Source of the DNA: Ktedonobacteria bacterium
GTDB lineage: Bacteria > Chloroflexota > Ktedonobacteria > Ktedonobacterales > JACDGC01
NCBI GenBank assembly: GCA_027459705.1
Contig: DAIDHM010000065.1
Span: 548-64,547 of the forward strand
Length of the DNA stretch: 64,000 nucleotides
Direction of reading: 5' to 3'
Shown here in pieces: positions 1 to 64,000 of the stretch (positions are counted from its first letter, which is position 1; every line of letters starts with the position of its first letter). The translations under genes were made by a program, and so were the position numbers. Under the pieces are notes generated by a model that saw only the letters and a list, made by a program, of their open reading frames with translations, searched no databases and was not told the origin of the DNA.

Positions 1-61
1 ATGATATACTGGGATTAGGAACACGATCTGATGTTAAGAGACTTGTTGGAGGCACACGGAC

Positions 62-331
62 ATGGCGTTGGATGCTGAGACCAAGGCGGGAATTATGGCC
101 AAGGTCCAGACCCACGAGGGCGATACAGGGTCACCCGAAGTACAGGTGGCTATCCTCACACAACGAATTCGAGACTTGACTGAACACCTGCGCGAAAATC
201 GACACGACAATCATTCGCGCTATGGATTGCTCAAGATGGTCGGTCAGCGACGTCGGTTGCTGAGTTACTTGAATCGCAAAGATCCCGAGCGCTATCGAGC
301 ATTGATCGCGCAACTCGGTTTGCGGCACTGA
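62..331 (+). CDS. rpsO: 30S ribosomal protein S15
   Basis: 89-aa ORF that reads as full-length S15 ([40 protein letters not shown]). GGAGG-type RBS just upstream. Classic rpsO-pnp synteny. Confidence 0.97.
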
Positions 332-764
332 GGCGTTGCGAGCACATCGATTCCTCTCTGTCAGGGGATGGTCGTCAGCATCAGTGCGGAGTCTGTTGTT
401 GTTTTTCCGCAAGCCCTGCACGACTATACCCACAAACCCCAGTGGATACCTGGTATGTGGCAATCTGCCATGAGGAACTGAGAATCACATATGCAGTACC
501 CCGCGGTCGCCCAAGAGTGATGGCCCGCGGAGTGGCTGTGTCGCGGCACCGTTTCGCTGAGACGGTGGCAACCACAGGACGCGCCGGTAACTATACAAGA
601 CCGGCGCTTACATCATGCGCGTTGGATTTGTGAAGAACGTGTGTGATGGGCACATTGCGTAAACGAGCCTGAAATCGACAGCGACCTCACGGGTGCTGCT
701 GACTTTCCCCGAGCACTATCTGCGATCAACGACTGATCGCCGCAATGTAGGAAAAGAGGATATC

Positions 765-3275
765 GTGCCTGAAGGACGATCCATACATCGAGTAGAGAGC
801 ATGATCAGTGGCCGGGTGCTCAGCATGGAGACCGGTCGACTAGCCGAGCAAGCGAATGGCGCTGTGCTCGTGCGTTACGGCGAGACCACAATTCTGGCGA
901 CGGCGACGGGCAGCACGTCGCCGCGCGAGGGCATCGACTTTTTTCCATTGACCGTTGATGTCGAAGAGCGGATGTACGCAGTTGGCAAGATTCCGGGCGG
1001 CTTTATTAAACGCGAAGGGCGCCCGACGGAGCATTCGATCCTGGCTTCCCGGTTGACGGATCGCCCTATTCGTCCGCTCTTCCCCAAGGGCTATCGCAAC
1101 GACGTCCAGATCATTATTACGGTGCTCTCTGCCGACCAGGAAAATGATTTCGATGTCCTGGGCATTTCGGCAGCTTCAGCGGCCCTGAGTGTGTCGGACA
1201 TTCCGTTCGCTGGCCCGGTCGGCGCGGTCCGCGTTGGGTACATTGATGATAAGCTGGTCATCAACCCGACGGAAACGCAACTGGCCGAGAGCCGCCTGGA
1301 TCTCGTCATCGCTGGAACCAGCGATGCGATCATGATGGTTGAGGCTGGCGCGAAGGAGGTCCCTGAGGAAGTTATCCTCGCGGCACTCCAAGCAGGTCAT
1401 GAGGCGATTCAAGAGATCATTCGCCTGCAAGAGAAGCTGGCCCAGATGGTTGGCAAAGCCAAGGTTCCGTTTGTTCCGACCGAGAGCGACAAGACCCTCA
1501 GCGCGGAAGTAGCCGCTTTTGTACGCCCGCGTTTCGAGAAATCCGTCGTTCAGGCGAATAAGGCGAAACGCGAGGAAGCCCTCGATCAGATCCGCGCGGA
1601 TTTGGCCGAAATCCTCGGCGCGAAATACCCTGACCGACTCAAAGAGATTATGGGGCTGTACGACAAAGAGCTCAAAGGGTTCGTGCGCACTATGATCCTG
1701 GAGAAGGGTCTGCGACCCGATGGGCGCGCGTTGACGGAAGTTCGGCCCATCACGTGCGAGGTCGGCCTGCTGCCCCGCACGCATGGTTCAGGACTTTTCA
1801 CCCGTGGTCAAACCCAGGTGCTCTCGCTCACCACGCTTGGCTCACCAGGCGATGAGCAGATTCTCGACGGGCTGGGTCTGGACGAAAATAAGCGTTTCAT
1901 GCACCACTACAACTTCCCACCGTTCTCCGTGGGCGAGGCGCGACCCTCGCGCGGACCCGGACGGCGCGAGATTGGTCATGGCGCGCTAGCGGAACGGGCT
2001 ATCGCCGCGGTCATCCCTTCGCAGGAAGAGTTTCCATATACGATCCGGATCGTCTCTGAAGTGCTCTCCAGTAATGGTTCCACCTCGATGGGATCGGTCT
2101 GCGGCTCGACACTCTCGCTCATGGATGCTGGCGTCCCAATCCGCGCTCCAGTTTCGGGCGTGGCGATGGGCTTGATCACCGGCGATGGCCAGAATGCCGA
2201 TCGCTTCGCGATCCTCACCGACATCCAGGGGATGGAAGACGCACTGGGGGATATGGACTTCAAGGTCGCTGGGACGGCCGATGGCATCACGGCTCTGCAG
2301 ATGGACATCAAGGTCAAGGGGATCACTCCCGAGATTATGTCGCGCGCGCTCTCGCAGGCGCATGAGGCACGCATGTTCATTATGGAGAAGATGCTGGATA
2401 CGCTCCCGGAGCCACGTCTGGACCTCTCGCCCTATGCGCCGCGCATTCAGGCCATCAAGATTAACCCCGACAAGATCGGCGCGGTCATCGGGCCCGGCGG
2501 CAAGATGATCCGCAAAATTCAGGAAGAATCAGGCGCCAAGATTGATATCCAGGACGATGGCACCGTCAGTATCTCCGCTGTCAGTGGCGAAGGCATGCAA
2601 CGCGCGTTAGATGCCGTGCGAGCCTTGACCGAAGAGGTGGAGATTGGCAAGATCTACAACGGTATCGTCAAGCGTATTGTCGATTTCGGCGCCTTTGTGG
2701 AATTCTTACCCGGCAAAGAAGGGCTAGTCCGCACACCCCAACTGGCGGATTATCATGTCAATCGGCCAGAGGACGTGGTCTCTGTCGGCGATGAGATCAC
2801 CGTCATGGTGACCGAGGTCGATCCGCAAGGCCGCGTCAATCTCTCCCGTCGCGCGGCGCTGAGTGGGGAAATGCCCACCGCGCTGGAGATGGAAAATGAC
2901 CGCAACGTCGGTCGGCGCCCACCGCCAGGTGGTGGCAGCGGCGGCGGCGGTCGCGGCTTTGGTCCGCCTCGCGATGGCGGCGGTCGTGGTCCGGGTGGTC
3001 CGGGTGGTGGAGGCTTTGGTGGCGGTTCTCCACGGCCCAGTGGTGGTGGCGGTTTCAATGGTCCCCCACCGCGCCAGGGTGGCTATGGCAACTCTGGTGG
3101 CTCGGGCAGCACGGGTGGCGGCATGCGCGGCCCCAGCCAGGGCGGCGGGTTTGGCGGCGGTGGGCCGGCAGGCCCACGACGATCCCCGGGTCCGGGTGGT
3201 CCCGGCGGCCCGGGCGGCAATCGCGGCGGTAGCAATCGCGGCGGCTTTGGTCGTGGCGGCGGCGATCGCTGGTAG
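765..3275 (+). CDS. pnp: Polyribonucleotide nucleotidyltransferase (PNPase) with long Gly/Arg/Pro-rich C-terminal tail
   Basis: Two RNase PH-like halves are recognisable, plus a KH motif ([25 protein letters not shown]) and an S1 motif ([20 protein letters not shown]). The ORF opens at GTG 693. I prefer GTG 765, which has an AAGAGGA RBS 4-5 nt upstream, because [29 protein letters not shown] matches the conserved PNPase N-terminus. ATG 801 is the alternative. Confidence 0.95.
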
Positions 3276-3295
3276 AGTTTAGCGCTTTCACGGAT

Positions 3296-3338
3296 GAGGA
3301 GCGAGGCAGCCATGTGGTACCTGGTTGCCTCGCTCCTC
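3296..3338 (+). terminator. Strong stem-loop 20 nt downstream of pnp stop
   Basis: Perfect 13-bp arms: GAGGAGCGAGGCA (3296-3308) and TGCCTCGCTCCTC (3326-3338). About 4 further pairs extend into the loop. There is no long U-tract after it (TATGCTATC). Confidence 0.6.
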
Positions 3339-3669
3339 TATGCTATCTCCTCCCATACGCTGTGGAAGGCGCGAGTGAGTCGAGCCTCCTCCAGCCGGAT
3401 TGTGATGAGGAAAAAAGCTATTTATAGCGCGGCATGTGATACAGTACTGAGAGGATACGACCAGCTGAATAGCCCAGCCAGCTTTTGACTGGCCGCTACG
3501 CATCCCTGAGCGGACAATCTTATGAGCGGATATATGGCACAACACATTCACTATGCCCGAGATATGTATAGGGCATAGTCCGCAAGGTTTTTACTCATGA
3601 GTACGTGATACTTGCCAGCGAGTCGTGTCTTCGCTACAATAGCTCCAACAAGCAGTGGGAGGGTTGACC

Positions 3670-5991
3670 ATGGCAGTGCTCGGCGGCTATCGCGCGGTAC
3701 TCCAATTGGCAAAAAATGCGGTTGACGCGCTCGCTCTTGGCCAACTCTATCAGTTCCTGCAATCCGCCGATGCTTCACTTGCTACGATAGATGATGCCGG
3801 TCGTCAGATTCGACTGCGATTTGCACGCCCTGCCCTCACCTTTCCGGAAGATGTCCCAGAGATGGTCCGCTTGGGGTTGGCCATCGAAGGCGGCGTGGAA
3901 TTACCAGATCACCGTATTCTCAGTGTGGATGCGTTTGTCACCGCCACAGCCACCCCCTATATCTCCAAGGAACTCCGTGTTGACGGAAACTCGCCGCCCA
4001 GTGAGGCCACAGCCAGTCTCCTACCAAACGATCCGGAAAGCTATTGCGCGGTGGTAGATTTCGCAAACCTGGACTTTGGGGATATTTTGATCCATTATGC
4101 GGGCCATCCCGTCGTTGATGGCGTGATCGACCATGTTGGCGAGACGGATCTGGCAGAGATACGCGTCAAGATTCAGCAGATGACCGCCGAAGCCATCGAC
4201 CATCTTCCCCGTTTGCCGCTTACGTACCGTTGGGGCTCGCCATCTTTGCGCCATGTTGATCTGCATGTGCGCCCTGAGGCTAAACGCGGCGGTGCGTTGA
4301 TGCTGGGATTAGAGCGACAGTTCCAGAGCGATGAAGCGAGTACGATCCCGGTGAGTGTCAGTTCGAGCCAAAATGCGGCAATCCTCTTGCACGGCGATGT
4401 CTTTCGCGCGATGCGGTCTTCGCTGCCACTCCCCACGTTGTCTCCCCTCACCCCTGATTGGCACATCACACGCGGAGAGATTCACCTCGATACGCGCAGT
4501 TTGCGATTTGACCTCACCGTCACTTCCACTCAAGCAGATTCGCCTGAAGACACGCCGTTGCCAGAGTACACGCTCCGGGTCAATGCGCGTCCCCTCATTC
4601 TGAGTGAGATATGGGATCTGTTGGTTGACGAAGTGGCATTCGTTGAAGAATTGTCAGATGACCATCCGCTGCGTTTGGTGCTGGATCTTCCGCGACAAGA
4701 TGAAACGCTGCGCTTAGAGTTAGCGGCGTGGGCGCAGGCGATCACCATGCGCGTAGTGACGACAGAGCTTGGCGCTGAACCCGATCATGGAGTTTGGTTC
4801 TGGCAACACCCGCTCCCAGAACAACGTCCCACGCCATTCATGCCCTCATTGGTCTATGTCGCGCGTGGCGCGCTGGTCGTCGCTGGCACCCTGCCCGTCG
4901 ATCTGATCGTGACCCATACGCCTGATGACGCGCCCACATTCCAGGTGCAGCTCAGTGAACCGCTCCGCGAAGAGGAAAATAAGATCATCGCGCAAGTGAC
5001 CGCCGGAGAATTTCAGCGGATGACCGCGCCTTATGATGTGCACTGGTCAAGCAGTCTGCATGATGTCGAACCACCAAGTGGTCGGGATGTCTCCGCGACC
5101 TTTTATCTCACGCAACCTCCTCTCGTTGAAGAGATCGCTGAGGAGGATGACGAACGTCCAGATGAGGATCAAACACCAAAGCGCACCAAGTCCCGACCAT
5201 TGCCGGCAGGGTATGTGATGGTCATCGCCCACGTCATCGATGGGTATGGGCGATCGACTCGCGCTGATCTGGAGATCGATCTTACTACGTTCCGAAATAT
5301 CAGCACGCTAGCAGCGGATATGGGATCTGACCGCCCTACGCGAGGCATCGCCCAGCGTACCACCCGCATCCTCAGTAGGCGTGGCCTGCGCTTCTTGTGG
5401 GGTGAAACTCGCCATCGGCTGGATGTCGCTCAGCGCGAACTGCGAGAGCAGCCGCCGATCTGGACGATGCTCACCTATGTGTTTATCCTTGTGGCGTTGA
5501 TAGCAACTCTGGCGACGGTACTGCTGGATGCTTCCCCCAAATCCATTGCGCGTGGAATGACGACCCCGCTACCAGCTACCCAAATTCCTGGCAACGTGAT
5601 TATTGTCGCAACGGATACCCCGCTACCAACGCCAATTCCGACGCTCGCGCCGACCAGCACCCCACTGCCCCCAACGCCCTATGGTCGATTTGCCATTACC
5701 CCAACCGTTCTGCTCATCGGCTGTGGTGATACCACCGCGCAACCACTCATCTTGAAAGTGACGAACTCGGGGAGTGCGATGCTGAATTGGCATACCCAGG
5801 CGATCGAGGTCGTGAATGGCGCTCCCTGGGCATCGATCTTTCCCAATGCTGGCCAAGTCGCGCCAGGAAAGACCGTGGCGGTCCAGGTGGTGCCGCAGAA
5901 TGGCTTCTGCCTGGGGCATCTGGCGAGATACTATCATATTCAGTTCATCGCGCCCAATGCTATTCCCATTACGGTTGCTTTTACGCCATAA
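3670..5991 (+). CDS. Hypothetical single-pass membrane protein (large N-terminal region, TM, Pro/Thr linker, small C-terminal beta-rich domain)
   Basis: Long ORF (GTG 3655). ATG 3670 is preferred because a GGGAGG RBS lies 7 nt upstream. One clear TM segment (IWTMLTYVFILVALIATLATVLL) is followed by TPLPATQIPG...PTPIPTLAPTSTPLPPTP. I recognised no family motif. Confidence 0.7.
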   Translation: MAVLGGYRAVLQLAKNAVDALALGQLYQFLQSADASLATIDDAGRQIRLRFARPALTFPEDVPEMVRLGLAIEGGVELPDHRILSVDAFVTATATPYISKELRVDGNSPPSEATASLLPNDPESYCAVVDFANLDFGDILIHYAGHPVVDGVIDHVGETDLAEIRVKIQQMTAEAIDHLPRLPLTYRWGSPSLRHVDLHVRPEAKRGGALMLGLERQFQSDEASTIPVSVSSSQNAAILLHGDVFRAMRSSLPLPTLSPLTPDWHITRGEIHLDTRSLRFDLTVTSTQADSPEDTPLPEYTLRVNARPLILSEIWDLLVDEVAFVEELSDDHPLRLVLDLPRQDETLRLELAAWAQAITMRVVTTELGAEPDHGVWFWQHPLPEQRPTPFMPSLVYVARGALVVAGTLPVDLIVTHTPDDAPTFQVQLSEPLREEENKIIAQVTAGEFQRMTAPYDVHWSSSLHDVEPPSGRDVSATFYLTQPPLVEEIAEEDDERPDEDQTPKRTKSRPLPAGYVMVIAHVIDGYGRSTRADLEIDLTTFRNISTLAADMGSDRPTRGIAQRTTRILSRRGLRFLWGETRHRLDVAQRELREQPPIWTMLTYVFILVALIATLATVLLDASPKSIARGMTTPLPATQIPGNVIIVATDTPLPTPIPTLAPTSTPLPPTPYGRFAITPTVLLIGCGDTTAQPLILKVTNSGSAMLNWHTQAIEVVNGAPWASIFPNAGQVAPGKTVAVQVVPQNGFCLGHLARYYHIQFIAPNAIPITVAFTP

Positions 5992-6010
5992 ATAGGACGC
6001 CATATGACAC

Positions 6011-6039
6011 CAGCCGGATCCGCACTGCGGATCCGGCTG
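6011..6039. terminator. Palindromic hairpin between convergent genes
   Basis: CAGCCGGATCCGCA-C-TGCGGATCCGGCTG: 14-nt perfect inverted arms, of which about 12 bp would pair after opening a loop. It lies between the 5991 stop (+) and the 6063 stop (-). Confidence 0.55.
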
Positions 6040-6062
6040 TGTCCATGGTCTTGGGTGAACCC

Positions 6063-7211
6063 CTAGGCAGGGAATTCGTCTGCGGCCTGCTTCAGGACAG
6101 ATTCTTGAGGGCCTGTCGTGCTGACCACCTCGCCGTGGGTGATCGCGGCCTGCCCTTTGATGAGCGCATCCACACGGTCCGAGAACCAGCACGCCGCGAA
6201 ATGCCCGTCTCCGGTCTTGTCTTCCAGCGGTGGTTCTTGCTCCGAACAGATTGATTGTGCGATCGGGCAGCGCGTATGGAAGCGGCAACCCGAGGGCGGA
6301 TTGATCGGACTGGGCACATCTCCTGTCAGGATGATGCGTTGCCGATGGACAGTGGGATCTGGGATCGGCGCCGCCGAAAGCAGTGAGGCCGAGTAGGGGT
6401 GGAGCGGCATATGATAGAGCACGTGCGATGGCGCGATCTCAACCAGCTTGCCCAGGTACATGACCCCCACCCGGTCGCTGATATATTCGACGACCGAGAG
6501 GTTATGGGCGATGAAGAGGTAGGTCAACCCAAACTCTTGCTGCAATTCTTTCAGCAGATTCAAGACCTGCGATTGAATCGAGACGTCCAACGCGCTGACC
6601 GGTTCATCGGCGACGACGAATTCTGGTTTCAGAGCCAGCGCGCGGGCGATGCCGATGCGCTGTCGCTGGCCACCGCTGAACTCATGCGGGTAGCGGCGGA
6701 CATATTCGGGGCGCAGGCCCACCTTCCGCAGGTAGTAGCGCGTGATCTCCTCGCGCTCTTTGCGATTGCGATATCCTTGCGCCAGCATGCCTTCCCCGAT
6801 GATATCGCCGATCGGCATGCGCGGATTGAGTGAGGAGTATGGGTCCTGGAAAATAATCTGCAACTTACTGCGCAGTAACTTCATCTCATGGGGAGACACC
6901 TTCGTGATGTCGCGACCATTATAGATAACCTCACCTGCGGTTGGTTCATGCAAACGCAAGATCGCGCGGCCAGCGGTCGATTTGCCGCAACCGCTCTCTC
7001 CCACCAGGCCAAAGGTCTCGCCGCGCTTAATCGTGAAGCTGATGCCATCGACGGCTTTGACGTCGGCCACTTTCACTTTGAATAAGCCGCCGGTGACGGG
7101 ATAATATTTTTTGAGATTGCGGACATCGAGCAACGCGTCAGAACTCGGCGGCTGACTCGCGACAGTCGCGGTGTTGTTTGCGGTCATATCGAGCGTCATG
7201 GTATAGGTCAC
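6063..7211 (-). CDS. Oligopeptide/dipeptide ABC transporter ATP-binding protein (OppF/DppF-type)
   Basis: Walker [10 protein letters not shown], signature [15 protein letters not shown], Walker B FVVADEP, and a C-terminal oligopeptide-type Cys-rich extension (GCRFHTRCP). Last gene of a 5-gene opp-like operon. Confidence 0.93.
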
Positions 7212-7227
7212 CTCCTCTGTCGATGTC

Positions 7228-8421
7228 TCAGCGGCCGTCTGCCGTTGGTGCCAGGTTCGTAGCTTCGGGAGTTACCGATGTGCGAGCTGCGGCTTCGCGT
7301 TGGGCATAATTTTCCGAGGCAGCATTCCAACTGAGCATGTTTTGCGGTTGATGGGGAATGCCTCCCTGGGATTGATAGAGCCAACAATGCGCGCTATGGC
7401 CAGGAGCGAGCTGTACCATTTTGGGCTCCTGTTTTCGGCAGATATCCATCACATATGGACAACGGGGGGCAAAAGTGCAGCCCTGGGGCAATTCCAGGGG
7501 GTTCGGCACCGTCCCACGGATGACGTTCAGCTTCTGCCCCTTGCTCGTTTCGCTCGGAATCGAGTTCAACAATCCCAGGGTGTACGGATGCTTCGGCTCT
7601 TTCAAGACTTGATAGACTGATCCGCGCTCCACAATCTGGCCTGTATACATGACGGCGACATCGTCGGCCATTTCGGCCACGACGCCGAGGTCATGCGTGA
7701 TCAACATGATCGAGGTGTTAAACTCACGCGTCAGGCCGCGCATCAAGTCCAGAATCTGCGCCTGAATGGTCACGTCCAGCGCGGTGGTCGGCTCATCGGC
7801 GATGAGCAGCGCGGGATCTGTCGCCAGTGCCATCGCGATCATCACGCGCTGTCGCATGCCACCGCTCAGGTTGTGTGGGTAATCCGTAAGACGGCGTTCG
7901 GCGCCGGGGATGCCGACGCGGCGCAACATCTCGATCGTGCGGTCGCGGGCGGCGCGGCCACGCAAGCCTTTATGCACTTTGAGGACTTCCGAGACCTGGT
8001 CACCGATAGTATAGACCGGATTGAGGGAGGTCATGGGTTCCTGGAAGATCATCGAGATTTTGTTGCCACGGATACGCCGCATCTCTTCTTCGCTGATATC
8101 CAGCAGATTCGTGCCCTGAAAATATATCTCGCCATCCTGGACGAAGCCATTCGAGCTGAGCAGTCGCATGCAGGTAAAAGCGGTCACGCTCTTGCCGCTA
8201 CCGCTTTCGCCGACGACGCCGAGGGTTTTGCCGGGTTTGATTGCCATGTTCACGCCATCAACGGCGCGCACAACGCCATCCATCGTTCGGAAGTAGGTTT
8301 TGAGATCGCGGACTTCGAGCAGCAGATCGGTCTGGGTGTTCGGGTTGGTGATCATACCGTCAGCGGGCCTCCCTTGTGAAAGTAGTGAGTCTCGGTCGCG
8401 CGCTGGTGGAAGCAGCGTCAA
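7228..8421 (-). CDS. Oligopeptide/dipeptide ABC transporter ATP-binding protein (OppD/DppD-type)
   Basis: Walker [10 protein letters not shown], signature [15 protein letters not shown], Walker [13 protein letters not shown], and C-terminal GCTFAPRCP. The ORF opens at TTG 8421. ATG 8355 ([18 protein letters not shown]) is an equally plausible start. Confidence 0.92.
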
Positions 8422-8453
8422 CTTACATCCACCAGCGAGTATCAGCGCGGGAT

Positions 8454-9440
8454 TTAAATACGGGTGCGTACATCCAGCGCATCGCGCAGGCCGTCACCAA
8501 TGAAATTGGCCGCCAGGACGGTGATGACGAGTAAGATGCCCGGGAAGAGCGGCCACCACCAATCGCCAATGATGATGTCACCTTGTGACTGCGCCAGGAT
8601 ATTGCCCCAGGTCGCGAATGAGGTCGGGTTACCCATTTGGAACTGGATGCCGACGCCCAGGAAGTCCAGTGTTGCTTCACCAACGATATAGCCGGCGACC
8701 GCCAGGGTGGCCGCGACGATTACGGGCGTGAGCGCATTGGGAAGGATATGGCGAAAGATAATGCGCCAGTCGTTGACGCCTGCCGCCTTGGCGGATTCCG
8801 TAAACTCCTGTTCGCGGAACGTCAGGTACGAAGCGCGCACCAGGCGAGCGATGCCCGTCCAACCCAGGAAACCGAAGATCGCGACGACCAGGATAGGATT
8901 ATTGTTGCCAGACGAATAGATCGCGGAGATCGCGATCAGCAACGGCAGGAATGGGATGGCCAGGAAGATGTCGGTGATACGCATGAGCAGCATATCGATC
9001 CAACCACCAAAATAGCCACTGACCGCGCCTAAGACGGTGCCGATGACCGAGGCCGTGAGGGCGCCCGCGAAGCCGATGAAGAGCGAGATGCGCGCGCCAT
9101 AGGCGATTTGCGACCAGACGCTCCCGTTCAATTCGCCGGTCGTGCCCATGATACGCCAGGGGAAATTATCGAACGTTGGTGGATTGCCCTGCGCGCCAAG
9201 CAAGGGGTGAATCGCATAAGGCGTCACTCCACCCGTCAGGAAAGGAGCAAAGATCGCCATCAAGATCAGCGCGATAATCACAAAAAAGCCCAGGAGCGCC
9301 AGGCGGTGAGCCCGGAAGCGCTTCCAATAGAGCTCAAGCTGTGAGAGCTGTCGTAGCGTCGACTCCTGCTCCTGATCCATGACGACGACTGGCACGAATC
9401 CGCCACTCTCGGGCATACCACTGAGATTTGAAGTTGCCAT
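8454..9440 (-). CDS. Peptide ABC transporter permease (OppC/DppC-type)
   Basis: Multi-TM BPD-transport protein with an EAA-like loop (FTESAKAAGVNDWRIIFRHILPN). Position in the opp operon supports the call. Confidence 0.92.
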   Translation of the reverse strand: MATSNLSGMPESGGFVPVVVMDQEQESTLRQLSQLELYWKRFRAHRLALLGFFVIIALILMAIFAPFLTGGVTPYAIHPLLGAQGNPPTFDNFPWRIMGTTGELNGSVWSQIAYGARISLFIGFAGALTASVIGTVLGAVSGYFGGWIDMLLMRITDIFLAIPFLPLLIAISAIYSSGNNNPILVVAIFGFLGWTGIARLVRASYLTFREQEFTESAKAAGVNDWRIIFRHILPNALTPVIVAATLAVAGYIVGEATLDFLGVGIQFQMGNPTSFATWGNILAQSQGDIIIGDWWWPLFPGILLVITVLAANFIGDGLRDALDVRTRI

Positions 9441-9525
9441 CGGGGATTATTCCTCCTCGCGAGATATCCGCAATGTGAACGGAGTACCTCGAAGTGCCGG
9501 TGTGAACGGCTATCAGCGGACCGGT

Positions 9526-10545
9526 TCAGCTGTAGCGGATACGCGGATCGACCAACGCGTAGGAGAGATCGGTCAGGATGTTAAAGACGAGTGTCAAACC
9601 ACCCAGCAAGACGACGAAGGCAATGATGACCGGGTAATCATACCCCACAGCCGCCTGGATGTAGAACTGCCCCATGCCCGGCCAGCTGAAGATCGACTCG
9701 GTAACCACCGCACCACCCAGCAAACCAGGCAGTGCCAGTCCGATATTCGTGACAATCGGCAGCAGAGCATTGCGGAGCGCGTGCTTCCAGGTAATCGCGC
9801 GCCTGGAGAGTCCTTTGGCGCGCGCGGTGCGTACATAGTCCTGGTCAAGCACTTCCAGCATGCTGGCGCGCATGAAGCGACTGTCGCCCGCAAAGCCGAC
9901 AAGACCCAGCACCAACACCGGCAATGCGAGATGGTCTGCCAGGTCAATGACCGCCGCGACCGTGTGCGCGTGGAAATACGTCCAATATTGCGGAGTGCCG
10001 AAGCCCGTCCCGATCCTCAGGGTATCGACCATACCACCAAAGGGGAACCACTGCAAGAAGACCCCGAAGATCACGATAGACATCAGCCCGAACCAGAAAG
10101 TGGGTAGCGCATAGAAGACATACGCTAACACAGTAAAGATCTGGTCAAAGAGCGATCCGCGTCTGAGCGCGGAGAAGACTCCTAAGGGGAGGCCGATCAA
10201 CTCCTGTAATATAAAAGCGAAGCCCATTAATAGCAGAGTTGGTAACAATCTTATGCGAATCGAATCACCCACACTCAGGTGGGTCAAGATCGAATTGCCC
10301 AGATCGCCGCGAGCCAGATTGCCCAGCCAGTAGAAATAGCGGACGGGCAAAGGCTTATCGAGCCCCAGACGGTGTTTAATAGCTTGGATCTGCTGTGGGG
10401 TGATCGATTTGCCCGACCCGCGACCCAGATACGCGGTCAGGGCGCCGCCATCGGGCGTCGTCGTGGCGATGCCCCAGGCCATGATCGTAATCCCGATGAA
10501 GACCGGAATCGCCAGCAAGAGGCGACGCAGCGTGTAGGTCAGCAT
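9526..10545 (-). CDS. Peptide ABC transporter permease (OppB/DppB-type)
   Basis: N-terminus MLTYTLRRLLLAIPVFIGITI is typical of OppB/DppB. EAA loop DYVRTARAKGLSRRAITWKHALRNAL. AAGGAG RBS upstream. Confidence 0.93.
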   Translation of the reverse strand: MLTYTLRRLLLAIPVFIGITIMAWGIATTTPDGGALTAYLGRGSGKSITPQQIQAIKHRLGLDKPLPVRYFYWLGNLARGDLGNSILTHLSVGDSIRIRLLPTLLLMGFAFILQELIGLPLGVFSALRRGSLFDQIFTVLAYVFYALPTFWFGLMSIVIFGVFLQWFPFGGMVDTLRIGTGFGTPQYWTYFHAHTVAAVIDLADHLALPVLVLGLVGFAGDSRFMRASMLEVLDQDYVRTARAKGLSRRAITWKHALRNALLPIVTNIGLALPGLLGGAVVTESIFSWPGMGQFYIQAAVGYDYPVIIAFVVLLGGLTLVFNILTDLSYALVDPRIRYS

Positions 10546-11030
10546 ATCTCCGTCTCCTTTGGTTGGTTCGCGGTGCCCTCAGTGTAACGGCATGATCAGC
10601 ACATGCGGGTGATGAAGAGAGGTGGACACGACCTCTCCGCGATATGCAGGTATGACACATACCACCGCCAAAATTGGACATATTTCCGGCGGTAACAGTG
10701 CAATGGATTTAATCGTATCGTAACACTTCCGGAACAGGCGCGTCAATCGCTCTGTAGGTCGCATGATGCAATCGGCTTGCCGGTTTGTGTATGGGCATGT
10801 GCTGTGAGGAGGTTCACGCCTCCAGGTCCATGCCCTTCGCAGGTGTTCTGAATTCCTTACCATTGGATCACGATCGGATCAGGCGTGCGCAGGGTGTCCG
10901 TATCGCCAGGTGGCGGTGTTCAGCCTCTTCATCGGTAACGTCACAGGTGTTTTGGCTGGCATGATCGTGTTGGCAAGCGAATCTCCGCTTGTGGCTGTTC
11001 ACAGCCGATGCGATCGGGCTATAGCACACG

Positions 11031-11085
11031 CGGCGGAAGAGTCCAAACCCTTCCGCCGCGTCGCGGGGATGCAATGCTGCATCCC
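11031..11085 (-). promoter_or_regulatory. Twin GC-rich hairpins just downstream of the substrate-binding-protein gene, inside the opp operon
   Basis: Hairpin 1: CGGCGGAAG (11031-11039) pairs with CTTCCGCCG (11050-11058), 9 bp. Hairpin 2: GGGATGCA (11066-11073) pairs with TGCATCCC (11078-11085), 8 bp with a 4-nt loop. No U-tract. The position fits an intra-operon attenuator or mRNA stabiliser. Confidence 0.5.
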
Positions 11086-11141
11086 TTGGCCAGAGATGCG
11101 TCACCAGCGGAACTGGTGGCGCATCCCGACCGAGTGAGAGA

Positions 11142-12986
11142 CTAGGCCCCCGAGGTGAGGTACCAGTCGGCCATGTTCCACGTGTCGCCCGCGGCATCCG
11201 GCTGGGCCTTGAAGTTGCCCAACGTGGTCTGCGTCAGCGAGATCTGCGCGCGGATGTAGAGTGGCTCGTAGAAGGCCTGCTGGGCAACATACTTCTGCAG
11301 GTTCTTGTAGATCGTCGCGCGTGCCGCCGGGTCGGCGGTCGTGCGGCCCTGCTTCAAGGCTGCGTCAACAGTTGGGTCATTCACGCCAGCGAAGTTGCCG
11401 CCGCCAACGTTGGTCGCGGACGGAATCTGGTCAGACTGGAAGAGGCCGGTGTCGGCATCCGGGTCAGACCCGATGACGTAGGCGAAGAGCGCGACGTCAT
11501 AGTTGCCAGTGGCCAGCGTGCCACCCTGGTCGAACGTCGTGAAGAGCTTGCCAGCCTTGTACTGCTGAATCACGACTTTGATGCTCAGCTGCTGGTAGGC
11601 AGCGCTCATCAGTGCCATGTAGGCATCGCGGATGGTATTGCCAGTCGTGGTGGTCAGGACGACCGTGATCGGCGTCTTGCCATCTTTGAATGTGCGATAC
11701 GCACCACCGGTTGGAATGGTGTAGCCGGCCGCATCCATCAGGGCATTGGCGGCAACCACATTATAAGTGGGGAAGGTGACGGTTGGGTCGAAGTCAATGG
11801 CGGGCGGTGCCGTCATCTCGTTCGTGAGGACGTTGGGGTCATTACAATTCGTGACACCCAGGGTCGCCCGCAGCGCGGCGCAACGGTCGAAGACCGTCTG
11901 GAACGCCTGCCGGACTTGCTGGCTCGCGAAGATCGAAGTGCCACCATTGAGCTTGGCGTTTGGCGCAACCGAGCGCTCGTTGAACTCAAGGTGCTCGAAA
12001 CCGATCTGTGAGCTGACAATCACCTGGTTCGAGGGAATACCCGCGAACTTCGGCAGATCACCGAGGGTGAAGTTTTCCACGTGGGTGTAGTTGCCAGCCT
12101 TGTAGGACTGAATCAACACGTTCTTGTCATTGGTCGTCTTGAAGATGACTTCGTTGACGAAAGGTCCTTTGAAGAAGTTCGAGTAGAACTTCGGGTTGGC
12201 CTTCATCACGATAGAGTCATTGTTCGAGAAGGAATCGACCGTGAACGCGCCATTGTCGACCGTGATATTCGTGGTCGCAATGGGATCCGTGATCAATTGC
12301 TGCGCGATGGTCGTGTTGTACTTGCCAGTGGCATCCACCAGGCCAGCATATTTGCCAGCATTGTAGACATGCGATGGCACGGGTCCCCACAGCGCGGTGA
12401 GATACGGCGCATATGGAGCAGCCCACTGGATCTTGATGGTGTTGTTATCGACCTTGGTTACCGACTTCATCTCGTTGAACGGCGAAGGATCGCCGCCGAT
12501 GTTGGGGTCGGTCGCGAAGTCGTACTGGAGCATATAGTCGTCGGCCGTGATAGGCTGCCCATCAGACCAGACCGCTTTCGGATCCAGCTTCATGGTCGTG
12601 GTCATCAAGTCAGCCGACTCATCACCATTCGCGACGGTGGGGACTTCGGAACACTGGTCGGGCTTCCACCCGGCCGCGCCAAGGGTCAAGTCGGGCAGCT
12701 GCACGACGCAACCATTGAAGAGACCACTGGTGACTTCAACGTCAACGACGAGACTGCCGCCTACACCGGCAATTGGTGAGAGTGTATCTGGGAACTGCCA
12801 GTCACCGATAACGACATTGCCACCCTTGGTGGTCGGGATGGTCGGTTTGTATGAGAAATCATACCCTGCCGACGTGGAACCGGAAGTGCTTCCGGTCTTC
12901 GCGGTTGTGCTACCGCAGGCGGCTACCAGCAATGCGGCCGTGCCGATCATGCTGAAGAGCGTGGCCTGTTTCTTGAAGGAACCCAA
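11142..12986 (-). CDS. Peptide ABC transporter substrate-binding lipoprotein (family 5, OppA/DppA-type)
   Basis: 614 aa, lipobox LLVAACGS, size and position typical of a family-5 SBP. First gene of the opp-like operon. Confidence 0.88.
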   Translation of the reverse strand: MGSFKKQATLFSMIGTAALLVAACGSTTAKTGSTSGSTSAGYDFSYKPTIPTTKGGNVVIGDWQFPDTLSPIAGVGGSLVVDVEVTSGLFNGCVVQLPDLTLGAAGWKPDQCSEVPTVANGDESADLMTTTMKLDPKAVWSDGQPITADDYMLQYDFATDPNIGGDPSPFNEMKSVTKVDNNTIKIQWAAPYAPYLTALWGPVPSHVYNAGKYAGLVDATGKYNTTIAQQLITDPIATTNITVDNGAFTVDSFSNNDSIVMKANPKFYSNFFKGPFVNEVIFKTTNDKNVLIQSYKAGNYTHVENFTLGDLPKFAGIPSNQVIVSSQIGFEHLEFNERSVAPNAKLNGGTSIFASQQVRQAFQTVFDRCAALRATLGVTNCNDPNVLTNEMTAPPAIDFDPTVTFPTYNVVAANALMDAAGYTIPTGGAYRTFKDGKTPITVVLTTTTGNTIRDAYMALMSAAYQQLSIKVVIQQYKAGKLFTTFDQGGTLATGNYDVALFAYVIGSDPDADTGLFQSDQIPSATNVGGGNFAGVNDPTVDAALKQGRTTADPAARATIYKNLQKYVAQQAFYEPLYIRAQISLTQTTLGNFKAQPDAAGDTWNMADWYLTSGA

Positions 12987-13150
12987 GTCTATCCTCCCCT
13001 GAACAATGACGGAATACTGCTCGTATGAAGACCTGTACAGCTTTTCCCCTCAAAGGACTGTACCCGAAAAACTCGGTATCTTATACGAGAAGCAGATAAT
13101 CTATCCTGCATACCTCGATCTGTTTGATCGAAAGTAGATGCAGCTTCTTA

Positions 13151-14323
13151 CTAGTGATGCGCTGGACCAGAATTAGCACTGACGGTAGGTGGTGGGTCGG
13201 CGCCATCTGTTCCCAGCCGAATGAAGATAGCAGCGGTATTGCTTCCCTGATCCGCGGGGATCAGAGCGATGACATCATTGCCGAAGGGACCGGTGGCACT
13301 CAGGTCACTGCCCTGGTAATGGATGTTATCGGCGGTGTCTCCCAGGTCTCCATAATGGAGAGGCCGGAGGGTTTCCGCGACATTACTGAGCATGCTTTTC
13401 ATATCATTCATATTGGTTGGAGTCACATCATCGGCCGCGATCCACACGACCAACCCTGGTTCCCCTTGAACTCCGCTAATCAATTCGGCGCGCTGATCGG
13501 CACTCCAGGATGTGATGCCATTCGACATCACCCAGCGTCCGACGACAAAGATGCCGTTTGCTCCATCACCTGGTACCGCGGAGATCGAACCATTTTGCAC
13601 GACTTGTAAGGCATCGTGCGCTGTTGGCATAAATTCCAAGACGGTCAGGCGATGTATGCCCTGCGCATCAGTTTTGACGTAGCGCAAGGTGACCAGGGCA
13701 CCATTCGACCACCACTGGCTATCGTACACGTCCATCCCTTTAAAGCTATATCCCTGTTGTACGAGATAGTCGCTTTTGGTGTTGCCAGGCCACCAGACGT
13801 TGATGCGGATCATATGATCTGCCATCTTGTTCGTGGTAGGGGCTACCGGGGTAGAGACATGGTTTGGATAGGCCGCGACGACTTCTGCGCCACCGCGTCC
13901 GACAATGAAGCGGATCATGCTCGCCAAAGCCGCGCCACTCGTCATGGCATTGAATGCTACCAGGACGCAGACGATCATCACCGCGATACCTGCGTGGCGA
14001 GCACTGGTCGTGAAGCCAAGGCGCGCGGGCTGTGGCTTCCGTTTGACTGGCAATGGCCGAGGCATTTCCAAACGTTGGAAGACGCGCTCCGCGATACGGT
14101 CTTCGAAATCATCCGAAGCCAACTCAAATTCTGCTTCGTCGCACCCCTGGTACAGAAGTGTTTGGGCATAGAGTGGCGGTAGCTCTTCGCGTTCCAGATT
14201 GAAGAGATCATTCAGTTGCGCGGCGAGCGTTTCGTCATCATCATCGAAGTCTACCGGGAGCGTTCGGCCATCTTGGAGAAAACGCATACCCGCAAACTCT
14301 TCCAGGTGTTCAAATTCTGCCAT
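13151..14323 (-). CDS. Putative anti-sigma factor (single-pass membrane protein) cognate to the upstream ECF sigma
   Basis: Its start overlaps the stop of the sigma gene by 14 nt. Acidic cytoplasmic N-terminus, one TM (IAVMIVCVLVAFNAMTSGAALA), and an extracytoplasmic domain of about 250 aa. The function is inferred from context only. Confidence 0.6.
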   Translation of the reverse strand: MAEFEHLEEFAGMRFLQDGRTLPVDFDDDDETLAAQLNDLFNLEREELPPLYAQTLLYQGCDEAEFELASDDFEDRIAERVFQRLEMPRPLPVKRKPQPARLGFTTSARHAGIAVMIVCVLVAFNAMTSGAALASMIRFIVGRGGAEVVAAYPNHVSTPVAPTTNKMADHMIRINVWWPGNTKSDYLVQQGYSFKGMDVYDSQWWSNGALVTLRYVKTDAQGIHRLTVLEFMPTAHDALQVVQNGSISAVPGDGANGIFVVGRWVMSNGITSWSADQRAELISGVQGEPGLVVWIAADDVTPTNMNDMKSMLSNVAETLRPLHYGDLGDTADNIHYQGSDLSATGPFGNDVIALIPADQGSNTAAIFIRLGTDGADPPPTVSANSGPAHH

Positions 14324-15065
14324 GGAGAGGCTCCCGTAATACCTCTTTTAATAACTTCCGTGTTCGCCAGAGGCGTGTGTCAATGGCGTGCTTCGACAAT
14401 CCTGTCTGGGCAGCCATCTCTTCGGTGCTCGCCAAGCGGAAGTACCGCAAATAAATTAACTGGCGGTCAAGGGCGGGCAGGCGCTCTAACGCGGCGCGTA
14501 ATTGCTCCTGCTCTTCCTTTCGCTCCAGTAAGGTATCAAGCGAATCACTCATCCAATCCGCTGGTTGCCGCAAGCGGTCGACCTGATCATTGCCTCCGGC
14601 ACTCATCTCGGTGCCATCGGCATCCAGATCGAATGCGGAGAGTGCCACGGTCGTCGTCTGACGACGTAAGAGTTGCCGACGTCGGTCCAGTGCCAGATAC
14701 TTGGCCCGCATCGTGATCCACGTGCGGAATGACCCACGTCGCGTGTCAAACGTCTCATGATCTTGCCAGATAGAGATGAAAAGATCGTTCACACACTCTT
14801 CAACATCCTGGATGGTCCCGACCTGGCCGAGAATCATGCGGATGAAGTAAAAGAGTTCGCGCGAATATCGCGCGATAATTTGTTCTAATATCTTTGGATC
14901 TCGCCGACATAACCCCGACGCAATGGCTTCGTCCGACCAGATGTCCTGTCCCATGCCACTCCTCACCTGCTCGACCTGCCCAAGAAGCTTCATTGTTTCA
15001 TGAGATACCATCGTCGAGGCTGGATCCCGTGTTTCAGCGACAGATGCACGCGCAGCCAGTTTCAT
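14310..15065 (-). CDS. ECF-type RNA polymerase sigma factor (pair 1)
   Basis: Sigma-70 region 2 (VNDLFISIWQDHETFDTRRGSFRTWITMRAKYLALDRRRQ) and region 4 HTH (LIYLRYFRLASTEEMAAQTGLSKHAIDTRLWRTRKLL). The start codon within the ORF is uncertain. Confidence 0.88.
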   Translation of the reverse strand: MKLAARASVAETRDPASTMVSHETMKLLGQVEQVRSGMGQDIWSDEAIASGLCRRDPKILEQIIARYSRELFYFIRMILGQVGTIQDVEECVNDLFISIWQDHETFDTRRGSFRTWITMRAKYLALDRRRQLLRRQTTTVALSAFDLDADGTEMSAGGNDQVDRLRQPADWMSDSLDTLLERKEEQEQLRAALERLPALDRQLIYLRYFRLASTEEMAAQTGLSKHAIDTRLWRTRKLLKEVLREPLHGRI

Positions 15066-15300
15066 ATACTCTTGTACGTTGCCACTCTGCGAAATCTCTC
15101 ATCTTGAATCGTGCGATTCTGGAGAAGATTGTCGATTGGTGAGAAGCAACAAGCTGCTTGGCTCTGTGACTGTTCCTTACTGTCAAATACGAACGAATCG
15201 GCAATCTGTCTACAGACGTGTTAAGGATATTTTAAAACTCGCTATACAAGATTGCAAGATCCCTCCAGCCACACAGTCGGTGGGAGGAGGGATCGATGGG

Positions 15301-16236
15301 TTAACTGCGCACCGCATTGTTGAGGATGAAGATCAAATTGGCGGGGCGTTCGGCCATGCGGCGTGTCAAATAGGGATACCAACGCGTGCCATAGGGGACG
15401 TAGACGCGCACGTTGTACCCGTCGGCGACGAGTTGGTCCTGGATGTCTCGCCGAATGCCGTAGAGCATCTGGAATTCGAAGCGATCCTGGCTGATCTGAT
15501 GGTCGCGCGCGAATTGCTTGGCGTCCTCGATGATACGTGGATCGTGCGTCGCAATAGCGGGGTACACCCCATGTAACAGGAGGGTATGAGTAATTTGACG
15601 ATAATGTTCGTCGACATCAAATTTGTGGGGAAAGGCGATCGTGGCTGGTTCGCGATAAGCGCCTTTGACGAGCCTGACCCGGATGCCGCGCTCGATCAAA
15701 AAGGCAACATCATCGGCGCTACGGTGCAGCATGGATTGGATCACCGTCCCCACACACCCGCCGGGGACTTGTGATTTCCCATTGAACTCGGCGTGGAGTT
15801 GCTGCGTTATGCGGAGTGTCGCGTCCGTATATGCTGAGCCTTCCATATCGATACGCACGAAGAGATTGTGACGTGCGGCGCTTTCGAGCACTTTGCGGAT
15901 ATTGCCCACGCAGAGGTCTTCATCGATATCCAGCCCCAGGGCCGATGGCTTGATGGAGATATTGGCACTTGCCCCAGTCGCGCCAATGCGATCCAGGATT
16001 GCCAGGTAGTCCAGGGCGGTATGCTCGGCTTCGGCGACACTCGTCGTATTCTCGCCAAGAAAGTCGAGCGAGACCATGATGTTTTTCGCGTTAAGGGTGG
16101 AAGTGACGGCCATGGCCTCGTCGAGCGTCTCGCCAGCGACAAAGCGACTGGCGATCTGTCGGCCGATCTGGTTGCGCGTCACGAATTGATGGACGGCAGG
16201 TACGCCTGCCGCCGACAGGACAAATTGTTTCAACAT
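15301..16236 (-). CDS. Proline dehydrogenase (monofunctional PutA-like)
   Basis: 311 aa. Family-typical N-terminus (RFVAGETLDEAM...VSLDFLGE) and C-terminus (FEFQMLYGIRRDIQDQL...VRVYVPYG..WYPYLTRRMAERPANL). Confidence 0.9.
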   Translation of the reverse strand: MLKQFVLSAAGVPAVHQFVTRNQIGRQIASRFVAGETLDEAMAVTSTLNAKNIMVSLDFLGENTTSVAEAEHTALDYLAILDRIGATGASANISIKPSALGLDIDEDLCVGNIRKVLESAARHNLFVRIDMEGSAYTDATLRITQQLHAEFNGKSQVPGGCVGTVIQSMLHRSADDVAFLIERGIRVRLVKGAYREPATIAFPHKFDVDEHYRQITHTLLLHGVYPAIATHDPRIIEDAKQFARDHQISQDRFEFQMLYGIRRDIQDQLVADGYNVRVYVPYGTRWYPYLTRRMAERPANLIFILNNAVRS

Positions 16237-16326
16237 GCGCTTCGCTCCAATGCGCAGAATGGCGCCGCGCCATTGCGGCGCGTAAGTCGCGGTATGATTG
16301 ACATTATATCAGAGATCCGGGCCCCG

Positions 16327-16351
16327 ATCGCAGCGATCAGATCGCTGCGAT
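16327..16351. promoter_or_regulatory. Perfect 11-bp inverted repeat with 3-nt spacer in a divergent intergenic region
   Basis: ATCGCAGCGAT-CAG-ATCGCTGCGAT, all 11 positions complementary. It lies between the proline dehydrogenase start (16236, -) and the 16455 (+) gene. Candidate operator or hairpin. Confidence 0.45.
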
Positions 16352-16454
16352 GAGCGGCCAGCGAGGACGAGAGAGCACAATATCACCAGGTCCAGGAATG
16401 AATATTGCGAATGGTTTCTGAGATGGATCACATCGGGAGGGGCAGAGACGACGC

Positions 16455-17432
16455 ATGACGGTCGTGATGGCATCATTAGGGTGGACAGATACCATGGTTC
16501 AGATGCTCATGGTGACGACGCTCGCCGCCCTGTGTGGTGGAGGCATCGCCACCTGGCTCGTTATGCGCTTCTGGGCCCCGACGATCAAACGTATGGCGGT
16601 CGCGGTTGACCGCGAAGCGCGACGTCGGCGCGCGCTGGAAGAAGAAGTGCGTCATCGTGGCGAGAGCGGACCGCGCGGAGTCTCCGTCGAATTCGCGGGT
16701 GAGGCCATTCGCGATCTGCACAACCTGACTGACGATCTCGACCAACATGCCCATTCCCTGCGGGCGCTGGCGCGGCGTATCTCCACCGAATCGAACTCAG
16801 GCCCACTTCCCGCCTCGGTGTTGCAAGCCGCGGCGGATCGCGCCGAGGAAATCGCGCGCACCGCCGCGCAAGCACGTCGCACCTATAAACGGGTCAGTCA
16901 TCTGCTGGGGGATGTTGAAACTGCAGGCCCCGCGCATGAATTGGCGCATATGACCCGCGCGGTCGATGAGACGCCACGCTATGCGGATGAACGCGGCAGT
17001 GGTGGCCAGTCTCGCGTACCCCGCCACCAGAGCGAGCCAGATCTCGCAGCACGCTATCACCCTGGGTCAGATCCATCCGTGCGATATCATGCCGACCAGG
17101 CCCCACCGGCACCAGATCATCCGGCCACACGTGTCAGAGGGGAGCAAGATTCCCATGCGCGGCAATCCCGTTCTCCTCGTGACCTCATGATCGATCCCCG
17201 CCCCTCCGCGCGCTACCCAGAAGATCCTCCCCGTTCCCTCACGCGCTACCCGGAAGATCCGCCGCGACCGTCCACGCGTTACCCGGAAGATTCGCCGCGT
17301 CTGTCCACGCGCTACCCGGAAGATTCGCCGCGCCAGGGGGGGCGACCAACGCGCGATCGCGAGCGGCGCGACTCGCATCGTGAGGAACGCCCGCGAGAGA
17401 CACGCCGCGCGCGCGATGACCAGGATCGATGA
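16455..17432 (+). CDS. Hypothetical membrane-anchored protein with charged coiled region and C-terminal RYPEDxPR tandem repeats
   Basis: N-terminal TM (MLMVTTLAALCGGGIATWLVM), an Arg/Glu-rich helix, and a disordered Pro/Arg/Asp tail. No family recognised. Confidence 0.6.
   Translation: MTVVMASLGWTDTMVQMLMVTTLAALCGGGIATWLVMRFWAPTIKRMAVAVDREARRRRALEEEVRHRGESGPRGVSVEFAGEAIRDLHNLTDDLDQHAHSLRALARRISTESNSGPLPASVLQAAADRAEEIARTAAQARRTYKRVSHLLGDVETAGPAHELAHMTRAVDETPRYADERGSGGQSRVPRHQSEPDLAARYHPGSDPSVRYHADQAPPAPDHPATRVRGEQDSHARQSRSPRDLMIDPRPSARYPEDPPRSLTRYPEDPPRPSTRYPEDSPRLSTRYPEDSPRQGGRPTRDRERRDSHREERPRETRRARDDQDR
17211..17336 (+). repeat. Four tandem 33-nt in-frame repeats (RYPED[P/S]PRxxT)
   Basis: CGCTACCC[A/G]GAAGAT[C/T]C.CC.CG... 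recurs at 17211, 17244, 17277 and 17310. It encodes RYPEDPPRSLT, RYPEDPPRPST, RYPEDSPRLST, RYPEDSPRQ. Confidence 0.9.
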
Positions 17433-17439
17433 TACAGGT

Positions 17440-17488
17440 AGCTCTGTCACCAGAGCTCTGCCCCTCCGTCGGCATACCGGAGCGGCAG
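17440..17488. terminator. Two adjacent hairpins between convergent genes
   Basis: AGCTCTG-TCAC-CAGAGCT (17440-17457), then CTGCCCCTCCG...CGGAGCGGCAG with one mismatch (17458-17488). They lie between the 17432 stop (+) and the 17510 stop (-). Confidence 0.45.
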
Positions 17489-17509
17489 AGCCGTGACGTT
17501 GTGCGATTG

Positions 17510-18943
17510 CTATGAACCAGGAATGGATGCTGGGCCAGGGGTGGGGGTCGTCGAGAGGATGACCGGCGGTCGCGGCGATTGCGTGAAGTTGAAATCGTTC
17601 GCCAAATTACCCAGGATGGAGACATTCTCGCGCACTGTCGGCCGTGGATCGGGTCGCCCATCGGTCTGCGGATCGAGCCGGGCGCCACCGAGAAAATCAT
17701 CCTCGATGAACTTGAGATAGGCATCGAAGCTCAAAGTCTGATGATCGATATAGCCGGTCTTGGCATAGGGGCTGATCACCAGGCCAGGGACGCGTAACCC
17801 GTAGCCATTCTGGTCGACATTTGGTGGGACAACGTGATCATAAAATCCACCCCAGTCGTCCCACGTCAAAAATATGGCGGTGCTATCCCACTCGGGACTT
17901 TGCATGATAGCATTGATCACACTGGTGACGTAGCTCTGGCCCGCGCTCACCAGGGCGGGTGGGTGCTCGCTCACCTTGCCATTTGGGACGACCCACGAGA
18001 CCGCCGGCAGGCTGTTGCTCTTCAGGGCTGTGAAGAGGCTATCGACCGGCTGAATATTGCCCAATTGCCCGTCCTGTTGCACATCCGTGAAGTTGGGGAG
18101 CGGATTCCAGATTCCTGGCACCTTGGCGTTCTGTGCGGCCGACGCGCAGATCATCTGGTCATCGGCGCAGTCTGGTTGTGTGCCATTAGAAAGATAATAG
18201 CCCCAGCTGACGTTATCTTTATGCATCAGATAGGTCAGGTCGGTCCAGGCATAGATATCTTTCGATGTGTTCAATCCATTCGTCAACGCCACATCGTTTT
18301 GGCAACTGGAAGGGCTGGTGGAAGTGCATTTGGCGGACCAGCCAGAGACCATGAAGAGGTGTGCCGGCAACGACCACGAAGCGTCGGGCTCGAACATGTG
18401 ATCTTGTAAGACGAACTGCTGGGCATAGGTCCAGTAGTTCGGGATCTCTCGAGCATCATGCCAGCCCATGACATCCTGGTTCGTGAGTTGAGTACAGATG
18501 GGGTTGTTAGAATTGGTGCACCCGCGCCGTCCTTTCTCAGCCTGGGCGATGAAACCATCTAACTTGCCGCCATCGATGTCGGCCTGGGCATTGACCGCGC
18601 CATGTGGCCCACCACCGTTGAGATCATTGGGATCATGATACGGCTTCTGGCATTGACCGGTCTTCGGATCATTGACGCAGACGGTCGGGACGCCATTCTG
18701 CATGGGAATCCCGTCAGCCCCCGGATAGGTCCCGAAGTAGCTATCGAACGAGCGGTTCTCCTGCATGATCACAACGACATGTTTGATCTTATGGATACCG
18801 GCATCCGCAGGTGTCGTGCTGGTCGTGTTCGAGCTCGGCCCGCAGGCCGAGAGGAGTAAAAATCCCAGAGAAACCATCGCAATAGGCTTCCAGATGCGGA
18901 AACCAGGAGCGGTGCTGCTCGAGAAGATCGAAGGTGCTGCCAT
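17510..18943 (-). CDS. Phosphoesterase-family lipoprotein (non-hemolytic phospholipase C / acid phosphatase AcpA type)
   Basis: Lipobox LLLSACGPS. Family hallmark [27 protein letters not shown] and a later [13 protein letters not shown] motif. Confidence 0.88.
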
Positions 18944-19380
18944 ACGCGCGAATCCCTTTCATGGACGATGGAGAGCGACGTGACCACTGCCGCGACCTGT
19001 CCGCGATGTCCATATCCGATTGGATAGAACTACCTGGGGTAGAGCAGACAGGGCGTGAGCGCGGTGCTGTCGTTTGCCACGATATCACCTTGTTTACACG
19101 CACGTGCACCCGTCACCGTTTCAGGGCAATAGCATCATCACTGACGGGTACGCCACAAACCTGGCTGAAACAGCTGGGGCGTGCATGGATCTATAAGTAC
19201 ATAGATATTCGGCGTCTGGTGCAAAGCAGGAAGCAGGCCAGAGGAAGATAATCCGGGGTTGCTAGCGGATCGCATCGCGCCATCGGACCATTTTCATGAC
19301 GTCCACCTTGCTTTGGATGCTTTTGGACATGTTCATTCCACTGAGGTCAGTTATCGCGCTTTTCTCATCTCACGAGACAG

Positions 19381-20895
19381 CTACCACCCCATGTCACGCG
19401 TCACCAGGTCCGCGACGATCTTGCCTGAAAGCATGACCAGTGGGAGGCCGCCGCCGGGATGCGTGCTCCCGCCGACGAAATACAGATTGCGGATATCGCG
19501 AGCGCGGTTCTGAGGCCGCTCGAATGGCGCGAAGCGGCTATTTGACGAGAAGCCATAGATCGCGCCGCGCTGGGCGCCATAGCGGGCGCGCAGATCGTCG
19601 GGGGTGATGATGCGTTCGACGACGATGTGTTGGCGCAAATCGGGGAGCCCCATGCGCTCCAGCTTTGCCAGCACCAGATCGCGGTAGCGATCGCGTTCCG
19701 CGCGCCAATCATACGCTGGGCTGAGAGCAGGCGCATTGACCAGTATGAAGAGATTCTCGCCGCCGGGAGGCGCCTGGGTGGGATCCGTCCGCGAGGTGGC
19801 GCAGACATAGATCGTCGGGTCGCGTGGCGCGACGCGTTCGCTACAGATTTCGGCGAACTCGGCATGGTAATCGCCGCTGAAAAAGACATTGTGGTGCTGG
19901 ATCTGATCATAACGTCGGTTAGTCCCCAGCAGTAAGACGTAGCCAGAGAGCGATGGCTCCAGCCGATCGATGCGCGAGACGACTTGCTGGGAGCGGTCCG
20001 CGCTACGGAGGAGATCATGATAGGTCGTCGCGACATCGACATTGGAGATCACGAGGTCACTGGCGACGGTCGTCCCATCGATCAACTGAACGCCAGCGGC
20101 GCGCCCATCCTTGCACCAGATACTCTCCACCGCCGCTTCTGTCAGGATCTCGACCCCCACGCGCTCCGCTAACCCGACGAGCGCGCGGGCGATCTGGTAC
20201 ATTCCCCCGCGCGGATACCAGGCGCCGAAGCTATATTCAACAAACGGGATAATGGCATACAGCGCTGGGCTCAGGTATGGTGATGAACCATTATAGGTCG
20301 CGTAGCGGTCAAACAATTGACGCACATGGGGATCGGCGAAGTGGCGGCGGACGAGACCATCCAACGAGATTGGCGCCAACACCCGGCCAAGATCACCGGG
20401 GCGGTTGAGCCGTCGCGCGAACTGCCCGGCGATCTGGAGGGGCGATCCCAATGCGTCGAAGAGGAACGGTCCAGCGGTCAGGTCATAGACGCGGCGGCCA
20501 TAGTCAATGAAAGTGCGAAATCCCGCGGCATCGTGGTCGCTGAAGGTACTGAGGGCCGCCGCCATGTGGTCCAGGTTGGCTGGTGCGTCGAAGATGACTC
20601 CATCGGGATAGACATAATGACAGATCGGATCCAGCGGGATGAGATCCAGTGCATCATCCATCTGCGCACCCGCGGTGGCAAAGAGATCGCGCGCAACCTG
20701 GGGCATTGTCAGCAGCGATGGGCCCGTGTCGAAGGTGAATCCATCGGTGTTGATGCTATTCAGCTTACCACCCGGCTCGCGGTTCCGCTCAAAGACGCGT
20801 ACTCGTGCCCCCGCGACCGCCAGCCGGATGGCGGCGGCCAGTCCGCCAACCCCCGCGCCAATGATGATGACATTACCCTTGCTTGATCCACTCAT
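19381..20895 (-). CDS. Phytoene desaturase-family FAD-dependent oxidoreductase (CrtI/CrtD-like)
   Basis: Dinucleotide fold VIIIGAGVGGLAAAIRLAVAGARVRVFERNREPGGK and C-terminal YFVGGSTHPGGGLPLVMLSG. The ORF extends to 20997, but ATG 20895 sits directly before the Rossmann motif. Confidence 0.85.
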   Translation of the reverse strand: MSGSSKGNVIIIGAGVGGLAAAIRLAVAGARVRVFERNREPGGKLNSINTDGFTFDTGPSLLTMPQVARDLFATAGAQMDDALDLIPLDPICHYVYPDGVIFDAPANLDHMAAALSTFSDHDAAGFRTFIDYGRRVYDLTAGPFLFDALGSPLQIAGQFARRLNRPGDLGRVLAPISLDGLVRRHFADPHVRQLFDRYATYNGSSPYLSPALYAIIPFVEYSFGAWYPRGGMYQIARALVGLAERVGVEILTEAAVESIWCKDGRAAGVQLIDGTTVASDLVISNVDVATTYHDLLRSADRSQQVVSRIDRLEPSLSGYVLLLGTNRRYDQIQHHNVFFSGDYHAEFAEICSERVAPRDPTIYVCATSRTDPTQAPPGGENLFILVNAPALSPAYDWRAERDRYRDLVLAKLERMGLPDLRQHIVVERIITPDDLRARYGAQRGAIYGFSSNSRFAPFERPQNRARDIRNLYFVGGSTHPGGGLPLVMLSGKIVADLVTRDMGW

Positions 20896-21166
20896 TGTGC
20901 TCGCCTCCACCCAGATCCACTCAGCCAGTGCATAGATGATAACGATTGCATAGTCAGCACAGTAGCGTAGCATGCGCGTGCTGGTGTGACCCACCAATGA
21001 TGATACCGTTCAGTCGGCCCGGAGAACAAGCACAAGGAGTGCCTGAACTCGTTCAATGCGAATGGGTGACGATCCGCGCCAGAACCTTTCGCGCGAGGTC
21101 GCACGCACACTATAATAATGATGGTTGAGCGATCAAGAATTGCGGCTGAGGAAGAGGATTTTTGCC

Positions 21167-21961
21167 ATGATCACCGCCGCCAAACATCCCGTGGGTAGCG
21201 CGCTCGTCTGGCAATTGATCCGCACCGCGCTGGTGAAACATTTCAGCGCGGTGCGCCTGCGGCAACGCGGCGCGCCATGGACGGAGGCTGTGCCCACACT
21301 GCTCTATGTCTCGCATACCAGTTGGTGGGATGGCTATATGTGCCTGGTATTAGAGCACGGCCTCCTGCATCGCGATCCCTATCTGATGATGGAAGAGAAG
21401 AATCTGCGTCGATATCGCTTCTTCAGCTGGGCGGGCGTTTTTGGTGTGGATCGTGACGATGGCCGTGCGGCACTGCAATCGCTGGAGTACGCCGCTGGAC
21501 TACTGCACGACCATCCAGAACGTGATCTGTACCTCTTCCCTCAGGGCAGCGTCATGCCCGCGGACCAGCGACCGTTGCATTTATATAGTGGTGCGGCGCG
21601 GCTGGCAGCGCGCATCGGTGGCCCTGTGCGGCTGGCGCCAGTGGCGTTACGCTACGAATTTTTGCAGGAGCAGCGCCCCGAGGTGTTCGCCAGCATCGGC
21701 CCGGCACGCATTGTCACCCCAGACCAGAGCCAGCACCATCGCGCGCTGCTCATGACCATGACCAGCGATCTGACGGCAGAGCTGGACCTCCTCCATGCGG
21801 ATATCACGGCCGAGCATCTGGAAGATTTCCACACATTTCTGCGCGGCCGCAGCGGAATTGACCGGGCTTTCGATCGCTTACTGCTTCGGCAGCGGCGCGA
21901 GTCGCGACGCCATGCCATCGCGGCTGCTGCGCGCACCTCTCAGGGGACAGCCGACGTGTAG
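21167..21961 (+). CDS. PlsC-family (lysophospholipid-type) acyltransferase
   Basis: HX4D motif (SHTSWWDG) and a downstream FPQGS block. ATG 21167 has a GAGGAAGAGGA RBS. The TTG 21125 ORF start is less likely. Confidence 0.75.
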   Translation: MITAAKHPVGSALVWQLIRTALVKHFSAVRLRQRGAPWTEAVPTLLYVSHTSWWDGYMCLVLEHGLLHRDPYLMMEEKNLRRYRFFSWAGVFGVDRDDGRAALQSLEYAAGLLHDHPERDLYLFPQGSVMPADQRPLHLYSGAARLAARIGGPVRLAPVALRYEFLQEQRPEVFASIGPARIVTPDQSQHHRALLMTMTSDLTAELDLLHADITAEHLEDFHTFLRGRSGIDRAFDRLLLRQRRESRRHAIAAAARTSQGTADV

Positions 21962-23538
21962 CCATTTGTGGTGACTGAGGTACCAATGAGCGGATGCACA
22001 ATAATATCCCAGAAGATGCCATGACCGGGTTCGCCGACATAGATACCGAAGTCATTGGGTGGCCCGATGAGTGCCACGCGCCACACCGTCGCGCCCATGG
22101 GGAGCGTGTAGATCGCCTTGGCGGTGTTTTGGCTGGCGAGTGCTGACGCAGACGCGAGCAGCATCCCATCGGTTGCCATCCCCAGGACGGTATCGTCATA
22201 AGCGACATGGCCAGGTTGCGGCGAGGTGGGGTCGATGTACGGGATATGTGGCAATGGCATCTGCGACCAATGCGCGCCCTCGTCGGTCGTGCACTCCAGG
22301 CGGATCGCCTGCGTCGAGGGCACGCTGCCCTCGGCACAGAAGCGCGCCGGGAGAGTCGGTGTCATCCCGAAGAAGCCATGCGTACTGACAAAGATATCCA
22401 ACGGGGCCTGGCGCCAGGTGCCGCCGCTGTTATCGCTGATCCAGAGGGTCGCCGGGCTGCGCACTGTCGATGAGGGCATCGGCAAAGTCTCTGCCAGGAC
22501 ATAGAGGGTGCCGCGACCGGGGATGGTCCAGTAATCCAGCGGGAATTGGTTGGCCGCGAGCATCGGCGCATCAATAGGCTGCCAGGTCGCCATATGGTCA
22601 GTGCTGACGGAGAGATGCGCCATGGACGCGCCGGGCAGCGCGACCAGCGCGAAGATCGGGCCGGTGACGTCCGTCGCGGTGGTACGGCCTACTCCGACGC
22701 CAGCGGGTTCGGCGTGCCAGGTGATACCGCCGTCGAGCGAGAATTGCTCGACAGTGGGCAAGAAATTCGGTCCCGCCAAGGGCGAGTGTGGCGGCTGGCC
22801 AGGATTCAGGTTGGCGTTGGCGACCGTCGCCTGGCGCTGGACGAAGAGATTGAGAGAGTTGGCATTCCCCGAGTCAAGCTGGGGTGTACAGAAGAAGGCG
22901 TGATCGACAGTGATCGCCGCTGTCTGGCGCCAGTGGAGTGCTCGGTCATGCGTCACCCAGATCTGTACAGTGTTTGGCGCGGCGACAAAGCAGGCGTAGG
23001 CGGTCGTTCCATCGCTGGGCGCGATCTCGAAGTTATAATCTCCGATTTCCAGCGGACCCAAACCTTGCGGTGGCATGAGCGTGGTCAGCCCTGGCGGTAG
23101 CGTGATGTCTAGCCAGAGGGAATCTATCGCCTGGACTGTCGCCCCGCCGACCGCTGTCTGTGGAGTTGTGATGGATGTGGGTCGTTGCGACGTATGGCCA
23201 CCGGGCGGCCCGTTCAAACCCCAGACGATGGCGAGAATGAGCAATGCTGCTGTCACGACACTCCCACCGATCCCCAGTCCGCGTCGCGTGATGAGAGGCA
23301 CGCGCGGTTGGCGTTGGGCGGCGCGTTGCACGGCGCGCCAAAGCGGCTGCCCCGAGGGCGGCACCGGCAGCGCGCGGATGATCCCGGCGACACGCGCATC
23401 TTCTGCCAGAATACGCTGGCAGGCGGCGCACTCAGTGATATGGTCGCGCAAGGATTGTGTCTCCAAGGGTACGAGCAGGCCCGCGTCATAGGCCGCCAAT
23501 ATTGCGGGATCGATGCGCAATGCGCAGGTTGCGGTCAT
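21940..23538 (-). CDS. Zinc-binding anti-sigma factor (ZAS) with TM and extracytoplasmic BNR/Asp-box beta-propeller
   Basis: N-terminal HITECAACQRIL (HxxxCxxC), one TM (GGSVVTAALLILAIVWGL), and Asp-box-like repeats SLDGGITWH, SDNSGGTWRQ, TTDEGAHWSQ, HDRALHWRQ, STDHMATWQP. Its start lies 1 nt after the stop of the sigma gene. Confidence 0.82.
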   Translation of the reverse strand: MTATCALRIDPAILAAYDAGLLVPLETQSLRDHITECAACQRILAEDARVAGIIRALPVPPSGQPLWRAVQRAAQRQPRVPLITRRGLGIGGSVVTAALLILAIVWGLNGPPGGHTSQRPTSITTPQTAVGGATVQAIDSLWLDITLPPGLTTLMPPQGLGPLEIGDYNFEIAPSDGTTAYACFVAAPNTVQIWVTHDRALHWRQTAAITVDHAFFCTPQLDSGNANSLNLFVQRQATVANANLNPGQPPHSPLAGPNFLPTVEQFSLDGGITWHAEPAGVGVGRTTATDVTGPIFALVALPGASMAHLSVSTDHMATWQPIDAPMLAANQFPLDYWTIPGRGTLYVLAETLPMPSSTVRSPATLWISDNSGGTWRQAPLDIFVSTHGFFGMTPTLPARFCAEGSVPSTQAIRLECTTDEGAHWSQMPLPHIPYIDPTSPQPGHVAYDDTVLGMATDGMLLASASALASQNTAKAIYTLPMGATVWRVALIGPPNDFGIYVGEPGHGIFWDIIVHPLIGTSVTTNGYTSAVP

Positions 23539-23539
23539 G

Positions 23540-24139
23540 TCAATCCTCCTCGGCGCGCAGATAGCGTGCGCGAAATTGCGCGCGCGCCCGACTCAGCGCC
23601 ATCTTCACCGCCGCCGCCGAGATCCCTAAGGTGCGCCCCACCTCCGCGCCGGTGAAACCATGGACATCGCGCAACAACAGCACTGCACGCTGGCGCGGCG
23701 GCAGGGCTTCCAGGATCGCGCGGATCTGCTCTTGCTCTGCCAGCGTACCCACGAGATCGGTCGCGCCAGCATCGTCATCACGCAGTGGGGTCGCTGCGGC
23801 GACCGATGTGTAACGCCGAAGTTGGGTCAGTGCCAGGTTCGAGGCGACGCGGAAGAGCCAGGCGCCATTCTCGCGATGAGATGCGATGGCGTCGAAATGT
23901 TGCCAGGCCCGCAGAAAGGTTTCCTGGCTCAAGTCGAATGCCAGCTGCTGATCCCCGGTCAGGCGCCAGAGGTAGCTATAGATCTGACGCTCGAAGCGCC
24001 AGAAGAATGCCTCGAATTCGCTGCTCGTGCCTGTTGCCGACTCCGCGCCGCTCGGCGTAGCCAAAGTCTGGTCATCGCCCGCCGTTCCTCCCAGGATCGC
24101 TGCCAGCCAAATCCACGATCCGTGCCATGATCCCAGCAT
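23540..24139 (-). CDS. ECF-type RNA polymerase sigma factor (pair 2)
   Basis: Region 2 (LSQETFLRAWQHFDAI...NGAWLFRVASNLALTQLRR) and region 4 (AVLLLRDVHGFTGAEVGRTLGISAAAVKMALSRARAQF). Confidence 0.9.
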   Translation of the reverse strand: MLGSWHGSWIWLAAILGGTAGDDQTLATPSGAESATGTSSEFEAFFWRFERQIYSYLWRLTGDQQLAFDLSQETFLRAWQHFDAIASHRENGAWLFRVASNLALTQLRRYTSVAAATPLRDDDAGATDLVGTLAEQEQIRAILEALPPRQRAVLLLRDVHGFTGAEVGRTLGISAAAVKMALSRARAQFRARYLRAEED

Positions 24140-24289
24140 GCTGCACCTCGCGGTTGCTGTATTTCAATGAGATAACTCCACCGGGTGGCGAAAAGTAACG
24201 CGCGCTCCACGCACCGAGGAAATGTTCGGGCGGGAGCGTGCGGCTGAGTCTGTTCGAATACATCACAACGACGCGCGCATCAGGCAAGG

Positions 24290-25897
24290 TCAGCCAATCT
24301 TGAGCGTGTTGCGCGAATCCTGGATGTACCCGCTTTTATCAGATGCCAGGTCGATACCGACAAATGCAAAGGGAAAGCCGTGCGACACGACCATGGTCAA
24401 CGTCAGTTGATACGATTGGCCACCCTTGCTATACGTTGCGCTGACAGTCGTACCGGCCAGCCCCGCAAGCTGATCAGGATATGCGCCAATCTCAACGTAG
24501 TTTGTCCCACCCTCTAGCCCAGCGACCTGCGCGGACGTTGTCAGCGCATCAGGCCGGGAATTGGCAGTCGAGCCGACCAAGAGAATGATGCTCGCTTGTC
24601 CGGTTGGATCACTGAAGCGATAACTTTGGGTAAATTGGGGCAGCGAGTAATTGCTCGCCGCCCATCCTTGCTCGATGGAGAGCGACCATAGGCCGCCCGA
24701 CCCGTCATTACCCTGGAAGGTGGCTCCCATGAACGGCTGATTTGGCACGGTTGTGGCGGTGGGTGGCACCGTGGTGGGTGAGGGAGTAGGTGGCACATAG
24801 GGCACGGGGGTGGGAGGCACATACCCGATTGGCGGCCAGTTATAGGTTGAACTTACCAAGGTCATCACCACAGGCAATGGGCCATTTTTGAAGAAAGTGG
24901 ATAGCACTACCGGGTCGATATTGCTCGATGCAATCGTAAATGACCCCGTGATCTCTGACTGGATCACCACAGATTCGAAGACCTCGCCATCGGCGGAGAG
25001 CGTCAGATAGTTGCCAACATGCTGTTTGGTATAGTCCGCGAAGCGTTGGCTGGCGTTGGCGTTCATCGCCGCCGTGATCATCGGGATGCCATTCTGCGCG
25101 ATATCAGTCACCGAGGTCTGGTCGATATCATTGTTGGTGAAGACGACTGGGTATTGCCCCGCTTTGAGCATCGTGCCGGGTGCGACTTCCTGTGGGGTCT
25201 GCCAGAACTGAATCAACCCTTGTGGGTACACCTCATTCCTGACACAGCCGCAGGTGTCGACGGTTGGATCGAGGAGATCAATCTGGATGATCTTCCCGCT
25301 GACGGTGATCCGCAGGTAGGTGGTGTTAGACGGAAAGAGCGGACTGTAGCGTTTGAGGATCTGTTGCTGCAACAGGGTTGCCGTTGCCTGGCAATTGCCA
25401 GAAGCTGGGCATGGCGCAGTGAAATACAGCAAGGATCCGGGCGGATATGCTGGATTGTAGGTCGGTTGGCGTTGGATCGAGGATCCCGGAGTATTGGTTG
25501 GGTTCGTACTGGTACTGCTCTTACTGGCGAGATTGAGACGCGGAATGAGCACGGCGAAGAGCGCGATCAACGCGACCGCGATGATCGCGGCAATCCAGGG
25601 CAATCCCTGGCGCGTCGGCGATGGGCGGGGGGCTCGCCCGCGCACCTGCGGGGTGATTTCGGTCTCAGGTCCATCTTGATAGCGCGATGGTGGCATCCAG
25701 TTCATGTTACCGCTCCTTTGGCGATCAAATGGGAGATTTAGCGAGGGATTGTCCGGTAAGCGATACATACGCGACTGGAGCCGATTGGCGATCGCTTCGG
25801 TTGCGCCAGCATTGCTCAGGCGCCATGCCTGGCCATCGGCGCGCAGAGCTTCTTCAAGCGCGGCGTTGGCACGGGCGGTTTCGTCTTGATCAGTCAT
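24290..25897 (-). CDS. Putative anti-sigma factor with extracytoplasmic SecD-P1-head-like domain, Pro/Thr linker and C-terminal domain
   Basis: ATGA overlap with the upstream sigma gene. One TM (LPWIAAIIAVALIALFAVLIP). FADYTKQHVGNYLTLSADGEVFESVVIQSEITGSFTIAS...GPLPVVM resembles the SecD periplasmic head pattern. Linker YVPPTPVPYVPPTPSPTTVPPTATTVP. Confidence 0.6.
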   Translation of the reverse strand: MTDQDETARANAALEEALRADGQAWRLSNAGATEAIANRLQSRMYRLPDNPSLNLPFDRQRSGNMNWMPPSRYQDGPETEITPQVRGRAPRPSPTRQGLPWIAAIIAVALIALFAVLIPRLNLASKSSTSTNPTNTPGSSIQRQPTYNPAYPPGSLLYFTAPCPASGNCQATATLLQQQILKRYSPLFPSNTTYLRITVSGKIIQIDLLDPTVDTCGCVRNEVYPQGLIQFWQTPQEVAPGTMLKAGQYPVVFTNNDIDQTSVTDIAQNGIPMITAAMNANASQRFADYTKQHVGNYLTLSADGEVFESVVIQSEITGSFTIASSNIDPVVLSTFFKNGPLPVVMTLVSSTYNWPPIGYVPPTPVPYVPPTPSPTTVPPTATTVPNQPFMGATFQGNDGSGGLWSLSIEQGWAASNYSLPQFTQSYRFSDPTGQASIILLVGSTANSRPDALTTSAQVAGLEGGTNYVEIGAYPDQLAGLAGTTVSATYSKGGQSYQLTLTMVVSHGFPFAFVGIDLASDKSGYIQDSRNTLKIG

Positions 25898-26424
25898 GCG
25901 ATGCCTCCTGCCCCCTTGTGCGACTCAGCTTGCATCCTCGCGCGTAAGCGCTCGAGTGCGCGGCGCAGTCGGGTGCGGATTGTCGCCGCCGGTGTGGTGA
26001 GGATCTGTCCGATCTCGCTCGCGTTGAGGTCTACATAAAAACGCAAGATGATGAGGCTACGGTCATCTTCCCCCAATTCCAACAAAGCGGCGCGCAGGTC
26101 CAGTGCGGCTGCGGCATCGCTGGATGCCGGGTTGAAGGGTGACATGAAGGCGGCGGCGACGGCGAGGTCTGTCTGGCGACGGCGGTCGGATCCATAGCGG
26201 CCGTTCCACCAGTTGCGGCAGAGATTGATTTCGATCTGCAAGAGCCAGGCGCGCATCGCCGATCGATCGCGCAAGCTCTCGCGGGCCAGCCAGGCGCGCG
26301 TCAGCGCCTCCTGGGCGGCGTCTTCGGCATCTGCCATCCCCACAAACCCTTGCGCTACGCGCACGAGGTCGCCGAGATGGGGAGTGACCAGCGCGGCGAA
26401 GGTGTCGCGATCCATGATGCCCAT
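25894..26424 (-). CDS. ECF-type RNA polymerase sigma factor (pair 3)
   Basis: Region 2 (AEDAAQEALTRAWLARESLRD..AWLLQIEINLCRNWW) and region 4 (LIILRFYVDLNASEIGQILTTPAATIRTRLRRALERL). The ORF opens at 26514. ATG 26424 has a CAGGAG RBS about 10 nt upstream. Confidence 0.88.
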   Translation of the reverse strand: MGIMDRDTFAALVTPHLGDLVRVAQGFVGMADAEDAAQEALTRAWLARESLRDRSAMRAWLLQIEINLCRNWWNGRYGSDRRRQTDLAVAAAFMSPFNPASSDAAAALDLRAALLELGEDDRSLIILRFYVDLNASEIGQILTTPAATIRTRLRRALERLRARMQAESHKGAGGIA

Positions 26425-26877
26425 CCTCTCATAACTCCTGTCATTATGCAGGACAGGGTGAAAGGCGGGGAGTGTTTCATATGGATGAGCGGTTGGGTCA
26501 AAGGCCAGGATCACGTGTTCAATGCGATCCCACCATTCGAATTTTGCTACAGCAAAAGCAGAGTGAGGAACATCTCAATGGCTTGAAAACACTGGAGATC
26601 AGTACTTTTGGGAGTGTTGTATACACAGGAAACAAAACATTGGAGTGGGCCAGAACTCACCAAGGTAAGAGGAGAAAGGGATGAGACAAGCGATTTTCAC
26701 GTTTTACCGCATATTTGCATAAGCACGGAACACCACGTCTCATAGGCCTTGTATTTCCTCATTTTTGGTCAATCCACCGCAAAGTACTAGCAGCGAATGC
26801 GTGATACATTGGTTGGTCGCAACTTTACGCATGCGGGAGAGAGAGCCCCGGAGGGTAGGAAGAATACCTGTAACGTG

Positions 26878-26906
26878 TTGACAGGCCAAGGCGGTATCCA
26901 TATAAT
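26878..26906 (+). promoter_or_regulatory. Consensus sigma-70-type promoter upstream of the glycan operon
   Basis: TTGACA (26878-26883), a 17-nt spacer, then TATAAT (26901-26906). Both hexamers match consensus perfectly. It lies about 68 nt upstream of the GT2 start, in an AT-rich 450-nt intergenic region. Confidence 0.65.
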
Positions 26907-26973
26907 TGCTTACGTGCTTCAGATAGCGAATTGAACCACTCTCCTGAGGGTGTGGTAGTAATGAGGTAGCTTA

Positions 26974-28227
26974 GTGTCCACGTTCATCATTTATGCCATC
27001 GTTGTGATCTCGGTGATCCTCACCCTCCAGGCTCTTTTCTCCATCCAACTCATGCTTTATACGTGGGAAGACACAGAGCGGGGCGTACGCAGCATGCCGC
27101 CCAAGCATCTTGCTCCTCCACGATTCTCATTTACCGTCCTTTTGCCTGCCCGTGCTGAAGAGAAAGTCATCTATGATACCATTCACAAGGTATGGAATGC
27201 GGATTACCTCCATGGGTTGCTTGAAATCCTCGTTATTTGCCATGTAAGTGATGAAGCCACTATTCGCGAAGCAGAACGGGCTATTAAGGATATTGGTTCG
27301 CGTACTGTGCGAGTGGTGACATTCTCCGACCCGCCGATTAACAAGCCACATGGCTTAAACGTCGGCCTGGCGAATAGCCATAACGAAATCGTGACGATCT
27401 TTGATGCGGAGGATGACGTTTCGCCAGATATTTTCCGGGTGGTCAATACGATTTTTATTGCTGAGGGCGTCAATATTGTTCAGGGTGGTGTACAGTTGAT
27501 GAATTTTCGCGATCACTGGTTCTCCTCGCATAATTGTCTTGAATATTTCTTCTGGTTCAAGAGCCGATTGCATTTCCAGGCGGCGATGCGAATGATCCCT
27601 CTCGGTGGAAACACGGTGTTCTTTAAGCGCAACCTGCTCGATATGGTTGGTGGTTGGAATCAACTGTGTCTGACCGAAGATGCGGAGATTGGTTTGCGGT
27701 TGAGTACCCTGGGTGAGCCAATCCGGGTATTCTATGACGCACGAATTGCGACTCGCGAAGAAACACCCGATAGTATTGAACAATTCATCAAACAACGCAC
27801 CCGCTGGCATCAAGGATTCCTGCAGATCTTGCGTAGTGGTGTGTGGCGAAAACTACCAGGCAGAAAACAACGCCTCCTCGCGTTCTATGCATTTGCTTAT
27901 CCCTGGTTCCAGGGGTTTTCACTCTTGTTGATCCCCATCATGCTCGGAATTGGCATCTTTATGAAGCTGCCAGTTCTGGTGGCGTTGCTCTCCTTTATTC
28001 CGCTTTACACATTAGTCTTCCAAGCTCTCCTGAGCGCCTATGGTATCATCGCATTCGCCCGTGATTATCATTTGAAATACTCCCTCTGGGATATTATCAA
28101 GTTGCTACTCACGTTTATTCCTTACCAGTTCTTACAAGGGGTCAGTGCTTTGCGCGCGACTTGGCGCGAGATCATTGGACGGAGTAACTGGGAAAAAACG
28201 GCTCATGTTGGTGCTCATCGAGGATAG
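26974..28227 (+). CDS. Membrane-embedded processive family-2 glycosyltransferase (PgaC/IcaA/NodC/BcsA-like synthase)
   Basis: N-terminal TM, GT-A core with FDAEDD, TED motif (CLTEDAEIGLRL), QxxRW motif (QRTRWHQG), and several C-terminal TMs. GTG start with a GAGGT RBS. Confidence 0.85.
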   Translation: MSTFIIYAIVVISVILTLQALFSIQLMLYTWEDTERGVRSMPPKHLAPPRFSFTVLLPARAEEKVIYDTIHKVWNADYLHGLLEILVICHVSDEATIREAERAIKDIGSRTVRVVTFSDPPINKPHGLNVGLANSHNEIVTIFDAEDDVSPDIFRVVNTIFIAEGVNIVQGGVQLMNFRDHWFSSHNCLEYFFWFKSRLHFQAAMRMIPLGGNTVFFKRNLLDMVGGWNQLCLTEDAEIGLRLSTLGEPIRVFYDARIATREETPDSIEQFIKQRTRWHQGFLQILRSGVWRKLPGRKQRLLAFYAFAYPWFQGFSLLLIPIMLGIGIFMKLPVLVALLSFIPLYTLVFQALLSAYGIIAFARDYHLKYSLWDIIKLLLTFIPYQFLQGVSALRATWREIIGRSNWEKTAHVGAHRG

Positions 28228-28291
28228 GCAGCCTCAGAGCTTCCCTAAACTGTCCTGAAAAGCACATTATCGCGCGGAGGATCAGCAAGCA

Positions 28292-30094
28292 ATGTATAGC
28301 GAAACGAGACGTGACTTACCTACCAGACAGGTGACTGCTGTAAAAACGCCGTTGCCTTCTGATAATTTGGCTGAGAGTGGAGTCACGACCTATGAAATAG
28401 AGTCAATTACTGAGGAACGAAAGCGGCGGTTCCGTTGGATCAATTGGGAATTAGCCATCATCTTGCTCATCCTCGTCATCGCCGGGGTCCTCCATGGTTA
28501 TAATATGTTCCACTATCCATATATTGAGGATGACGAAGGGATCTATTCATCTGAAGCTTGGTCTGTGATGATGCATGGACAATTATCCCCTTATACTTAC
28601 TGGTATGATCATGCGCCAGCTGGATGGATCTTCATGGCCTTGTGGATGCTGATCACGGGCGGAACCGCGATCTTTGGTCAGGTGATCATCAGTGCGCGTG
28701 TTTTCATGCTGGTCCTCCAACTGGCATCAGTCTTAATGGTCTATCGCATCACTCGCAATTTGACGGGCAGCATCTTCGCCGCGGTCATTGGTTCGTTACT
28801 CTTTGCCATCTCGCCATTCGGGATATATTATCATCGTCGCGTCTTGCTCGATAATATCGCAACCTTCTGGATGCTGGTGAGTATCACCATCCTGGTCGGC
28901 ACGCGCTCGCTCACTCTGCGTCGAGTCTGGTTGAGCGCGATTGCCTGCGGTTTAGCTGTCCTTTCCAAGGAAAATGCGGTCTTCATCATTCCGGCTTTGC
29001 CCTTGTTGGTACTGATTCGGTCGCATAAATTACACCGTGGCCTGGCAATCTTCGGTTGGACGGTGGTCTCTGTCTCAGTAGTCTCCCTCTATTTCCTGTT
29101 CGCCATCTTGAAATCCGAGTTGTTTCCTCCAGGTACGCTCCCCTGGGATACCTCGTCGCATGTCAGTTTATTGGGGACTCTCCAATTTCAGGCAGCCCGC
29201 GGCAAAGACGGAGGGTTGTTGGATCTCAATAGCGCATTCTGGAAGTCAGTGAATTTCTGGGTGCGTGGCGATCGCTTCGATAACCTCCCCGATCCCCTAT
29301 TGACGGTAGCTGGAACAGCATGCGCTATCATTTCGCTGCTGTTTTTTAGAACGAACCAGATCATCTCTATTATTGGATTAGGCACCATTTTAATGTGGGT
29401 GTTCTTGGCGCGTGGCGGTATTGTTGGCAACTTCTACCTCCTGCCGATCTTGCCATTGCTGGCGATCTGTATCGCGATGGTGCTCGGGATCATCTATAAT
29501 CGTATTGGGGGATATTTTGCGAAACGCAACATTTCCTCATCAGTTCGAGGGGTTCTTGCCGGTTCAGTCTGCTTGATACTATTGGCTGGCATGGTTGTGG
29601 GGACCTATTCCCTGACCCCTGATCATGGAACGTTGCTGCCTCAGCGCTATGTGCGTTTGCTCACAAGTCCGCAGGCGGATGCTCAATATGAAGCGTTAAA
29701 TTGGGCCTTTGCCCATATCCCGCCTGGTAGCGTCATTGTGACGGATACGTATGCCTACATGGACCTCATAACCGCAAACCGTGGCTATAAAGTGTATTGG
29801 TATAACAAGCCCGATCTTGATCCCCAGATCAAAGCTGAGGTTGGAAACTGGAATCATATCGACTACTTGATTGTGACGGATCAGGTACTGTTCGATATGC
29901 AGACTGCTCATCTCACGATGCTGGCTGACGCCTATACGCACTCAAAACAAGACGCTCGGTTTCTCACTGATGGCTGGCAAGTGTCGATACGTCAGGTGAT
30001 CCATACGACCGCGGCAACGGGCAGCGCTGTGACCGCACCACCAAATGAGGCTGGGTTGGAGGCATTGCGGCAACCTATCTGGAGGAAGGTATGA
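28292..30094 (+). CDS. GT-C fold glycosyltransferase (ArnT/PMT, GT39/GT83-like), polytopic membrane protein
   Basis: 600 aa with about 10 or more TMs. The first-loop acidic motif YIEDDEGIYSSEAW is typical of polyprenyl-phosphate-sugar-dependent GT-C enzymes. GGAGGA RBS. Confidence 0.8.
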   Translation: MYSETRRDLPTRQVTAVKTPLPSDNLAESGVTTYEIESITEERKRRFRWINWELAIILLILVIAGVLHGYNMFHYPYIEDDEGIYSSEAWSVMMHGQLSPYTYWYDHAPAGWIFMALWMLITGGTAIFGQVIISARVFMLVLQLASVLMVYRITRNLTGSIFAAVIGSLLFAISPFGIYYHRRVLLDNIATFWMLVSITILVGTRSLTLRRVWLSAIACGLAVLSKENAVFIIPALPLLVLIRSHKLHRGLAIFGWTVVSVSVVSLYFLFAILKSELFPPGTLPWDTSSHVSLLGTLQFQAARGKDGGLLDLNSAFWKSVNFWVRGDRFDNLPDPLLTVAGTACAIISLLFFRTNQIISIIGLGTILMWVFLARGGIVGNFYLLPILPLLAICIAMVLGIIYNRIGGYFAKRNISSSVRGVLAGSVCLILLAGMVVGTYSLTPDHGTLLPQRYVRLLTSPQADAQYEALNWAFAHIPPGSVIVTDTYAYMDLITANRGYKVYWYNKPDLDPQIKAEVGNWNHIDYLIVTDQVLFDMQTAHLTMLADAYTHSKQDARFLTDGWQVSIRQVIHTTAATGSAVTAPPNEAGLEALRQPIWRKV

Positions 30095-31305
30095 TCAGGC
30101 CGCAATCCCAAACAGCGCTCGCTGGATTGCTGAAGGAACCCGATCTGACGATCGTGGTCCCAACCCGTAATGAGCGCGAAAACATCCAGAAGCTCATTCA
30201 TACCATCAGAAAAGCTTTGACCGGGCTTTCTATTGAGATCCTGATTATCGATGACAGCGACGATGAAACATTCGAAATCATCGAAGAAGAAATGCAGTCA
30301 ACCTTCACGACCGCGTGGCGCATGGGCGCGGTGCATCGCGCAACGCCACAGGAGCGCGAGGGTGGGTTAGCTACAGCGGTAGTGATGGGGTTGCGCCGGG
30401 CACAAGCGAAGTATGTCGCCGTCATCGATGCGGATCTGCAACATCCACCTGAGCAATTGCGAGACCTCTATGACGCGGCCATCGCGACACAAGCTGATAT
30501 TGTGGTGGCCACGCGCTATCGAGCGGGAGGTAGCTACGAAGGTTTAGACGGATTTTCTCGTCGCTTTATCTCGATCGGTCTGAAGACCTTTTCGCAGTTA
30601 GTTTTTCCGGATCAGATACGCCGCATCTCTGACCCATTGGGCGGGTTTTTCCTCGTCCGTCGCGCTATCCTAGAAGATATCGATCTGCGCCCGATTGGGT
30701 ATAAAATCTCTTTAGAAGTTATGGTCAGGAGCGCATGGGTTCGCCTCACTGAGGTTCCTTACCAGTTCCGGGCGCGCGAAGGTGGCCAGAGCAAATCGAA
30801 TACTCAACAGGGATTGATGGTCTTACGCCATATGTTGCGGCTCTTTCATGAGGTCCCTGGTGCTGGCTTCTTCTGGAAGTATGGCATTGCCGGTTGTTTT
30901 GGGTTGATTGCATACCTGATTGCGTCCCAATGTATCGCGCACCTGGGGCTAACCGATGTCCGGTTATACCTCATTGCGCTGATCCCATCAGTATTTGTCA
31001 CTACTATTATCTGCACCGTTTGGTTTAGTCGTCAATTGCGGTCTCTCCCATTCATGCAACAATTGTTCTTGCCTCTCTCCCAGGGGATTGGCCTGGTGAC
31101 TATTGGAACCATAGTGTTTCTACTCCTTACCCGGTTGCTCTCCTTCCAATTGTCCTTGACTGGTATGGTGAGCTTTCTCGGTGCTATGGTTATGTATTAT
31201 CTCCCTACTGGTTATCTTCATTTCAAAGCAATTCGCCAGCATACCGTCAAAGTGGTAGGGAGAGTCCGTTTCTCTCATCAGCCCTTGGTGACACAGAACG
31301 GGTAG
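30091..31305 (+). CDS. Polyprenyl-phosphate sugar synthase (Ppm1/DPM1/GtrB-like GT2) with C-terminal multi-TM (GtrA-like, tentative) region
   Basis: LTIVVPTRNERENI, IIDDSDDET, VIDADLQHPP (DxD). ATGA overlap with the preceding GT-C gene. About 4 C-terminal TMs. Confidence 0.82.
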   Translation: MIRPQSQTALAGLLKEPDLTIVVPTRNERENIQKLIHTIRKALTGLSIEILIIDDSDDETFEIIEEEMQSTFTTAWRMGAVHRATPQEREGGLATAVVMGLRRAQAKYVAVIDADLQHPPEQLRDLYDAAIATQADIVVATRYRAGGSYEGLDGFSRRFISIGLKTFSQLVFPDQIRRISDPLGGFFLVRRAILEDIDLRPIGYKISLEVMVRSAWVRLTEVPYQFRAREGGQSKSNTQQGLMVLRHMLRLFHEVPGAGFFWKYGIAGCFGLIAYLIASQCIAHLGLTDVRLYLIALIPSVFVTTIICTVWFSRQLRSLPFMQQLFLPLSQGIGLVTIGTIVFLLLTRLLSFQLSLTGMVSFLGAMVMYYLPTGYLHFKAIRQHTVKVVGRVRFSHQPLVTQNG

Positions 31306-31323
31306 AAAGGGAACGCGAGGACC

Positions 31324-33279
31324 ATGCGATCAAGGTTTTTGGCTTTATTACTGCTTGCCACTGGTCTTCTGGCTGGCTGTGGGTCGACCATTCCACCATA
31401 CCAACCGGCAGTACCACAGCCTGTCATTAAGGTGACGGGCAATCAACTGTTGGCAACCTCAACTGGTAATTTATTGACATTCGCAGGGGTGACCTACCCA
31501 GGCCTTTTGACCTGTGCTGATACCACCCAGGGCGTAAATCCTTTCCAACAGATGGCATCCTGGCGTATCAGTGCTATTCGGATCCCGGTGTCTGCGGATC
31601 TCTGGACTGGCACGAGCTGCCCGACCTATCATACGCGGGTGAGTGCCGTTCTGACGCAGGCCGAAGCTCTGGGGCTGCCCATCATTCTTACCGCGCAAAA
31701 TGGTGTCAAAGGTCAAGAGGACATGGCCACGCAGAGTGTCGCTACACTTTGGCAGCAACTGGCGCTTACGCTGCCCACTGACCCCACGGTCAATGTGGAG
31801 TGGATGCTCGAACCATTTGATGGTCCTAAAACGACCTCTGCCTCTATCTGGCTCAATGGTGGATCCATTAAATCGGCTACCGGGACGTATACTGCGATTG
31901 GCATGCAAGCACTTGTCGATCAACTGAATAAGAGCTTGCCCGGTATCCCGGTGATCGTCGATGGGTTCCGTGGCGGCATGGATCTCACGCCATTTTTGTC
32001 TGGTGCGAACGCAATCACAGGAAAAAATCTGATTGTAGGCACTCAGCTTACTAATGGTACGGCGACGCCGCTTGCTACCTGGAGCGCCACCGTCGCGAAA
32101 CTCACCCCAACCTATCCAGTTGTCGCTACGGCAATCGATGATCCATCTGGTTGTCAGGGTACATGGATCAACCAAGCCATCTCTGCCGCGCGCGCGACCT
32201 TGAATGGCTACATCGTTGCTGGTTGGACTGTCGCAGGCGCCAATTGTCAGCCTGGTGTTTTGTTGTCATCATGGACAGGAACTCCCAGCGCCTATGGCCA
32301 GGCTGTCCTGGATGATTTCACCGCGCCTTCCATCCGAATCAGCGGGAACCAGCTACTTGACATCAATGGACGCCCTATGCATCTCTATGGCGTGGGTCAT
32401 CCCGGTTTCGAGTATGGCTGCTACATCAACACGGATGAGTTTAGCAACAAAGTCTTTGCCGCCATGCACACCTGGAATATCAATGCGGTGCGTATCACCG
32501 TCTCATCGAAATATTGGCTCAGCACTGACGCGGGTTGCACGAGCTACCGTACAGACCTCGCTTCCGCTATTAAGACCGCTGAAGCTCAACATTTCTACGT
32601 CATCATTGACTTGCAGAGCGGTGTTAATCCGGATTACATTACTCCTGCACCAGATGCTGTAACGTTCTGGACGCAGTTTCTGCAGGTGTACAAGAACGAT
32701 CCCAATATCCTGGCGGAGCTATACGGTGAACCGCATGACATTTCGTTTGCGGTCTGGCGCAATGGAGGTCCGGTCACGACAAGCACCGGCTTGTCTTACC
32801 AAGCTGTTGGAATGCAGCAACTCGTTACGTTGGCGAATTCGATCGCTCCCAATACGCCTTTGCTCGTGAATGGGGTCGTCTGGGGTTTCGATCTGTCAGG
32901 CGTCGCGGCGGGCTATGCCATAAATGGCAAAAACATCATTTATGGCACTCACCCTTACGATTACTCGAACAAGACGATCGATACCTATGCCAGTTCGTTC
33001 GAATTCTTGAACAAAACCTATCCGCTCCTGGTTGAAGAATTCGGCGATACCCAAACGTGCAATGGTTCCTGGCTGCAGCAGTCGATGCCGAATCTGGCGG
33101 CAAATACAGACGGTATGCTGGCTTGGGCATGGATTACTACAGGGAGTGTCTGTGGTTTCCCTCTGCTTATCAAAGCATACGACGGTACGCCTTCCAGTTA
33201 TGGGAAACCGATTTTCGATTTCTTTCAGCAGGTCACGAAGCAGTACAATGTTCCACTGACCACTGGCGCAGCCGCCTAA
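31324..33279 (+). CDS. Lipoprotein with two tandem GH5-like (clan GH-A) domains
   Basis: Lipobox LLAGCGS. Two paralogous halves, IKVTGNQLL... (about aa 33-330) and IRISGNQLL... (about aa 336-640). The second half has AELYGEPHD and PLLVEEFGD at the expected acid/base and nucleophile positions. Confidence 0.7.
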   Translation: MRSRFLALLLLATGLLAGCGSTIPPYQPAVPQPVIKVTGNQLLATSTGNLLTFAGVTYPGLLTCADTTQGVNPFQQMASWRISAIRIPVSADLWTGTSCPTYHTRVSAVLTQAEALGLPIILTAQNGVKGQEDMATQSVATLWQQLALTLPTDPTVNVEWMLEPFDGPKTTSASIWLNGGSIKSATGTYTAIGMQALVDQLNKSLPGIPVIVDGFRGGMDLTPFLSGANAITGKNLIVGTQLTNGTATPLATWSATVAKLTPTYPVVATAIDDPSGCQGTWINQAISAARATLNGYIVAGWTVAGANCQPGVLLSSWTGTPSAYGQAVLDDFTAPSIRISGNQLLDINGRPMHLYGVGHPGFEYGCYINTDEFSNKVFAAMHTWNINAVRITVSSKYWLSTDAGCTSYRTDLASAIKTAEAQHFYVIIDLQSGVNPDYITPAPDAVTFWTQFLQVYKNDPNILAELYGEPHDISFAVWRNGGPVTTSTGLSYQAVGMQQLVTLANSIAPNTPLLVNGVVWGFDLSGVAAGYAINGKNIIYGTHPYDYSNKTIDTYASSFEFLNKTYPLLVEEFGDTQTCNGSWLQQSMPNLAANTDGMLAWAWITTGSVCGFPLLIKAYDGTPSSYGKPIFDFFQQVTKQYNVPLTTGAAA

Positions 33280-33296
33280 TCGTTCTGATCGTCGCG

Positions 33297-33347
33297 AAGC
33301 AACAACAGCGGCTTATCCATACCCTGGATAAGCCGCTGTTGTTGCTT
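33297..33347. terminator. Very strong bidirectional terminator hairpin
   Basis: Perfect 23-bp stem: AAGCAACAACAGCGGCTTATCCA (33297-33319) and TGGATAAGCCGCTGTTGTTGCTT (33325-33347), with loop TACCC. It is followed by TTCTTC on the + strand. It lies between the convergent 33279 and 33377 stops. Confidence 0.85.
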
Positions 33348-33376
33348 TCTTCACATTCCTGTCAGGGATCAAGGAC

Positions 33377-35047
33377 TCATGGAATATTCTGTAAATGCCG
33401 TGGTGGCAGGCTCTGTGACGTCTCTGCTCGAGTTGAAGATTCGCCAGGCACTATCCTGATATGATTGGCGATAGGTGGGGCCTGCCTCGTGCGCAATTGA
33501 CGACGCCTTCCCTCAATTGCCACCCCACCAAGCACCACAATGATACCAATGATCCATCGCCAGTACATCTCCCACCAGGAAGCATGGTGAGAGGAGGCAA
33601 GATCAATGATGCCAAAGCCTCCTATGCCACTCGCCGTGATTCCCTTGTCAATGGTTGGAGTCGGAGCGAGCTTGGGTCCCGTTGGCGAGCTGGAGGATGA
33701 CGTGCCATTTTGTGCGGGTGGTGTATAGCCTTTCGATGAAGGCGGCAACAAGGATCCACTTAATGGATACGTACCGTTGCGATAATACTGGCCGATGAAG
33801 AGTCGCAAATAGCCGCCATCATCATCCGGATACGTGCTGGTATGGGTATTACACATGTTGCATTCATAGGATTGGATCGGAGCGGGATTGGTAATCCCGT
33901 CGCCTTGCAGGTCATATGGGCTGCTTTGACCACTGGGTGCGGCGAACTGGACACTGATGATTCCAGCCGCGGCAAAATCGGGTATATGCCCTAATATATA
34001 TTCAGCCTTGTTATCTTGAGTATGCCCTGGACTGTTATTTTCCGTATCGAAGTACTGATTCCCGGCTGGTACCTGCCAAAGGATGACGCGACGGTTGGCT
34101 GTTTGCGACATGGCATGGATGAATTGGAGATAACGGGCAAAATTGGGATATGTTTGGTTGTAACGGTCCATCCAGATACCTGACTGTCCAGAATCATGAT
34201 CTGCGATATCGTTCGAAAGCAGATCAAAGGTCGAAATTCCAGATGGTGTGTTGGCTAACCCAAGTGTAAGCAGGAACTGGCCTTCTTTGTCACCGATGTC
34301 GGTCGCATTGAGTTGGCTATTATTGCTACTGGTGACATCACTTAGCGTTCCCCAACTCGACGCATGCAGGGCAAGTAACGCATGGGGTGCATACAGATCC
34401 CGTATATGCAACATAGCCCAGGCAAATCCCTGCGCCGTATTTGGCAAGCCTTGCAGATCGGAGTCGCCAGAACTGGCGACACTTGCCGCGATATCTGCCG
34501 CGTTGTTGCTACCGTTTTGGTTCGCGCGTTGTTCAATGTATCCCCAAATATCGGGCTCAATAATTATGGTGACTGATCCTCCGTCCTGACCAACTTTGCG
34601 CATTAACAATGTCCAATCCTGGTAATAGGCGTTCATAAAACTCGCGTTATTCAAGCGTATGAGTGCGGTATCACCGGATCCGTTTCCTGTCGGACCCTGG
34701 GCGGGTAACAACTGATAATAGACGAAGAGTGTTCGATAATTGTTGGCACGATCACCACGCATCGTATTGGGAGCATAATCTCCCGGTACTGGACTCCAGG
34801 TTGTCCAATTGTGTCCGGTATTGATTCCCCCTGTAATATATTGATAGCGATAATCCCAGGCGGTCCCATTATTTTGTCGCATTGCATTTAATGCCTGCGT
34901 ACCACCCGGTCCATTGTCTATGCCAAAGCTGAAATAATCGGGGACGATAGAGAGTCCAGGGGATTGATATCGTGTCGGAGCATTCATATGGAGAACTGGC
35001 CACACACTGAACAAGAACATAAACACAGACAACAATCGATTTGTCAT
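33377..35047 (-). CDS. Secreted, C-terminally membrane-anchored protein, possible glycoside hydrolase
   Basis: Signal peptide MTNRLLSVFMFLFSVWPVLHMNAP with a GGAGGAG RBS before ATG 35047. VTIIIEPDIWGY is reminiscent of GH6-type EPD motifs, but the match is weak. Ser/Pro linker and a C-terminal TM (WIIGIIVVLGGVAI). The family is not firmly recognised. Confidence 0.55.
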   Translation of the reverse strand: MTNRLLSVFMFLFSVWPVLHMNAPTRYQSPGLSIVPDYFSFGIDNGPGGTQALNAMRQNNGTAWDYRYQYITGGINTGHNWTTWSPVPGDYAPNTMRGDRANNYRTLFVYYQLLPAQGPTGNGSGDTALIRLNNASFMNAYYQDWTLLMRKVGQDGGSVTIIIEPDIWGYIEQRANQNGSNNAADIAASVASSGDSDLQGLPNTAQGFAWAMLHIRDLYAPHALLALHASSWGTLSDVTSSNNSQLNATDIGDKEGQFLLTLGLANTPSGISTFDLLSNDIADHDSGQSGIWMDRYNQTYPNFARYLQFIHAMSQTANRRVILWQVPAGNQYFDTENNSPGHTQDNKAEYILGHIPDFAAAGIISVQFAAPSGQSSPYDLQGDGITNPAPIQSYECNMCNTHTSTYPDDDGGYLRLFIGQYYRNGTYPLSGSLLPPSSKGYTPPAQNGTSSSSSPTGPKLAPTPTIDKGITASGIGGFGIIDLASSHHASWWEMYWRWIIGIIVVLGGVAIEGRRRQLRTRQAPPIANHIRIVPGESSTRAETSQSLPPRHLQNIP

Positions 35048-35155
35048 AGCAGAATCTCCTCCGTGGGTCACTATAACCGTACTGCAGGTAGGTGAACGAC
35101 GATGGAGGACGTGCTCTCTCCACCCTGTCCTACAAATGCCTACGGTGGCACCGCA

Positions 35156-37210
35156 TTATGGCGTTGTTTTGATCATAACGGCGGTTACGCTGAGTGGGTC
35201 GACCGTGACGGTCAATGTCCCATTTTGATATGCCTGCTGGGACTGGGTGGTCGGGAGCGAGTTATCACTTAACATGGCGATGGTTGCGGTGCCATTTCCC
35301 AAGCCGGCGACATTGATCGCAATTGGCCGACGATTTTGCATATCTTTGCTGATGATCATGATGGTAATGAGTGTTCCATCATTGGATTTTGACGCGAGAG
35401 TATCGACAGTTCCATCGGAACTTGTAGCGTTGATCAGGCGATCGCGCATGTAATTCCCGTACATGGCAAAGGTATAGTAGGGGCGGAACGGCGCATAATT
35501 GTTGGACGGGTCGAGGATGCCAAGCAGATTCTTGCCCGCTTGCGCTACCGTAAAGTAGGTAAAATGATCGGCGTGCGCCTTTGTTGCCCAGAGAATGGTA
35601 TCAGCGGCATAGACTGCGTCGTAGCTAGAATGCCACTCATAAGTGCTCCCACTGCTGAGATCTTTCCAGGCGATGTTGTATTCCGTAACGGCCAACGCGA
35701 GTTGTTTCCCTGAAGGCGTCACGAAACGCGAGGCGTTATTTACAATTTCGTCATAATAATCGGCTTTGATGCTATCTAAACGCGCTTGATCTGAACCACC
35801 ATAATCGCCATATGAATGAAAACTGAGTACATCGATGATGTTTCCGGTATTCTTTGCCATGTAGTCTAGCCACCCGCCCGGGCCTAAATCTGGCCAAGCG
35901 GACGCTGGCGCTACGATGCGGATTGATGGATCGATAGCTTTCATCGCGCCGCCAACGGTGACAATCATATTGACATATTGACCTTCGGTTAACGTTCCAT
36001 CTGGTTCAACGGTCGGTTCGTTCCAGAATTCCCAATATTTGATTTTTTGCCCTAAGACGAGGTTCACGTTGTAGCGCGTAATTACCATGCGCATAAACGT
36101 CGCATACGCCTGCCAATCATTCGCGGCTACCCCTCCCGGATAGTCTGTGAGCTGAAATTCGGGCTGAGCGCCAGCTTGAAAAACGTCTCTCAATGATTGA
36201 TCCATTAAAGAGAAATCACAATTCGTCGGCGATGAACACATGGGGTGGCCGAACACGACATTCGAATATTGGATAGGTCCAATGCGAATGAGCGGGATCC
36301 GTGCCGCTTTCAGTTCGTTGACGATGTTCGTGTTGCCAGCCCAACGTAAATTTCGATCCGGAGCATTGATACCCCAAATCATAGGATTGACCGGCCCTTG
36401 ATCGTTATTTGGGTCCACCGCGACGCTTACCGTTCCACCCTGCGGTGCATTAGACTGGGTCGGAAGTCCTTGAGGACCAGGAATCGGTAGGGTGGAGGTA
36501 CTGAGCGGTGGTGTGCCAAAATTTCCGCCATTGTTGCCGCCGCCGGTACCATTATTTCCCGCACCATTATTGCCGGTGGATGGGTTATTACCTGATGGGA
36601 CGATTCCTGCACTGCCCAGGTTAAACTGCCCCCGGTTGGCGGACCAGACGGGAAGCCCGGAGGCAAGCGCGGGATCGAACGATTTTGTGTTTAATATCAC
36701 GACGATTACGACAATGACTAAGGAAACCACTATCGAGACCTGTCGGGAAAGGGTCAGTGGACGCTTGACTATCGGGTAGACCCGCGACTGCTCCCATGGT
36801 CGAATGATGACGGGATGTGTGGCGTCAACGGCAGGGATTGCTGAGGTCCGTAATGTATCGAAATCGGATTGAGTCGGGATTTGCTCCCAAAGGTCAAGAA
36901 ATTCGTCATATTCTTGTTGTTCTTCGGACCCACCATATTCGATCTCACCGTGGTCGCGAGGGGCGGGAGGGCCACTGAGAGCTCCACGAAAACGATCGAA
37001 TCTTGAAGCTTTCCTTGTCGGTTCGTCCGGTTGATCGAAATGAGATCGGCGTTGTTCTGTCTCAGGGGGCTGATCGCGGCGAGATCGGCGTTGTTCTGTC
37101 TCAGGGGGCTGATCGCGACGGATATGTCGATGTTCTGTTGAGGCATTCTCGTCATGAAGCGGTCGAGAGTTTGGTTGTCTCCGTGGAAAAGGTGGCTCCT
37201 GGAACGTCAT
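35156..37210 (-). CDS. Membrane-anchored clan GH-A glycoside hydrolase (GH39/GH5-like) with repeat-containing cytoplasmic N-terminus
   Basis: N-terminal duplicated RRDQPPETEQRRS, a TM (VSIVVSLVIVVIVVILN), a Gly/Asn-rich linker, the acid/base motif IKYWEFWNEPT and the nucleophile motif LAVTEYN. Confidence 0.75.
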   Translation of the reverse strand: MTFQEPPFPRRQPNSRPLHDENASTEHRHIRRDQPPETEQRRSRRDQPPETEQRRSHFDQPDEPTRKASRFDRFRGALSGPPAPRDHGEIEYGGSEEQQEYDEFLDLWEQIPTQSDFDTLRTSAIPAVDATHPVIIRPWEQSRVYPIVKRPLTLSRQVSIVVSLVIVVIVVILNTKSFDPALASGLPVWSANRGQFNLGSAGIVPSGNNPSTGNNGAGNNGTGGGNNGGNFGTPPLSTSTLPIPGPQGLPTQSNAPQGGTVSVAVDPNNDQGPVNPMIWGINAPDRNLRWAGNTNIVNELKAARIPLIRIGPIQYSNVVFGHPMCSSPTNCDFSLMDQSLRDVFQAGAQPEFQLTDYPGGVAANDWQAYATFMRMVITRYNVNLVLGQKIKYWEFWNEPTVEPDGTLTEGQYVNMIVTVGGAMKAIDPSIRIVAPASAWPDLGPGGWLDYMAKNTGNIIDVLSFHSYGDYGGSDQARLDSIKADYYDEIVNNASRFVTPSGKQLALAVTEYNIAWKDLSSGSTYEWHSSYDAVYAADTILWATKAHADHFTYFTVAQAGKNLLGILDPSNNYAPFRPYYTFAMYGNYMRDRLINATSSDGTVDTLASKSNDGTLITIMIISKDMQNRRPIAINVAGLGNGTATIAMLSDNSLPTTQSQQAYQNGTLTVTVDPLSVTAVMIKTTP
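37042..37119 (-). repeat. Exact tandem duplication (39-nt period) inside the 5' end of the hydrolase gene
   Basis: GAGATCGGCGTTGTTCTGTCTCAGGGGGCTGATCGCG occurs at 37042-37078 and again at 37081-37117. It encodes RRDQPPETEQRRS twice on the minus strand. Confidence 0.9.
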
Positions 37211-37469
37211 GTATAACCTCTTTGCCTCTCAAAAACCGCTTCAATGGGATTATCGACTTAGCGCGCTCAAACCTGAGCAAAACCATTATACTGAAATACT
37301 CCACGTATGCAAGGTGACAAGCACATAAGCGCCATGAGGGGTGTGGCATAACTGCCGAATCAGCCTCGCCACATACTGTAAATTTGGCATATGCTTTGAG
37401 GTCCTGGCATATACTGTGGCTATCTCCGGCTCATTGTGGAGCTGTGAGACGACAGAGTAGGTCGCACCA

Positions 37470-37964
37470 ATGAAGGGAGCGGAGACTATGCTTGCCAATG
37501 ACATTATGACGCGCGAGGTGATCACCATCCTCGAAGATGCCAGCGTCGATGACGCGGTTCGCCGCCTTGCCGAGTACCAGATCAGCGGACTCCCGGTGGT
37601 CAATCGACGTGGGGTGCTCTGTGGCATCGTCACGGAAGCGGATGTCCTGGCGCGTTCTGGCGACTATGTGGGTGAGATCATGACGCGCCGAGTGATCACC
37701 GTCAGCCAGGAGACCGATGTCAATCTGATTGCACAGTTGTTGACGGGCAACCGCATTAAGCGCGTTCCGGTTGTCGCCAACGGTCTGGTCATTGGCGTCG
37801 TCAGTCGGGCTGATATTGTGCGCGCGATGGCTAGCCGGTGGGTCTGTGGAACATGTGGGGCAATCCACCTGGGGATGATGCCGCTGACTTGTGAGGTCTG
37901 CGGCGCACCAGGCCAGCACTTCAGCCGCGAATTTCCACGGCGTATGGAGATCACCTCGCGGTGA
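37470..37964 (+). CDS. CBS-pair domain protein with C-terminal Cys4 zinc-ribbon (rubredoxin-like)
   Basis: Two CBS motifs (DIMTREVITILEDASVDDAV..ISGLPVV and IMTRRVITVSQETDV..IKRVPVV), followed by CGTCGAIH...CEVCGAP. Confidence 0.85.
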   Translation: MKGAETMLANDIMTREVITILEDASVDDAVRRLAEYQISGLPVVNRRGVLCGIVTEADVLARSGDYVGEIMTRRVITVSQETDVNLIAQLLTGNRIKRVPVVANGLVIGVVSRADIVRAMASRWVCGTCGAIHLGMMPLTCEVCGAPGQHFSREFPRRMEITSR

Positions 37965-38029
37965 GTTAATCCTCTGCTGAGGTTTTTGGCGATCTGCGCG
38001 TCCCCCGGTCATCATTGCTTACGTGTGGT

Positions 38030-38062
38030 GCGCGCTTGTGGCACCCATCGCCACAAGCGCGC
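38030..38062. other. Perfect 13-bp stem-loop in the CBS-EEP intergenic region
   Basis: GCGCGCTTGTGGC (38030-38042), loop ACCCATC, GCCACAAGCGCGC (38050-38062). No U-tract. Possible terminator for the CBS gene or a regulatory hairpin. Confidence 0.5.
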
Positions 38063-38343
38063 ATCTCGAGCGCCAATTCGTTCTTGTTCGTGCCCAGGAG
38101 GATAGCACGTTGGGTACCCAGGTATGCACATATACTCTGATGTAGCGAGAAGCCCTGTTCTTTCGTCCTTGTATAGGAGAGAAGTACCGGTGTGGACTCG
38201 TCATATGAGCGGCGATGTACACTGGTTGCCTGGTTCACGATGAACTATCCGCCATGTTATGGTTGCGATCGGGATCACAGGCTTGGTGTATCGCGGTAAG
38301 ATTCGCCGTTGGGGGTAGAACTAAACAGCGCAAGGTTGAGGGA

Positions 38344-39369
38344 ATGATGGCAGAGAGTAGTGCGTCGATCGCGGTGATGACCTATAACATCCTCGTGGGC
38401 GGTCGAGATCTTGGCATGGATCATGGGCGGCTGGAACGCATCGCGGCGGTGATGGCAGCGGCGCGGCCAGACATCGTCGGGGTGGTGGAAGCCAACGATC
38501 CCGCGGCATTCCGCGCGTTGGCCGCAGAGATGGATATGGAGAGCGTCATGGGCCTGGCGCGCACGGGTTCTCATGTCGGTGTCATGAGTCGCTGGCCAAT
38601 TTTGGCCTGGCATCAACATGACGATCCTAGCTTGCGCAAACCATTTCTTGAAGCAGAGATTGCCATTCCTGGCGAGCCGCAACCCTGGCATATATTCGTT
38701 GGGCATCTCACCGCGGATTTCGCTGCCGGCGCGGCATCTGAGCGGCGGCGCCTGGCTGAGGCGCGCATTCTGCTGGCGGCGATGGCGGAGTGCCGCCGCC
38801 TGGGCCAACCCCACCTGGCGATGGGTGATTTCAATTCGCTGGCACCTGGTGAACCTTTTGACGCAGTCCGGCTGATAACCCGCATCATTGAGATCGACGC
38901 CATGAGCCAGGCGCAAGGTGTTCCGCAGGACGGGATGCCACATTTGCAACATATCACACCCGGTCCGCTCCGCAAATTGACACCGCTGATCAAGCGCATT
39001 CCAACGATGCCCTGGCTGGCGGGTTTGGTGGCCTTCGCGGCACATCTTTACCTGCCACGACTGGTCTACCCTGCCATTGCCGCCGCAGGGTATGTCGAAT
39101 GTTTGCGCCAGAGCATTGGTGACCCGCGCGCGATTCCTCCGACGTGTCCGTTGCCATCACCCGCTGGACGTATCGATTACCTGTGGGCTTCGCCCGACCT
39201 CGCCCAGCGGTTACGCGGCTGTGCGGTGTTGACCGACGAACCAGGACAACCAGTGTTGACGGCATCCGATCACGCGCCAGTGCTGGCACGCTTCACGCCG
39301 ATTCTGGTCGCCCCCGAAGCTACCGGTAGGTCTGTGGAGACGTCACGCATCATGGCAGTGGAGGAATAA
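38344..39369 (+). CDS. Endonuclease/exonuclease/phosphatase (EEP) family protein
   Basis: IAVMTYNILVGG at the N-terminus, internal GDFNS, and C-terminal RIDYLWAS...ASDHAPVLARF. The ORF opens at 38215, but ATG 38344 immediately precedes the conserved N-terminal strand. Confidence 0.8.
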   Translation: MMAESSASIAVMTYNILVGGRDLGMDHGRLERIAAVMAAARPDIVGVVEANDPAAFRALAAEMDMESVMGLARTGSHVGVMSRWPILAWHQHDDPSLRKPFLEAEIAIPGEPQPWHIFVGHLTADFAAGAASERRRLAEARILLAAMAECRRLGQPHLAMGDFNSLAPGEPFDAVRLITRIIEIDAMSQAQGVPQDGMPHLQHITPGPLRKLTPLIKRIPTMPWLAGLVAFAAHLYLPRLVYPAIAAAGYVECLRQSIGDPRAIPPTCPLPSPAGRIDYLWASPDLAQRLRGCAVLTDEPGQPVLTASDHAPVLARFTPILVAPEATGRSVETSRIMAVEE

Positions 39370-39373
39370 GTCG

Positions 39374-40126
39374 ATGTCGAGCCCTCCCGCACTGGAGACG
39401 CGCGCGGCACATCAACGCCGCGCGGTGAATATTGGGTTGCTGGGGATGGCGCTGGGCGTCATCGTTGTCTTGTTCCTCGCGGTTCTCTTCGTCAAACTTA
39501 CGGATGATGTCATCGAAGCGGAGATCCTCCCGATCGATACCGCCATCATCCTGGCAATCCATAGCACCACATCGGCATGGCAGACGGCGGTGATGCTCCA
39601 GGCGACGAACTTTGGCAAATTGTACGAGGTCTTCCTGGCGATTGGCTGGTTCCTCATAGGTGGGGTCATCACTTACCGTGCCTGGCAACGGAAGCGCGCT
39701 GTCGTGACCTTGTTGCTGGCAACTATCGCCCCTCCGATCGCCGTTCTCGGGGCCGCTATTCTCTCGGAGATAGTCAAACTACTCGTCGGGCGAGCGCGGC
39801 CGCATCTCTTCCCGCCCCTTGCTCCGGAGTCTGGCTTCAGTTTTCCGAGTGGCCACATGTTGACCAGCATCGCGTTTTATGGCATGTGCGCGATCGTCAC
39901 ATCGTGGTTCCTCACTGGTTGGGGCCGTTGGGCCATCGCGTTGTTGAGTCTCTTCCTCATTCTCTTGGTTGGCTATTCGCGGATCTACCTGGGTGTGCAT
40001 TATCCCAGCGATGTCCTGGGGAGCGCTCTGCTGGGCACAGCCTGGTTAACTACCCTGGTGTTGACCCTGAACGTCGTCTCCGGGCATCTCCAACGTGCCC
40101 AAGCAGTGCCAGCTCAGGGGCATTAA
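39374..40126 (+). CDS. PAP2-family lipid phosphate phosphatase (undecaprenyl-diphosphatase/phosphatidate phosphatase type)
   Basis: The three PAP2 motifs are present: KLLVGRARP, SFPSGH, SRIYLGVHYPSDV. Multiple TMs. It starts 4 nt after the EEP gene. Confidence 0.9.
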   Translation: MSSPPALETRAAHQRRAVNIGLLGMALGVIVVLFLAVLFVKLTDDVIEAEILPIDTAIILAIHSTTSAWQTAVMLQATNFGKLYEVFLAIGWFLIGGVITYRAWQRKRAVVTLLLATIAPPIAVLGAAILSEIVKLLVGRARPHLFPPLAPESGFSFPSGHMLTSIAFYGMCAIVTSWFLTGWGRWAIALLSLFLILLVGYSRIYLGVHYPSDVLGSALLGTAWLTTLVLTLNVVSGHLQRAQAVPAQGH

Positions 40127-41711
40127 AGGCCAGCGACGCCGCCAGATAGGTCAGGATGCCTACGGCAACGGGAACGACCAGCGCCACGATCTGCTCGGGT
40201 AGGGTCGCGTGTGGCAAGTCCGCGCAACGCGAGGTCAGGGCTGCCATCAAGATCCCGGCGCAACCAGAACGGATGAGGGTGCCAAGTATCGGTCGATCCC
40301 AGATCCCATGGATCCGCCAGTTGAGCATTACCATCAGACAGAGCGCGGTCGCGATATGTTGCGCAGCGTTCGCCATGGCCAACGCGGGCATCCCTACCGT
40401 TCGGTAGTTGGGCAATGCGACCAGCAAATAGGCGCCCCCCCCGATGAGCGTCGCCAGGACGGGCAAATATGGTTGGCGGCGGGCGTAGCACGCGGCGATG
40501 CCGACCTGCTCTACAGCGATCGCGGGCAGTTCCGCCGCATAGGCGCGCAACGCCAGCGCCGTGCGCGCCGTATCGGTGGCACCGAAGGCATGGTGCTGGA
40601 AGAGCAACGCGACGATCGGCGTTGCAGACGTCAGATACAGTACCATCACCGGTGTCATCAAGAAGATGCCCAGGCGGGTGCTCATCCGGGTGATGGTGGC
40701 AAAGCGCGTGGGATCGTTCGTGGCGCGTGCCAGATCAGGCAGTGCGGCGAAGGCCAGTGCCGCGGCCACCAGGCCGACAGGGAACTGAATCAGTGCGGTG
40801 GCGCTGGCGAGTGCGGCGATATTGGGGCCTCCAAAGCTATGGGTCGCCTGGTCATAGGTCTGCGATTGTAACGACTGATCGACGGCCTGGATGAGAATAC
40901 CAATCAACATGCCAGCCGCCACTGGCGCGTAGAGCCACACAATGCGCCACAAGATGGCGCGTTGCGCTGACGGTGTTGCTGGCGTGGTGTCGATGGTGGG
41001 AAGGCCTGGGCGTCGCCTGGTCTGCCACCAGAGCAGTGCGGCCTGCGCTGCGCTCCCCAGCACCAAACCCAGCGCCAATGCTCGCACTCCCAGGCGCGCA
41101 CCCAGCGTCAATGCGGTGACACAGACCCCCAGGTGCAACGCCCCAGCGGCGAGCGCCGTGAGTTGCTGGCGCCGTGCAGCAGCCAGCCATGCTCCCAAAA
41201 CCGCCGAAAAGCCACCCAGCGGTAAGGCTAGCGCGCTGATTCGCAAGAGGGCGGTTGTTGCGGTGCGATTGGGCAAGGTAAAACCAGGATTGAGTGCGGC
41301 GACAAACCAGCCGGCTCCCACCCAGAGGATGAGCGTGGCCAGCCCCAACAATACTGCCGTCGCGCGCAGCACAATGCTCAGCGCGTGCGCGCCGCGACGG
41401 TGGTCGGCCTGCCCTTCAGTCACGAATGTCGGGATGAGTGCCGCACTGACCGCGCCACCGACCAGGAGGTCGCTGAGGAATTGTGGCAGCTTCAACGCGG
41501 CGAAATAGGTTCCAGCCGCAGTCTGGCTGAAGAGGGCATTAGTGACGAGGAGGCGCAGCATTCCCAGCCCGCTGCTCAGCAGGGTGCTGAGCATAATCAA
41601 CGTCGCTTTGTTGACGAGGCTATGCTGATCGGTGGCCGCATCCGAGCGTGACACGGGGCGTATCGCCCCGCTGGCTTCCTGTTCCTGGCGCATGACAGGC
41701 GCGGGTCGCAA
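40050..41711 (-). CDS. murJ: Lipid II flippase MurJ/MviN family
   Basis: 553 aa with about 14 TMs. N-terminal LLSSGLGMLRLLVTNALF...LPQFLSDLLVGGAVSAALIPTF is typical of MurJ. The start (TTG 41711 or ATG 41693) is uncertain. The 3' end overlaps the convergent PAP2 gene by 77 nt. Confidence 0.85.
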   Translation of the reverse strand: MRPAPVMRQEQEASGAIRPVSRSDAATDQHSLVNKATLIMLSTLLSSGLGMLRLLVTNALFSQTAAGTYFAALKLPQFLSDLLVGGAVSAALIPTFVTEGQADHRRGAHALSIVLRATAVLLGLATLILWVGAGWFVAALNPGFTLPNRTATTALLRISALALPLGGFSAVLGAWLAAARRQQLTALAAGALHLGVCVTALTLGARLGVRALALGLVLGSAAQAALLWWQTRRRPGLPTIDTTPATPSAQRAILWRIVWLYAPVAAGMLIGILIQAVDQSLQSQTYDQATHSFGGPNIAALASATALIQFPVGLVAAALAFAALPDLARATNDPTRFATITRMSTRLGIFLMTPVMVLYLTSATPIVALLFQHHAFGATDTARTALALRAYAAELPAIAVEQVGIAACYARRQPYLPVLATLIGGGAYLLVALPNYRTVGMPALAMANAAQHIATALCLMVMLNWRIHGIWDRPILGTLIRSGCAGILMAALTSRCADLPHATLPEQIVALVVPVAVGILTYLAASLAFNAPELALLGHVGDARRRRSGSTPG

Positions 41712-41731
41712 CCTCTATGCCGCAGGAGCGA

Positions 41732-42247
41732 TTATGTCGCGTCTTTGATGCGTGCGATCAATTCCGTGGTGGAGTGGCTGGGGAGGTAGGCTACCAATTC
41801 GATGCGACCGCCCATCGTGAGGACAGTTGCCGCTTCGGGCAATGGCTTCCCTGTGATGGTGGCATCGGTGGCCGACGTCAACGCGTAATCGCCACCCTTA
41901 ACGTAGATATCGGGGCGCACGATCTGGAGCAATGTCTCGGCGGTATCTTCCTCAAAGATCGTCACCAGGTCCACACATGCCAGCCCAGCAACCATCTCGG
42001 CTCGCTCAAGTTCCGGGACGATGGGTCGGGATGGACCTTTCAGGCGGCGAGTCGAGGCGTCGGAATTGATGCCAACGATCAACGCATCTCCCATGCTCCG
42101 CGCCGCTTTCAGGTAACGTAGATGCCCGATGTGCATCAGGTCAAAGACTCCATTGGTGCAGACGATGATAGGCGCGCGGGCGCGCAATTGTCGCACTGTC
42201 GTTGCCAAAGCGGCGCGGGGGATCATGCGAAGAAGTGCGTCGGCCAT
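41732..42247 (-). CDS. hldC: D-glycero-beta-D-manno-heptose 1-phosphate adenylyltransferase (RfaE/HldE domain II as separate protein)
   Basis: VCTNGVFDLMHIGHLRYLKAARSMGDALIVGINSDASTRRLKGPSRP...YVKGGDY is near-canonical for the cytidylyltransferase-fold HldE C-terminal domain. TAATG overlap with the upstream kinase gene. Confidence 0.88.
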   Translation of the reverse strand: MADALLRMIPRAALATTVRQLRARAPIIVCTNGVFDLMHIGHLRYLKAARSMGDALIVGINSDASTRRLKGPSRPIVPELERAEMVAGLACVDLVTIFEEDTAETLLQIVRPDIYVKGGDYALTSATDATITGKPLPEAATVLTMGGRIELVAYLPSHSTTELIARIKDAT

Positions 42248-43263
42248 TACCAGGCGATCTCCAGACTGGCCACCGCGTGCAAAAGTTCATCAGGACTTGT
42301 CGTGGCGCACCCCAAGCGTCGCACAACCAATGCCGCGGCGACGTTTGCCAGCGCCGCCGCGTCGGGCAATGTCGCCCCCGTCGCGAGTGCCAGCGTGAAC
42401 GTGGCGGCGACTGTATCTCCCGCGCCAGTGGTATCACGCACTTCGCTGGGATAGGCAGGGATATGCGTCGTCGCCATCGATCGTTCAAAGACACTCATCC
42501 CGTCGCCACCGCGCGTGATCAGGACGCTCTGCACATTGGTCTCGGCCAGCAAACGTCGTCCCGCAACTTCCAGGCTCGTGCTATCCTGGATGACCATGCC
42601 AGCCGCCATCTCGGCTTCCTGCAGATTTGGGGTGATAGCGGTTGCATGCTGAAAGCGTCCCAGATTCTCGTGGGCATCTGCCACCAGGACCGTATCGTGG
42701 CGCCGTGCCAGCCGCATTGCGGCTTCCACCAGTGGGAGCACCATCAGACCATTATCATAATCTGACAGGATGACGCCATCCAGGTGCGGGAACAGTATGT
42801 GGAGGCCATTGATCAGATGTTGAACAGTCTCATGCTCAGGCGGCGAGTTATCAATCGTATCGATGCGTGCCATGTGTTGTGCGGGGGCTTGCCCATTGCT
42901 CGCTAAGATGCGTAGCTTGGCGTTGGTGGGTCGTCCTGGCTCGCTAAATAAGAGATCTTGATAAATGCCCAATTCACTGAGTCGTTGGCGCAGTTTTTGT
43001 CCGGCCTGATCATCGCCGATTAATCCGGCAACATGCACTTCAGCGCCCAGCGTCCGCGCATTGACCGCCGGATTCAATGCGCCACCTGGTACGATGAAAT
43101 GCTCGCGCTGATTGACCACCGGGATCGGAGCTTCTCGCGATATGCGCGCCACCTGGCCGATTCGATATTCATCCGCGATCAGATCCCCCAGGACAAGGAT
43201 GCGTTTGCCAGAGAACGCGGCGATGATCTCACTCAGTCGTGAGGACCATGGTCGCTTGCTCAT
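42247..43263 (-). CDS. hldA: D-glycero-beta-D-manno-heptose 7-phosphate kinase (RfaE/HldE domain I as separate protein, PfkB fold)
   Basis: ILVLGDLIADEYRIGQVARISREAPIPVV matches the HldE kinase signature (RISPEAPVPVV type). C-terminal PfkB motif DTTGAGDTVAA. The ORF opens at TTG 43350. ATG 43263 is preferred on N-terminal length. Confidence 0.85.
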   Translation of the reverse strand: MSKRPWSSRLSEIIAAFSGKRILVLGDLIADEYRIGQVARISREAPIPVVNQREHFIVPGGALNPAVNARTLGAEVHVAGLIGDDQAGQKLRQRLSELGIYQDLLFSEPGRPTNAKLRILASNGQAPAQHMARIDTIDNSPPEHETVQHLINGLHILFPHLDGVILSDYDNGLMVLPLVEAAMRLARRHDTVLVADAHENLGRFQHATAITPNLQEAEMAAGMVIQDSTSLEVAGRRLLAETNVQSVLITRGGDGMSVFERSMATTHIPAYPSEVRDTTGAGDTVAATFTLALATGATLPDAAALANVAAALVVRRLGCATTSPDELLHAVASLEIAW

Positions 43264-43514
43264 TGGCGCGCCCAGCGTGCCAGTTGTTGGCCGACGCACT
43301 TCTCGGCTCTGTATAGGCTGGTTCACGCTCACAGCCGCCCTCCTGGACAAGATTGGAGCCAGGGTTGTATAGTTGGCATCGCTTGGATACCTCTTGAGAC
43401 GTTTGGTCGTAAGGTCACTACCTTTATGACGACCGATAACGAGTCAAAGCCACAAATCTCGCACACCCCAATGCGAGTTTTCCTGTTCAGCGCGAACGCG
43501 GTGATGTTGTCGCT

Positions 43515-44216
43515 TCATGCCAGGTCGTGTCCCTGCGCGTAGATCGCAGCCTGCGTGCGATCGCGCAGATTGAGTTTGCTCAATATACTCGAAACATGGT
43601 TTTTAACCGTGCCTTCGGTGATGAAGAGGGTCTCGCCGATTTCGCGGTTGCTGGCGCCACGAGCGACCAACCGCAACACCTCACGTTCTCGGTCCGTCAA
43701 TTCTTCTGAGAATGCCGATGTCTCGTCGTCTTGTGCGTGTGGGTGAAGGGATTCTGCGACCGATGATTGTTGGACATGCCGTACCAACTTTGCGGCGATT
43801 GCGGGTTGCAGGGGGGATTCACCACGGCGTGCGGACTGGATCGCCGCGATCAATTGCGTCACGGTCATGTCTTTCAACAGATATCCGCTGGCTCCCGCAT
43901 GCAACCCTGCCAGAATATATTCCTCGTCATCGAAAGTCGTCAGCATGATCACGCGGATCTCCGGATAGCGTTGGCGGATGCGGGCTGTCGCCGCGACCCC
44001 ATCCAGGCGCGGCATGCGGATATCCATCAGGATGACCTCGGGTAAGCGGTGCTCAGACCCCAGTCGATCCAGCATATCCAATGCTGCCTGGCCATCGGTT
44101 GCGGTGCCGACGACGCTCACCGTCGTCGCTTCTAATTCCAACAAGCGCTGAAAGCCTTCCCGCAGGAGGGCCTGATCATCGACGATGAGCACACGAATTG
44201 GCGCGGTTTCCATCAT
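43515..44216 (-). CDS. NarL/LuxR-family response regulator
   Basis: Receiver (IRVLIVDDQALLREG...VILMDIRMPRLDG...LLKD) plus LuxR HTH (LTDREREVLRLVARGASNREIGETLFITEGTVKNHVSSILSKL). Confidence 0.93.
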   Translation of the reverse strand: MMETAPIRVLIVDDQALLREGFQRLLELEATTVSVVGTATDGQAALDMLDRLGSEHRLPEVILMDIRMPRLDGVAATARIRQRYPEIRVIMLTTFDDEEYILAGLHAGASGYLLKDMTVTQLIAAIQSARRGESPLQPAIAAKLVRHVQQSSVAESLHPHAQDDETSAFSEELTDREREVLRLVARGASNREIGETLFITEGTVKNHVSSILSKLNLRDRTQAAIYAQGHDLA

Positions 44217-45529
44217 CAGTGTCCCTCTTCCGCCATGACTGGCTGGCGTAATGGTATTGTGACATCGACCCGCCAGCCCTGGCCTTGGATTGGTCCCGCT
44301 GTGACGCTCCCACTCAGCAAGGCGACGCGTTCACGCATACCAATCAGACCAAATCCTGCTGGGGGCGCGTTCGATGCAGTCGCACCACACCCATTATCCA
44401 GAACCGTCAGTTCGATTGTTCGGGCATCCACACGCAGGCGAATTAAGATCTTGCTGGCCTGCGCGTGTTTGCGGATATTCGTCAGGGCTTCCTGTGTTGC
44501 GCGGTAGATTGCTCCCCGTTGTTCCAGTGTAGTGGCATCCAGATCCCCTTCAATATCCACGGTCACCTCGATCGCATCGCTGGTGGTAGCCAATGTGCCA
44601 AGTTGGTGCATGGCTTCCGCGAATGAGGTGGCCGCTTCCAGTGAACCGGGGCGGAGTGCGTTCACCGAGGTTCGCACTTCACGCAAGCACTCACGGGCCA
44701 TCCGCAACGCGTCTGCCAATTCTGCTCCCAACTCCGGCGCATGGTGCTCTTCCAGGTGTGTCGCGGTCTCCAATTTGACGGCCAGCACGGTCAGATAATG
44801 TCCCAATGTATCGTGGATCTCGCGTGCCATCCGATTGCGTTCACGGGTGATCGCCAGATCTTCCGCCTGAGCGGCAGAGATGCGCAGTTGCGCATGGGCG
44901 GCGCTGAGATGGTAATGCGCCAGTGCCAGCTCTCCCATCATGACCTGTGTCTGACGTCGAGCCTCTACTTGCCTGCGCACCATGAAGACAAAGGCGATAG
45001 CAAAGATGAAGGCGCTGGTGATAGTGAAGAGATCATTCCAAATGCTCGCACCCAATACCAGATCAGTACGCACGATGGGAGCTATCGCACCCAGGTACGT
45101 GGCAATGGCGAAAAGCACGACACGCCGCCATGGCGCAAGTGCCAGCAACACCCCGACCGTAATGACCGGCAACAACCAATTATAACCCGTACCTAGCCAT
45201 GACACCCAACTAGAGGCGGTGGCGCAGATCGCGAGCATCGCTGCCCACAAAACGGTGGTGCGCGTGCGATTGCCCACCACCGTACAACGCTCGAAGCGTG
45301 TATAGCTGATAAACCAGCCGATTTGACTCAGTGTCAACGCACTAAATCCAATCAGGGTGAGGTGTGGCTGCTTGATCAGTGCAATCAAATATCCCAAGCC
45401 TGCGCAAGCTGACGTGATGGCATTGACCGTCCGCCATTCTATCTCTGTTGAGTCTGGCGTGCTCCGGGTTTCTTCTAGCGCGCCGTACGGCGCATTGTTC
45501 AGTTCCGCCATAGGTCGCTCCTCCCGCAA
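44216..45529 (-). CDS. Membrane sensor histidine kinase (HisKA_3, DesK/NarX/LiaS-like)
   Basis: About 5 N-terminal TMs, H-box MAREIHDTLGHYLTVL, and an HATPase region (EALTNIRKHAQAS, DNGCG, GFGLIGMRERV). It overlaps the regulator gene by 1 nt. Confidence 0.9.
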   Translation of the reverse strand: MREERPMAELNNAPYGALEETRSTPDSTEIEWRTVNAITSACAGLGYLIALIKQPHLTLIGFSALTLSQIGWFISYTRFERCTVVGNRTRTTVLWAAMLAICATASSWVSWLGTGYNWLLPVITVGVLLALAPWRRVVLFAIATYLGAIAPIVRTDLVLGASIWNDLFTITSAFIFAIAFVFMVRRQVEARRQTQVMMGELALAHYHLSAAHAQLRISAAQAEDLAITRERNRMAREIHDTLGHYLTVLAVKLETATHLEEHHAPELGAELADALRMARECLREVRTSVNALRPGSLEAATSFAEAMHQLGTLATTSDAIEVTVDIEGDLDATTLEQRGAIYRATQEALTNIRKHAQASKILIRLRVDARTIELTVLDNGCGATASNAPPAGFGLIGMRERVALLSGSVTAGPIQGQGWRVDVTIPLRQPVMAEEGH

Positions 45530-45621
45530 TTTGGCTTTGCGCCATGTTGATCACCGCGTCTGCCAGAAGTGTCCGCTGCTCTTCTGAACAACGTACCCTC
45601 GCTGATTTGCTTTTCCGGCTT

Positions 45622-45650
45622 TTGTCAGTACGATGCGCTGTTTATACTAT
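45622..45650 (+). promoter_or_regulatory. Candidate promoter for the ABC-2 exporter operon
   Basis: TTGTCA (45622-45627), 17 nt, TACTAT (45645-45650). Alternatively TATACT with a 15-nt spacer. It lies in the divergent region between the kinase and ABC genes. Confidence 0.3.
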
Positions 45651-45854
45651 GCCAAATTGCCGCGGTGATTACCTCTCTCCTGAGTCATGTGATGGTCTTC
45701 GTTACTCTATCTTTCGTCATGCATTGCCACAGCCAAATTCGTACGTGATCCATGACGATCGAGACGCGCGCACCACCGTCACCTTCAGGTACCATTGGGT
45801 TGGCCGAACAACAATGTGCCGCGTGCCTCAGTGCACGATGGAAAGGAACGTTAC

Positions 45855-46862
45855 GTGCGAATATCTCATGAGAACCCATCGGTCGGTGGCGTGGCCCGGG
45901 TGAGTGGGGCCACGCTCACCAGGGCAGCCCCCCCGTCGGTTGTGCGCGTTGACCACCTTGTCAAACGCTATGGCGCAACCACCGCGGTCGCCGATCTCAG
46001 TTTCAGTGTACGACCCGGCGAGATCTTTGGGCTGCTCGGACCCAACGGTGCGGGCAAAACCTCAACGATCGAAATAATCGAGGGGATCCGTACCCCCGAT
46101 AGCGGGACCGTCGAGGTCTTTGGCCTTGATATTCAGCGCCAGCGACGCGCCATTCAGGGCCGTGTTGGTGTGCAGCTTCAGTCGACCACACTCTTTCCAG
46201 AATTGACTGTGCAAGAAACATTGGGGCTCTTTGGTTCCTTTTATCCCCATGCGCGACCTGTGAGGGAACTCTTGCGGGAGGTCGCGTTGGAAGAGAAAGC
46301 GCACGCCTTTCCCCAGGATCTCTCAGGTGGCCAGCGTCAACGATTAGCATTGGCGCTGGCGTTAGTGAACGAACCAGAGTTAGTCATCCTGGACGAACCC
46401 ACCACCGGCCTGGATCCGCAGAGTCGACGTGCGCTCTGGGATATCATCCAACAACTGCGACAGCGAGGCGTTGCGATCATCCTCACGACCCATTTTATGG
46501 ACGAAGCGCAGATACTCTGTGATCGCATTGCCATTGTCGATCATGGTCAGATCATCGCGGAGGATACCCCGGCCGGGCTGATCGCGTTGCTTGGCGCCAG
46601 CGCCGCGATTGCGTTTCAGGTTGTCGTGCCAACAGGCGCGACCGCGCCAGACCTGGCGATGGTGCGGCAGTTACCAGGGGTCGAGGATGCTCGCGCAGGT
46701 CTAGATCAATTGATTCTGTATACTCGTCAGACCGAGCCGACGCTCATCGCTTTGCTCCATCTCGCCGAACACGCGGGAGTGACGTTGGAACATCTGCAAT
46801 TGCACACACCTACCCTCGAGGATGTCTTCATAAAATTAACCGGTCGCCAACTCCGCAGCTAA
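45855..46862 (+). CDS. ABC-2-type exporter ATP-binding protein (DrrA/CcmA-like)
   Basis: Walker A GPNGAGKTS, signature LSGGQRQRLALALAL, Walker B LVILDEPTTGLD. The ORF opens at ATG 45795. GTG 45855 (AAAGGAA RBS) and GTG 45891 are alternatives, so the start is uncertain. Confidence 0.88.
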   Translation: MRISHENPSVGGVARVSGATLTRAAPPSVVRVDHLVKRYGATTAVADLSFSVRPGEIFGLLGPNGAGKTSTIEIIEGIRTPDSGTVEVFGLDIQRQRRAIQGRVGVQLQSTTLFPELTVQETLGLFGSFYPHARPVRELLREVALEEKAHAFPQDLSGGQRQRLALALALVNEPELVILDEPTTGLDPQSRRALWDIIQQLRQRGVAIILTTHFMDEAQILCDRIAIVDHGQIIAEDTPAGLIALLGASAAIAFQVVVPTGATAPDLAMVRQLPGVEDARAGLDQLILYTRQTEPTLIALLHLAEHAGVTLEHLQLHTPTLEDVFIKLTGRQLRS

Positions 46863-46924
46863 ATTGCTGGCGCAAGTGCTGACGCGGCAGCAAGATGAAG
46901 TCCGCGAAGAAAGCGTGAAGTGTT

Positions 46925-47992
46925 ATGCGAACGTACCTGCGTCTCACGAGCTCCATGATTCAGATGTTGCGCCGGAATGTGGCGTTGGTCCTCAGCAGTC
47001 TGGGCCTGGGAATCGTCTCGATTCTGGCATTTGGCCTGCTTTTCGGTAATGGCGGCAATGTCACTCCTCAACTGGGGGTTGTGGATGAAGACCAAACCCC
47101 GCTGACCACGCAGATGATTCAATCGCTCGCACATTCCACTACCGTCCATATCTCGATTGGCAGTCGTGCCACAGAAATTGATGCATTGCGTGGCGCGCAT
47201 CTCAACGCAGTCATCATTATGCCGGCGGGCTTCACTGCCGCGCTCATGGGCGGTAACGCCCAGATGCCCGTTTACTATGACCAGAGCAATCCAACGTCCT
47301 GGTTGATAGCACAGGTGACCGTGCAACAGGTGGTACAGCAGCTCAGCGGCGTTCATCTACCCATCACTTTGCAGACTCAGGCGATCAGCGTCCACAATCT
47401 GCGCACCATCGATTTCCTGACGCCTGGCATGATCGGGATGATGCTCATGTGGGCCAATCTGGGGATCGGGACCATCCTGGTCTCCTGGCGACAGGTGGGC
47501 ATCATGCGCAGGTTGGCGGCGACCCCATTGCGCCCAGGGATACTGATCGCCGCGCAGATGTCGGCGCGCTTGTTGCTCTCGCTCATCCAGGCAGCAATGT
47601 TGTTGGTGATTGCGATGACAGTGTTCAAGGTGCCGGTCTATGGCAATCTTGGGCTGCTGGCAGGGGTAGTGACCCTGGGAACCCTGACCATGTTAGCGAT
47701 CGGCTTCATCATTGGTGGATTGACCGCCAAACCAGAAGTCGCCAATGCCATCACCTTCCTGATCAGTTTCCCGATGATGTTCCTGGGCGGCTCCTACTTT
47801 TCGGTGGACAATGCCCCGGCTTTCATGCGCCCGGTGACGCAATTCCTCCCCTTGACACATCTCAACGACGCATTGCGCCAGATTATCAACAATGGGGCCT
47901 CCTTTGCTGCCATCCAGAACGATGTCTTCGTCCTGATTGCCTGGATTGTGCTTGGAAGTTTGGTCGCCACACGCGCATTCCGCTGGGTCTAG
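46925..47992 (+). CDS. ABC-2 family transporter permease
   Basis: 355 aa. One N-terminal TM, a loop of about 130 aa, then 5 C-terminal TMs: the typical ABC-2 topology. It is adjacent to the ATPase. Confidence 0.85.
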   Translation: MRTYLRLTSSMIQMLRRNVALVLSSLGLGIVSILAFGLLFGNGGNVTPQLGVVDEDQTPLTTQMIQSLAHSTTVHISIGSRATEIDALRGAHLNAVIIMPAGFTAALMGGNAQMPVYYDQSNPTSWLIAQVTVQQVVQQLSGVHLPITLQTQAISVHNLRTIDFLTPGMIGMMLMWANLGIGTILVSWRQVGIMRRLAATPLRPGILIAAQMSARLLLSLIQAAMLLVIAMTVFKVPVYGNLGLLAGVVTLGTLTMLAIGFIIGGLTAKPEVANAITFLISFPMMFLGGSYFSVDNAPAFMRPVTQFLPLTHLNDALRQIINNGASFAAIQNDVFVLIAWIVLGSLVATRAFRWV

Positions 47993-48286
47993 TGACTGAT
48001 GTGCGGTTTGACACTGAGGAAACCTGGCCTCAAACATCATACGCCTGGTTCCCTCAGCATGCTCTGTATCCCGTCATGTATCAGACTATGGTTGGTGGGA
48101 CTGGGCAAGGCTCTGGTAAAGAGGTGACGAAATCTGGGTGGGGCAGGCGCATCGCAGCGAGCGTGGGGACATGTGGGAAAACTCCACCGTGCACTTGCAC
48201 CGTCACCGCTCTAAGGCATATCATGTTGGCACGGCTTCCTGGTGACAGTAGCCGCGCCAACAGGTAGCTGAGAGGACGGACGCCCG

Positions 48287-51200
48287 ATGGAATTCCCCGA
48301 TCATGATCTCTTGCGTGGTCTGAACGACGAACAGCGCCAGGCTGTCACCACTACAGAAGGGCCGGTCCTGATTCTCGCTGGGCCTGGTTCGGGCAAGACC
48401 CGCGTCATTACACATCGCATCGCTTACTTGATTCAGGAGGTCGGCGTCAAACCCTGGCATATCTTGGCCGTCACGTTTACCAATAAAGCCGCCCGTGAGA
48501 TGCGCGACCGCCTGGAAACCCTGGTGGGCATCGCCGCTCGTGACCTGAACGTTGGCACCTTTCATAGCATCTGTGCGCGTGTCCTGCGCGGCAAAGCCGG
48601 TGAGGCTGGCCCGTATTTCATCGAAACATTGGATTTTGGCCGGACGGGTGCCTTTACCATCCTGGATGAAGATGAGCAGGCAGTGATCATCCGCCAGGCG
48701 ATCAGAGATCTCAACATCAATGAGAAGCAGTATTCGACTCGAACTATTCAAGGAGCGATCTCGCGCGCTAAAAATGATCTGCTCACGGTCCGCCAATATG
48801 AGGAACATACCAGTAAATATATCGAAGAAATTGTTGCGCGTGTCTATCGCAAATATGATGAGCGCTTGCGCGAGATGAACGCTGTTGACTTCGATGATCT
48901 GATTTTCCTGACCCATGAACTCTGGCGGCGTAACCCCGACGCGCTGGCAAAAGCGATCGCGCGTTACCAATACATCCATGTCGATGAATTTCAGGATTGC
49001 AACGCCGCGCAATATTCACTGGTCCGCATGCTCGCTGTGGGCCATCATGGCTCCGGTGGGGTCACCCTGCCAGACCATCCTGAGGGTTGGCGCAATATTT
49101 GTGTGGTCGGTGACGAAGATCAATGCCTGGTCGCGGGGACACTGGTGACCATGGCCGATGGATCGACGCGCCCCATTGAAACGGTCCGCGTGGGTGAATT
49201 GGTCCGTTCGGGGTATGGGAGTGGTGTGTTCCAGCCTGCGCGAGTCATGGCAACAGCATCGCGACCTTATCAGGGCGTCGGTATCCGCATCACGCTACAA
49301 TCCGGACAAACACTGGAGACTACGCCTGAACATCTGCATTTCGCGGGATTCCAGGACACTCAGTGGCGTACATCAGATATGTTGCGTATGGATGGCAACC
49401 TCCAACCCAGCGCATCCTCAATACCCCCCGATGCAACGGGGAGCCACTCCCCCATTGGCCCTGTGCCAATCACTCGCCACACCAATCGCGTAATGCGCGC
49501 TGATTCTCACCGCGCACCCATAAAGTATGTATCACGCCTGGGAGTGGATCATTCGCCACATATCATCATCACCCTGTGTGGTGTTCGCCGGGGAACGGAA
49601 CCCATGCATCGCCTGACGCTCGTCGGAAGCGATCCGGATGCGCGTGAGACATTGCTCGCGCTGGGGGTGCCGGTGCGAAGTATACGGCGCAAACAAGCAG
49701 AGTGGCATGTGGAGGTCGCCATGCCGGATCTCGGGCAGATCCAGTCCTTCGCGCAGCGCATGCGACAAGCGGTTGGTGCCTCGGTCATGCAGGTCGCGCG
49801 GCTCGGGCGCGCGTCGTCCACGGTGGGCACGCTGCCCTGCATACCAGCGGCCGCCGTTCGTCCCGGCATGGTCATGTTCGACGCGCATGGTGAAAGGGCG
49901 ATCGTGGCAAGGGTCACGCCCATCCAGATCAGCGGGCAGGTATACGACCTGAACGTGCAGCATACGCATAATTTTATAGCCAATGGAATCGCGACGCACA
50001 ACTCGATCTACAGCTGGCGCGGAGCCAGCATCGAGAATATCATCAGCTTCGAGCGCGAGTTTCCGGAGCGGACCCGCATCATTCTCGGCCGTAACTACCG
50101 TTCGACGCAGACCATTCTGGACGCCGCGATGGAGGTCGTACGCAAGAACCCCGGCCGAATTGATAAAGATCTGTATACGGAACACGGGTCCGGTGAACGG
50201 ATCAGCATTCGCGAGGCGTACAACGAAGAAGACGAAGGGCGCATCGTCGTTGATACCATTCGCACCCTGGTGGCGCGCGGTGTGGTCAAATTGAAAGACT
50301 GCGCGGTGATGTATCGCACCAATGCGCAATCACGCGCGATTGAAGAGCAATTCCTGCGCGCTGGCGTGCCCTATGTGGTCATCGGATCGCGTAAATTCTA
50401 TGAGCGCAAAGAGATCCGTGATGTCATCGCCTATCTGCGCATCTTACAGAATCCCTTCGATGCACCAGCACTCCGCCGCATCATCAATGTACCGTCACGA
50501 AAAATTGGCGATGCTACCGTGCAACTGCTCATCACCTTCGCCAATGGGCGTGGCCTCAGCCCCGAGGATGCGATCGCCGTGATTGATGAGCACCCGACGT
50601 TGGCGACCCAGCCGAAAGCCGCGCTGGGCCGTTTTCTTGCGGTCCTGCGCGATCTGCGCGCCGATCAAGCCACCCTGGCATTGGACCACCTGATTGATCG
50701 CATTCTGGAACGGACCGGGTATGCCAGCGAGGTGCGCGATGGCACTGAAGAGGGTGATGAGCGCTGGCGCAATATCCTGGAACTGCGCCGCGTCGCCGAA
50801 GACTATCGCGAGATCGAACCGGCTGCCGCGTTACCCCTCTTTTTGGAGCAGATCGCGTTGATTGGGGGGGCCGACACAACCCAGTCCGCTAGCGATGACC
50901 CAGAATTAGTGCGCGAAGATCGCGACGCCGTCACATTGATTACCTTACATGCCGCCAAGGGACTAGAGTTTCCGGTCGTCTTTCTGGTAGGTATGGAGGA
51001 AGGGATCTTGCCACACAGCCGTTCAATGGAATCTTTGCAACAACTGGAAGAAGAGCGGCGGTTGACCTATGTGGGCATCACGCGCGCGATGCGGCAACTC
51101 TTTCTGATCTACGCACACCGCCGCTCGTACTATGGTGGAGATTCGATGTTGCAAGCGCCCTCGCGATTCCTGGGCGACATCCCATCACGATTGCTGGAAG

Positions 51201-51643
51201 AGGATGGGGAAAACCGCCCCGACAAAGCCAAATCACGAGCGCGGCCCACCAGTGGCGCACAGCCAGGAGGCGTGAGCAATGGAACGAGTGCACAGTGGTC
51301 CCCGCCGCGCCTCCCCACCACTGGCAACGGCACCGGGCCAGCGCCGTTCGTGCCGCGCGACCAGCGCCATCCTGGCCCTATCCCCACCCTCCCACCTACG
51401 GGGAGCGGCCTGACATCGCCTCGTGGGTCTAACGGGACCCCGCCGCCGCCTCCATCCGCGCCCGATACTACTCGCACTCCCAAACCCGGCGAGATCGTTC
51501 GGCATCGCATCTATGGCAAAGGCGTCGTCAAAAAGGTCATTGCCGAGCGTGATACGACGAGTGTTGAGGTCCTCTTCGAGCGCACTGGCGTTGGCACCAA
51601 GCTCCTGGATCTGGCTTTCGCCAATCTAGAGGTGCTGGATTAG
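48287..51643 (+). CDS. pcrA: ATP-dependent DNA helicase PcrA/UvrD, intein-containing, with Pro-rich linker and C-terminal Tudor-like domain
   Basis: LNDEQRQAV, Walker A AGPGSGKTRV, motif II HVDEFQDCN, motif III split by the intein, later motifs (VTLITLHAAKGLEFPVVFLVGMEEG, RRLTYVGITRA). The C-terminal GEIVRHRIYGKGVVKKV...VEVLF resembles the PcrA/UvrD C-terminal Tudor fold. Confidence 0.93.
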   Translation: MEFPDHDLLRGLNDEQRQAVTTTEGPVLILAGPGSGKTRVITHRIAYLIQEVGVKPWHILAVTFTNKAAREMRDRLETLVGIAARDLNVGTFHSICARVLRGKAGEAGPYFIETLDFGRTGAFTILDEDEQAVIIRQAIRDLNINEKQYSTRTIQGAISRAKNDLLTVRQYEEHTSKYIEEIVARVYRKYDERLREMNAVDFDDLIFLTHELWRRNPDALAKAIARYQYIHVDEFQDCNAAQYSLVRMLAVGHHGSGGVTLPDHPEGWRNICVVGDEDQCLVAGTLVTMADGSTRPIETVRVGELVRSGYGSGVFQPARVMATASRPYQGVGIRITLQSGQTLETTPEHLHFAGFQDTQWRTSDMLRMDGNLQPSASSIPPDATGSHSPIGPVPITRHTNRVMRADSHRAPIKYVSRLGVDHSPHIIITLCGVRRGTEPMHRLTLVGSDPDARETLLALGVPVRSIRRKQAEWHVEVAMPDLGQIQSFAQRMRQAVGASVMQVARLGRASSTVGTLPCIPAAAVRPGMVMFDAHGERAIVARVTPIQISGQVYDLNVQHTHNFIANGIATHNSIYSWRGASIENIISFEREFPERTRIILGRNYRSTQTILDAAMEVVRKNPGRIDKDLYTEHGSGERISIREAYNEEDEGRIVVDTIRTLVARGVVKLKDCAVMYRTNAQSRAIEEQFLRAGVPYVVIGSRKFYERKEIRDVIAYLRILQNPFDAPALRRIINVPSRKIGDATVQLLITFANGRGLSPEDAIAVIDEHPTLATQPKAALGRFLAVLRDLRADQATLALDHLIDRILERTGYASEVRDGTEEGDERWRNILELRRVAEDYREIEPAAALPLFLEQIALIGGADTTQSASDDPELVREDRDAVTLITLHAAKGLEFPVVFLVGMEEGILPHSRSMESLQQLEEERRLTYVGITRAMRQLFLIYAHRRSYYGGDSMLQAPSRFLGDIPSRLLEEDGENRPDKAKSRARPTSGAQPGGVSNGTSAQWSPPRLPTTGNGTGPAPFVPRDQRHPGPIPTLPPTGSGLTSPRGSNGTPPPPPSAPDTTRTPKPGEIVRHRIYGKGVVKKVIAERDTTSVEVLFERTGVGTKLLDLAFANLEVLD
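49124..50002 (+). mobile_element. Intein (293 aa) inserted in helicase motif III of PcrA/UvrD
   Basis: VVGDEDQ|CLVAGTLVTMADGS...TTPEHLHF...VYDLNVQHTHNFIANGIATHN|SIYSWRGA. It has Cys1, block B TxxH, a terminal His-Asn and a +1 Ser. Excision restores VGDEDQSIYSWRGA. Confidence 0.9.
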
Positions 51644-51680
51644 GACTATGAACCAGGCAGCATTGGCGTCCTGGTCAATG

Positions 51681-51950
51681 CTAGCCGCCAGAGACCGCGG
51701 TAAGAATGCGCACCACACTGTGGGGCTGCACGATGTGGTCGAGCGTCGCTTGCTGACCATCCACAAAGATACGGATATGCTCGCGGATCAGGGTGGGTGA
51801 ACCCCTGAGACGTAGCGCGACACCGGGCCAGCGCGCCTCCATCGAGTCGATGAAGGCGTGTAAGGTGCACGCCTCCATCGAGACCTCGGCCTGTCGTGGC
51901 AGGGAAGGAATGAGCACGGTGAGCGCTGGTGGAAAAGCGACACGAGCCAT
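51681..51950 (-). CDS. MoaD/ThiS-family ubiquitin-like protein with C-terminal Gly-Gly
   Basis: 89 aa from ATG 51950, which lies 1 nt after the stop of the upstream gene. It ends ...VVRILTAVSGG followed by the stop. Beta-grasp-like pattern (IRIFVDGQ). The longer 147-aa ORF would overlap the upstream gene. Confidence 0.75.
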   Translation of the reverse strand: MARVAFPPALTVLIPSLPRQAEVSMEACTLHAFIDSMEARWPGVALRLRGSPTLIREHIRIFVDGQQATLDHIVQPHSVVRILTAVSGG

Positions 51951-51951
51951 C

Positions 51952-53025
51952 TCATCCCTCCAGGACGACGGTCTCAACCGACCAGATCGCTGGCAAATTT
52001 GCCGCCAGGACCTGCCAGTTGTCGCCCTCATTCGCGCTGCCATAGAGTTGGCCATTCGAGGTGCCGAAGTAAATACCTGCTTGGTCCAGTGTATCGACCG
52101 CCATCGCCTCGCGCAAGACACCAATGTAGGCGTCCTTGGCGGGCAGACCTGCGGTCAGCGGAGTCCATGAATCACCGCGATCGCGGCTACGCCAGACCAC
52201 CATCGTCGCGTTGGGCACATAACGCCCCTGCTCTGCGCCATTCAGAGGAATGGTATAGAGCGTATTGGGATCATGTGGATGGAGGGCGAGCGGAAAACCA
52301 AAATCGGATGGCAGTCCCTCGGTGATCTCTTCCCACTGCATGCCGCCATCAGCGCTACGATAGACTCCGCAATGGTTCTGCTGATATAACTGCGCGCCAT
52401 CGGCCGCCTGTAGCAACTTGTGGACACACTGCCCAACTTCTGGGTAGCGATCGGGCATAAACTCAGCGCGGACGCCGCGATTGCGCGGCTCCCAGGTCGC
52501 CCCGCCGTCTGTAGTCGCGAAGGTTCCCGCCGAAGAGATCGCGATCCACATACGCGCCGGATCGGTTGGATCAGTCGCAATAGAATGTAATATGAGGCCG
52601 CCAGCGCCTGGCACCCAGTGCGGGCTGGATGGGTGCGCGCGCAACCCCGCGACGTGCGACCAGGTCACTCCCCCATCATCGCTACGAAAGAGACCTGCGG
52701 GGTCGACACCAGCATAGACAGCACCGTGCGCCGCAGCGAGATGCCAGACCGTCTTGATCTCTGGCCCTTCGGCCCCATAGCTGAACCCTTCGCCGGATTG
52801 TGACCACGTCATCCCCAAATCTTTACTGCGCCAGACAGCCGGCCCGAACCAGGCATTGCCACCACCTGCGAGGAGAGCGCCATTGGCGCGATCATAGACC
52901 ATGTGGTGGATAGGCCAGGTCGCGCAATACGGACCGCGGAGTTCCCATGACGTACGTGCCGCATCGCTCTCCAGGATGAATGAGCCGCTCTTCGTGCCAA
53001 CCAGGACCAGAACGCGTACTGCCAT
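51952..53025 (-). CDS. Cytoplasmic BNR/Asp-box repeat beta-propeller protein (sialidase-fold, function unknown)
   Basis: No signal peptide. Six Asp-box-like motifs: SKDLGMTWS, SDDGGVTWS, TTDGGATWE, SADGGMQWE, SRDRGDSWT, SANEGDNWQ. Confidence 0.8.
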   Translation of the reverse strand: MAVRVLVLVGTKSGSFILESDAARTSWELRGPYCATWPIHHMVYDRANGALLAGGGNAWFGPAVWRSKDLGMTWSQSGEGFSYGAEGPEIKTVWHLAAAHGAVYAGVDPAGLFRSDDGGVTWSHVAGLRAHPSSPHWVPGAGGLILHSIATDPTDPARMWIAISSAGTFATTDGGATWEPRNRGVRAEFMPDRYPEVGQCVHKLLQAADGAQLYQQNHCGVYRSADGGMQWEEITEGLPSDFGFPLALHPHDPNTLYTIPLNGAEQGRYVPNATMVVWRSRDRGDSWTPLTAGLPAKDAYIGVLREAMAVDTLDQAGIYFGTSNGQLYGSANEGDNWQVLAANLPAIWSVETVVLEG

Positions 53026-53214
53026 TGCTGTGCCGCCTTTCTCACTCTGCGCTTCCCCGCTGATAGGAGATGAGCTTTCCGTTGATCATCAACTATTCGC
53101 GAGAATTGTGCCCATACTCTAGGACAAATGTACTCTTCTTCGTATAGGACACAGGATTGGAGATCGGGCTATAATACTATCAATTCGAGACGGGGCAGAG
53201 GGGAGAGCAAAATC

Positions 53215-54024
53215 ATGTTGCTACGCTCGGTCGAAGTGCGGATGCCACCGGTGGCGATCCGCGATCGCTATCCCTTCACTGTACCGACCATCGCCGCGTT
53301 GCTGGGGCGGACGATCCCTTTCACAACGCCGATCACCTTCCTGGTGGGCGAGAATGGTTCAGGCAAATCGACCTTGCTGGAGGCCATGGCACTGGCAATT
53401 GGGTCGATTGCGCTGGGTCGGGATGATGGGGATCGGGATCGATCGTTGGTGGATACGCAACCATTGGCGGACCAGTTGCGTCTCGTCTGGAATCACAAGA
53501 CGAAGCGCGGCTTCTTTCTGCGCGCCGAAGATTTCTTTGGCTATGCGCAGCGCCTGAGCCTCATACGCGAAGAGTATCTGGCGGAGCTCAAGAAATTAGA
53601 CGAAGACACGACGCTGAGTAAGCGATCCCGCGACTACGCCAAGATGCCCTATGGCGCTGGGCTGGCTGACCTCCAACGGCTCTATGGACCAGGCCTGGAG
53701 CGCGTCTCGCACGGGGAAAGCTTTTTGCGCCTGATGCGATCGCGCATCAACGGACCCGGGCTGTACCTCTGTGACGAGCCCGAAGCGCCGCTCTCGCCGA
53801 TGCGACAACTGGCGCTCCTGACGCTGATTGAAGACGCGGCGCGCGAACACGGCGCGCAGTTCCTTATCGCCACCCATTCGCCCATTGTACTGGCGACACG
53901 CGGCGCGACCATCCTGGAATGTACTTCCAGTGGGTTGCGCGTGGTCGCCTATGGCGACCTCGAACATGTGCGCTTCACCCGTGATTTTTTACAGGCTCCA
54001 GACCAATTTCTCCAACATATCTGA
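53215..54024 (+). CDS. Stand-alone ABC-like AAA ATPase (COG3910-like predicted ATPase)
   Basis: Walker A GENGSGKSTLLEA, SHGESFL, Walker B LYLCDEPEAPLSP, H-loop ATHSP. The ORF opens at 53128. ATG 53215 is preferred on N-terminal length. Confidence 0.8.
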   Translation: MLLRSVEVRMPPVAIRDRYPFTVPTIAALLGRTIPFTTPITFLVGENGSGKSTLLEAMALAIGSIALGRDDGDRDRSLVDTQPLADQLRLVWNHKTKRGFFLRAEDFFGYAQRLSLIREEYLAELKKLDEDTTLSKRSRDYAKMPYGAGLADLQRLYGPGLERVSHGESFLRLMRSRINGPGLYLCDEPEAPLSPMRQLALLTLIEDAAREHGAQFLIATHSPIVLATRGATILECTSSGLRVVAYGDLEHVRFTRDFLQAPDQFLQHI

Positions 54025-54049
54025 AGTAGTTTATTCAGGAGGCCATTTC

Positions 54050-54397
54050 ATGTCTTCGCCAATCACCGAGAGTGGATCCCCTGCGGAAGATACCGCGTAT
54101 GCTACGGCACTCATCGATCAAGAGCGAAAGGATGCGCAGGCTGGATTGATCACCCTCGCCATCTTCTTCGGGTTGGGGACGATCGGGTCCATCATCATCG
54201 AGTTTTTCGTCGTGCGTGGACGCAGTCCAGCCGCGATTCCGCTGGGCATCTTGCTCCTGCTCATCGTTTTGAGCATCGGTCGGCGGGTCTGGCGTATCGC
54301 GCGGGCGATCTTCACCATGCGCCAGGCCTGGTCGGCAGGGAAATTAGCCGATGGTCGCGATGCGCTGGCCGTGGCCCGCGGTAACCGCCATGCCTGA
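54050..54397 (+). CDS. Small two-TM membrane protein, hypothetical
   Basis: ATG 54050 with a CAGGAGG RBS, 25 nt after the ATPase stop. TMs GLITLAIFFGLGTIGSIIIEFFVV and IPLGILLLLIVLSIG. Confidence 0.6.
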   Translation: MSSPITESGSPAEDTAYATALIDQERKDAQAGLITLAIFFGLGTIGSIIIEFFVVRGRSPAAIPLGILLLLIVLSIGRRVWRIARAIFTMRQAWSAGKLADGRDALAVARGNRHA

Positions 54398-54522
54398 AGA
54401 GCCACCGATGCGTCAGGCGTGGTCCTCACGCTCGACCATTGCGCCCGGCGACACGTACGAGGTACAGTGAGCATGCATCGTCACCATGCGCGCAAAATTC
54501 AACACAATGAGGTCCGTTCACC

Positions 54523-55812
54523 ATGCAGGATATCATCCCATCGATCGCGCCAGATCTCAGCGAAGCGCGGGAGCATTTTCCCGCCCTCAGCCAGGAGCAC
54601 CTGGGAAAACCAGTCGTCTTCTTCGATAACCCCGGAGGCACACAGGTCGCCAAACAGGTGATTGATGCCACCCTGGAGTATTATCTCTTCGCGAACGCCA
54701 ACACCCACGGAGCTTTCGCCACCAGCCAGCGCACCGACCTGATCATCCATGAGGCTCGCCTGGCAATGGCGGATATGCTGAATTGCGCGCCAGGTGAGAT
54801 AGTCTTTGGCGCCAACATGACCTCACTTACCTTCGCTCTCAGCCGAGCGTTAGGGCGCACGTTCCAGCCAGGCGATGAGATCGTGACCACCACCCTGGAC
54901 CATGATGCCAACATTGCCCCGTGGCGCGCGATTGCCCGCGACCGGGGGTTGGTCATACGTCAGGTGGATATCGATCCCGCAACGTGTACGTTGCACATGG
55001 AAGATCTGCGATCAAAAATCACCGCGCGCACGAAACTCGTCGCGGTCGGCTATGCGTCGAATGCGGTCGGGACGATCAACGATGTCGCGACGATTGTCCA
55101 GCTGGCCCATGCCGCTGGCGCGCTCTGCTGGATTGATGCTGTGCAATATGCGCCGCATGGGCCGATTGATGTCCAGTCGTTGGACTGTGATTTTTTGGTC
55201 TGCTCTGCCTACAAATTTTTTGGACCGCATCTGGGCATCCTCTATGGCAAGCAATCACTGCTCGATGCGCTGGCTCCCTATAAAGTACGGCCATCCAGCG
55301 ACGAGACACCGGATAAATTCGAGACGGGGACGCAGGCGCATGAGTTGTTGGCCGGGTTGTTAGGCGCTGTGGATTATCTGGCCCAGGTGGGCAATCGCTA
55401 CGCTGAGGCGCTCCCAGAGGTTGGTGCAGCCTACAGTGGACGCCGCCGGACGCTCAAGATAGCCATGGGCGCGATCCTGGCGTACGAACGGTCGCTCTCG
55501 GCGTACCTGCTGCCCTCGCTCGCCACACTGCCGGGTGTGACCATCTACGGACTCACGCGTCCCCAGGATGTCCGATTGCGGGTGCCTACCGTCGCGCTGA
55601 CCATGCGCGGCCATACCCCACGCCAATTGGCTGAGGCCCTGGCCGCGGCGGGCATCAACGCCTGGGATGGGAATTACTACGCGATCGAGTTGATGGATCG
55701 CCTGGGATTAGAGGCACAGGGCGGCGCATTGCGCTTAGGTCTGGCGCATTACAACACCACTGAAGAGATCGACCGTTGCGTTGCCGTGCTGCGTGAGGTG
55801 GGGCGTGCATGA
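54523..55812 (+). CDS. Class-V aminotransferase, cysteine desulfurase-like family protein
   Basis: FPALSQ...VVFFDNPGGTQVAKQVIDA at the N-terminus, CSAYKFFGPHLG (PLP-Lys region), HYNTTEEIDR at the C-terminus. It resembles the VC1184-type cysteine desulfurase family subgroup. Confidence 0.82.
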   Translation: MQDIIPSIAPDLSEAREHFPALSQEHLGKPVVFFDNPGGTQVAKQVIDATLEYYLFANANTHGAFATSQRTDLIIHEARLAMADMLNCAPGEIVFGANMTSLTFALSRALGRTFQPGDEIVTTTLDHDANIAPWRAIARDRGLVIRQVDIDPATCTLHMEDLRSKITARTKLVAVGYASNAVGTINDVATIVQLAHAAGALCWIDAVQYAPHGPIDVQSLDCDFLVCSAYKFFGPHLGILYGKQSLLDALAPYKVRPSSDETPDKFETGTQAHELLAGLLGAVDYLAQVGNRYAEALPEVGAAYSGRRRTLKIAMGAILAYERSLSAYLLPSLATLPGVTIYGLTRPQDVRLRVPTVALTMRGHTPRQLAEALAAAGINAWDGNYYAIELMDRLGLEAQGGALRLGLAHYNTTEEIDRCVAVLREVGRA

Positions 55813-55825
55813 CGTTATCCTTGCG

Positions 55826-56185
55826 ATGCACCTGCTGACCTATTATCAGGTACTCGTGACAGGACTGGTCGCGACCGTCTGGGGCATGTATCTGATCCTA
55901 CGGGGATCGGGCATATCCCCAGGATTTCGCTCCGCGGTCTTTTTGATCGGTGGGACTGGTCTGGTGCAGGGTCTCTGGGGAAGCATCCTCTTCCTCTCCG
56001 GGTCGCGACCAAACGACATCCTGCATCTTGTCTATGGCTTGATTGCGATCATCGGCATCCCGGTCGCCTTTACCTACGCGAGCGAGGAGGAGAATCGCCG
56101 CGACGTCGGTGTCCTGACGTTTGCTGCTTTCGCGATTTTTGCCGCTGCCCTGCGAGCCTATGCGACCGGGGTGACGGTGCAATGA
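55826..56185 (+). CDS. Small 4-TM membrane protein, hypothetical
   Basis: Hydrophobic ORF directly after the aminotransferase gene. Start is ATG 55826, or 55781 with overlap. Confidence 0.55.
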   Translation: MHLLTYYQVLVTGLVATVWGMYLILRGSGISPGFRSAVFLIGGTGLVQGLWGSILFLSGSRPNDILHLVYGLIAIIGIPVAFTYASEEENRRDVGVLTFAAFAIFAAALRAYATGVTVQ

Positions 56186-56276
56186 AGCCCGCAGGCCCGT
56201 CCTCTTGTCTGTCGGACGTGGCATGGCTATAATACTCGACAGCGGCAATGCATCAGTCAGCGATGAGGTGAGCGAT

Positions 56277-57545
56277 ATGCAAGCGAGAGGTGCCTTTGCA
56301 GGCGACTTGAAAGATTTTCATCTCGTCGAACTCATTCAGGTGATGGCGCTTGAGGGGCGATCTGGCGCGCTGGAACTGACCGTAGGGAACACCCTCAAAG
56401 GGCGGATCTACTTTGAACAGGGCGCGTTAGATTGGTGCCAGGATCTGGATCAAGGAGCATTGACGCTGGGGATGATCCTGCAACAACTCGGTTTGGTGAC
56501 CAAAGAAGCTATTGAACAGGTCGTCGCATCGAGTACGCACGACCCCTTTGGCGGACTGTTGGGCGAGCAGCTCGTGCAGTATGGCAAGCTTTCCGATCTG
56601 CAACTCAAAGAAGCGCTCAAAATTCAGCAGCTCTGGACGATGCGCGATCTCTCCCTCCTCGAACAGGGTCGGTACTCGTTAGATACGCATGCCCGCTCGC
56701 CCGTCCGCGCATCCGGGAGCCTGGTCCAGATCCCACCGCTGGATGCAACGACGGTGAATTTGGAGATTGTGCGCTATCAATATGCGTGGAATGATCTGAT
56801 CAATTGGTTACCGAACGGCATGCGCACTGAGCTGCATATGGTGGAAATGCCACCCGAACATTACGCACTGGAATTTCCCCCGCAGGTCTGGCGCGTCATT
56901 AGCCACGTCAACGCCTGCCATACTCCGCGCATCATTGCCAACACCCTGCATCAGCAGGAGATGGATGTGGCTCGCCTCCTGGGGACCCTGGTGAAAGACG
57001 GACTGCTGATCGTCGTCAGCTCGCCATTGCCGGAGGAGCCGATGCTCCGTCCATCCCACACGGCGACTCCTCCAGCACCGATCGATCTCTTTACGCTGAT
57101 CGCGCGTATCCACCAGGAATGGGTCAATCGCCGTACCGCCCTCGAAGAACTGTTGGCACTCGGCACCTTTGTCAATTGGATGATGCTCGAATTAGAGCAA
57201 TCCTGGCGGCAGCAACGGCTGCAGATAGCGCCAGACGCGCTCTTCCACTTGCTCGATCGCGAACATTGTCTCTCCATTGGTGCTACACGTATCCGTGTCG
57301 TCAGCAATCGCATCGACACGGACGATCTCGCGACCCAGATCCGCAAGGAATATCAACGAGCACTGGGCGAGAAGCGGTTAAATGACTTCAAAGCCAGCAT
57401 CTTCAAACAATTTCAGCGTGCGCTCACGGCGATGTTGCTCTCCATCATGCGGCATAATAAGAGTGCCCCCCAGCAAAATGCCCAGGACGAACAGACCTGG
57501 AACGACATGTTCGACGAAATGTTCCACCTATTGATGACACGCTAA
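56277..57545 (+). CDS. DUF4388 (PATAN-associated) domain protein with GspE-N-like helical repeat region
   Basis: GDLKDFHLVELIQVMALEGRSGALELTVGN..KGRIYFEQGAL is the DUF4388 pattern. It is followed by LGLVTKEAIEQVV / LVQYGKLSDLQLKEALKIQ (T2SSE_N-like). ATG 56277 has a GAGGTGA RBS, whereas the ORF opens at TTG 56205. Confidence 0.75.
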   Translation: MQARGAFAGDLKDFHLVELIQVMALEGRSGALELTVGNTLKGRIYFEQGALDWCQDLDQGALTLGMILQQLGLVTKEAIEQVVASSTHDPFGGLLGEQLVQYGKLSDLQLKEALKIQQLWTMRDLSLLEQGRYSLDTHARSPVRASGSLVQIPPLDATTVNLEIVRYQYAWNDLINWLPNGMRTELHMVEMPPEHYALEFPPQVWRVISHVNACHTPRIIANTLHQQEMDVARLLGTLVKDGLLIVVSSPLPEEPMLRPSHTATPPAPIDLFTLIARIHQEWVNRRTALEELLALGTFVNWMMLELEQSWRQQRLQIAPDALFHLLDREHCLSIGATRIRVVSNRIDTDDLATQIRKEYQRALGEKRLNDFKASIFKQFQRALTAMLLSIMRHNKSAPQQNAQDEQTWNDMFDEMFHLLMTR

Positions 57546-57578
57546 CGGACATTCCCCCCCGCACTCGGAGGTGACACG

Positions 57579-57989
57579 GTGTATCAACCAAAAATTCTGG
57601 TCATTGATGATTCGGCGACGATTTGCAGCCTCATCCGCCAGACTCTGTTGCGCAGCGGTTATGCCGACGTTTTTACTTTTACGAATGAGATCGCCGCATT
57701 AGAGGCACTCGCCAACCAGGAGATTCCGATTCCCGCACTGGTGTTTCTGGATATTCAGCTCAAACAATTGACTGGTTACGAGATCGCGCGGCTTCTGCGG
57801 CAGAAACCGGAGATGCAACATACCATCATTGTGATGATCTCCGGCCTGCACGGTCGAATCGATAAGTTTCTGGGTAAAATATCTGGGGCGCGAGGGTACA
57901 TCACCAAACCGTTCCGACCTGGCGACATCACGCAAGCGATGTACTCGCTCATCGGACCACCGAACCAGGAATCTCCGCAAGCCGATTGA
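57579..57989 (+). CDS. Single-domain CheY-like response regulator 1
   Basis: KILVIDDSATI...LVFLDIQL...VMISG...ITKPF. The acidic pocket, phospho-Asp, Ser/Thr and Lys positions are all present. GTG start. Confidence 0.88.
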   Translation: MYQPKILVIDDSATICSLIRQTLLRSGYADVFTFTNEIAALEALANQEIPIPALVFLDIQLKQLTGYEIARLLRQKPEMQHTIIVMISGLHGRIDKFLGKISGARGYITKPFRPGDITQAMYSLIGPPNQESPQAD

Positions 57990-58018
57990 AGCATCGCACT
58001 CGAAGGAGCATAGGGAGC

Positions 58019-58462
58019 ATGGCAACAGCGCATCAGGGAGCAGATGTTCCGCGGGAAGCGGACCTGCATCCGCTGCATCACTCGACGGGTTCCACCGTCC
58101 TCGTGATTGAAGATTCACCGACCGAGCTGGCTATTGTGGTTGATTGCTTGCAAGCGGCGGGTTACGCAGTCCTCGCGGCCTCTGATGGGGCGGCGGCACA
58201 ACATCAGGTGCAGGATGTTGCCATCAATCTCATTGTGATGGATCTGATCCTGCCAGATATGAATGGGTATGACCTCTACCGATTCTTTCAGGCTGATCAA
58301 CGGACGAAATCCATCCCGATCGTGATGTTGACGCAGCGCGTCAGTGCGGTCGAAGAGCAATATGGACGCATGTTGGGGGCGGCGGCCTATCTGAAAAAGC
58401 CGATGCAACCGCGACAATTGCTCGAAGAAGCGCAACGCCTTATCGCACGAGGCGGCGCATGA
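58019..58462 (+). CDS. Single-domain CheY-like response regulator 2
   Basis: VLVIEDSPTE...LIVMDLILPDMNGYD...VMLTQ...LKKP. ATG 58019 has a GAAGGAG RBS, whereas the ORF opens at TTG 57986. Confidence 0.88.
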   Translation: MATAHQGADVPREADLHPLHHSTGSTVLVIEDSPTELAIVVDCLQAAGYAVLAASDGAAAQHQVQDVAINLIVMDLILPDMNGYDLYRFFQADQRTKSIPIVMLTQRVSAVEEQYGRMLGAAAYLKKPMQPRQLLEEAQRLIARGGA

Positions 58463-58989
58463 GCAGTCCACTGACGAATAGCGCACGTTCGCCCGATGCC
58501 GGACCTTCCAGTCTGGCGGTTGGTTGTGTGAGCTTTACCCTGGGCAAGCAACGCTGGGCCGCGCGGCTTGATGGATTGCGACGGGTATTGCCGCCTCCAG
58601 AGGTCTGCATTCCGATCCCTCACTCGCCGCCCTGGGTCTGTGGCATGGCGTTGATGGAGACCGACATCGTCACCGTCCTGGATCCCGCCCGGTTTTTGGA
58701 TGCACAGGCGCCGGCCTCGTCAAGCCGGCAACGGATGGTGTTTACGATGACCTACCAGGATGCCGTGCTGGCCATGCTGGTTGATGATTGTGGCGCCATC
58801 ACCGCTGTCGAGCCGGATGAGATCGTCGATCTCTTGCCAGAGCATCGCCCGGAGGATCTCCCCTGGCTCGGTGGCCTGTATCGACCGCGCCAGACTACTA
58901 CGCTGGAATTGCGCGGCATAGCGGGTTTTCTCGATATCACCGGATTGATGGCCGCGTGTGTGGCCATCCTGGAAAGCGAGTCTGCGTAA
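58459..58989 (+). CDS. cheW: CheW-like coupling protein
   Basis: FTLGKQRWAARLDGLRRVLPPPEVCIPIPHSPPWVCGMALMETDIVTVLDPARFL is the CheW-domain pattern. ATGA overlap with the preceding gene. Confidence 0.8.
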   Translation: MSSPLTNSARSPDAGPSSLAVGCVSFTLGKQRWAARLDGLRRVLPPPEVCIPIPHSPPWVCGMALMETDIVTVLDPARFLDAQAPASSSRQRMVFTMTYQDAVLAMLVDDCGAITAVEPDEIVDLLPEHRPEDLPWLGGLYRPRQTTTLELRGIAGFLDITGLMAACVAILESESA

Positions 58990-61900
58990 TGCTCCCCACT
59001 GATGATCCCCAACGCGTCCATCTTGCCCATCTGCCAGATTTCGTGACGGAGATGCGTGGCTACATCGCCGACCTCCATCGCCAGACGAGTGAGATGGCTT
59101 CGCCTACCCGATCTGGCGAGAGCGCGGCCCAGGCCGTCCGCCTGCTGCGACGTCTGGGACATACGATCACCAGTCTGGCGCAAACGCTGCAGATCGCGGA
59201 TATTGAGCAACTGGGCGCCGCTTTAGATGAGGTGATGATTGCGCGCGCGACCGCCGGCCCGCCAACCGGCGCGATCGTCGCACCCCTGACCCGGTTGGCG
59301 GTGTACCTGGAATTGCGGGTCAATGGCATCGAACGCCAGGGACGCTTTATCCCCCCCACGCAGGAAGAAGAGGCAGAGATGCGCCGGGTGTGTGCGGCAC
59401 TCCGCACCTACCTCCCGCCGCCCGAGACCCATGCGCCAACGAGTGCGTTTCATCTGCTGGATGATGTTGCCGACTGGGAGCCAGCGGGTGTGGAATTTCA
59501 GGAACTGACCGATTTGCCACCGGAGAGTCAAGCGATTGTCGCCACGTTTCTGCGCGCCGGTCTCTCGCCAGACGCTTCTGCTTCCCCAGTCGCCAATGAT
59601 CACCGCTCTCCCGCTGTGATGGAAACCTTCATCGATGAATTGACCGAGAGCATCGAACAGATGCGTGTGGCCATCGTGCGCATCCAATCTCCTCAGGATC
59701 GGCGTGTCGGTCTTCAGACCTTGTTAGAACTGGCGCACCGGCTGAAGGGTGCCGCCTTCACCCTGATGTACGTGGATGTGAGCACGGTGACGAATCTTCA
59801 GGAATCGCTGCTCAAGCCGTTACGGCTGGGGCGGCTGCCCCTGTCGAATGCCGTCCTGCAATGGCTCATCGCCAGTATCAATGCGCTGGATCATTTCCTG
59901 GCAAACATCCGCGTCGCCAGGGAAAGCCATGACGACCAGGGATCCGCGCAGCTGATGGCGGACCTGCATGAGCAATATGTCGATATTCTGGCGTCGATCT
60001 CCACGACGCGTCTCTCGCCTGAATCCGATGAGACTGCCCCGACCCCCGTCGCCACCAGCCAGCCACTGGATGTCCCCACCATCCGTGTGGGTGCCCGGCA
60101 GGTCGACCAACTCCTGGCGAGTATCGGTGGACAGCAACTCAATCGGGTCGCGATGGAACGGTTACGCGCCCAGGTAGTGACCAGCGAAGAAGATTTTACG
60201 CGCGTCATCGCCCGGCTGCATGTGCTTGAGGAACGCTTACGTGCAGAGCGCTATCACCGCCTGACGCAGATCGAAGGCGAGACCAGGCGACTGGCGGGGG
60301 ATCTTCCGCTTGGTGGCCCGCGTGATCCGCGCGAAGTGGAGTTCGAGCAATGGATGGCGATGGTCGATGAAGTCATCGCCGACCTGCGGTCGGTGGACCT
60401 CGATATGCGCCTGGCGCTCAATCAATTGGGCCGTCAGGGTGAATATCATGACTACTTGACCGAACAAACACAGCGTGATGTGTTGGCGCTGCGCCAGGTG
60501 CCGTTCAGTGAGATGATCCCACGGCTCCAGTTAGTGCTCCGTGCTACCGCAATTGCCGAACAGAAAGAAGTCTCGCTCGCCATCACCGGCGAACCCATCG
60601 AGATCGACCGGGATATCCAATCGATCTTGCTCGATCCATTGGCGCAATTGGTACGCAATGCCATCGTCCATGGGATTGAGAGCGCGACCGAACGAAGCCG
60701 TGCGGGAAAACCTTCTATGGCATATGTGACCTTGCGGACCGAACACGCGGGCGATATGGTGCGGATCACCATCGCGGATGATGGACGGGGTATCGATCCG
60801 CAACACATTGTGCAAGCAGCTCTACAGACGTATGGCCCCGATGGCTATCCGCTCCTCGATCCCGAGCGCGCTGCCCAGTTGTCGCGCGCGGAAATCTTTG
60901 ACTTGCTGTTTATTCCAGACCTTACGACAGCACCCAGCGTCAGTGCAACCGCGGGACGTGGCATGGGGCTGGCTGCGGTCAAGCGTGCCATTGCATCGAT
61001 TCGTGGCGAGGTCACGGTCGCGAGCGATCTGGGGAGCGGCACCAGTTTCACTCTGAGCTTGCCCATTTCGCTCGGCATGCTACGAGGCTATGCGATGCGT
61101 GCCGGACCATATCCCTATGTCGCCATCGCCGATGAAGTGGTTGCTCTACACCCCATGCATCGCGCTCAGGTCTATGAAGCCAGAGGTAAGCATTGGATCC
61201 GCCTTGATGATGCGGAAGGCACGCCTTCCTCAGCAGAACCGGATGTGTTGCATCGCTCCAAACAACGCGAACTCCCCATCATCGCCCTCTCCGCGCTCAT
61301 TGATCAGCCAATGCTGGCAGTGGAGGGCGAATACCTGCTGCTGGTTCGCGTTGATACCCATGACTATGGTATCATCGCCGATCTCTTTCCTGTTGATCAG
61401 ATTGTGCCGGAACATCCCATCGTCACATCGTCTGACGCCGGTTCTGCCGGTGCTGTACCTCAGGCCACGACGATGATCACTCGCCAGGTACCAAATTATC
61501 TGAAGCGGCGTGGAATCCGTTATGCGTCGGTGACAGCGCGCGGCGAGTTGATGGCCGTCCTCGACTTACCCATGCTGGTGCGGCGCGCGATCGCCAGCGG
61601 TCAGATCGCCCGGCCGATCTTTACGAACCACGTGCTGGATACTCCGCCTCAAGGCGAACACATCCTGGTGGTGGATGATTCACCATCCATCCAACGGGGT
61701 ATGTTGCAAATACTCACCGCTGCCGGCTATACCGTGGAAGGTGCCCGCGATGGCTATGACGCCTGGGCACAGATGCGCCGCTCCATTCCACGCCTGGTTC
61801 TCCTTGATGTCGAGATGCCTACCATTGGCACCAAACACGCAACGGGCGTGCCGCCTTCCGCAGAAAGGAATTTTGATGGATTCGCCGTCCTGCGTCTGAT

Positions 61901-62099
61901 GCGTCAGCACGCAATCTACCAGGACGTGCCCGTAGTGATGTTGACCTCGCGTGCTGCCTCGCTCTATCGTGATCAGGCGATCGCATTAGGCGCATTTGAG
62001 TATTTGACGAAACCATGCCCAACCGAGTACTTGCTAGGTGTGGTGAGCAAAGCGCTCGCGGGGCGAGCAACGGAAGTATCAGTCAGGGAGGCACTGTGA
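58989..62099 (+). CDS. cheA: Hybrid CheA-like histidine kinase (HPt, dimerisation, HATPase, CheW-like, C-terminal receiver)
   Basis: HPt motif LELAHRLKGAAFTL and an earlier degenerate HPt-like LLRRLGHTITSLA. N-box DPLAQLVRNAIVHGIE, G1 DDGRGID, G2 GRGMGLAAV, a CheW-like segment, and receiver ILVVDDSPSI...LLDVEMP...VVMLTS...LTKP. TAATG overlap with cheW. Confidence 0.88.
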   Translation: MLPTDDPQRVHLAHLPDFVTEMRGYIADLHRQTSEMASPTRSGESAAQAVRLLRRLGHTITSLAQTLQIADIEQLGAALDEVMIARATAGPPTGAIVAPLTRLAVYLELRVNGIERQGRFIPPTQEEEAEMRRVCAALRTYLPPPETHAPTSAFHLLDDVADWEPAGVEFQELTDLPPESQAIVATFLRAGLSPDASASPVANDHRSPAVMETFIDELTESIEQMRVAIVRIQSPQDRRVGLQTLLELAHRLKGAAFTLMYVDVSTVTNLQESLLKPLRLGRLPLSNAVLQWLIASINALDHFLANIRVARESHDDQGSAQLMADLHEQYVDILASISTTRLSPESDETAPTPVATSQPLDVPTIRVGARQVDQLLASIGGQQLNRVAMERLRAQVVTSEEDFTRVIARLHVLEERLRAERYHRLTQIEGETRRLAGDLPLGGPRDPREVEFEQWMAMVDEVIADLRSVDLDMRLALNQLGRQGEYHDYLTEQTQRDVLALRQVPFSEMIPRLQLVLRATAIAEQKEVSLAITGEPIEIDRDIQSILLDPLAQLVRNAIVHGIESATERSRAGKPSMAYVTLRTEHAGDMVRITIADDGRGIDPQHIVQAALQTYGPDGYPLLDPERAAQLSRAEIFDLLFIPDLTTAPSVSATAGRGMGLAAVKRAIASIRGEVTVASDLGSGTSFTLSLPISLGMLRGYAMRAGPYPYVAIADEVVALHPMHRAQVYEARGKHWIRLDDAEGTPSSAEPDVLHRSKQRELPIIALSALIDQPMLAVEGEYLLLVRVDTHDYGIIADLFPVDQIVPEHPIVTSSDAGSAGAVPQATTMITRQVPNYLKRRGIRYASVTARGELMAVLDLPMLVRRAIASGQIARPIFTNHVLDTPPQGEHILVVDDSPSIQRGMLQILTAAGYTVEGARDGYDAWAQMRRSIPRLVLLDVEMPTIGTKHATGVPPSAERNFDGFAVLRLMRQHAIYQDVPVVMLTSRAASLYRDQAIALGAFEYLTKPCPTEYLLGVVSKALAGRATEVSVREAL

Positions 62100-62566
62100 G
62101 CCAACGTAGTACCGCTCGCGCCAGACTGCCGATCCGTGGACTCGCGGTGACCGTACTGCTGGCGATTGTCGCGGCCATCAGCCTCTTTACTATTTTTCAT
62201 CTGCCTGTCGTTCAGCAACATCTCACGCCTAGCCCGGCCGAAACGACGGTCGCAAATTTTTATCGTGCAGTCCATCGACAGGACTATACCGCCGCGTATG
62301 CATTTTTCGCTCCTGGACAGCAGGCTATCATCACTGACTTCGCGTTCACACTCTCCGCGAAGCTGCTAGATACTACACAAGGAATAGTGACTACGTATCA
62401 AGAAATCCATGTCGGACAAGATCCCCAAACTGCCCACCAGGTAACAGTGCAGGAGCGCGTGACACGCGCCAAGGAAGGATCATCCGCTCACACGTACATC
62501 GTCACGCTGACCGTAGCCCAACAGGGCGATGGCTCCTGGAAAATCGCGAGTGAAACGGGCATCTGA
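62096..62566 (+). CDS. Membrane-anchored small protein with NTF2/SnoaL-like (DUF4878-like) ectodomain, hypothetical
   Basis: GTG 62096 overlaps the cheA stop (GTGA). TM LAVTVLLAIVAAISLFTIF. FYRAVHRQDYTAAYAFF is the pattern typical of NTF2-like folds. The assignment is tentative. Confidence 0.55.
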   Translation: MSQRSTARARLPIRGLAVTVLLAIVAAISLFTIFHLPVVQQHLTPSPAETTVANFYRAVHRQDYTAAYAFFAPGQQAIITDFAFTLSAKLLDTTQGIVTTYQEIHVGQDPQTAHQVTVQERVTRAKEGSSAHTYIVTLTVAQQGDGSWKIASETGI

Positions 62567-62629
62567 ACGCTCGATAATCAGAATCCACGTTGCCTGAAGC
62601 AACGATGATGGATGGTGAGGAAACCCAAC

Positions 62630-63103
62630 ATGAAACCCGCTACCCAAAGAGTCATCGAAGCGTTGGCAGCCGCCGGAGTTCAGGTAGCCCCACACGAATT
62701 CGCTGAGAGCACGCGCACCGCCGCCGAGGCCGCCGCCGCTGTCGGAACCACGGTGGCGCAGATTGTGAAATCGCTGGTCTTTCTCGCGGATGACGCCCCG
62801 ATCCTCGTATTGGTATCAGGCGACCATCGCGTCGATACCGATTTTTTGAGTGGCGTGATAGGGGCAACCATCAGCCGTGCTCCGGCCGAACGCGTCCGTG
62901 CGGCAACCGGTTACGCGATTGGTGGCGTCCCGCCGGTCGGTCATGCGACACCGCTCCCCACGCTGTTGGACGCAAGTCTGCTGCGCTTCGAGGTCGTCTG
63001 GGCGGCGGCAGGCACGCCCAACAGCGTCTTTCCTATCGCGCCCCAGTTATTGGTTGCATTGACCGGCGCGCGTGTGGTAGAGGTCGTCCCAACCATTAGC
63101 TGA
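62630..63103 (+). CDS. YbaK/EbsC-family aminoacyl-tRNA deacylase domain protein
   Basis: AQIVKSLVFLADDAPILVLVSGDHRVD...ATGYAIGGVPPVGH is the YbaK/ProX editing-domain pattern. ATG 62630 is preferred to 62612. Confidence 0.8.
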   Translation: MKPATQRVIEALAAAGVQVAPHEFAESTRTAAEAAAAVGTTVAQIVKSLVFLADDAPILVLVSGDHRVDTDFLSGVIGATISRAPAERVRAATGYAIGGVPPVGHATPLPTLLDASLLRFEVVWAAAGTPNSVFPIAPQLLVALTGARVVEVVPTIS

Positions 63104-63222
63104 GATGACCAGAAACCGAGAGCAGCATGGCAGTAGCCCTTCCGACTCTCGGTCACCGTCCTCCGCTAAGCGCGGGAGCAAGCCCGAACGGCGGTGTTGT
63201 TTGCCACTTCTCTCACGATCGA

Positions 63223-63672
63223 CTATTGGGTAATTGGGGAAGTGCTGGTGGCAGGTGTCAAGGTCGAGGTACCTTGAACAGGACTGGCTCCCCCAGTCAC
63301 CGCGGACTGCAGCCCCGCCAGCGTCGCTCCGATGCGCTCACCCCGACCCGAGAGCGCCGAGGTGATACCATCTAGCGAGCCGGAACCCTGCTGATAGGCC
63401 ATGATCGCGCGCTGCACCGCGCCATTGAAGATATATGACTTTTGCGAGCCGCTGAGTTGCTGCCCCGATGCTTTCATACCTTGATGCAGGGTCAACAACT
63501 GCTGGGCCATGGTCGTCTCGAGCATCGATTTGGCTTGTGGGGAGATCTGCAGGTTCGCAACCTCTTGAAACATATTGGGCTTGCCAGTGGGATCGGGCGC
63601 ATGTAGTCGGCGATTGATGACCTGCGCGATCTGGCCCGAAGTCGGACTGCTACCTATGGATGGAACGCTCAT
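63223..63672 (-). CDS. Hypothetical protein (Ser/Gly/Gln-rich)
   Basis: 149-aa ORF with no recognised motif. Its coding status is supported only by length and by the lack of a better competing frame. Confidence 0.4.
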   Translation of the reverse strand: MSVPSIGSSPTSGQIAQVINRRLHAPDPTGKPNMFQEVANLQISPQAKSMLETTMAQQLLTLHQGMKASGQQLSGSQKSYIFNGAVQRAIMAYQQGSGSLDGITSALSGRGERIGATLAGLQSAVTGGASPVQGTSTLTPATSTSPITQ

Positions 63673-63833
63673 TGGAATGTTTCCCTCCTATTACTCGCGG
63701 ACACGCAGCATACACGTCGTCCGCGCAATTGGGGCAGCCAATGCAACCGTAGATCACTGCCCATGTCTATCGTAATGCTGCCTTCTGCTGCTTTGCACTT
63801 GCTATAATGAGCTCATCTCGCAGCGGTCCTCCC

Positions 63834-64000
63834 ATGACGATCGTGCTTGGTATCGACGGCAATGCGTGGTGGGGGACTTTGCGTCAGCGTAAAAATTCCC
63901 CACTGGACCATAGCCACCCGGCATACTGCGTGACCATTGGCCAGGAGATTGAGACCATGCGGCGTGCGGATCATCGCCATAAGGTCTTCATGGATACTCT
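63834..64000 (+). CDS. 5' fragment of an ORF running off the window (hypothetical)
   Basis: ATG 63834 opens MTIVLGIDGNAWWGTLRQRK..., which is still open at the window end. It is not in the supplied ORF track because it is truncated. Confidence 0.3.
   Translation, partial: MTIVLGIDGNAWWGTLRQRKNSPLDHSHPAYCVTIGQEIETMRRADHRHKVFMDT

Follow-up and report, generated by a model that had tools for sequence, protein, structure and literature searches.

An intein within motif III of a PcrA/UvrD helicase

The 64,000 nucleotides of Ktedonobacteria DNA analysed here (the window) include an uninterrupted ORF for a PcrA/UvrD helicase of 1118 aa, in which 293 residues (codons 280-572 of the ORF translation) separate the two halves of SF1 motif III. 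This raises the questions of whether the inserted segment is an intein and of what lies between its splicing halves. The parts of the ORF are listed below; N-module, middle part and C-module are the three portions of a domain nested within full-length relatives of this segment.

48287..51643, + strand: ORF of the intein-containing pcrA/uvrD precursor (1118 aa); predicted spliced product, 825 aa
48287..49123, + strand: N-extein, aa 1-279; its end, ...NICVVGDEDQ, is the first half of SF1 motif III
49124..50002, + strand: class-1 intein, 293 aa, assigned from Hint profile matches and HintC alignment
49124..49348, + strand: N-terminal Hint half, intein aa 1-75, with blocks A and B, ending in the family-invariant TPEHxHFAG
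49349..49558, + strand: spacer of 70 aa, intein aa 76-145, where full-length relatives have the N-module and middle part
49559..49807, + strand: retained C-module, intein aa 146-228, HIIITLCGVRRGTEPMHRL...WHVE...VARLG
49808..50002, + strand: short linker and C-terminal Hint half, intein aa 229-293, with blocks F and G, ending THN
50003..51643, + strand: C-extein including the stop codon; the +1 Ser (50003-50005) opens SIYSWRGA, the second half of motif III
Key intein residues: Cys1, 49124-49126; Thr67, 49322-49324; His70, 49331-49333; His292-Asn293, 49997-50002

Pfam matches in the precursor are located at aa 12-280 (UvrD-helicase), 599-944 (UvrD_C) and 1068-1107 (PcrA_UvrD tudor domain), and the TIGR01073 pcrA match is split into two pieces that flank the insertion. 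The translation of 49064-50062 reads ...NICVVGDEDQ / CLVAGTLVTMADGSTRPIETV ... TTPEHLHF ... VYDLNVQHTHNFIANGIATHN / SIYSWRGASIENI, with slashes at the intein boundaries. The residues that an earlier note on this DNA had named as hallmarks, Cys1 (in CLVAGT), the block B TxxH (T67-P-E-H70), the terminal His-Asn and the +1 Ser (...GIATHN / S), are readily apparent there and are conserved in 77 relatives. The assignment made in that note, a class-1 intein inside motif III, is borne out, as no splicing residue is missing and 55 of the 58 positions conserved in the family, all catalytic ones among them, are retained. The N-terminal Hint half is matched by the Hint, Hom_end_hint and intein_Nterm profiles and departs from the conserved positions only by R62Q and S66T. 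The profile search that had been suggested returns both Pfam Intein_splicing (PF14890; 43.5 bits, gathering cut-off 35.8) and TIGR01443 intein_Cterm (28.4, cut-off 15.6) over their cut-offs, phmmer matches the Pho RadA intein (E 8.6e-5), and intein residues 237-293 (LPCIPAAAVRPGMVMF...) align with the C-terminal Hint half of the Pho RadA (4E2U) and Spl DnaX (7CFV) mini-inteins. Removal of 49124-50002 restores motif III, as predicted: the junction spliced in silico aligns without a gap with PcrA of G. stearothermophilus (1PJR/3PJR; E 1e-35; nicvvgdedqsiyswrga against NICAVGDADQSIYRWRGA), and the spliced sequence is also gapless across the junction relative to UvrD 2IS1. The GC content of the intein (0.605) is close to that of the C-extein (0.596) and the adjoining genes are ordinary chromosomal genes; on these grounds the helicase gene is a resident chromosomal gene.

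Splicing is predicted here from sequence motifs, and an ordinary lineage-specific insertion, or a non-splicing Hint or BIL-type domain, might therefore be considered, with the helicase either functioning as the 1118-aa protein or being a pseudogene. This is scarcely tenable. The insertion separates the Q of motif III from the S, at a junction over which crystallised PcrA and UvrD align gaplessly, the ORF is intact, and the class-1 splicing residues are complete and conserved across 77 relatives. Orthologues having the same segment without Cys1 and His-Asn, which the earlier note had regarded as a sign of an ordinary insertion, were not encountered, both ends being present in 77 of 77 extracted relatives. 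BIL domains are not known to have the arrangement of His-Asn plus a +1 nucleophile. The insertion is thus a real intein and, given intact motifs and a location within an indispensable helicase motif, apparently splicing-competent. Translation would generate the 1118-aa precursor, in which intein residues 1-75 and ~237-293 would co-fold as a Hint horseshoe. Cys1 would then carry out an N-S acyl shift at the Gln279-Cys280 bond, assisted by Thr67 and His70 of block B, the thioester would be transferred onto the hydroxyl of Ser+1, and cyclisation of Asn293, aided by His292 and by Asp275 of block F, would release the intein. An O-N shift would restore the peptide bond, and with it motif III (VGDEDQSIYSWRGA), in an active helicase of 825 aa.

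A family of motif III inteins and its decay series

Relatives of the window intein are found in 487 GTDB species genomes from many phyla, and also in phage UvrD-type helicases. For 77 of the 80 loci kept, the intein could be extracted; the insertion site is identical every time, Cys1, the terminal His-Asn and a +1 Ser or Cys are present, and 76 of the 77 are stop-free. The inteins are 211-373 aa long and most commonly 357-373 aa, the length of the full-length members. These have a conserved nested domain of ~225 aa, made up of the N-module, a helical middle part and the C-module; of 76 extracted relatives, 42 carry this domain intact. The shorter members (211-350 aa) form a decay series in which the N-module is lost first and the middle part next. 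All but the five shortest of the 76 relatives still have the C-module, and these 71 include 18 from which the N-module has been wholly lost.

The window intein is a new, degenerate member of this known family. It has the same site, Hint domain and C-module (84 bits) as the full-length inteins of Ktedonobacterales, Thermoleophilia, Rubrobacter, Roseomonas genomospecies 6 and others (for instance loci L013, L074, L078, L007 and L041), with Hint domain identities of 56-62% to the Ktedonobacterial copies. The full-length relatives, however, are 357-373 aa with the N-module and middle part intact and 0 deviations at conserved C-module columns, whereas the window intein, at 293 aa, has neither of these parts and deviates at 4 such columns. 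The inteins in gp34.33 of Bacillus phage SPO1, annotated as such since 2009 (GenBank FJ230960), and in the CampHawk UvrD-type helicase, likewise annotated (PMC3868849), have an insertion point identical to that in the window (LVGDDDQ / C...VTHN / SMYSFRGA) and the same class-1 end residues. The nested domain of SPO1 gp34.33 has its homologue in the N-module plus middle part that full-length bacterial relatives carry; this phage intein (275 aa) has those two parts and no C-module, the converse of the window intein, and resides in a phage helicase rather than a chromosomal pcrA. UvrD inteins as catalogued by Novikova et al. (2016; PMC4760082) number 16 in five phyla and, compared by protein family, resemble the window intein in host protein and in a preference for ATPase-domain motifs; P-loop insertions in PcrA/UvrD are mentioned in a later review (PMC5874633). 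With the LAGLIDADG bifunctional inteins (PI-SceI, Mtu RecA) and the mini-inteins (Pho RadA 4E2U, Spl DnaX 7CFV) the window intein has in common the Hint fold and class-1 chemistry. In canonical inteins and in this family alike, a nested domain is inserted at the conserved point that separates block B from block F, and the endonuclease, here a presumed one, decays towards mini-inteins in the pattern of the homing cycle. The family of the window intein, unlike the canonical bifunctional inteins, has no LAGLIDADG or HNH motifs or profile matches.

The middle region of the window copy

The middle region had previously been put at 190 aa, but the insert that does not belong to the Hint domain measures ~155-160 aa (intein residues 76 to ~232). 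The ~157 aa between the Hint halves are at the usual endonuclease insertion point and are the remainder of the ~225-aa nested domain. The C-module HMM matches the window intein with 84.2 bits (E 1.5e-27, HMM positions 8-90), whereas the HMMs for the N-module and middle part do not, and a six-frame search of the intein DNA revealed no remnant of either; a remnant scrambled by frameshifts was accordingly rejected. This pattern, no match to the N-module or middle part in any frame with the C-module retained, identifies the window copy as degenerate. The N-module and middle part have been replaced by the 70-aa spacer, which is unrecognisable, probably disordered, rich in Pro, Ser, Thr and Arg with 24% hydrophobic residues, and unalignable to those parts of the full-length relatives; the C-module alone has survived. 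Comparisons of the window middle region with Pfam, NCBIfam and PHROGs gave nothing above chance.

The two sequences earlier taken for traces of a decayed LAGLIDADG have other origins: HFAG is within the family-invariant Hint motif TPEHxHFAG, and ETLLALGVPVRSI is a conserved helix plus strand of the C-module (consensus xALExLGLSVRPA). The accompanying statement that the middle region has no LAGLIDADG or HNH motif agrees with the lack of profile matches in the window and in the full-length relatives. Within the retained C-module, two positions that are near-invariant when an N-module is present are substituted, LCGD to LCGV (D to V) and WR to WH (R to H), and 4 of 20 conserved columns deviate.

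These features are most consistent, at a probability of roughly 0.8, with a class-1 intein at a late, 'homing-dead' stage that has been inherited vertically in the chromosomal pcrA/uvrD of a Ktedonobacteria-like member of the Chloroflexota. As judged from loss of the N-module and middle part and from the C-module substitutions, the element most likely still splices but no longer cuts DNA or homes. There are, however, inteins with out-of-frame and antisense endonucleases (bioRxiv 10.1101/2025.01.02.630785), as in some actinophage inteins, and long ORFs overlap the window intein at 49158-49493 (+), 49532-50329 (-), 49549-50001 (-) and 49638-49952 (+). The intein might thus still be mobile, either through such an ORF or with the spacer and C-module as a minimal or divergent endonuclease. 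We regard this as very improbable, as overlapping ORFs of this kind are expected at 60% GC and none of the four has a meaningful Pfam match (one chance-level match, E 0.025, is below the cut-off). The N-module and middle part, the sole portion in common with the phage inteins, are missing in all six frames, and near-invariant C-module residues are replaced.

The nested domain of full-length relatives

Whether the missing parts belonged to a nuclease was evaluated from the full-length relatives. AlphaFold2 models have a pLDDT of 93.3 for the N-module plus middle part and block means mostly >90 for the C-module, and 18 positions, among them charged residues, are invariant in 41 nested-domain sequences, consistent with the predicted structure being that of a real folded domain. 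The homologous C-module in P0038, from which the structure of the window C-module is deduced, is predicted to form a beta-hairpin/alpha/beta/alpha/beta fold. The N-module also occurs in phage inteins, those of UvrD-type helicases, and in inteins of a Mu-like portal protein and of N6/N4 DNA methylases, and by this sequence distribution the nested domain appears to behave as a mobile module that moves between exteins. In a profile search of 1.84 billion representatives, the 150 matches listed (all E <= 6e-77) are mostly long proteins that span nearly the whole profile, the others being fragments; as the profile (453 positions) included UvrD and Hint columns, hit counts from this search are not specific to the nested domain. 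Internal duplication is unsupported, with P = 0.12 for the N-module against the C-module in hhalign.

The nested domain is unmatched in Pfam, NCBIfam, PHROGs and the PDB (by sequence and by Foldseek). No Pfam family is found in more than two of 41 full-length relatives, and a PDB profile search has a best E of 0.68. It is presumed to be the homing endonuclease of the motif III family. With no recognisable nuclease motif or match to a known nuclease, that designation comes from its position, distribution and decay pattern. LAGLIDADG/Hom_end profiles do not match the window intein or the 41 full-length relatives, and the best PDB match by Foldseek to the whole nested-domain model is I-OnuI (E 0.027, TM 0.17, rmsd 17 A). 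With the matches to I-OnuI and I-LtrI insignificant and no profile match, a LAGLIDADG identity was rejected. For the N-module plus middle part, modelled with high confidence, Foldseek likewise found nothing significant in the PDB (best E 0.72). For HNH, there is no Pfam match at E <= 1 in the window or the full-length relatives, and no HNH structure is among the Foldseek matches.

The predicted topology of the N-module, beta-beta-alpha-beta-alpha, with a conserved Y, aromatic-x-x-G, R and E, is GIY-YIG-like, and about a dozen GIY-YIG or Seg-like phage endonucleases are among weak BFVD matches (E 0.04-0.5). There is, however, no GIY-YIG Pfam match to the N-module of full-length relatives and no GIY-YIG entry in the top 50 PDB Foldseek matches of the N-module plus middle part, in which the AP2 domain of TEM1 ranks 26 (E 3.3). 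By hhalign, with profiles built from PDB-verified or GenBank-derived sequences, the N-module gives P = 0.53 against a 10-sequence I-TevI-like GIY-YIG profile and P = 0.011 (probability 3.7%) against an AP2/ERF-like profile, the control of AP2 against GIY-YIG giving P = 0.053, and neither comparison is significant. According to Dassa et al. (2009), no GIY-YIG domain was known within an intein. The description of the window middle region in the earlier note as 'a degenerating homing endonuclease or an uncharacterised inserted domain' thus holds on both counts, the two being the same thing, with its nuclease nature presumptive.

Retention of the C-module

The Asp of LCGD is present in 41 of 42 inteins that have the N-module and in 7 of 18 that do not (Fisher 1e-6). 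Similarly, the median number of deviations at the 20 conserved columns is 0 with and 4 without the N-module (Mann-Whitney 3e-5), statistics that ignore phylogenetic non-independence and are partly circular, as the columns were defined on the full-length set. By these sequence comparisons, the C-module appears to be coupled to the N-module. In relatives without the N-module its pairwise dN/dS is nonetheless 0.13-0.56 and, in one such clade, equal to that of the Hint domain. The C-module therefore remains under purifying selection; it is more than junk in decay and may serve some purpose beyond that of a relic.

It is conceivable, if rather unlikely, that the C-module is kept for a job of its own, as a structural brace for Hint folding and splicing or as a module that binds DNA or protein, or senses redox state, and so renders the maturation of PcrA conditional, in which case the middle region would be functional rather than degenerating. 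In addition to the dN/dS values, its persistence in 71 of 76 relatives, including the 18 with the N-module entirely lost, is consistent with such a job, as is the near-invariance of the residues that define its fold (L, C, H, G, W, A-R-G) in the window and other copies without the N-module. Sensor roles have been proposed for inteins in ATPase domains, as discussed in the intein survey of Novikova et al. (2016; PMC4760082). On the other hand, five relatives (211-259 aa) that have lost most of the C-module keep all of their splicing residues, so that it is not universally required. Moreover, the SPO1-type phage inteins at the same site are wholly without it, and none of the searches points to a ligand or partner. 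The relaxation of specific positions after N-module loss also ties the C-module to the lost function.

A joint reading is offered tentatively. The nested domain, which is found in bacterial PcrA/UvrD (at least 10 phyla) and, in phages, in UvrD-type helicases, portal proteins and DNA methylases, would be a homing endonuclease of a type not previously classified in inteins, and the fold of its catalytic N-module would be either new or GIY-YIG-like and too divergent for detection. The bacterial C-module would stay under purifying selection after nuclease loss, through a splicing need or co-option, and the window copy would be a nuclease-dead intermediate with only the C-module.

For annotation, the 1118-aa product should be designated a PcrA/UvrD that contains an intein and has a mature form of 825 aa, with a flag marking the intein as endonuclease-degenerate. 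The nested domain is confidently folded in AlphaFold2 and yet has no Pfam, NCBIfam or PHROGs entry and no PDB neighbour; if it is a nuclease, it adds a family to the short list of homing endonucleases and is a potential new scaffold for sequence-specific DNA cleavage. The decay series, in which the window copy is one step, provides clean data from nature on the homing-cycle model and can address why part of an endonuclease persists after the catalytic part has been lost.

Host gene, insertion site and splicing

By its Pfam domains, the 1118-aa ORF that holds the insert is a PcrA/UvrD helicase, and its match to TIGR01073 (pcrA) is split in two, flanking residues 280-572.

Features of the pcrA region (window positions; residues of the 1118-aa ORF)
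48287..51643, +: uninterrupted pcrA/uvrD ORF with intein, 1118 aa
Residues 12-280: UvrD-helicase domain (Pfam)
48980-49090, residues ~232-268: 15-aa N-extein insertion, an alignment gap versus Geobacillus stearothermophilus PcrA
Residues 599-944: UvrD_C domain (Pfam)
~51150-51490, residues ~955-1065: low-complexity linker
Residues 1068-1107: PcrA/UvrD tudor domain (Pfam)
53128-55812, +: ABC-type ATPase ORF and class-V aminotransferase (cysteine-desulfurase-like), downstream of pcrA

Translation of 49064-50062 gave a peptide identical to that reported in the earlier note and, as claimed there, in silico deletion of 293 codons restores the motif III junction, which aligns without gaps to G. stearothermophilus PcrA (NICAVGDADQSIYRWRGA) and also to the sequences of the UvrD and Rep structures. 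The intein boundaries are therefore exact and the resemblance is not due to chance. Motif III, contiguous in crystallised PcrA/UvrD sequences, is split by the insertion, and the unspliced protein is thus unlikely to be a working helicase. Compared with G. stearothermophilus PcrA, the N-extein has an extra 15 aa (GHHGSGGVTLPDHPE-like) just upstream of motif III, and a long Pro/Gly/Ser/Thr-rich linker lies between the helicase core and the C-terminal tudor domain.

The 293-aa insert scores above threshold with the intein profiles Pfam Intein_splicing (43.5 bits; curated threshold 35.8) and TIGR01443 intein_Cterm (28.4 bits; threshold 15.6), and residues 237-293 can be aligned to the solved mini-inteins Pho RadA and Spl DnaX. 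At positions ≥90% conserved in the family, 55 of 58 residues are retained, including Cys1, Thr67, His70, Asp275, His292 and Asn293, followed by Ser+1; the differences are R62Q, S66T and F239C. The PcrA insert is a true class-1 intein, located at SF1 motif III. Nothing in its sequence suggests a splicing defect, and it is almost certainly splicing-competent.

Relatives at the same site

A protein search with the intein returned only UvrD/PcrA gene fragments with the same insertion. Scanning one genome per GTDB species identified 487 genomes that encode a relative. Among the best 80 are Ktedonobacterales, Thermoleophilia/Solirubrobacterales, Rubrobacter, Gaiellales, Acidimicrobiia, Holophagaceae, Dormibacterota, Saccharibacteria, Gemmatimonadaceae, Trueperaceae and several Proteobacteria, including the isolate Roseomonas genomospecies 6 ATCC 49961. 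The element could be extracted at 77 of the 80 loci, in every case with Cys1, the terminal His-Asn and the same insertion point, between Q and S or C of motif III (VGDxxQ / C...THN / S[IV]Yx[WF]R), and in 76 without a stop codon. Lengths range from 211 to 373 aa: 42 sequences cluster densely at 357-373, and shorter forms, among them the window intein (293 aa), make up a continuous tail. The +1 residue is Cys in two Candidatus Saccharibacteria MAGs (L042 and L051; THN / CIYTWR) and Ser in all other extracted relatives, so one intein family works with either nucleophile.

Two contigs of MAG MFD05567.bin.3.543 each have a gene with a 357-aa intein copy (L028 and L029), one at a contig end, and this pair could be a gene duplication or assembly redundancy. 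Many database proteins of the family (P0019, P0022, P0026, P0036, P0013 and others) are short fragments despite long contigs, many of them from 'MFD' bins, that begin at the Met of ...HMTYLMW... or finish in Ser/Thr/Arg-rich out-of-frame sequence. These look like products of erroneous frameshifts in MAGs assembled from long reads, not free-standing endonuclease genes.

Genomic context and inheritance

The neighbours of pcrA are ordinary chromosomal genes, encoding a PfkB kinase, a LuxR-type two-component pair, an ABC-2 transporter, a BNR-repeat protein, an ABC ATPase and a class-V aminotransferase; none of these is a mobile-element gene, and the window yielded no tRNA genes. The genes at 53128-55812 could form a Suf-type cluster for Fe-S assembly; inteins classically occur in SufB. 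The GC content of the intein (0.605) is like that of the C-extein (0.596). Among the loci compared, the closest extein (68-71% identity) is that of L004, where the intein is also decayed (285 aa), and the next closest (59-64%) are from Ktedonobacteria/Chloroflexia MAGs with both full-length and decayed inteins, a pattern that fits vertical inheritance with independent decay. L004 (JAJPKG010000026.1) is labelled a 'Proteobacteria bacterium' MAG, though the next-closest exteins are all from Ktedonobacteria/Chloroflexia, and this label may be wrong; its intein retains a faint N-module trace (RAMIMQRACRELNLSAW).

The nested domain and its occurrence in phages

In full-length members, a nested domain of ~225 aa, a putative homing endonuclease, lies between TPEHxHFAG, the invariant end of the N-terminal Hint half, and SLPFxPAxxVRPGM, with which the C-terminal half starts. 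Across 41 sequences, 18 of its positions are invariant and 29 nearly so. Confident AlphaFold2 models predict an N-module (beta-hairpin, helix, strand, helix), a middle part of two helices (pLDDT 93 and pTM 0.85 for N-module and middle part together) and a C-module (beta-hairpin, helix, strand, helix, strand; block-mean pLDDT mostly >90). The domain was not recognised by Pfam run on all 41 full-length members, nor by NCBIfam, PHROGs or a PDB profile search, and Foldseek against the PDB gave no recognition of the whole domain (best E 0.027, I-OnuI, TM 0.17) or of the N-module plus middle part (best E 0.72). Against predicted viral structures, Foldseek returned three strong matches (a 924-aa protein, a Myoviridae 'adenine methyltransferase' and a Siphoviridae 'DNA 3'-5' helicase') and a series of weak hits in which GIY-YIG/Seg-type phage homing endonucleases were frequent. 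Profile-profile comparison supported neither a GIY-YIG fold (P = 0.53 against an I-TevI-like GIY-YIG alignment) nor an AP2 domain (P = 0.011; control 0.053); the GIY-YIG-like topology and residue pattern are only a lead.

An IMG/VR scan identified 33 viral loci in which the N-module, alone or together with the middle part, directly follows a block-B-like TxxH within large ORFs, and there are 69 matching records in GenBank phages. The exteins at the IMG/VR loci are phage UvrD-type helicases, a Mu-like portal protein (L092, IMG/VR, 2933-6277) and an N6/N4 DNA methylase with a ParB-like N-terminus (L090, 444-2633). Streptococcus suis prophage 'adenine-specific methyltransferases' in GenBank also carry the N-module, with no intein annotation. 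Bacillus phage SPO1 gp34.33, one of the GenBank matches, has had an annotation since 2009 as UvrD-type helicase containing a 275-aa intein. CampHawk is annotated likewise (PMC3868849), and translation of the SPO1 locus places the insertion exactly where it is in the window (LVGDDDQ / C...VTHN / SMYSFRGA). UvrD/PcrA inteins are also among those already catalogued (PMC4760082, PMC5874633). The window intein is therefore a degenerate newcomer to a known type at a known site. The SPO1 nested domain has the N-module and middle part and lacks the C-module; the first two are thus common to all these inteins, and the C-module is an addition of the bacterial PcrA lineage that at least one viral protein has too. 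From these sequences, the nested domain appears to move between hosts.

Decay of the nested domain

HMMs of the three parts, run on all 77 inteins, revealed that the N-module is lost first and the middle part next, with the C-module kept in all but the five shortest. In the window intein, N-module and middle-part signals are absent in frame and in the other five frames. They are replaced by 70 aa (residues 76-145) with no alignable counterpart, a stretch in which Ser, Pro, Arg, Asp and Thr abound and only 24% of residues are hydrophobic; the C-module (residues 146-228) scores 84 bits. Because the endonuclease of some phage inteins is encoded out of frame or antisense (bioRxiv 10.1101/2025.01.02.630785), the four ORFs overlapping the intein were checked, with no meaningful Pfam match (a single chance-level match, E 0.025, below the cut-off). 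The earlier note had offered a degenerating homing endonuclease or an uncharacterised inserted domain; the region is the remnant of a nested domain without its N-module and middle part, degeneration thus being borne out and the domain itself being unclassified.

At 20 C-module columns ≥90% conserved in full-length inteins, the median number of deviations is 0 with an N-module versus 4 without (Mann-Whitney 3e-5), and the LCGD Asp occurs in 41/42 versus 7/18 (Fisher 1e-6), both tests being partly circular and ignoring phylogeny. The window C-module has four deviations, including LCGD Asp to Val and WRxE Arg to His. Fold-type residues (L, C, H, G, W, ARG) are conserved with and without the N-module alike. 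The position-specific pattern is nevertheless clear: some C-module residues are important only in the presence of the N-module, which links the C-module to the lost activity. In pairs without an N-module, C-module dN/dS is 0.13-0.56 versus 0.14-0.34 for the Hint parts, and the module is therefore still under selective maintenance.

The window intein most plausibly represents a late stage in the homing cycle. Less ordinary are two results at the level of the family: a very widespread nested domain without classification in any resource examined, and a C-module retained by selection after loss of the rest.
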